Below the pieces are notes generated by a model. The model saw only the letters and a program-made list of their open reading frames with translations. It did not search any database and was not told where the DNA came from. Made by a program: the position numbers and the translations under genes. From positions 9,838,301 to 9,902,300 of the forward strand of contig NC_069010.1 in NCBI RefSeq assembly GCF_001194135.2: a DNA stretch of 64,000 nt, in the 5' to 3' direction. This DNA comes from Octopus bimaculoides. Taxonomy: Eukaryota. This document shows, one piece after another, positions 1 to 64,000 of the stretch; position 1 is the first letter of the stretch; every line of letters starts with the position of its first letter.

Positions 1-480
1 CCACATTGAGATTCAGATAGGACATCACTTACGAGACACCCATTCAGACGGGTAAGAAGAATATTTGCCAGAACCTTGCCAGCAGCTGATAGTAGAGCAA
101 TGCCTCTGTAGTTTCCACACATTGTTCTGGCTCCTTTTCCTTTATATAGAGGAAGAATAATTGCATCCTTCCTGTCCTTAGGGATTGCACCATCCCTCCA
201 GACTGCACTAATAAGTTCATGAAGGGACTGTGTGATGTAATTACCACCAAATCGCAAGACCTCAACACAAATTCCATCCTTTCCAGGTGCCCTACCAAGA
301 TTCGATTTACTTATTGATGTCATTACTTCATCTATTGAGGGTGAGGAGTCTAAGGAGCCAATGATAGGTCTTTGTTGCTAAGTATCAATCACTGTTTCAT
401 CCACAACTGATTCATGTTTCAGGAGTTCAGAGAAGTGTTAGAATTTCCTCTGAGTATATGATGTAAAAATCTTGAACTTT
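1..480 (-). mobile_element. RTE-type non-LTR retrotransposon (LINE) fragment, linker plus start of reverse transcriptase; runs off the left edge
   Basis: Minus-strand translation (a frame missed by the ORF track): HFSELLK...SPSIDEVMTSISKSNLGRAPGKDGICVEVLRFGG...WRDGAIPKDRKDAIILPLYKGKGARTMCGNYRGIALLSAAGKVLANILLTRL...LSESQCG, the classic LINE RT N-terminal motifs. One in-frame TAG near 380 indicates decay. Confidence 0.92.
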
Positions 481-616
481 AATTGCAAATTAAAGTGCAA
501 TAAAAGTTGAGTTGTATGAAGTATTGTAGGGAAAAACGGGTTCATTTTCATTATCTGAAGTTATTTGGAAAGAAGTGTGGGGGGGGGGGGGGGGTCACTG
601 TGGGTTTTCCACAAAT

Positions 617-958
617 GGTAAAGACCCCCTTCGGTCATGAATGACCCTGGGATTGCACCTAGAAAGTTACCATCCAAGGCACAAGTCCAGGCAGGGTTGG
701 TTACAGAAGACCAGCAGTCGCCCATGCATACCAGCTTGCTCGTCTTTGTGCTATCGATGTTGTCCAAGGGAAAGGCAAAGGGGCCGATACAGCTTGGCAC
801 CTGTGATGTCGCAACTCATTTCTACAGCTGAGTGAACTGGAGCAACGTGAAATAAAGTGTCTTGCTCAAGAACACAACACACAACCTGGTCCAGGAAACG
901 AACTCACTACCTCATGATTTTGATCCTGATACTCTAACCATTGAACCATGTGCTTCAC
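617..958 (-). mobile_element. tRNA-derived SINE-like repeat (family F)
   Basis: The minus strand has a tRNA-like head (A-box-like tggttcaatggttag, B-box-like gagttcgtttcc) followed by a conserved core ttgagcaagacactttatttcacgttgctccagttcactcagctg. Related copies at about 5915-6110, 7110-7380, 22258-22520, 35420-35660, 50600-50815, 58848-59085, 61560-61745 and 62600-62730. Confidence 0.8.
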
Positions 959-1314
959 ATGGAATTTAAAATAAACAAATGTTGTGTCATTATTTTAATA
1001 TGAAAGGAAGTTTCAGCACAGTTTTATTATTGGATTTTAAAGTTTTGGATTTATTTTTAAGTGTAGAATCACAAAGTTTCATTTTTTTCAGGAAAAACTG
1101 CAGAAATCAGTAAATATTAATCCTAAAGCTAGAATATAAAATGAAAATAATTCTTAATTGCATTCAAAACCCCCTGAATTCTTGTGCAACCACCACCATA
1201 TTTTGGAAAGGCCTAGCCTGAAACACAACAGGACAAAGTGAAATGTCCCGAGATACATCACATATTATATAGAAATACTATTTCTATATGATATATTAAG
1301 TGAAAAGACATCGA

Positions 1315-1349
<35 letters not shown>

Positions 1350-1425
1350 GTATGTCATCATCATCGTTTAACGTCCGCTTTCCATGCTAGCATGGGTTGG
1401 ACGAGCATGGGTTGGACGATGTATG

Positions 1426-1508
<83 letters not shown>

Positions 1509-1651
1509 TTAGAGCAGTACTCTAAACTACAGCTAAAAGGAGATAACTATGAATATACCGGAGGATATTGAAACTGTCTTTATAAGAACGGAAGTGTTTA
1601 GGGAGGTGCTTAGACATACAACAACAACAAAGGAACAGTTTAAAATTTATC

Positions 1652-1657
1652 TTTATT
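1652..1657 (-). promoter_or_regulatory. Candidate polyadenylation signal (AATAAA) of the Ank-RING-DD gene
   Basis: tttatt on the plus strand, about 185 nt downstream of the TGA at 1842-1844. Position is plausible but the region is AT-rich. Confidence 0.35.
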
Positions 1658-1841
1658 TCAAAAGTTAACCTCTAACAACAACGGAGCCAAACAAGTAAAG
1701 GGATTTCTTTCTGATAGATAGATCTGCTAGAAGTAGTAGCCAAATCGACCACCAGACATACCTTATCACCTTGCATTTGACCAAAAGTCTCTATTTGGTC
1801 GAGATTGACCTCAAACTAAACAACAACATTTACACAGAGCT

Positions 1842-4800
1842 TCACTTTACATCTGCTGATAGAGATTTGAGTGCATCAACACACTCAGCTTCCTTGAGAG
1901 CATCTTCAAGTGTTTTCAATGTTCGTTTCTCTAGGTCACAACTTTTAAACCATTTGTGCAACACCACGTAGCCTTGTTTCACATTGTCTTTAGAATTATC
2001 GTGAATTTCCAGTTCGGAGGTTTTAACTCCTAAGAAAATCCCTGCAAAAGATACAAAAAAAAAAGAAGAAATAATTATAACATGATATAAAAGATGTGTC
2101 CTGTAAGTTGTTCTAACAAAGAAACTCCACCAAGAGAGAAATTTTGAAAATAGTTAAAAAACATGGAAAATGTAGGACATTGTTCTCTGTTTGTAAAAAT
2201 GCTGATTAAAAACGTAACAAAGACATTGGAAAAGAAGATTAAAATGGAGAAAAAATTTTTTAAAAGTATTGAAAATTACATTTGAGAGAATTTCTGGTAA
2301 AGAGATGGCAGGAGAAATGGTTATGTAGGTGACAGCATACGAGAACCTAAAGAATCAATTAACACCATCCAAAGAGTCACATTAGGGGAATCCTCTCTTT
2401 TTGCCCTGGGGAGAATATGATATGATTGAGCAGTGAGACCTCTATTAAGCCTCTTTTTATTGAAGCATCTACATATGTGTGGTTGGACATCTTCCAATAT
2501 GTTGATATAAATAGGATCATTTATTGACTTCTTATACAATAATGCTTTCAATCATTTCAAAAAGAACCTAACTTGAAGTCTTTAACAGGAATAAAGAAAA
2601 CTTATTCTGGTTGTTAACAAATATTTCCTTCATTACAATAATTTAGCAACAGACTTACTTAAAATGTAAAACAAATAAAAACATTGTCCATTAATTAAAT
2701 TCAAATTAAGACAAACGTAAATATACAAACAAAGTTTGCTTTTAGAAGCGTTGAGATGTCTTTAGAAAGTTAAATGATTTTTTAAAATTCTCAATCGCAG
2801 AATAATGTTAATAATATAGCCTGAACAGGATAAACTACCCCTATTTTGTAGAGAAAAGTGTAGGTGGCTAGCTGTGGACACGAACTCACTCACCTGTTTA
2901 CTCTTAAACAACGAATTTTAGTTTCCAGCTCCATAAGACAATATTAACTCTATCGCGTCTTCTAATTTAGCCATTATTACCAACCTCGGTGCTAACCTTG
3001 GTGGACAATTTTTTGAAATTCCAGTAATATCAATCTCTTTAATATCTTCAGAGTTAACCTTTCAATTGGAAATTAGGAATGGAACTGGTTCTCAGCCATT
3101 TTGATAAACAAAATAGCTCAAGTGAAAGTAAACTTTATAAAAAGCAATTAGGTGTTGTCATTTTATACTCACCCACTTGCCACCAGTTACTCCCTAACTT
3201 CTTGGCCACTTTCAATAGATCCTTCTCCTTCAACTTTGGACTCTCTGAAATAAATATATTCAAATTTTGAAATTTGTAAAATTTCTTATATCTCTGTTGA
3301 TAATCTATATTTTATTATCATGCGGTATTCCTTTTATCAATGGTCCCCCCATGGCTTGGATCAACATTTTTATACTTTCTACAGTGGTACCACAACAACA
3401 TAAACCTAAGCCTTTTCTCTTTAGTAAGACATTCTACATAATCCTTACAATGTAAGTGGATGTCGTGATAGATATACCATCAAAAAGAAAAGACACATGG
3501 AACACTTTTGATTCATAAATCTGCCAGATCATGACAGCCTTGGGTCAACACAACAACAATGAAGTCAACGAGACAAACAGACAGACATCATGAAATAGTA
3601 TTCTTACCGATTCTACTTTTTCTAGTTATGTGTTTCTGACATTCAGGACATGTTTTGATACCGCATTCCTCACATATCACCACGTGTCCACATGACTGGC
3701 ATTTCAGTGTGGATGCTTTAACTTCACAAAACAGACATCTGTGGAACAAGATACAAATAATCTCATCACTAGCTTTCATCAATAACATTCATCATCATTT
3801 AACATCTGTTATCTATGCTGGTATGGGTTGGACGGTTTGACTGGGCTGGCACACTGGAAGGCTGCCCCAGGCTCTAGTTTGATTCACTTATTACAAATAT
3901 TACAGTAGTGAATATTTACGAGACACGGTAGATACCAGTAAGACTACATCACAAATGTGATGTAGTCTTACTGGTATATCTGAAGAAGTCATTGATCTAC
4001 AAACATTTTCTCATAACTTGTCCACGTGGTGGTGACTGATTGGCACAGAGAAGAGAGAGAATAAAAATGTTGGAAGACAGATAAATTCTACTGATTTCGA
4101 AATAACAATGCCAAAATATGTTCATTCCCTTCATTATTTAGTACTACAGTTTCCTATCGGTCATATATCTTTAAAAGAGGCAACTGAGAGACGTAGGTGG
4201 GGGGTGAGGTATATCTGTCAACAAAACCAGTCACGTGAATATAATCAAAATGGATGCTCCTCTTTGTTTCATCCCCTTTCAACTGCATTTTCTATTTTTT
4301 GTTCTTCTTACTTGCTCAAGACACTAGTAACAGTATAATGTATTGGTAGAATTAAAACTAAACAAGCATATAAACATGATTATGTACAAAATGGAAAATT
4401 CACTGGTTTGTTTTTTTGTCTTTGCCAGGGAATACTTACAATGATGGGAAATTGGATTTTAATTTTTCTTTCAAATCTGGGTTCTCAACGAGGTCCAATG
4501 GGTTAGCATTATTGTGATTTCTATGGTAAAAGTTGGCTCCCTGCAGAGCTAGATAAGTAGCTATTACTGCACCGGAGAGCCTGGCATTCTTTCCCAATTC
4601 AAGCATAGCACAGCACTACAAACAATGAATGTATAAAAGGGTGATTGCAGTATTACACAAATATATACATTATAAGCAAAAATCATGGCATCAAATCAAA
4701 TATAGGAAATATAAAGGAACAAATATCCCAATAATAAAACACAAAACACAACAAACCAACAAGAACTTATCTATACATGGGGCTCGATAAAGCCAACTGG

Positions 4801-7539
4801 CCATAGTAAGAGAAATATCTATGGGAGAGTATTGTACATATAAATATAACAACAACATGACAACAAACCATGTATGTTATATCAGAAGTATATCATAATA
4901 TATATGTAGGGTTATCAAGAAAGACTGGATTACTTAATGCTAAAAGTAGGGGTTTGATGGGTGTGAATTCAGACGTGACAAACTTTGTCTGTCTGTTTGT
5001 CTCTCTCACACATGCAAACAAATATTTACAAACAATTTTATAACTTACCTCGTCTAAAATGCCCAAGGCTTCACCCTCCGAATGAAACATCCCTTTCTTC
5101 ACAGCAAGGTGCAGACAATTGTTGTCATCATTGTCGACAGCATTTATATCTGCGCCATGAGAAAGTAGCTTGTGGATCATTCTGAGGTGACCCCCGGAGA
5201 TGGCTTGGAGCAAGGGTGTCATTTTGTTACAGTTCTTGATATCCACTGCCACATCACTCTTTATAGAGATTTTAAAAAAAAGAATAGAGAATGAAAATTT
5301 ATATCTTTGAAGAAACAATTTTATTTTTCATATCTTTGCATACAATTATACAATAATTTAACCCAAAATCAACATCGTATATCAAAAATATATATATATA
5401 TACTGACCTGAGTTGCTTTTGTGTTTAATATGATTTCCATCACATCTTCATAGTTCTTCCCTACAGCATAATGGAGAGGTGTGTTGCCAGACTTGTCTTG
5501 GCAGTTAATATTGGCACCCTTGGAGACCATGAGGGCCACCCCATCACACTGATGTCTGAATGGATAAAATTGACATAATTACATTAAATACACATTCTTG
5601 TTCAATATGTAAAAATCAAACATACAAACATGTCTGTCTGTACGCATTTTTTATTCTTTTAAGTTTGTCATTTGACTACGACCATGCTGCAGCACCACAT
5701 TAAAGGGTTTTGTAATCGAAGAAATCGACCCCAGGACTTATACTTTGTAAGCGTAATATTTATTCTATTGGTCTCTTTTGCTGACCTGCTAAGTTACAGG
5801 AATGTAAACACACCAACATCAGTTGCCAAGAGATGGTGGGAGGGACAAATTCACATAAATATATACATATACAATGGGCTTTTTTCAGTTTCCATCTGCT
5901 AAAGGCAAATAGAAGGCTATGTGTGTTTGCAATACAGGAAACACAGCTTGGCACCTGTGACGTTGCAACTCATTTCTACAGCTGAGTAAACTGGAGCAAC
6001 ATGAAATAAAGTGTCTTGCTCAAGAACACAACGCGCAGCCCTGTCCAGGATTCAAACTCACAACCTCATGATCGTAAGCTTGACGCTCTAACCACTGAGC
6101 CATGCGCCTTCACAATAATGAAGAGGATTCCTGGAGAAAATGAGGCAAAGATATTGTTGGTTATTATTATCGTTTTATCATCGTGTAACACTGGCACTGC
6201 TATGGCATCTTCGGACATTTAAGATGTCTGGAATTGGAAGAAATTTAGAAACAAAACAGATCTGAAGATTTGATTTATGTAATTCTTAACTTACCCAAAC
6301 ACAGCATAATGTAAAGCTGTATCACCCTCTTTGTCACTTACTTCCAAATCAGCCCCAGATTCTAACAAGAAGTTTATAAAATCAGTGTTGCCCAGTTGAC
6401 AGGCAACCATCAAATATGTCAGACCACATGAATTGGTCTCGTTAATCTGAAGTGAAGAAAAGAGAAGACATGTGAAAAATATTAAAGGGGAGAGAGAGAG
6501 AGAGAGAGGGAGAAATAGTAGAGAAGGTGCATGGGTGAGAAAAGAGGGATATGAAAGGGAAAGATGGAGAGGAAAGACGAATGCACATCCAAGTACATAT
6601 GTCATCGTCGTTTTACTTTTACTTTCCATGCTGGTCTAATTTGTAAGACCATCGGGAACATGAAACTCTGAGTAACAGTTTTTGTGATGTCTTTACAGCT
6701 TCATTAATAAAATATATATATCACCATCATCATCATCATCATCATTGTTTAACGTCTGCTTTCCATGCTAGCATGGGTTGGGTGATTTGACTGAGGACTG
6801 GTGAAACCAGATGGCAACACCAGGCTCCAATCTGATTTATATGAGTAATAAGAAAATGGAGATATTGTAGTTAATAATAGTTTATTATCATAAAAAATTG
6901 TGCCTGTATGGTAAGAAGCTTGCTTCCCAACTGATGGGCTTCTTTCAGTTTCCCTCTCCAAGGTATGGTTAAGTATTTATAAAATCTAATGATAATGAGC
7001 ATTAGAAGAAAGAAATGAAATATCATGGACAAATACCTGTTTAGTTATGAATATTTAATATTGTGTGTAAAATAACAAACAAATAAGTAACTTTGAGAAG
7101 GCAAAAACACAACACGTACTGGGCTGCATGTTGTGTTCTTGAGCAAGACACTTTACTTCATGTTGCTCCAGTTCACTCAACTGTAGAAATGAGTTGCGAA
7201 GTCACTGGTGCCAAGCAGAAGCCTTTGCCTTTCTCTTGGATAGCATCGATGGTATGGAGAGGGGAAGCTGGTATGCATGGGTGACTGCTAGTCTTCCATA
7301 AACAACCTTGCCTGGACTTGTGCTTCAGAGGGGAATTTTCTGGGTGCAATCCCCTTCATGACCAAAAGGGATCTTTACCCTAGTCAGGAATGTTTAATAT
7401 TGTGAATAAAATAATAAACAAATAAGCAAGTTTGAGAATAAACACAACAACTTACTTTCTGTGAATTGTTACGAATATATTCTTGAACATATTGAATTTC
7501 ATCAAGCAAAATTTTGCTTATATTCTTATCAACTTCCAT
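1842..7539 (-). CDS. Mind-bomb (MIB1/2)-like ankyrin repeat + RING E3 ubiquitin ligase with a C-terminal death domain, about 390 aa
   Basis: complement(join(1842..2041,3173..3244,3608..3738,4440..4615,5049..5258,5408..5555,6295..6446,7456..7539)) = 1173 nt, all junctions GT-AG and phase-consistent (the 5258 acceptor is the least certain). ATG at 7539 has an in-frame TAA 6 nt upstream. Ankyrin repeats: GLTYLMVACQLGN...GADLEVSDKEGDTALHYAVFG, GANINCQDKSGNTPLHYAVG, MTPLLQAISGGHL...GADINAVDNDDNNCLHLAV. MIB-like IATYLALQGANFYHRNHNNANPLDLVENPDLKEKL. RING: CLFC...CQSCGHVVICEECGIKTCPEC. Death domain: LLKVAKKLGSNWWQVGIFLGV...VLHKWF...RTLKTLEDALKEAEC. Confidence 0.88.
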
Positions 7540-7889
7540 CTTTTAAATGAAATATTCTAGAAAAAGAAAGAAATTAGAACAGATTTTTTAAAATTTATAA
7601 AATGAGGTGAACAGCAATACAGAGAATTTGTTGGTTCTAACATATCACATAAAATATTAGAAATATTGGAAAATCCAGTTTCGCTAAATTATTATTTATA
7701 TCTGAATGTTCTTCTTGACACTAACAAACCTAACAACGGTCATTATGTTGTGTCTCTTGGTCAGCTACATTATTCTACTTATTATAGTCTGGTTGGTTAC
7801 AATTAAATCCTGAATAATGGAATAATGTACAGTCTGTCCATCAACCAGGTGGAGAAACTGTATATCTTGAACTTGAATTTATGGATCAT

Positions 7890-8329
7890 ATCTCAGCGAG
7901 GTGGGCGTAGCTACAGAGTTCTGTCACCCCACCGACTTTGGATGATCATAACTTCCAGAAAAATTAATATTTTTTAATGAAATTTTCTACGAATATGTGT
8001 TATACCATGTTGATTCCGAATATACAAAACTTTTAGGGGATAAGTGTTTTAGGAGGGGGTGGAATTTCGGAAAATTCACCGGAGTCCATTTCGATTAGTC
8101 TTAACTTTCAGGAAAATGGATATTTTTTAATGAAATTCTTTACAAATATACCGAAGACTATGTAGATTCCGAGGACATAGGAATTCGGGGTGGGGGGGAA
8201 CAATTCGGGATTGTTTTTGAGAACTATTCCCCATTCGGGGGCGTTTCCGAACAAGTCGTCCATATTTGTTTCATTTTCTCCGTTTTGTGCATTTGTGCAT
8301 CAGTAGATTTCTACTGCCGCAAAAATATC

Positions 8330-8368
<39 letters not shown>

Positions 8369-8420
8369 CAAATCTAAAAATCCACTTTTGAAGTTGCCCC
8401 ACCCTTCACGACAACAACTA
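7890..8420. mobile_element. Possible non-autonomous transposon remnant with internal direct repeats and a (TA)n tract
   Basis: Two diverged copies of an ~80-bp unit (taactt.ca.gaaaa...atattttttaatgaaatt.t.tac.aatat...gattccga) at about 7945 and 8100, a G-rich spacer, then (TA)n at 8334-8365. The Helitron/HINE-like layout is an inference. Confidence 0.35.
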
Positions 8421-8581
8421 ACATTACAATCATAAAACGTTTTTCACTTTGTGAAGGCCACATTACGTCACCTGTATTAATTTCAATACCTGAATGCACA
8501 CACACACACATATATATATAGATATATATATCAATTTAAATAAGAGCTAAAACGCGATCCATTGTAAATATATTGTGTGTG

Positions 8582-8622
<41 letters not shown>

Positions 8623-8864
8623 TAGAAAAAAAAAACACATGGCGGAGGTAAAGCATACGTACACCGTCAGTTTGCGGCGTAATGGAAACCCTAAACACCG
8701 GGTATATCTTTTATTTTTGCCAAAAAAACATATCAGAAAGAAGCACACTCTCACAAATCATATTTATAAATAAATTCCTCTATTTTACATAATATCGAGG
8801 GCGGTCTCATTCTTTTATTGTCATATATATAGGATAAGAGCAATTTAGGACAAGAGATATATAG

Positions 8865-9200
8865 AATAGTTCTGGGTTCAGTCCCACTGCGTGGCACCTT
8901 GGGCAAGGTGTCTTCAACTATAGCCTCGGGCCGACCAAAGCCTTGTGAGTGGATTTGGTAGACGGAAACTGAAAGAAGCCCGTCGTATATATCTATATAT
9001 GTGTATGTGTGTTTGTCCCCCCAACATCGCTTAACAACCGATGCTGGTGTGTTTACGTCCCCGTAGCTTAGCGGTTCGGCAAAAAAGACCGAAAGAATAA
9101 GTACTAGGCTTACAAAGACTAAGTCCCGGAGTCGATTTGCTCGACTAAAAGGCGGTGCTCCAGCGTGACCGCAGTCAAATGACTGAAACAAGTAAAAGCG
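8865..9200 (+). mobile_element. Composite SINE-like repeat: family A (tRNA-like head) + short TA/GT microsatellite + family B
   Basis: gggttcagtcccactgcgtggcaccttgggcaag...gaaactgaaagaagcccgtcgtatatat followed by gtgtttgtccccc...gcagtcaaatgactgaaacaagtaaaag. The same A+B order recurs at 53451-53820 (+) and 16985-17340 (-). A alone at about 18481, 27915, 29375, 30534, 35760 and 55719; B alone at about 5665, 13040 and 13385. Confidence 0.8.
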
Positions 9201-10184
9201 TATANNNNNNNNNNNNNNNNNNNNNNNNNNNNNNNNNNNNNNNNNNNNNNNNNNNNNNNNNNNNNNNNNNNNNNNNNNNNNNNNNNNNNNNNNNNNNNNN
9301 NNNNNNNNNNNNNNNNNNNNNNNNNNNNNNNNNNNNNNNNNNNNNNNNNNNNNNNNNNNNNNNNNNNNNNNNNNNNNNNNNNNNNNNNNNNNNNNNNNNN
9401 NNNNNNNNNNNNNNNNNNNNNNNNNNNNNNNNNNNNNNNNNNNNNNNNNNNNNNNNNNNNNNNNNNNNNNNNNNNNNNNNNNNNNNNNNNNNNNNNNNNN
9501 NNNNNNNNNNNNNNNNNNNNNNNNNNNNNNNNNNNNNNNNNNNNNNNNNNNNNNNNNNNNNNNNNNNNNNNNNNNNNNNNNNNNNNNNNNNNNNNNNNNN
9601 NNNNNNNNNNNNNNNNNNNNNNNNNNNNNNNNNNNNNNNNNNNNNNNNNNNNNNNNNNNNNNNNNNNNNNNNNNNNNNNNNNNNNNNNNNNNNNNNNNNN
9701 NNNNNNNNNNNNNNNNNNNNNNNNNNNNNNNNNNNNNNNNNNNNNNNNNNNNNNNNNNNNNNNNNNNNNNNNNNNNNNNNNNNNNNNNNNNNNNNNNNNN
9801 NNNNNNNNNNNNNNNNNNNNNNNNNNNNNNNNNNNNNNNNNNNNNNNNNNNNNNNNNNNNNNNNNNNNNNNNNNNNNNNNNNNNNNNNNNNNNNNNNNNN
9901 NNNNNNNNNNNNNNNNNNNNNNNNNNNNNNNNNNNNNNNNNNNNNNNNNNNNNNNNNNNNNNNNNNNNNNNNNNNNNNNNNNNNNNNNNNNNNNNNNNNN
10001 NNNNNNNNNGAGGTCGATCTACAGATGTTGCTGTGTTTGAAAGTAAATTAGTCTGCGAGGAGATTTAGCGAATCGTTCGACTGGAGATTGCGTGTCACAG
10101 TGGTCGACCAATAACAGCAAACAGAGAGAATGGATTTCTTTCATTACACTCTCACACTCACTCTTACTCTTTCTATACTTAACT

Positions 10185-10200
10185 AATCTCTCTCTCTATC

Positions 10201-10232
<32 letters not shown>

Positions 10233-10340
10233 TTTCTCTCTCTCTGTTTCTCTCTCTCTCTGTTTCTCTCTCTCTGTTTCTCTCTCTCTGTTTCTCTCTC
10301 TCTGTTTCTCTCTCTCTGTTTCTCTCTCTCTTTTTCTCCC

Positions 10341-10372
<32 letters not shown>

Positions 10373-10700
10373 ATTTCTTTCTTCTTTCTTTCTTTCTTTC
10401 TCTCTCTCTTTCTCTCTCTTTCTTTCTTTCTTTCTTCTTTCTTTCTTTCTCTCTTTCCCCCTCTCTCTTTCTTTCTTTCTCTCTCTCTTTCTCTCTCTTT
10501 CTTTCTTTCTCTTTCTCTCTCTTTCTTTCTTTCTTTCTCTCTCTCTTTCCCTCTCCATAACCTCTTTCTCTCTCTCCCTTTCTTTTCCTTTCTCTCTCTC
10601 TCTCTATCTACCTATCTATCTATCTATCTATCTCCTGCTCACTACATCCACATATCCACACCACATTCTCTCTCTCTCTCTCTTTCCCTCCCCATAACTT
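10185..10700. repeat. Long CT/CTTT homopyrimidine low-complexity tract
   Basis: About 500 bp of (CT)n/(CTTT)n with ctgtttctctct subrepeats, ending in (TATC)n. A similar GA-rich tract lies at 30790-31170. Confidence 0.95.
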
Positions 10701-11171
10701 ATTTCTGTCTNNNNNNNNNNNNNNNNNNNNNNNNNNNNNNNNNNNNNNNNNNNNNNNNNNNNNNNNNNNNNNNNNNNNNNNNNNNNNNNNNNNNNNNNNN
10801 NNNNNNNNNNNNNNNNNNNNNNNNNNNNNNNNNNNNNNNNNNNNNNNNNNNNNNNNNNNNNNNNNNNNNNNNNNNNNNNNNNNNNNNNNNNNNNNNNNNN
10901 NNNNNNNNNNNNNNNNNNNNNNNNNNNNNNNNNNNNNNNNNNNNNNNNNNNNNNNNNNNNNNNNNNNNNNNNNNNNNNNNNNNNNNNNNNNNNNNNNNNN
11001 NNNNNNNNNNNNNNNNNNNNNNNNNNNNNNNNNNNNNNNNNNNNNNNNNNNNNNNNNNNNNNNNNNNNNNNNNNNNNNNNNNNNNNNNNNNNNNNNNNNN
11101 NNNNNNNNNNNNNNNNNNNNNNNNNNNNNNNNNNNNNNNNNNNNNNNNNNNNNNNNNNNNNNNNNNNNNNN

Positions 11172-11316
11172 GTGGTTGGCATTAGGAAGGGCATCCAGCT
11201 GTAGAAACTCTGCTAAATCAGATTGGAGCCTGGTGTAGCTATCTGGTTCGCCAGTCCTCAGTCAAATCGTCCAACCCATGCTAGCATGGAAAGCGGACGT
11301 TAAATGATGATGATGA

Positions 11317-11320
<4 letters not shown>
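11172..11320 (+). mobile_element. Family C repeat: RTE-LINE-associated 3' end or SINE with a (GAT)n tail
   Basis: ttaggaagggcatccagctgtagaaactctg...cagtcctcagtcaaatcgtccaacccatgctagcatggaaagcggacgttaaa(tga)n. At least 15 copies in both orientations, e.g. about 1337, 6720, 12375, 15100, 15950, 25890, 29930, 38810, 44995, 46170, 46560, 56636 and 59790. Confidence 0.85.
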
Positions 11321-11351
<31 letters not shown>

Positions 11352-11526
11352 CATATATATATACATACATATATATGATAGAGCGATTTATACAGGTGGG
11401 GTGGTGGGCAAAATTAGCAATCAGGGTAAAATTGGTAATTTCTAATTTCATGTTATTTTCTCCCTACCTGTATGAAATCATTACAGGTATTGCATCATAT
11501 TTAGGAAAGTTTGAAACAGTCAGGTG

Positions 11527-14344
<2,818 letters not shown>

Positions 14345-28128: not shown

Positions 28129-29166
28129 NNNNNNNNNNNNNNNNNNNNNNNNNNNNNNNNNNNNNNNNNNNNNNNNNNNNNNNNNNNNNNNNNNNNNNNN
28201 NNNNNNNNNNNNNNNNNNNNNNNNNNNNNNNNNNNNNNNNNNNNNNNNNNNNNNNNNNNNNNNNNNNNNNNNNNNNNNNNNNNNNNNNNNNNNNNNNNNN
28301 NNNNNNNNNNNNNNNNNNNNNNNNNNNNNNNNNNNNNNNNNNNNNNNNNNNNNNNNNNNNNNNNNNNNNNNNNNNNNNNNNNNNNNNNNNNNNNNNNNNN
28401 NNNNNNNNNNNNNNNNNNNNNNNNNNNNNNNNNNNNNNNNNNNNNNNNNNNNNNNNNNNNNNNNNNNNNNNNNNNNNNNNNNNNNNNNNNNNNNNNNNNN
28501 NNNNNNNNNNNNNNNNNNNNNNNNNNNNNNNNNNNNNNNNNNNNNNNNNNNNNNNNNNNNNNNNNNNNNNNNNNNNNNNNNNNNNNNNNNNNNNNNNNNN
28601 NNNNNNNNNNNNNNNNNNNNNNNNNNNNNNNNNNNNNNNNNNNNNNNNNNNNNNNNNNNNNNNNNNNNNNNNNNNNNNNNNNNNNNNNNNNNNNNNNNNN
28701 NNNNNNNNNNNNNNNNNNNNNNNNNNNNNNNNNNNNNNNNNNNNNNNNNNNNNNNNNNNNNNNNNNNNNNNNNNNNNNNNNNNNNNNNNNNNNNNNNNNN
28801 NNNNNNNNNNNNNNNNNNNNNNNNNNNNNNNNNNNNNNNNNNNNNNNNNNNNNNNNNNNNNNNNNNNNNNNNNNNNNNNNNNNNNNNNNNNNNNNNNNNN
28901 NNNNNNNNNNNNNNNNNNNNNNNNNNNNNNNNNNNNNNNNNNNNNNNNNNNNNNNNNNNNNNNNNNNNNNNNNNNNNNNNNNNNNNNNNNNNNNNNNNNN
29001 NNNNNTGCAGAAAAGGAGTTGTTAGAATTTCCATATGGTGCACTCAGTTCAGGCTATGAGTATATAAGAGCAGATAGTGGTGTCATCATGTTAGAAAAGG
29101 CTGACTTACCTCATTATGGTCATCAACGACAAAGATGGGTAATTTAGACTGGTCTTTCACATTCAT
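18839..29166 (-). CDS. C5orf22: UPF0489 family protein, C5orf22 homologue, 512 aa
   Basis: complement(join(18839..18953,19746..19955,20823..20932,21437..21945,22664..22905,26342..26491,27626..27771,29110..29166)) = 1539 nt, phases consistent. Motifs matching recalled human C5orf22: [83 protein letters not shown]. The 21945 acceptor could alternatively be 21930. Confidence 0.93.
19147..19730 (-). mobile_element. Two tandem copies of a tRNA-derived SINE (family D) interleaved with (AAT)n microsatellites
   Basis: Minus-strand head aaggcagcgagctggcagaatc...gagttcaaattccgccgaggtcgactttgcctttcatcctttt.ggggtcgataaattaagtaccagttg at about 19240-19460 and 19495-19685; (AAT)n at about 19147-19226, 19460-19495 and 19682-19730. 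Partial copies at about 26170, 27330, 49280 and 55135. Confidence 0.8.
20623..20785 (+). mobile_element. CR1/L2-type LINE reverse transcriptase fragment
   Basis: [51 protein letters not shown] contains the [13 protein letters not shown] motif. Confidence 0.9.
22945..23310 (+). repeat. Tandem array of an ~103-bp unit
   Basis: Unit atgagccaatgagggatacctctacatggtagctagacctgctagaaacagcagccaaatctccctcaaatcacaccctactc, three or more copies interrupted by a short N gap. The same family occurs inverted at 39305-39720. Confidence 0.85.
24860..25500 (+). mobile_element. Degenerate CR1-type LINE 3' end
   Basis: ...[27 protein letters not shown]...[11 protein letters not shown]...VPDEP...ATSNSILHQ is typical of CR1-clade ORF2 C-termini. 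Upstream frames are disrupted. Confidence 0.75.
26820..27320 (+). repeat. Dispersed ~480-bp repeat (family E) with an (AAT)n tail
   Basis: ggtataaaa.agatgg..gacagcaaatattctgctcaa.accacagatttgcttg... aligns end-to-end by eye with a second copy at 57048-57550. Confidence 0.85.
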
Positions 29167-31269
29167 GATGACAAATGACTACAACAACAGCAACAACAAC
29201 CCCCTACAGGCCAACAGCGAAGGAATTTCAATGGAGTAATAGCTTGATCTGAGAAAAGAAACAGCAGTCAAATCTTTTAAATTGCTCTCTGTTGTCTTGG
29301 AAAAGAGAAGGATATTTTAAGGTGTTTTCAAAACACTTTAAGAAACTTTTACATTTACTTTCTTATGTAAATCTGTGGTAAGAAGTTTGCTTGCCAACCA
29401 CATGATTCAAGGTTCAGTCCCATTGCACAGTACCTGAGGCAAACTATAGCCTTGGGCCAACCAAAGCCATGAGAGTGGATTTGGTAGATGGAAACTAAAA
29501 GAAGCCCCACATTTTCTATATGCTTCCTTCTCAACTGTTCGTGTTTCTTCTCTAATTCAATTTTTAGTCCGTTATGGTTTGTGGTTTGTGCCTGATGAAT
29601 TTGTTTGAGGTGTTTCTCAACATATGAAACTATTAGCAGCTCATAAAAACAGCTATTGTGTCTATTAAATAACACACACACACACAGACACACACGAGGG
29701 GGTTTTAAAAAGTTCTCAGCACTGGAGAAAAGAAAATACAGAAGGATCAGTTAATAATGATTTTATTCAACATATTCCCCTCCTCTCAGATTCACACACT
29801 TATTCCAGCAGCCCTTCGGTTTTTCTAAGCCCTGTAAAAGAACTTGGAAGGAAGGTTGGGCCTCCAACCTAACCATTCACAATGCCCTTAAATCCAGAAA
29901 CCTTTTAGCACCCCCTTATATATATATTGTGCGGGTGGCACATAAAAGACACCATTTCGAGCGTGGCCGTTTTCGTGCGGGTGACACGTAAAAGCACCCA
30001 CTACACTCTCTGAGTGGTTGGCGTTAGGAAGGGCATCCAGCTGTAGAAACTCGGCCAAATTAGATTGGAGCCTGGTGTTGCCATCTGGTTTCACCAGTCC
30101 TCAGTCAAATCGTCCAACCCATGCTAGCATGGAAAGCGGACGTTAAACGATGATGATGATGATGATGATGATGATATATATNNNNNNNNNNNNNNNNNNN
30201 NNNNNNNNNNNNNNNNNNNNNNNNNNNNNNNNNNNNNNNNNNNNNNNNNNNNNNNNNNNNNNNNNNNNNNNNNNNNNNNNNNNNNNNNNNNNNNNNNNNN
30301 NNNNNNNNNNNNNNNNNNNNNNNNNNNNNNNNNNNNNNNNNNNNNNNNNNNNNNNNNNNNNNNNNNNNNNNNNNNNNNNNNNNNNNNNNNNNNNNNNNNN
30401 NNNNNNNNNNNNNNNNNNNNNNNNNNNNNNNNNNNNNNNNNNNNNNNNNNNNNNNNNNNNNNNNNNNNNNNNNNNNNNNNNNNNNNNNNNNNNNNNNNNN
30501 NNNNNNNATATATATATATATATATATATATATACGACGGGCTTCTTTCAGTTTCCGTCTACCAAATCCACTCACAAGACTTTGGTCGGCCCGAGGCTAT
30601 AGTAGAAGACACCTTGCCCAAGGTGCCACGCAGTGGGACTGAACCCGGAACCATGTGGTTGGGAAGCAAGCTTCTTTATTTCATTAATTAGCCATATATA
30701 TGTGTATGTTTTTCCCTCTTTGTCTCTAGATAGATAAATACACACATTTATACGTTATCAAACACTTTATTTGGCAAAAAGCACTTCTGGTGAGAGAGAG
30801 AGAGACAAAACAGAGATAGAGAGAATGATACTGTAAAACAGAGAGGGTGTATGATATAAAAAGACAGAAAGATAGTGATAAGAAGAGAGAGAGTAGAGAG
30901 AGAGATAATAAGAGTGAGTGAGTGGTACAGACAAAGTGATAGAAAGAGAGAGGGATAAAGATAGAGAGATAATAAGAGTGAGTGGTAAAGATAGACAGAA
31001 ACGAAAGAGAGAGAGAAATAATAAGAGCGAGGGAGTAGTAAAGATAGAGAGAAACAGAAGAGAGATAGAGAGAGAGAATAGAGAGAAAGACAATAAGAGG
31101 GAGTAAGTGATAAAGATAGAGAGAAACATAGGAAAGAGAGAGAGAGATAGAGAGTGAGTGAGTGAAAGCGAGAATGAGGCGAAGCGAGGTTTGTCTTTTT
31201 TTCCTTTTTCAACTGAGCTCCGTGCTGTACAAATTGGCAACCCCAAATATCAACCATGTCTATCTATGC

Positions 31270-31700
31270 CACGTACGTTACGTTGGGCAATTTGCGAACC
31301 CGTTTCTCTGCCGTTTGCAGCCCTTTAACTGACCCCTTTCTGTCATAGTAAGGTAGATCAAGGACCAATGTTGCCTATTTTGTATATTTTAGCCCGTCTT
31401 AAGGGTCGCCCAAGTTGCTTTTATTGGCTTGAAAACGTTCACCTAGTGAGTGTTTAGTGAAAGCCATTGTGGCGCTGGGCATACGAAGCGCACGGCGGAA
31501 CGACTCGACGACAGAGCAGTGTGAGAATTTTCGCGTCGTTTCGCCGGCGCCAATAGCCATGGCAACAATTTTGATCGGTCGGCAGTTAAGGCTTGTATTT
31601 TATCCGAACCTAAACAGAAAGCAACTGGTTCGCCACGGTTCGTAAAAAATCAACAAACAAACAAACTTACTTGCTAACTGATCGACTGGTAGAGAGAGAC
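31270..31700. promoter_or_regulatory. Putative bidirectional promoter between C5orf22 (-) and PCIF1 (+)
   Basis: Local CpG-dense patch in otherwise CpG-poor DNA. RFX X-box-like ATAGCCATGGCAAC at 31553-31566 (12/14 match to GTTGCCATGGCAAC) and E2F-like TTTTCGCG/TTTCGCCG/GGCGCCAA at about 31527-31553. Lies between two divergently oriented genes whose first coding exons both begin with a splice acceptor. Confidence 0.55.
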
Positions 31701-32296
31701 AGAAAGAGGTCATAGAGAAAGTGCGAGGGGGGAAGGGAAAAAGAGCAGGAACGAAGAAACAACACTAATAATACAGAATCAACTTGCAAACAAAACATCC
31801 TGAACGACGACAGCAACGATCACGATCAAGACACCAACCAGGGAGAGACTGAGAGACACATTTGATTCTTCTGATCGTCTTTACAATGCCATGCAAATCG
31901 ACTATATCGACGGACTCCTTCTTTTCGTCTTCAACGAAACCCATGAACAGGTTCCTATTTTTGGTAACAACCCCAAGCAGGCAGGCAGACAGGCAGGCTG
32001 GCTAAGTTAATTGTGTGTGTTTATATATATATACATACGCATACATATATATAAATACACACACTCGCGCACACATATACATACACACATAAATATATAA
32101 TTTTTATTTATTTTTTATTTCCTTTATTTTTTATAAAGGATAGTATTTTAGGGGCTTTCATCGACATACATGAACAAATATATACCCGATATATATTTTT
32201 ATTTATATGTATATTTTGCCTGTCCCCCCACCCTCTGTCTTTGAGTCTTTGTCCTTCTCCCCTCCTCCTTCTCTTCGTTCTTCTTCTCCCCTCCAG

Positions 32297-32409
32297 TTCC
32301 AGCATGGCTGATATACAACACACATATTATTACTATATACACTCTCTCGCTGGCTTCATGGATTAAAGACGGCGATATTTTTGTGGTCGTTTCTTTACCT
32401 TGCATACAG
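32297..32409 (+). other. PCIF1: Probable 5'-UTR exon of PCIF1
   Basis: Strong polypyrimidine tract with tandem acceptors (ctccag|ttccag|) and donor cag|gtcagt. Contains a 20-codon uORF at 32304-32366. Confidence 0.45.
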
Positions 32410-33984
32410 GTCAGTGTTGCTTCTTCTTGTTACTACTGATGTTCCTGTTGTTTACCATCGGTGGAAAAAATAAATCGCTTGACAAACGGTGGTGGGGACG
32501 GGCCTATATGTATATATATATATATATATGTGTATATATGTATATGTGTATACGTTCACATATAGATCTGTATATATATATATATATATATATGGCGATC
32601 TTTACATCTATTTATGCACATAAACAAATGTGTGTAGATATATGTGTATGTAGATATATCTGTGGTGTGTATTTATATACACACCTTGATCTCATGTTTT
32701 TGTTTATATCCATCTATATATTTATACATTTATAAATCTATCTATCTCTCTATCCATCCATCCATCCATCTACCTACCTATCTATCCATCTATCGATCGA
32801 TCTATCCATCTATCCATCTCTCTATCTATCTATGTGCACACATATTTACGTATATAGATATGTGTGTATATCTATGTGTATAATGTCCTGTCAACCAACA
32901 CATTCTGTTTTTAAAATTAATTATTTTGATTTGTCTCGATGCACACACACACATATACATACATATATAAATATAGATGTGTGTGTATTTTGCTGTTTAT
33001 GTGTCTGTTGATTTATATAATATATAATTCACAATCATACTATATATGTGTGTATGTATATAGTTGTGTGTGCGTGGCATAATGTTTGATTATTAATCCT
33101 ATATATATTTGTGAATGTATACAAACTAAACTTATATATGCATATAAATACGCATATATTTAGACTTTGTGTATATATATATATATATATATATACACAT
33201 ACATATATAATACACGTAAATATGTATATATATATGTGTGCATATGCATCATATATATGTGTTTGTGTACATATAAATATATATTATTTATACACACACA
33301 CACACATACATATATACACACAGATGCGCATCAATTAACCAAGAATAAAAACAATCAGTTGATACTTCGTTCTCTATGGACGATCGATCTACAGTTTTCA
33401 AAATTGGATTGACACACATACACACATATGTGTGTGTGTATATAGCCATATACACACACACACACCCTCACTGACTCATAACCGTTTATTTACTCACAGA
33501 CCTATTTTCGATGTCAGCGCTAGTTCATACATACATACATACATATATATATATATATTATTATATGTATTTATTTTCTCTTGGTTAATAATTAAATCGG
33601 ACAAAATAAATTGGTTAATAGATACCAGGGTAGCAACGATCACAAAATGTCTGTGGTGTAACTCCTGTTTATGAGGTAGAAACTCCCTGTTAGTTTGGGT
33701 AATTGAGTAAATATATATATATATATNNNNNNNNNNNNNNNNNNNNNNNNNNNNNNNNNNNNNNNNNNNNNNNNNNNNNNNNNNNNNNNNNNNNNNNNNN
33801 NNNNNNNNNNNNNNNNNNNNNNNNNNNNNNNNNNNNNNNNNNNNNNNNNNNNNNNNNNNNNNNNNNNNNNNNNNNNNNNNNNNNNNNNNNNNNNNNNNNN
33901 NNNNNNNNNNNNNNNNNNNNNNNNNNNNNNNNNNNNNNNNNNNNNNNNNNNNNNNNNNNNNNNNNNNNNNNATACGTAAGATCA

Positions 33985-34031
<47 letters not shown>

Positions 34032-36293
34032 TATTTTTACAAGCATATAAACAGGTAGCTCCGTATATTTTTATGTGAATATCGACGTATTAAGTGAATG
34101 TTTTAAAATATATATATACACACACACAATCGCGCGCGCATAATATACTCTCCTTTTAAATATAGATATATAAACATACCCATCATAAATGTGTGATACA
34201 CACACACACACATATATATGTATGCGTATGAATATATTTATACGCACACATCGTACACAAATGCTTGTCTGCACACACACATATGTATGTGGCGGTGGAG
34301 TGTTGCGCGCGCTTTCACAAACGTCTGACATTTCGATATAAATTTGCGCGCATTTGTATCCATCTCTATAACCTTACTTATTAAGGGCTACAAAAGTAAT
34401 TTTTTCCCCTCCAAGACCCTCCTATCCCCACACATTCCTGATACCATTAATTTTCAGTGGGATCAGCTGTGTCTTCATTACTCCCCCAGGGTGGGAAGGT
34501 CTGGATTGTGACAAGGGACCAGTTGCTGTTTAACCCTTGGTTCGTCCCGATTTGGCGATTCTTTGATCGAAAGTGTTCCGTCCCTGACTGTCTCCATTTT
34601 AATACTATCTATAAGTCCCTTGGCTAGTCCTGACTTTTACGTTGCTGTTTAACCCGGCTCAGATCTGATCTGGGAGTCTAATGGTCAAAGCTCTTGCAGA
34701 TCTGACTCCCATTTTTTATTCACTGTAGCACTACAATACCTAACGTCTGTGCTTCCTCCTTCGAAGACGATAGTCGTGTGATTTGAGAGATATTTGGTTG
34801 CTATTTCTAACAGTCGAGCGACCAGTAAGCTGTCCACACCCCTCTTTGGATCGTAAAATACCAACTGAATATTGGGGGTTGGTGCTGCGAAATATGTTGA
34901 TCTTCACTTGTCGAAAATTCCCGCCATTGGTGACCTTGGCTTTCAACACTTCCTCATTCGATAGCGTACATGTCGTGTACCCTGAATGGAGGAGAGGGTA
35001 GATGCAGTGAGTGCAGCTGGGGTACTTGCTTTGTGTACCGGATGTACCGGCCGTGGGCATGTAGGAGGCAGATACTGTATGCGTGTTGGGGGCCCGACAC
35101 CGTGTGTAGAGGCGGCGGGGAGATCCCGTTCCTGTTAGAGGTACTTGTTTTGTGTGTTAGGGGTAAATGCATTATATACAGGGTGATACCTGATGTGTGT
35201 GCTGGAGATACCTTCCTTGGGTATTGATGGTGCCTGCCATGTATATGATGGGGTAGATTCGCTGTGTGTTGGGAGTGCTTGCTGTGTGTACAAGGGTAGC
35301 TGTCCTCGTCTGCTAAGGGGACATTGCTGCATCAACCCTTACCATTGCAAGTATTTATGACCGGGTGCCATGTACCTGAGTTCCTTTAAAAGTTCTCAGA
35401 GGGAGACAAAGGCGTCCATCCTTCCTAGCCCTTCCAGACTTACCTTTTGGAACATTAAGGTATGTGACAAATGGAGGGGCAGAAGGTGAGGGGCCTAGCT
35501 GTACTGGCACACTGGGTTGGTTTTCATTTGCAGCTGAGTGGACTGGGGCAGTGTGAAATAAAAGTGTTTTCTTCAAGGACACAACAAACTGCCCAGTCCA
35601 GGAATCAATCTCTTGGCATTATGAGCATGAGAACCACACCCTAATCACTCAACCATGCACTGTCACTCTCTCTATGTACAGCATGTGTATACACACACAC
35701 ATGCACACTATTTTTCATATTTCAGAATATTTTTGTTTAAATTTCTAATATTAGGTACAGGTGTAGCCGTGTGGTAAGAAGTTTGCTTCCCAGCCACACA
35801 GTTCCAGGTTCAGTCTCACTGCAAGGCACCTTGGACAGGTGTCTTCTACTATAGATTCTGGCTAATCAAAGCTTTGTGAGAGGGAATTGGTTGATGAGAA
35901 CTGAAAGAAACCCATATATATATATATATANNNNNNNNNNNNNNNNNNNNNNNNNNNNNNNNNNNNNNNNNNNNNNNNNNNNNNNNNNNNNNNNNNNNNN
36001 NNNNNNNNNNNNNNNNNNNNNNNNNNNNNNNNNNNNNAAGGGACAGGAAAAAAACAAGGATGGATCATTCGGAGCTTCCTATCCTCAGTCGAGTTCCAGA
36101 TCATCTTAGCAGTTTCAGCCGGTTACACTTGAGACTCGTGACTGCTCCAATCTGGCTGGCCCCAAGAAAATATAAGCTAAGAGCACTAGACTCCTTGGAA
36201 GAAAGCAAGCAAATGTATACGGAAAAATGGAGAAATGGTATACAGTTACAAATACAAATAACAGGTGTCTTTCAACTCAGGACGAATTATATA

Positions 36294-36332
<39 letters not shown>

Positions 36333-37764
36333 CCACACGTATGTATGTGTGTGTTTATATATTATATATATACATACACATGTATATCAATGTGGGCGTG
36401 TCACTGTTTGCCCTCCACTGATGACGAGGGTTTTATTAGCAAGGGAAGGATGAAGAGGGTTTTGATGGTGTGGGATGGACGAAAGGGGTTGTCATTAAGG
36501 GATGGACGAGATTTTTTTTAATGAGGGCCAGAAGATGCTGTTTTGTTTATGACTGGATAAGGGGTTTTATTGGTGAGGGCTGGAAAAAGTCACTTGCCCA
36601 AGGTTCTGATCCTGGAATGAAGGGCCTTGTCTTGTGAGTTATCTGGTGACCTCACGTGTGTTGGTGCCACGTGAAATGCTCCCAGTCCCTTCTGGAGTGG
36701 TTGCTGTTCGGAAGAGCATCCAGCTGTGGAAACCCTGCCCAAACAGACATCAGAGCTTAGCACAGTCCTGTGGCTTGTCAGCTCAACCCATCCAACCCAT
36801 GCCAACATGGAAGACAGACATTAAACGATGATGATAATGAATATCAACAACAACAACAACGACAACATTCTCTCTTATTGCAATAAATCTATCGTTTGAA
36901 GCGTTGTTTAACCCTAGGTCAGGCCTGATCCAGCAGACTTCTGATCGAAAACATCCCATCCCTGAACATTCTACTTTTCATTCTTTTTTTTTTGTTTTTC
37001 AGGTATAAGTGCATCTAGGACTATATTATGTGATGTGATCCCACTCTTTGTTGTTTAGCCCCCCCCCCATGGCTATCCTATCTCATTTCCTTTTTTGTTT
37101 TTCAGGTAAAATGTATCTAGGGCTACATAATGTAATGTGATCCGCCTCTTTGTTTAGCCCCAAGTTCGTCCTTATGCAGATCAAGTGTATTCTAGCCATG
37201 ACCATCTCGTTTTATTTTGTTTTTCAGACACAATGTATCTATTGCTTGGCAGCATTCTTTGTTCCGATTCTCAGTCCTTTGTTGGTTCTTTGGAGGATTC
37301 CACCTCAACGGGTCCCCTACCATTGCTTTCAATATAGTTTATATGTATGAATGATTGTAAGTAGGGAGAGAGTGATCAGCTAAACTGGGTGACCCCACAA
37401 CCCCCTCCATTCAGCCTGATTAAAAATGCTTTTAACTCTAATTAAATTACTAATTTCAAACTCATTAAATGTTGAAACGATTCCTTTGCTACAACAAATG
37501 ACTTTTAAAATGATTAAAACAAAACCAGATCTTTCTAAAGTTTTGTATGGTTCGGGTTTCATTTTCTTTTTTTATTTACTTTGACTCACAACATATAAAA
37601 CCACCTTTCCACCCTGGCCCACCACCAAATTTCGTTACTTACCTCTGTCTTAGGATATAAGTCCATGATGAAGAAATGGCAAATACCTGCAATATGGCAG
37701 AAACTATAAGGAAACAGTTTAACGAGGCCCCAGGAGCAGATCAAGGACTGCATCATCTCATTTG

Positions 37765-38290
37765 TCTTTCTTGTAGTTGTTTAGCCTTAGATGTTCCAAA
37801 CGTGACCATCCTGTCTTTTATTTGGACGTAGTGCATCTCGGACTATATTATCTAATATGTTCTTCCATGTTGTTTAGCTCCAGAGCAGACCTTCAGTCAA
37901 GGGTGTTCCAGTTGTGACCATCTGACATAGTGTATCTAGGACTACAATATCTAATGTGTCTTTCTTTGTTCTTGTTTAGCCCTGGGTCAGTCCTGATTTG
38001 CAAGATTGTGATCAAAAGTTGTTCCAGCTGTGACCATCCTGTCTTTTATTCAGACATAGTGTAATGTATCTTCTTTGTTCTTGTTTAGGCCCAGGTCAGA
38101 CCTGATTCAACCAACTTGTGATTATGTTCCAGCTGTGATGATCTTATCTTTTATTCAAGCATAGTATATCTAAGCCTACATCATCTAATGTTTCCTTCGT
38201 TGTTATTGTTGTTTTTTTTAACTCCAGGCCAATATTGATCCAATAAAATCTACCATCAATAGGCATTCCAGCCATGACCATCCCATCTCT
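37765..38290 (+). repeat. Degenerate tandem array of an ~110-130-bp unit
   Basis: Recurrent ttgtttagccccaggtcag..ctgat...tgatcaaa..gttccagctgtgaccatcctgtcttttattcagacatagtgtatctaggactaca.tatctaatg. Related arrays at about 34500-34720, 36905-37230 and 57712-58090. Confidence 0.8.
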
Positions 38291-39304
38291 TAACATGCAT
38301 TAAATCCTTGTGAATTTTGTCCGTTTTGTACCAAGGTGGACTTAGCCATTTGTCTCAGATCAATAAACTAAGTACCAGAAGAAGTATGTAGGGGGATTGC
38401 TGTAATTGACTAAAAACTCGCCCAGAAGTTTGTGCTCCAGTCTGACCACAGTCTAAAGACTGATATGAATAAAGCAGATCTCAGTTTGTAACCAATATAA
38501 CAATAACCAATGTGTATTATGTATCAATAAAAGTGATTTATTCTGTATTGATTGATTTGACTTGTGACATTGTTGAGCATGAGTGTGTTTGTGTTGGCTT
38601 GCTGTTTGCCTGGGGTGGTAGGAACTATGCATGGAACACTCCGTGGAGCAACATGGAAAAAGAAATCTGGAAATTTTCGGTAGTTCCCACAGATCTGGAA
38701 ATTTTAAAATCAAGTGAAAATTTTCAAATTTGGTATTTTGATGTAATTTTTCACACTGAATCCCAATCTAAGATTCATTTATTCCCAGGTAAATTTAGGA
38801 ACCATCATCATCATCATCATCATCATTATCGTTTAACGTCCGCTTTCCATGCTAGCATGGGTTGGACGATTTGACTGAGGACTGGTGAAACCGGATGGCT
38901 ACACCAGGCTCCAATCTGATTTGGTAGAGTTTCTACAGCTGGATGCCCTCCCTAACGCCAACCACTCAGAGAGTGTAGTGGGTGCTTTTACGTGCCACCG
39001 GCACGAAGGCCAGTCAGGCGGTACTGGCAACGGCTTTCAAAATTTGACCATTTTAGTTGAATCAGAATCTAGGAATTGGAAGCTGCATATTTTCTTTGTG
39101 GTTTGTTACAAAACGAAAAACAAATAACAACAATATTGATTACAAAATTTGTTGTGAAAGTATCAGTCACACAACAAACAGTGTCTTTGTTATAATGAAA
39201 GCCGGGCTTGCATTCTATGCCAACCCAAGATATTATGGTATAACACATGTTGGACAAATGAATGAACAACTAGATAAGGTAAAGAGATCCCTCCTTGTCC
39301 CCTT

Positions 39305-39720
39305 CATTACATAAGACAGTAGGGTGAAATTTGGCTGCTGTTTCTAGCAGGTCTAATTACCATGTAGAGGTCTGCCTCTTTGGCTCATATATACATAAGA
39401 CAGTAAGGTGTAATTTGAGAAAGATTTGGCTGCTGTTTCTAGCAGGTCTAACTACCATGTAGAGGTCTCCCTCATTGGTTCATATATACATACATAAGAC
39501 AGTAGGGTGTGATTAGAGGGAGATTTGGCTGTTATTTCTGCCAGGTCTAGCTATCATGTAGAGGTCTCATTGGCTCATACATACATGTGAGAAGGGTGTG
39601 ATTTGAGGGAGATTTGGCTGCTATTTCTACCACATCTAGCTTCCGTGTAGAGGTCTTTCTCATTGGCTCAGACACCAGACAGTAGGGTGTGATTTGAGGG
39701 CGGTTTAGCTGATATTTCTG
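39305..39720 (-). repeat. Tandem array of an ~85-100-bp unit (same family as 22945-23310, opposite orientation)
   Basis: 4-5 copies of agacagtagggtgtgatttgagggagatttggctgctgtttctagcaggtcta.ctaccatgtagaggtct.c.cattggctcata. Confidence 0.85.
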
Positions 39721-39776
39721 GGGATCACTACTGTGATACACTACTGTGCCCGTCCCAGCAGTTCTATCCCCTTCTG

Positions 39777-39935
39777 TCAATCATGAATATGGCCCCAAGA
39801 TCAACTTTTCCACTTGTTTCACTGACGTTCCACTAACATGCAGAATGCACTGGGAAGACTCTCTTGAAAGGACCAATGTCTCAATCTTCGCAACACTGAT
39901 TCTCATCCCTACCCTGCAGCACTTTGTAACATGTG
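39777..39935 (-). mobile_element. RTE-type LINE reverse transcriptase C-terminal fragment
   Basis: CCRVGMRISVAKIETLVLSRESSQCILHVSGTSVKQVEK resembles the G-L/M-x-I-x-x-x-K-T-E...L-x-Q-V-x-x-F region of LINE RTs. Confidence 0.6.
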
Positions 39936-40569
39936 TGTGTGTGTGTGTGTTAAAACCTTTTGCTTCTGTACCACTAGTGTCACCTGTCAGTTTCCTTGTC
40001 AAGAAATCAACCACTTATTTTGAGCCTTCAAAACTGCAAGGAATAAGAGATTCCTTAATCTTAAAACAGGTAAGGATTAGTGACAACAAGGTTATCTAGC
40101 TGTGAAACAATACCCCAATAACATTCATCTAACCCATGCTAGCATGGAAAAATAGACATAAAAACAAGTGACCAAATATCCCTTCATTGATGATGAAGTC
40201 ATTTGGAAAGCAGAACTACAAAGAGATGCTGAAAAGTTCCCAACTCTAAGGCTGTTGAGAAGGGCCTGGTTGGAAGCCCAACCTTGCAAGTTCTTTTACA
40301 GAGCTTAGAAAAACTGAAGGGCCGCTACGATAAGTGTGAATCAGAGAGGGGAATATGTTGAATAAAATCATAATAAGCTGATCCTTCCTATATTTTCTTT
40401 TACCCAAAGCCAGGAATGTTTCAGCATCTCCTCCTGTGTGTGTATATATATCACCATTGTCATTTAACATCTGCTTTCCATGCTGGCATGGGTTGGACGG
40501 TGTTTGACTGAGAACTGGCAAGCCATGAGGGTGCACCAGGCTCAAATCTGATTTGGCAAGGTTTCTACA

Positions 40570-41090
40570 GAACTCCAGCAGCCTGGTTCCTTCTTCATTG
40601 CATGAACCAAATACATTGTCACCATGTACACTATGAAAACTCCCTGGATGTTGTCCAACATGCCCATTGAAGTTACCAGCCACAAAGAGAAGGTCCCTGT
40701 CATTTGTCAACGAGGTAGTCTGCAAGAAGGTGTCACAAAATCTTTCTGCTCGTCAGGTAGCCCCAGCTGAGGGGTATAAGCCAAGATAATGGTTGCTAAT
40801 CCATGTAGCACTAGTCTAATCTTAAGTAGTCTATCACAGACTCTGACTACCTTATCAACCCATTTCTCTGCAAGAAGTATACCCACGTCTCTGACCCCGT
40901 CAGTGTTCTCTACCCATAAAATCTTATACCTGTGAGAAACCAAGCAAAACTTCCTCTCCTCATTACTTCTTGGATGCAGCACAAATCAACACATCTCCGG
41001 TCAAGCATCTCAATGATCTCACCAGACCTACCTTTCAGCGTGCCAACTCTGAAGGTGTGGAAGATGTGGGGTGGCGACTTCCTGGGATTG
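40570..41090 (-). mobile_element. RTE-type LINE apurinic endonuclease domain fragment, frameshifted
   Basis: Pieces in three frames: VGTLKGRSGEIIEMLDRRCVDLCCIQEV; VGILLAEKWVDKVVRVCDRLLKIRL...IILAYTPQLGL; LFVAGNFNGHVG...VHG...FGSCNEEGTRLLEFC. Confidence 0.88.
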
Positions 41091-42461
41091 GGGACAGCAG
41101 CATTATACATCTGAAAAGAAAGCTCACGTGTGTGTCTGGTAGATCTTGTAAACATACAAATAGGCTTCAACCTGCATACACTTCATCTTCATTATATTCG
41201 CTTCATAATCTTACATTCAACAGGAGAGAGAGAGAGAGAGAGACACTAGATAGGGATGGAGGGGGGAAAGCGTTCTGTGTAGTTAACTGTTAGAGGTACT
41301 CAGGAGAAAGACTTCTGGTATAGGTGGGATGGGAGGGCGCACCACAGACGACAAAACACTATGGCTACCCTATTCCCTAAGCTAAAGCTGATGTGGAACA
41401 GCCACAGACAGAGCAAGTCACTAATTAACAATCAGCATGGGAAAGCAAGTGGTTAACAAACTGAGGGAGAAAGATTGAGGAGAGTGGTGAAAGATTCAAG
41501 AATTAGGGCTATTTGAGCAAAGAGTGGAACATTTGGATAAGATACCAGGTAACAGAATAAAAGAAAGAAAGAGATGGAGGGTTCTGGAAAGTTTCTGGCT
41601 TGAAGGGTATCATGAAAGGCCTGGCTGGAGGTCCAACCTTGCAAGTTCTTTTAGAGGGCTCAGAAAAACTAATGGATTGCTGCAATAAGTGTGAATCTGA
41701 GAGGGGAATATGTTGAATAAAATCATAATTAATTGATCCTCAGCTGGATGCCCATCCTAATGCCAACAACTTTGGGTGCTTTTCATGTGGTACTGGCACC
41801 AGTGTGGTCACTAAGTACCTGCAAGATGAGACCCTTCAACTGAGTGGGGTACAGAATGGAGAGACAAGAAATTCTGATAGAGGGAGAGGAGATGGAGTTG
41901 TGTTGCTAAAGAGGTGACTACATGGCTTGCCCAGCTGGAAAGAGACAGAGAGAGAGATGTGAGGTGCAGGTAGAAGATGACTCTGAAACAGAAGAGGTGG
42001 CTGGGTAGGGTAAGTGCAGAAGAGGTGGCTGGGTAGGATTAGAGACGGGGAAGGAGTTGGAGGATGCAGAAGATGTCAGTTCAGCAGAAGGAGGAGAAGT
42101 ATGAAGAAAGTAGGGTCACGTGGAAGATTGAGTTGCAGGGGGAGCAGAAGGCTTGACAGAACCTTGATTCTGCTGAGATGGACGGTTCTTCTCAAGCACA
42201 ACATATCACCATTTATTTCTGTCCGTTTCATAGGGGCTCAATATCTTGAGGTCAGTCTTCACCACTTTGTCTCATGGCTTCCCAGGCCTTCCTCTTCCAC
42301 ACATTCTTTCCTTGGTTACAACTTCTTTATGCAACCAATCCTCAATCAATCCAAACCACACAACTATACTAGCACGGTAGCCTTCCCTCTTGCACACCAC
42401 GTCTGATGCCGCTTATACTATCTTTTTCTAGGCACATATTTTATTGTACATGCATCATCGT

Positions 42462-42597
42462 CATCATCGTTTAACGTCCGCTTTCCATGCTAGCATGGAT
42501 TGGACGATTTGACTGAGGACTAGCCATCTGGTTCGCCAGTCCTCAGTCAAATCGTCCAACCCATGCTAGCATGGAAAGCGGACGTTAAACAATGATG
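42462..42597. repeat. Fold-back inverted repeat: 60-bp arms (58/60 identical) with a 16-nt loop
   Basis: Left arm 42462-42521 is the reverse complement of right arm 42538-42597 apart from two mismatches. Both derive from the family C 3' end. Confidence 0.95.
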
Positions 42598-43106
42598 CAC
42601 ACTGACATTGTAGATCCATCAGAGAATACTTTTTTTCCTTCCTTTCTTTCTAGTCTTTGCATGTCTTCTGTATTCACAGCCCAGGTTCCACAACCATGTA
42701 GCATCACCATTTGTGCACAGGCATCATACAACCTGCCTTTCAGGGTAGATGTTACCTCAAGGGGAGAGTTAGAATTCAGTGATAGAATTAATGATTTAGA
42801 GAACTGGAGTTTAGACTCAGGTTTCTCTATTTAGAGAAGATAATCAGAGAGATATTTTAATGTCCGTCTCTACACACCAGCAATGAAAGTAACTCTGGAA
42901 TTTACGTCTGGATTCATTGAGCAATGAATGTCATGCTCTCTATACTTTCTCACTCTCACCTCTCTTTCACTCAATCTCTCTCTCTCTCTTTTTAACTGTA
43001 TTTCACTCTCTTACCTCTCTTCTGTTTGTTACACTCTCTCTCTCTCTCCCTATCTCTCACTCTCCATCTCTTTCGTTGCAGTGGGTCCCGATTGCCAGAT
43101 GCAGTA

Positions 43107-46100
43107 ATGTCCGAACTCTGTCAACAAAGGGATGACCTGACCATCGACACAGATGTCCACCTGGTCAAAACCGACCTCTTCTCGGCTGACGGCGTTGATG
43201 ACCACTCTGTCATTGCGCAGGCACTGACGGTGTTCGAGGTGGACAGCAAGAAAGATGCTGAGGAAGAAGAGAACGTGAAGGAAGAGGAGGAGAAGAAGGC
43301 GGAGAAGGTGCAGCGACCGCAACGCAAGCGGAGAACAAGTGCGAGGAACGCTGCCAACCACACCGTCACCACGACAACCACCACCAATACCACCAACACC
43401 ACCATCAGCAACCTCTGTCCTCCTCTCACTGGGTCGANNNNNNNNNNAACACCACCATCAGCAACCTCTGTCCTCCTCTCACTGGGTCGAAGACAGTGAC
43501 GACGGTGTCATCATCGTTACAATCATCGTTAACGTCATCTTCATCATCATCACCATCACCAGCATCACTGGCGTCAGCGGTGGTGACAAAGTCATCCAAA
43601 TCATCCAAGCCATCACTCACCATCACCATTTCCACCACCAACAACACCGCCACCATCATCGCCAACAATGCTGCTGCAGCCGCTGCCGCTGCCTCCTCCT
43701 CCTCCTCCCTTGATTCCACACCCCCAGCCAGCACCACTGTTGACGCCACCACCACCACCACCACCACCTTTACCACTGTCACCGCCACCACTAACTCAAG
43801 TAGTAGTAGTAGTAGTAGTCCTACTGTTGCTACCAACACCACCATGTCAACAACAGGGACTCTCTGCGCAAATGCTGCAGCCCCCGTCTCTTCCGGCATG
43901 GAAGCTGACTCTACCAACAACAACAACAACAACAACATCACGCACACCCCTCCCACTACCACAATCAACCCCTCCACCATCTTCACCACCTCCACTGTCT
44001 CTACGTTCACTTCCACCACCGCCACCACCACGGGCACCACCTCCGTTGCCAGTACATCACCAATTGCTGTGGTGACCAGCCAACTGTCGCTGTCGTCACC
44101 GACGGCGATGGCAGCAAACAGCCAAGATTCCTTCACGCCACCTGCCCTGCAATCCCCACAGAACAGCACCTTCCCTATGTCACCGCAGGCCCAGTTTCCC
44201 GACCCCGTGCATGATCTGCCCCCCGAGTTACTCCAAGCCGGTTGGCGAAAGTTCTGGAGCAAGCGTGAGAATAGGCCTTACTTCTTTAACAAAATCACAA
44301 ACGAGTCCTTATGGGAGATGCCAGTTTTTGGCCAGGTAAGCAGCTTTCTTTTATTTTTTTATCGCCTCCAAAAGGCTTTTGTTACTTCATGTTTTCCTTC
44401 TTTGCCGCAATTATCAGTTATCAACATCATTACTTAACATCCATTTCCCCATGCTTTCTACAGCAGGATGCCTTTCCTGCCACCAACCTCTACTTATTTC
44501 CATACAAGGTAATATTTCCCAGTGATCAGGCATGTTTACACGGAAGACTGGAAGAGGAGACAACTTGTGTGATGGTGTCGTTCATTTACAACTATTACAC
44601 AATGTCAAGACAAGGAGATAGTAACACACACACAGACACACACACATGTATGTACCCTTATACCTCAGTACTACAGACTAAAAGTGGGGAATATCAGTCC
44701 GATGAAGCCGATTGTCTGTTGGTACCAACACTGAGGTTAGGATATGTTAGGAGTGACTAATATCAACAATTACATTATGAAAGACAGAGGAACAAATAGA
44801 GTACTGTACTTTTAATGAAGCCCACAATCCAGTCTGACAGTGCAAAGGACCTGTACACTGTCAATATATTCTTATACTACAGTAAATTCAATATTTTAAA
44901 ATTTTAAATCAGACTTACCTTGGGTGGTGAAGAGGTGTTGTTGATATGCTGTGATTTTGTCCACTGTTTCCAAAATCTGTTGAATGAAGCTAGTGTCCCC
45001 CGACTGTCTCCCGTGCTGGTGGCACATAAAAAGCACCCACTACACTCTCAGAGTGGTTGATGTTAGGAAGAGCATCCAGTTGTAGAAACTCTGCCAGATC
45101 AGATTGGAGCCTGGTGCAGCCTCCTGGCTTGCCAGTTCTCAGTCAAACCGTCCAACCCATACCAGCATGGAAAACAGACGTTAAACGACGATGATAATGA
45201 TGATGATGGAGGTCCATAGTACTGAGGTATGAGTGTCTATGTGTGTCTATACATGTTTATATTTTTATATTTTTATAGAGGATATGAGGAGTCTTTGTCT
45301 GGAGGAGGATCTTTATTTGTCTTCTTTTTCTGCAATTCATTGTGTAATATGTTCTTATTTATTTTCCTCCCATTTCTTCCCAGCTGGATCCTTTGACTGA
45401 CCCTTTAGGAATCAGCAGTCCTTCTTCCAGTGGGATGGTGTCCCCAGTTGGCCAGGCCCCTTTCAGCAGGTCAAGCAGTATGGAAGGGCCGTTGCCTTCG
45501 TTGCCAGTCTCTGGTGAAAAACGACGAGCGAGTTCAGAGTTATTTGCAAGTCCAACAAAACGCATGACTTTCACTTACAGGTGAGACAACCCTAAACCCT
45601 ATTCTCTCCTTCCAACACATTCAGGTTATTCAAACCGATTTCTTTATCAATTCGCATTGTCTTCAGTGAACCATTCAGCCATAGTCCAATGACTGAGAGT
45701 AGTAAATGGTGAAAGATGAAAGATTTAAAATATTTCTTCTGATCCTTGTGGTTTTCATTAATGTGTAACTGACCCTTATTTTTCAATCCCTATGCTTAAT
45801 CGTCAAAGTTTCCATCCACAAGTGAACGTCCCTTATTTTCGGCCCCTGCTAATCAATCATTGTAGTTTTCATTAACATGTAACAGACTCTTAATTTTTTT
45901 CTTCTCCTTCTGACCCTTGTCACCTTGATTAATCTCTGACGGATCCTTATTTCTAGCCCCTACTGGAATTTCGATATTGCCTCGAATGCAGTGATGTACG
46001 AGAGGGCCCCGTGTATGCTGCCTCCAGTGCTGCCTGAGATTGAACTTCTGCGTGCCCAGTTGGTGGCCAAACTGAGGATGAACTACAAATGCTTGTGTAA

Positions 46101-49100
46101 GACAAGAGAAGGTCAGTAGAAACCCTTTCATCACCTGGCTTCAAATGTTGTTGTACACACACACACATCATCATCATCATCATCATCATACGTCTGTTGT
46201 TCATGCTGGGAGGCTGCACCAGGCTCCAGTCTGATTTGGCATTTTTTTAATGGCTGGATGCCCTTCCTAATCCCAGCCACTCCGAGGGTGTAATGGATGT
46301 TTATATGCGCCACCGGCACTGGTGCTATTTGCATAACACTGGTATCTACCACGACTGTGATTTTGCTCAGCTTGATGGGTCTTCTTCTCAAGCACGACGT
46401 AATGCCAAGGGCCTTGGTCATTGCCTCCACGAGGCCCAACACCTAGCTCCTAATGTATAATAATAATAACATAAATACTAATTTTTGAAATAAAAGTATT
46501 TCAATTAAAATACAATTGAAACGAATTTCTTGTCTGTCTGTTTACAATAGATATACATTTTTACCAGTTCCTGGCACCAGTGTCGCCTTCCTGGCTGTCC
46601 CAGCGTTGCCTTCCTGGCTGTCCCAGCGTTGCCTTCCTGGCACGTGAAAAGACATTCGAGTGAGGTCATTGCCAGTGTTGCTGACTGACTCCTGTGCAAG
46701 TGGCACGTAAAACACACCATTTTGAGCGTGGCCGTTGCCAGTACCATCTGACTGGCCCTCGTGCGGGTGGCATATAAAAGCACCCACTACACTCTCGGAG
46801 TGGTTGGCGTTAGGTAGGAAGGGCATCCAGCTGTAGAAACTCTGCCAGATCAGATTGGAGCCTGGTGTAGCCATCTGGTTTCACCAGTCCTCAGTCAAAA
46901 AAATTGCAACGGGGGTGATGCAGAGATTGAAGGGAAGAGCAGGATGAGTAAAGCAATGTCTGTATTCCAACACCTTCATCTGATATAAAGACTGACCATC
47001 AGTGAAGAAATACTCGTTTATTGTTATACCAACAGCCATCTTATGCCCGTAAAACTTAGAAGACTGAAGATCTCTCAGTGGCTGGACGTCTTCCATCGAT
47101 GTTGCCTATGTTCAATTCAGGACAACTCTTACTGGGACAGAGTGAGAAACGAAGATGTGACGGGAAGTTTGCAGGCCATGTTGACTAAGGGGCAGATACA
47201 GGCTTACTGGCCGTGTGCTACGATTTCCGCAGGAAAGACATGCTACCATTTTGATGGAGTGGACGCCGGGTGGATTAAAGAGACCAAGTGGAAGACCAAG
47301 AAAGACAAGGAGCAGTATATTCTGGGATGAGATGATAGAGGTGGGAGTTGGCCTCAAGTGGAGCCTGGAGAAAGACAAGCAATTGAGATGTCTTGTGGTT
47401 CAGACAGCACTGGAGAATCCAGTAGCTAAGGGTGTTGGTGTAGAGAAATTAAGAGGGGTGGGGTAACTATCATGTTTGAGATTATCTCCGGTTATCTCCC
47501 TTCGCATGACAAGCTCAGGATACAAAGTATATGGGCAACCTTTTTTTTAGAGAAGCGGACCGTATGAGACATGGTTCGTCATTAGGTGGGCCACACTACA
47601 AAAAGGCAAAAAATTCAAGGTAATTTTTTTATTTAGATGTATCATTCAGGAAGTTTCATGGGCCTCAGGTTGTCTCTCATATATTAGTTTTAAGTCTGTA
47701 TCATCATCATCATCGTTTAACATCTGTCTTCCATTCATGCATGGGTGGGACGGTTGACCGGAGCCGGCCTGGTCTTTTTTTTTTGGCAGGATTTTTACAG
47801 CTGGATACCTTTCCTAACCCCAACCACTCTTCAGAGGGGACTGAGTGCTGAGAGCCTGATAGCACAGGCAAGGTCATTTTTGGCAGGTTTTTACAGCTGG
47901 ATGCCCTTCCAAATGCCAACCACTTTATAGTGTAGACTGGGTGTTTTTTTACATGGCACCAGCACTGCTAGTTGCAAGACAAATAATTTGGGAGGGGGCA
48001 GGGGCTTTGGAGGAGGTGATTCGATGTCAGATGATGCAAGGTTAGAGCATGACGGAGAAACAGAGGCAGAAAGAGGTGTGATGCTGCAGAGGAGGGACAT
48101 GGTTACCCAGCCAGAGAGAGGGAGAGAAGAGAAAGAGAGGGTGGTTTGGCTATCATTTCTGAGTGACTGCAAAGACCTGTCCTTGGTTGCTTCTGTGCTG
48201 ATGTGTGCGACATGAAGTGATATGTGTGTGTGTGAGTGAGTTTGTGGTGTGTTCTATGTGTATGTATGTCTGTGTTGTGATGTGATGTGTGCATACTCAG
48301 TGTGGTGTTGTGTTTTGTGATGGTGAGGTGCCCCAGGAATGTGAGAAGCAATGCCTCTTATTCTACACACACCACATTGCAGTGTTTCTGGTTGTGTTTG
48401 CAGATATCGACGCCCCCAGTGAGTCGTTCAATCGCTGGCTGATGGAGCGGAAAGTGTGTGACCGCGGAGCCGACGCCATGTTGCCATCCGATTGTAACAG
48501 CGAAGTGTCCCAGTCGATGTACCGTGAAATCATGAACGACATCCCAGTCAAGCTGAGCAACCCCAAATACTCAGGTGACGTCAAACGGCAGCTGGTCAAC
48601 TACGCAGAGGCAGCAAAGAAGATGATCGAATCAAGGTAAGTTTAAATCACATTGATGGTCGTTGTTATTGGAACAGAACTATGATTAAAGACATTCCAGA
48701 TATGACTATCACTTTTGTCTTTTGTGAATGAACAAATGAATCTAGTCTTACATCATTCACCATGTCTTTCCATATATAAAATAGTAAAATAAAAATATAT
48801 TAAGTTATTGAAAATCTAGGCCTATCATATTTAAAGTCCTGAGATATTGTATGTTCTTCACCTTTGTTGGTTTATTATCATCCTCATTGCTGTTCGTGTT
48901 GCTCTGTTCCCTGAGTGTCGTCACTCTCTACTTACAGGGGTACCAGTTCCGAAAGCAGGAAAGTGGTGAAATGGAACGTCGAAGATATGATAGCTTGGCT
49001 GCGCAAACCACACTCCAGTACATTTGAAGATTATTTGGTAGGTATAGACCCTGGCTTGTGCTGTGGCTGGTGCTGATGATAGAGTTGTGTGCTGTGCTGA

Positions 49101-52100
49101 TGTGTGCAAGGCCCGAGAGATGAACTGTGTAAACAACATTCCGGTGCCTTTTATGAGTAAAACCAGTAGCTAGTGGTTAGCATGTTGCACTCACAATCAC
49201 AAGATTGTGTTTTCAATTCCTACACTGGGTGGTGCATTATGGTCTTGAGCAAAGCACTCCATTTCATGTTGTTCTGCGGGTGGGAGAGTGACAGAATCGT
49301 TGGCACGTTGGTAATGATGCTTTACGGTATATCTTCCAGTCTTCTACATTTTCGGTTCAAGTCCTACCTGCCCAGAGAAGGCAATGGGCAACCACTCCAG
49401 TATTCATCTTAGCCATGGAGTACCAAAGTTCCAGTAATCTATTTAATTGAGGCAGGGGAGGGTACAGGCCCGTCCCACGTGGTATTGAGAGAGTGCTGAA
49501 GAAGGTTCACATGCATAGGATATGCCCAAGGGCAGACCACCACCGGACTAGATAGGGAGGGGTGGACTTTTATCTCTGGTGTGATGGCCATGTGGTGTGG
49601 GGTAGGAATGGAGTGTGGTACCCTGGCTTTAGGATCCGAAAACCAAAGTACCTCATAAAAAAGCTTTGGTATGGGTGCTGGTGCCATGTAAAAGGTACCC
49701 AGTACACTCTGTAAAGTGGTTGGTGTTAGGAAAGGAATCCAGCAGTAGAAACCATGCCAGTGTGGAAGACAGACGTTAAATGATGATGATGATGATGATG
49801 ATGTTTGTGAACATGTCAATATTATAACTGTGTTGTCTGTTGTGTATTTGTATAATAATACGACTGTGTGGCATAATAATTGTGTATTGTGAATATGTGT
49901 GTGTGTGTGTGATTTCAATTCAACTATTCAGTGTCTAATCTCTCTTTTTTTTTCTTCTCTCTCTCTTTACATTGTTGCTTTACCACCACCACCACCACTA
50001 ACAACACTGCTGTTGTTGCTGTGTCCAGGAGCGCTTGGCCCACCTGAAACGCCAGTGCCAGCCTCACCTGACAGAGGCAGCCAAGATGTCTGTGGAGGGT
50101 ATTTGTGCCAAGATGTACCACGTGTCTTGTGAAACTGTCAAGAAACTCCATGACAAACACTGGGAAATCCTTAAGGAACACGGAATAACTGGTAATATAT
50201 ATATATAATCTCCACATAATTAAATCAATGGCTAACTAGCCCAATTGACTTGCTTCTTCTTGTCTTTGTTTCTCCATTCTCCACATGATTATAATTATAA
50301 ACTGCGGTTTAAACAATAAATTACCTGCCTCTGGATTCCTTCTAACGAAGACGGTACCCACACAAGTAATCTCCAGGTGTGCCTGCGGATTTAACTATCC
50401 CCTGGTTGCTTAGATACTTCAGACTACCCCTCAAATATTGAAGCAATCCTATGATTTACCTATATACATATATATACATATATAGTCTGCTTGAATCACT
50501 GTCTGATATATAGAAATGTTTCCAAGTATTTCTTTTTGTAAATCCAAAACAATAAAGGTCTGTGGTATTATAACAACAAGAACCTGGCATCAACAAGGGT
50601 TCCAGTGAAATTAATGTGCAAATGGCTGAGTACTACACAGGCACTTGTACTCTTAACATATTTGTCAGGGAGATTCAATGTGACACGGAACATTACTAAG
50701 CTGGCCCTTTGAATTAGAGATGCAACTCATTTTTGCCAGCTGAGTGCTACTGGATCAATGTGGAATATGCTGCTGAGAATCTAACTCACAACCACTGGGC
50801 CATGCGTCTTCATGGATGCGAAATGATGATTCTATTTCCGTTCTGCTGAACAGTTTTTAGATGCCAAATTGCATCAAACCGCCTTTGATTCTGTGAAACA
50901 GGCATCTGATTTTTAAGGTTATTTAAATTAAAATCTTCCATCTAAAATCTCATCTTATGTTCCAAACTTGGGACTTTAATGACAAAGATATTTTAATTTT
51001 ACCAAATTCTTCATTATTTTCAAAATTAATGAAACAAAAGCAGTGTTTCAACAGAAATGTGGTCCCAAAGGGTTAAAGGTTTAAATGAAATATAGTCCCA
51101 AAGGGTTAAATAAAATATAGTCCTAAATTTATCAATTTGTGAATTTGTTGCTTTGAAATTATATTTTATCAAAACGATAATTTGTAGGGATAGGGGACAA
51201 ATGACGGGAGTCGAAACTCACAGCAAATCATTTCAGAAGGTAAACTTCAGAGTTGCCTCCCTTGAACCACACCCGCTTTGCAAGATTCAAGAGCTGTGAG
51301 CGGCAGACGGACAGCTTTGGTTTTATTTATCTCGAAATAAAATGGTGTAATAACCTTTTTGAAAGACACCCATCTATTCTTTTAAGCTTTCTTTCCCTTT
51401 TTATTTGTGCTTGTGTGGAAAATATCCCGTATTTTCCTCTGTGTGAATGTGTGTGTGTCTGCCTTGGTCACGATAGGACGGCCATCATATAAATATAGAC
51501 GCATGTAATACAATTTTTCTGAATTATCAGATTTTGTTTTTTATATGCTAGACAACTGGTTTTAAATTGAATTTAATATTCAATTTATCCCCCTCAGTGT
51601 ATAAATATAAATTTTAAATAGTTATGTTCTCTAGCTGGCAACATCTACTGCAGTGAATTTATACTCTGCAGAACTGTTTCCGCAATCTTGCGNNNNNNNN
51701 NNNNNNNNNNNNNNNNNNNNNNNNNNNNNNNNNNNNNNNNNNNNNNNNNNNNNNNNNNNNNNNNNNNNNNNNNNNNNNNNNNNNNNNNNNNNNNNNNNNN
51801 NNNNNNNNNNNNNNNNNNNNNNNNNNNNNNNNNNNNNNNNNNNNNNNNNNNNNNNNNNNNNNNNNNNNNNNNNNNNNNNNNNNNNNNNNNNNNNNNNNNN
51901 NNNNNNNNNNNNNNNNNNNNNNNNNNNNNNNNNNNNNNNGTAGAACATGATCTTTTTTTTGTGTTTGACTCGTTGATGACCTCTTTTTAGCATATCGGAT
52001 GACCACTTAGTGGTCATCCTTTCTTATACGCATGTAATGCAATTTTTGTGCTAGATCACTTGGTTTTAAATTGAAATTAATATTCAATTGATCACCCTCT

Positions 52101-64000: not shown

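What the first reader, a model, noticed from the sequence alone, without database searches (positions are those of the whole stretch)
1842..7539. Mind-bomb-derived chimera: N-terminal substrate-binding region lost, death domain gained
Seen: the ORF starts (upstream in-frame TAA, then ATG at 7539) only 28 codons before the first clear ankyrin repeat, continues through MIB-like ankyrin repeats and the MIB-like pre-RING segment, has one RING, then a death domain. Established: MIB1/MIB2 carry N-terminal MIB/HERC2-ZZ-MIB and MIB repeat domains that bind Notch ligands, end in two or three RINGs, and have no death domain; mammalian MIB2 ubiquitylates death-receptor pathway components such as RIPK1. 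Inference: exon shuffling through phase-1 introns replaced the substrate-recognition module with a DD, retargeting the ligase to DD-containing signalling complexes.
Basis: partly seen in the sequence, partly recalled or inferred. Interest (0 to 1): 0.75.

Follow-up and report, generated by a model that had tools for sequence, protein, structure and literature searches.

The report
Octopus Mind-bomb-derived ankyrin–RING–death-domain gene
This is a real, intact octopus gene, one of dozens of octopus-only copies descended from the Notch-pathway ligase Mind bomb 2 that lost the ligand-binding front end and swapped the last RING finger for a death domain; a tidy, apparently undescribed case of exon shuffling, though this copy's remaining RING looks weak.

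Summary
Eight GT-AG exons on the minus strand (7539→1842) encode 390 aa. The product is identical to an annotated Octopus bimaculoides protein, and the exon structure is conserved in O. vulgaris (dN/dS 0.37).

Descent from Mind bomb 2 (MIB2) is supported on three counts:
- The post-ankyrin "pre-RING" segment matches only this family and true MIB proteins among 1.84 billion representatives.
- Five intron positions and phases are shared with a true octopus MIB2-like gene.
- The single RING has the spacing of MIB2 RING1.

The interpretation needs three corrections:
1. This is not a one-off chimera. At least 48 ankyrin–RING1–death-domain (DD) protein clusters exist, and every one named is from Octopus.
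2. The DD replaced the C-terminal RING2, not the N-terminal module. Paralogues without a DD still carry RING1+RING2, so the 5' truncation probably came first.
3. "Retargeted ligase" is unproven. In MIB1, constructs lacking RING3 do not self-ubiquitinate. This gene's RING is also atypical, scores below the Pfam cut-off, shows no detectable constraint, and has lost its His ligand in the orthologue.

The DD is genuine (closest solved: RIPK1 DD) and is the most constrained part. It is a two-exon, phase-1 cassette also found on an adhesion GPCR gene and as orphan copies nearby.

Verdict: a new variant of a known kind, of moderate interest.

The parts
7456..7539 (-). Exon 1 (84 nt). Holds the start codon (ATG 7539-7537) and the N-terminal capping helices of the ankyrin region (aa 1-28). 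It ends in a phase-0 intron.
   Evidence: model; identical annotated protein; paralogues P0003, P0007 and P0013 begin at the same Met; homologous to the 3' part of the true MIB2 exon that ends ...EFIKSERSK, with the same phase-0 intron.
7540..7560 (-). Conserved acceptor-like tract (ttctttctttttctag) 17 nt upstream of the ATG, with an in-frame TAA between it and the ATG. Exon 1 is probably preceded by a 5'UTR intron.
   Evidence: about 200 nt upstream is 88% identical between O. bimaculoides and O. vulgaris, and the tract and the TAA are both kept.
6295..6446 (-). Exon 2 (152 nt): ankyrin repeats. It ends in a phase-2 intron.
   Evidence: true MIB2 has a phase-2 intron in the aligned codon (ALHYSSY-R against ALHYAVF-G).
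5408..5555 (-). Exon 3 (148 nt): ankyrin repeat.
5049..5258 (-). Exon 4 (210 nt): an ankyrin repeat plus the start of the atypical MIB-type repeat. Phase-0 introns lie on both sides.
   Evidence: the true MIB2 counterpart exon is 207 nt with the same boundaries and phases.
4713..5304 (-). Gene-conversion or recent-exchange tract that covers exon 4 and its flanking intron.
   Evidence: 98.1% identity over 593 bp to the two-RING paralogue P0015 (L002 14082-14674, about 400 kb away). Neighbouring exons are only about 76% identical.
4440..4615 (-). Exon 5 (176 nt): the "pre-RING" segment, i.e. the atypical last ankyrin repeats of Mind bomb (…VIATYLALQGANFYHRNHNNANPLDLVENPDLKEKL…). It ends in a phase-2 intron.
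   Evidence: outside the family, this segment matches only true MIB proteins (octopus, beetle, vertebrate); the MIB2 counterpart exon is 173 nt, phase 2; pLDDT above 90.
3608..3738 (-). Exon 6 (131 nt): the single RING finger, of MIB2 RING1 type (C-x2-C-x11-C-x-H-x3-C-x2-C-x4-C-x2-C). It ends in a phase-1 intron.
   Evidence: All eight ligands are present, but the C6-C7 loop is 4 aa (8 in most paralogues), the near-invariant Pro before C3 is Ser, and Gln stands where most paralogues have Arg after C8. Pfam 21.6 bits against a cut-off of 27. Model pLDDT about 65.
3173..3244 (-). Exon 7 (72 nt): first exon of the death-domain (DD) cassette (helix 1 to the start of helix 2). Phase-1 introns lie on both sides.
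   Evidence: The same 72-nt exon, with the same phases, occurs in paralogue P0025 and in the adhesion GPCR gene (L007 92080-92151).
2992..3392 (-). Core of the duplicated DD-cassette unit: about 148 nt of upstream intron, exon 7, and downstream intron.
   Evidence: Homology to copies in L003, L006 and L007 begins at window 3392-3394, at 72-74% identity; homology to the window's own inverted copies begins at 3307-3318.
1842..2041 (-). Exon 8 (200 nt): the rest of the DD plus the stop codon (TGA 1844-1842).
   Evidence: dN/dS across the DD is 0.22, p = 2e-4.
1518..1841 (-). 3' UTR with an AATAAA signal (1657-1652). It is duplicated together with the DD cassette.
   Evidence: homologous to the 3' flank of paralogue P0025 (L006) and of the inverted copy at window 14345-14670.
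12914..14344 (+). Inverted orphan DD cassette. It holds a degenerate exon-7 copy (12914-12985), an intact exon-7 copy (13908-13979) and an exon-8 copy (14139-14344, stop at 14342-14344).
   Evidence: It is annotated as a 117-aa Death-only gene. No ankyrin or RING exons were found between 7600 and 12900, but that stretch contains two N gaps.

Best explanation
**What it is (shown).** This is an intact, conserved eight-exon gene of Octopus bimaculoides. It encodes a 390-aa cytosolic protein with this layout:
- an ankyrin N-cap and canonical ankyrin repeats;
- the atypical terminal ankyrin repeats that are specific to Mind bomb;
- one RING1-type zinc finger;
- a linker of about 8 residues;
- a C-terminal death domain (DD).

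**Where it came from (shown, with the order of events inferred).** It is one member of a multigene family found so far only in Octopus.
- The family descends from a 5'-truncated duplicate of a MIB2-like gene that began inside the exon encoding the ankyrin N-cap.
- Some paralogues still end in RING1+RING2, as MIB2 does.
- In the DD-bearing members, including this one, a two-exon DD cassette follows RING1 through a phase-1 intron. That is the same phase as the RING1/RING2 junction.
- The cassette was copied as genomic DNA, introns included. It also ends an adhesion GPCR gene and occurs as orphan copies, one of them 6 kb from this gene.

**How it most likely works (inferred).**
- The DD docks the protein by homotypic DD-DD contacts into oligomeric death-domain signalling assemblies of the RIPK1/PIDD/ankyrin type.
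- The ankyrin solenoid supplies a second binding surface.
- Family members with a canonical RING1 may recruit an E2.
- In this gene and its orthologues the RING is atypical and unconstrained. This copy therefore more probably acts as a DD adaptor or regulator (a scaffold, decoy or partner of active paralogues) than as a robust ligase.
- Lineage-specific expansion, turnover and gene conversion point to innate immunity or cell-death control.
For: **Gene model**
- Canonical splice sites and an in-frame 390-aa product.
- Identical to the annotated protein P0001.
- The O. vulgaris orthologue has the same exon structure. A 9-nt indel in the RING exon keeps the frame running into the DD.

**Selection (O. 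bimaculoides against O. vulgaris)**
- dS 0.21 and dN/dS 0.37 overall, p = 9e-7.
- DD 0.22 (p = 2e-4); pre-RING 0.24 (p = 0.005); ankyrin 0.52 (p = 0.025); RING 0.46 (p = 0.13, not significant).

**MIB2 descent**
- The C-terminal half found only 97 proteins among 1.84e9 representatives. Outside the family, the pre-RING part matched true MIB proteins: octopus P0169 and P0202 (P0058 and P0075 by the local segment scan), beetle P0174 and a vertebrate MIB2-like P0183.
- Five intron positions and phases are shared with the true O. vulgaris MIB2-like gene.
- The RING spacing and sequence equal MIB2 RING1, not RING2.

**Family and order of events**
- At least 48 clusters have ankyrin + pre-RING + RING + DD.
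- All 76 profile hits in 5.8e9 proteins are from Octopus (names also).
- DD-less members P0006, P0011, P0012, P0015 and P0143 keep RING1+RING2.
- None of nine family members scanned has MIB/HERC2, ZZ or SH3_15 domains.

**Exon shuffling**
- The junctions RING1/RING2 (P0015), RING1/linker (P0025) and RING1/DD (this gene) are all phase 1.
- The adhesion GPCR gene carries the same 72-nt exon plus terminal exon, with phase-1 introns and 72-73% intronic identity.
- An inverted orphan cassette lies at 12914-14344.

**DD is genuine**
- The family profile hits the RIPK1 DD at E 2.5e-10, followed by ankyrin-3, PIDD, Fas, TRADD and FADD.
- The structural model gives TM 0.75 to the RIPK1 DD.

**RING is doubtful**
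- Pfam score is below the cut-off.
- Deviations from the family consensus.
- The orthologue has CGQ where this gene has CGH.
- MIB1 lacking ccRING3 is inactive in self-ubiquitination.
Against: - No transcript, protein or interaction data were available. Splicing of exon 6 to exon 7 is inferred from annotation, conservation and frame.
- The eight zinc ligands are all present in the O. bimaculoides protein. An extra Cys (CQSC) could stand in for the lost His in the orthologue, so the finger may still fold and bind an E2.
- RING1 of MIB2 itself has not, to my knowledge, been tested alone. The MIB1 result may not transfer.
- Restriction to Octopus depends on which cephalopod proteomes are in the databases. 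Argonauta is present, but squid, cuttlefish and nautilus coverage is unknown.
- The immune or cell-death role is argued only by analogy with other expanded death-domain families.
- Two assembly gaps (9205-10009 and 10711-11171) lie upstream of the gene.
Confidence: 0.7

Rival explanations
1. The protein is an active RING E3 ligase. Its death domain (DD) brings it to DD-containing signalling complexes, whose components it ubiquitylates, much as mammalian MIB2 or cIAP1/2 act on RIPK1.
For: - All eight zinc-ligand positions are kept, as is the Pro of the CPxC motif.
- Most paralogues have a RING that passes the Pfam cut-off (about 40 bits against 27) and carry Arg after the last Cys.
- The closest solved DD is that of RIPK1.
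- Mammalian MIB2 does ubiquitylate RIPK1 and cFLIP (abstract of PMC7815719, listed).
Against: - The retained finger is RING1-type. MIB1 ANK-RING1-2 without ccRING3 shows no self-ubiquitination.
- In this gene the RING scores below the Pfam cut-off, has a shortened C6-C7 loop, and has Gln at the position that is Arg in most paralogues.
- dN/dS for the RING is 0.46 and not significantly below 1.
- The O. vulgaris and O. sinensis orthologues have lost the His ligand.
- The model is least confident in the RING, at pLDDT about 65.
Confidence: 0.3
2. The locus is a decaying or non-functional copy, or an annotation artefact, in a fast-turnover family. The open reading frame is merely young and has no function of its own.
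For: - The family shows birth-and-death dynamics.
  - O. vulgaris has a 5'-truncated copy with a stop codon in DD exon 1.
  - There are orphan DD cassettes.
  - There is a gene-conversion tract.
- The RING shows no detectable constraint.
- I could not check RNA evidence.
Against: - The ORF and all 14 splice sites are intact in both O. bimaculoides and O. vulgaris at dS 0.21.
- dN/dS is 0.37 overall (p = 9e-7) and 0.22 in the DD.
- The RING-exon indel is a multiple of three.
Confidence: 0.07
3. The resemblance to Mind bomb is superficial. Generic consensus ankyrin repeats happen to sit next to an IAP-like RING, with no common descent from MIB2.
For: - Generic ankyrin proteins and DARPins outscore MIB1 ANK in both sequence and fold searches against the PDB.
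- NCBI names for family members are inconsistent: PSMD10, ankyrin-3, RF_0381, PP6 subunit.
- IAP RINGs also hit the RING segment.
Against: - The non-consensus pre-RING segment matches only MIB proteins outside the family.
- Five intron positions and phases match the true MIB2-like gene, with exon lengths of 210 against 207 nt and 176 against 173 nt.
- The RING1 spacing and sequence match, and the DD-less paralogues keep a RING2 with MIB2-like spacing and sequence.
Confidence: 0.03
4. The gene model is 5'-incomplete. Upstream exons, perhaps hidden in the N gaps at 9205-10009 and 10711-11171, encode the MIB/HERC2-ZZ-REP region, so nothing has been lost.
For: - Two assembly gaps lie 1.7-3.6 kb upstream.
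- "aaaag|ATG" could in principle act as a splice acceptor.
Against: - Several paralogues modelled independently start at the same Met.
- None of nine family members scanned has MIB N-terminal domains.
- tblastn with MIB N-terminal regions finds nothing in the window (E > 0.4).
- In ungapped O. vulgaris sequence, the stretch just upstream of exon 1 keeps the stronger acceptor (ttctttctttttctag) followed by an in-frame TAA.
- The head-to-head neighbour begins at 11527.
Confidence: 0.03

Closest known systems
Mind bomb 2 (MIB2/skeletrophin), including the true octopus MIB2-like genes (P0058, P0075, P0169, P0202)
   Same: - The ankyrin region, including the atypical terminal repeats (the pre-RING segment).
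- A RING1-type finger directly after that region.
- Five shared intron positions and phases, and near-identical exon lengths.
   Different: - It lacks the MIB/HERC2-ZZ-MIB/HERC2 module and the MIB (SH3_15) repeats that bind Notch ligands.
- It lacks the terminal RING2.
- It has fewer ankyrin repeats.
- It carries a C-terminal death domain (DD) that no MIB has.
Octopus-restricted ankyrin–RING1–(RING2 or DD) paralogue family, auto-named MIB2-like, MIB1-like, ankyrin-3-like, PSMD10-like and so on in RefSeq and UniProt
   Same: The same architecture, the same start, the same exon boundaries and the same DD cassette. This gene is a member.
   Different: - There are no linker exons between RING1 and the DD. 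Most members have a linker of 20-110 aa.
- It has the shortest C6-C7 RING loop among the members compared.
- Its RING is below the Pfam cut-off, where typical members score about 40 bits.
- Its DD has a two-residue deletion in the H3-H4 loop, shared with one subgroup.
cIAP1/cIAP2 (BIR-UBA-CARD-RING) and the oyster IAPs with BIR, death-domain and RING architectures (Witkop et al. 2022, PMC8917759)
   Same: A zf-C3HC4_3-type RING combined with a death-fold domain in one polypeptide. In mammals, these proteins act in death-receptor complexes (from established knowledge). The oyster architectures are described in the paper read.
   Different: - The targeting domains are BIRs, not ankyrin repeats.
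- The mammalian death-fold domain is a CARD, placed before a C-terminal dimerising RING.
- The evolutionary origin is unrelated.
Ankyrin-repeat plus death-domain proteins: ANKDD1A/B, ankyrins, DAPK1, NF-kB p100/p105
   Same: Ankyrin repeats and a classical DD in one protein. The ankyrin-3 DD is the second-best solved match.
   Different: They have no RING, and their ankyrin regions are not of Mind bomb type. (This comparison is from my own knowledge of these architectures and was not tested here.)
RIPK1 death domain
   Same: Best sequence-profile match (E 2.5e-10) and best structural match (TM 0.75) among solved structures.
   Different: There is no kinase or RHIM. The similarity is at the level of the DD subfamily, and orthology is not implied.

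Membership tests
Mind bomb E3 ligases (MIB1/MIB2) | N-terminal MIB/HERC2–ZZ–MIB/HERC2 module | tested here: not met
   Pfam on the 390-aa protein finds none. None of nine family members scanned has it. tblastn with a MIB ZZ-containing N-terminus finds nothing in the window.
Mind bomb E3 ligases (MIB1/MIB2) | MIB repeats (REP; Pfam SH3_15) | tested here: not met
   Absent from the protein and from the paralogues. Present in the true octopus MIB2-like proteins P0058 and P0075. tblastn of those N-termini against the window gives E > 0.4.
Mind bomb E3 ligases (MIB1/MIB2) | Ankyrin region that ends in the atypical extended repeat and cap (the pre-RING segment) | tested here: met
   The segment matches only MIB proteins outside the family. 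It shares exon boundaries with the true MIB2-like gene. MIB1 ANK (8v0e) aligns to residues 50-249. The atypical ninth repeat is described in Cao et al..
Mind bomb E3 ligases (MIB1/MIB2) | Two or three C-terminal RINGs, the last of which carries the activity | tested here: not met
   Only a RING1-type finger is present. The RING2-type finger seen in MIB2 and in the DD-less paralogues is absent. In MIB1, activity relies on RING3.
Death domain (DD subfamily of the death-fold superfamily) | Sequence match to DD profiles | tested here: met
   Pfam Death scores 23.8 bits against a cut-off of 22.6, and paralogues score 35-45 bits. The family profile hits RIPK1, ankyrin-3, PIDD, Fas, TRADD, FADD and CRADD DDs at E from 2.5e-10 to 5e-4.
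Death domain (DD subfamily of the death-fold superfamily) | Six-helix bundle fold | tested here: met
   AlphaFold2 model of residues 296-390 has pLDDT 79. The top 17 Foldseek PDB hits are all death domains, the best being RIPK1 DD at TM 0.75 and rmsd 2.8 Å. DSSP merges helices 1 and 2 in the model, so the helix count itself is approximate.
Death domain (DD subfamily of the death-fold superfamily) | Homotypic DD–DD oligomerisation | not testable with these tools
   This needs binding or assembly assays.
RING-HC (C3HC4) E3 ubiquitin ligases | Eight cross-brace zinc ligands with permitted spacing | tested here: met
   The pattern is C258, C261, C273, H275, C279, C282, C287, C290. The C6-C7 loop is at the 4-residue minimum. 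In the O. sinensis and O. vulgaris orthologues H275 is Gln.
RING-HC (C3HC4) E3 ubiquitin ligases | Profile match above the curated threshold | tested here: not met
   zf-C3HC4_3 scores 21.6 bits against a cut-off of 27. Typical paralogues score 28-60 bits.
RING-HC (C3HC4) E3 ubiquitin ligases | E2 binding and ubiquitin-transfer activity | not testable with these tools
   The indirect evidence is unfavourable. Gln stands at the post-C8 position that is Arg in most paralogues, the RING shows no significant purifying selection, and RING1-2 of MIB1 is inactive alone.
Octopus ankyrin–RING1–DD family (MIB2-derived) | Architecture N-cap/Ank–pre-RING–RING1–DD with a shared exon plan and the two-exon phase-1 DD cassette | tested here: met

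The most novel reading that the evidence does not exclude
Octopuses have built a private, rapidly diversifying signalling toolkit from Mind bomb 2. Dozens of ankyrin–RING–death-domain proteins would act as E3 ligases or adaptors in death-domain (DD) assemblies for immunity or cell-death control. In octopus, where IAPs are least expanded among the ten molluscs surveyed in PMC8917759, they might fill the niche that expanded IAP, TRIM or DD families fill in other invertebrates. The same mobile two-exon DD cassette also couples an adhesion GPCR directly to this network.
Probability: 0.25. Interest if true: 0.65.

Novelty: new variant of a known kind. Interest (0 to 1): 0.45.

Why it matters
**As a case of domain shuffling.** The steps can be read directly from exon phases and intronic homology:
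- a 5'-truncated MIB2 duplicate;
- paralogues that still carry RING1+RING2;
- replacement of RING2 by a two-exon, phase-1 death-domain (DD) cassette;
- reuse of the same cassette on an adhesion GPCR gene, plus orphan copies.

**As a possible signalling module.** If the family is active, octopuses have a lineage-specific set of DD-docked ubiquitin ligases or adaptors. That would be a new entry point into cephalopod innate immunity and cell-death signalling. It would also offer a natural experiment on what the Mind bomb ankyrin region and RING1 do, because both are dispensable for Notch signalling in MIB1.

**As an annotation problem.** Family members are currently named MIB2, MIB1-like, ankyrin-3-like, PSMD10, RF_0381 and PP6 subunit. 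These names misdescribe them.

Tried and rejected
1. **Foldseek with the full-length model.** Generic ankyrin proteins dominate (gankyrin, DARPins) and MIB1 ANK is only rank 8. The search does not discriminate, so I relied on sequence and intron evidence instead.

2. **Orthologue look-ups.**
   - O. sinensis P0002 and the true MIB2 isoform P0058 are not on record as gene products.
   - The O. vulgaris locus L003, reached through P0046, is not the orthologue. It is a 5'-truncated duplicate with a stop codon in DD exon 1.
   - The real orthologue is at L005.

3. **Did this gene acquire its death domain (DD) independently, by recombination between a two-RING gene and a DD cassette?**
   - The NJ tree and per-exon best hits are mosaic. 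The N-terminal region and RING1 are closest to two-RING members, while the DD is closest to DD members.
   - The 5' part of intron 6 is homologous to both paralogue types. The apparent break at 3447/3443 coincides with a 3.1-kb insertion in O. vulgaris.
   - This is inconclusive, and I make no claim.

4. **Search for a decayed RING2 exon.** Only weak matches turned up at 16848-16916 and 17659-17778 on the minus strand (E 0.003-0.3). They are not in the expected position and are treated as probable chance.

5. **Literature.** Four searches for this family found no paper on an ankyrin-RING-death family or a MIB2-like expansion in cephalopods. The only analogue found was oyster IAPs with death domains.

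6. **Ankyrin or RING exons for the inverted DD-only neighbour.** None was found between 7600 and 12900. The two N gaps there prevent a firm negative.

Full report
**1. Observation**

The minus strand between 7539 and 1842 carries eight exons: 7539-7456, 6446-6295, 5555-5408, 5258-5049, 4615-4440, 3738-3608, 3244-3173 and 2041-1842. All are flanked by AG...GT. Joined, they give a 1173-nt in-frame CDS of 390 aa.

- An in-frame TAA lies two codons before the ATG.
- There are 28 codons in exon 1 before the repeats begin.
- Read-through of the RING-exon donor ends at TGA 3590-3588.

The product is 100% identical, end to end, to an annotated Octopus bimaculoides protein (P0001). NCBI names it "26S proteasome non-ATPase regulatory subunit 10" and UniRef calls it "Death domain-containing protein". 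The window is part of GCA_001194135.2, CM046630.1.

Pfam finds strong ankyrin repeats, Death at 23.8 bits (cut-off 22.6) and zf-C3HC4_3 at 21.6 bits (below the cut-off of 27).

**2. The gene is real and conserved**

O. sinensis has a 393-aa orthologue at 83-84% identity. I located the O. vulgaris orthologue (locus L005) and mapped it. It has the same eight exons, 84/152/148/210/176/140/72/200 nt, all GT-AG. The only length difference is a 9-nt indel in the RING exon, which keeps the frame running into the death-domain exons.

Nei-Gojobori estimates between the two species give dS 0.21 and dN/dS 0.37 overall (Fisher p = 9e-7). By region:

| Region | dN/dS | p |
|---|---|---|
| Death domain | 0.22 | 2e-4 |
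| Pre-RING | 0.24 | 0.005 |
| Ankyrin | 0.52 | 0.025 |
| RING | 0.46 | 0.13 (not significant) |

Exon 7 starts in phase 1 and has no start codon of its own. Constraint on the death-domain (DD) exons therefore argues that they are translated through an upstream phase-1 exon, and the RING exon is the simplest candidate. I had no RNA data to confirm this.

**3. Descent from Mind bomb 2 (MIB2)**

Three independent lines support it.

- *The pre-RING segment.* An exhaustive HMMER scan of 1.84 billion representative proteins with residues 184-390 returned only 97 hits. Outside the family, the pre-RING segment (…VIATYLALQGANFYHRNHNNANPLDLVENPDLKEKL…) matched only true MIB proteins:
  - octopus MIB2-like P0169 and P0202;
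  - a beetle MIB1-like protein with a ZZ-type zinc-finger motif (P0174);
  - a vertebrate MIB2-like protein (P0183).

  Octopus MIB2-like P0058 and P0075, found, match it in the local segment scan. This segment corresponds to the atypical terminal ankyrin repeats seen in the MIB1 ANK crystal structure (8v0e aligns to residues 50-249).

- *Shared introns.* I mapped a true O. vulgaris MIB2-like gene, which has SH3_15 MIB repeats (locus L004). It shares five intron positions and phases with this gene:
  - phase 0 before "I[N/D]…";
  - phase 2 in the codon after ALHY..[F/Y];
  - phase 0 on both sides of exon 4 (210 nt here, 207 nt there);
  - phase 2 at the end of the pre-RING exon (176 nt here, 173 nt there).

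- *RING type.* The single RING has the spacing and sequence of MIB2 RING1 (C-x2-C-x11-C-x-H-x3-C-x2-C-x7/8-C-x2-C), not RING2.

Exon 1 corresponds to the 3' part of the MIB2 exon that encodes the ankyrin N-cap. The founding duplicate was therefore truncated inside that exon.

**4. It is a family, not a one-off**

- Dozens of octopus proteins share the architecture. In the sets retrieved, at least 48 clusters carry ankyrin + pre-RING + RING + DD.
- Their RING and Death domains pass Pfam cut-offs comfortably, and none has MIB/HERC2, ZZ or SH3_15 domains.
- Several paralogues begin at the same Met as this gene.
- A profile of pre-RING+RING1+DD searched against 5.8 billion proteins gave 76 hits, all from O. 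bimaculoides, O. sinensis or O. vulgaris. Every architecture-bearing hit I could name is from Octopus.
- Argonauta hians is in the database but contributed only a DD-matching partial protein with no detected pre-RING or RING.
- Four literature searches found no description of this family.

**5. What was swapped for what**

Family members without a DD (P0006, P0011, P0012, P0015, P0143) end in RING1+RING2, like MIB2. DD-bearing members have RING1 only. The DD therefore occupies the position of RING2, and the N-terminal loss is a separate event. It is probably the earlier one, since the two-RING members already lack the N-terminal region.

The phases fit exon shuffling:
- The RING1 exon ends in phase 1 in this gene, in the two-RING paralogue P0015, and in the DD paralogue P0025.
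- The DD is always encoded by a 72-nt exon flanked by phase-1 introns, followed by a terminal exon.

The same cassette ends an adhesion GPCR gene (LRR + GPS + 7tm_2 + Death) on another chromosome. It has the same 72-nt exon and the same phases, and its intronic DNA is 72-73% identical to window 3392-2992 and 2358-2114. The cassette therefore moved as genomic DNA.

Orphan copies exist as well:
- An inverted cassette lies 6 kb from this gene, at 12914-14344.
- An array of exon-7-like copies sits in O. vulgaris locus L003.

**6. The death domain**

- A profile of 20 family DDs hits the RIPK1 DD best (E 2.5e-10), followed by ankyrin-3, PIDD, Fas, TRADD, FADD and CRADD.
- An AlphaFold2 model of residues 296-390 (pLDDT 79) has death domains as its 17 best PDB matches. 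RIPK1 DD is first, at TM 0.75 and rmsd 2.8 Å.
- It is a classical DD and the most constrained part of the protein.

**7. The RING**

All eight ligands are present in O. bimaculoides (C258, C261, C273, H275, C279, C282, C287, C290). However, the finger departs from the family in several ways:
- The C6-C7 loop is 4 residues, against 8 in most paralogues.
- The near-invariant Pro before C3 is Ser.
- An extra Cys creates a CQSC motif.
- The residue after C8 is Gln, where most paralogues have Arg.

In the O. sinensis and O. vulgaris orthologues the His ligand is Gln. Model confidence is lowest in this region, at pLDDT about 65.

Cao et al. (bioRxiv 10.1101/2024.03.01.582834) report that MIB1 ANK-RING1-2 and RING1-2 lacking ccRING3 do not self-ubiquitinate, and that activity relies solely on RING3. 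Ligase activity therefore cannot be assumed for a RING1-only protein, and least of all for this copy. One possibility is that the extra Cys turns the second zinc site into a Cys4 site and makes the His dispensable. That is my own inference and was not tested.

**8. Most likely mechanism**

- *Shown:* the architecture, the descent, the cassette structure and the pattern of constraint.
- *Inferred:*
  - The DD docks the protein into oligomeric DD assemblies.
  - The Mind-bomb-type ankyrin solenoid provides a second interaction surface.
  - Canonical paralogues may recruit an E2.
  - This copy more probably acts as an adaptor, decoy or regulator.

An immune or cell-death role is argued from the family's dynamics, by analogy with other expanded death-fold families in marine invertebrates:
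- lineage restriction;
- many paralogues in clusters;
- a truncated copy with a stop codon;
- a 593-bp gene-conversion tract at 98% identity to a paralogue 400 kb away.

**9. Comparison and novelty**

The gene fails membership of the MIB family proper. It has no MZM module, no REP and no terminal RING. It is MIB2-derived rather than a MIB.

Its nearest functional analogues are:
- RING ligases that carry a death-fold domain: cIAP1/2, and the oyster BIR-DD-RING IAPs;
- ankyrin-plus-DD proteins.

The protein itself is already in the databases under misleading automatic names. The family and its origin appear to be undescribed. I rate it a new variant of a known kind, with interest 0.45. It is a clean, testable example of exon shuffling and an octopus-specific expansion. 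Against that, domain shuffling of death domains is common in invertebrates, and the enzymatic premise is weak for this copy.

**10. Limits**

- I had no transcript or protein evidence.
- Taxon sampling of cephalopods is uncertain.
- The NJ tree is unrooted and has no support values.
- Two N gaps lie upstream of the gene.

Noticed in passing
window 12914-14670 (+): Inverted partial duplicate of this gene's 3' end. It holds a degenerate 72-nt copy of DD exon 1 (12914-12985), an intact 72-nt copy (13908-13979), an intact second DD exon (14139-14344) and a homologous 3'UTR. It is annotated as a 117-aa Death-only gene starting at 11527, and the first exon of that model appears to be only ATGG.
   Followed up: partly
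window 4713-5304 (-) and L002 14082-14674: A 593-bp tract (exon 4 plus flanking intron) is 98.1% identical to the two-RING paralogue P0015, about 400 kb away on the same scaffold. Adjacent exons are only about 76% identical. This points to recent gene conversion between family members.
   Followed up: partly
L007 92080-93925 (O. bimaculoides CM046602.1): An adhesion GPCR gene (LRR + GPS + 7tm_2; P0164/P0216) ends in the same two-exon, phase-1 death-domain cassette, with 72-73% intronic identity to this gene. A GPCR with a cytoplasmic death domain is unusual in its own right.
   Followed up: partly
L003 9978-19190 and 72000-88100 (O. vulgaris OX597843.1): A 5'-truncated copy of the gene starts in the middle of exon 5 and has a stop codon in DD exon 1. 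Further along there is an array of about six exon-7-like copies. The local annotation (P0046) fuses RING, DD, LRR and DD pieces.
   Followed up: partly
L005 7518-7607 and 7805-7888 (O. vulgaris orthologue): Exon 1 is tandemly duplicated about 290 bp apart, each copy with its conserved upstream acceptor-like tract. The O. vulgaris annotation uses yet another first exon (MINQKFSHKVK…).
   Followed up: no
window 43451-44434 (+) and 54470-55048 (+): A long proline-rich open frame contains a WW domain (Pfam 37 bits, around 44231-44323). A weak PCIF1_WW match lies 10 kb downstream. Together they suggest a PCIF1/CAPAM-like gene on the plus strand.
   Followed up: partly
window 16848-16916 (-) and 17659-17778 (-): Weak RING2-like matches (SICLSRPFNVVLQYGHS against SICMERPWNMVFECGHT; E 0.003-0.3), with the cysteines lost. 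These may be a decayed family exon or chance matches.
   Followed up: partly
window 7122-7351, 5940-6115, 5649-5921, 3776-3883 (introns of the gene): Interspersed repeats with many copies in the other octopus loci. The window also contains 14 runs of N (4842 N in total) and abundant microsatellites.
   Followed up: no
P0150 (O. sinensis, 132 aa): [quoted passage not shown] This illustrates both the RIPK1-like character of the DD and the unreliable naming.
   Followed up: no
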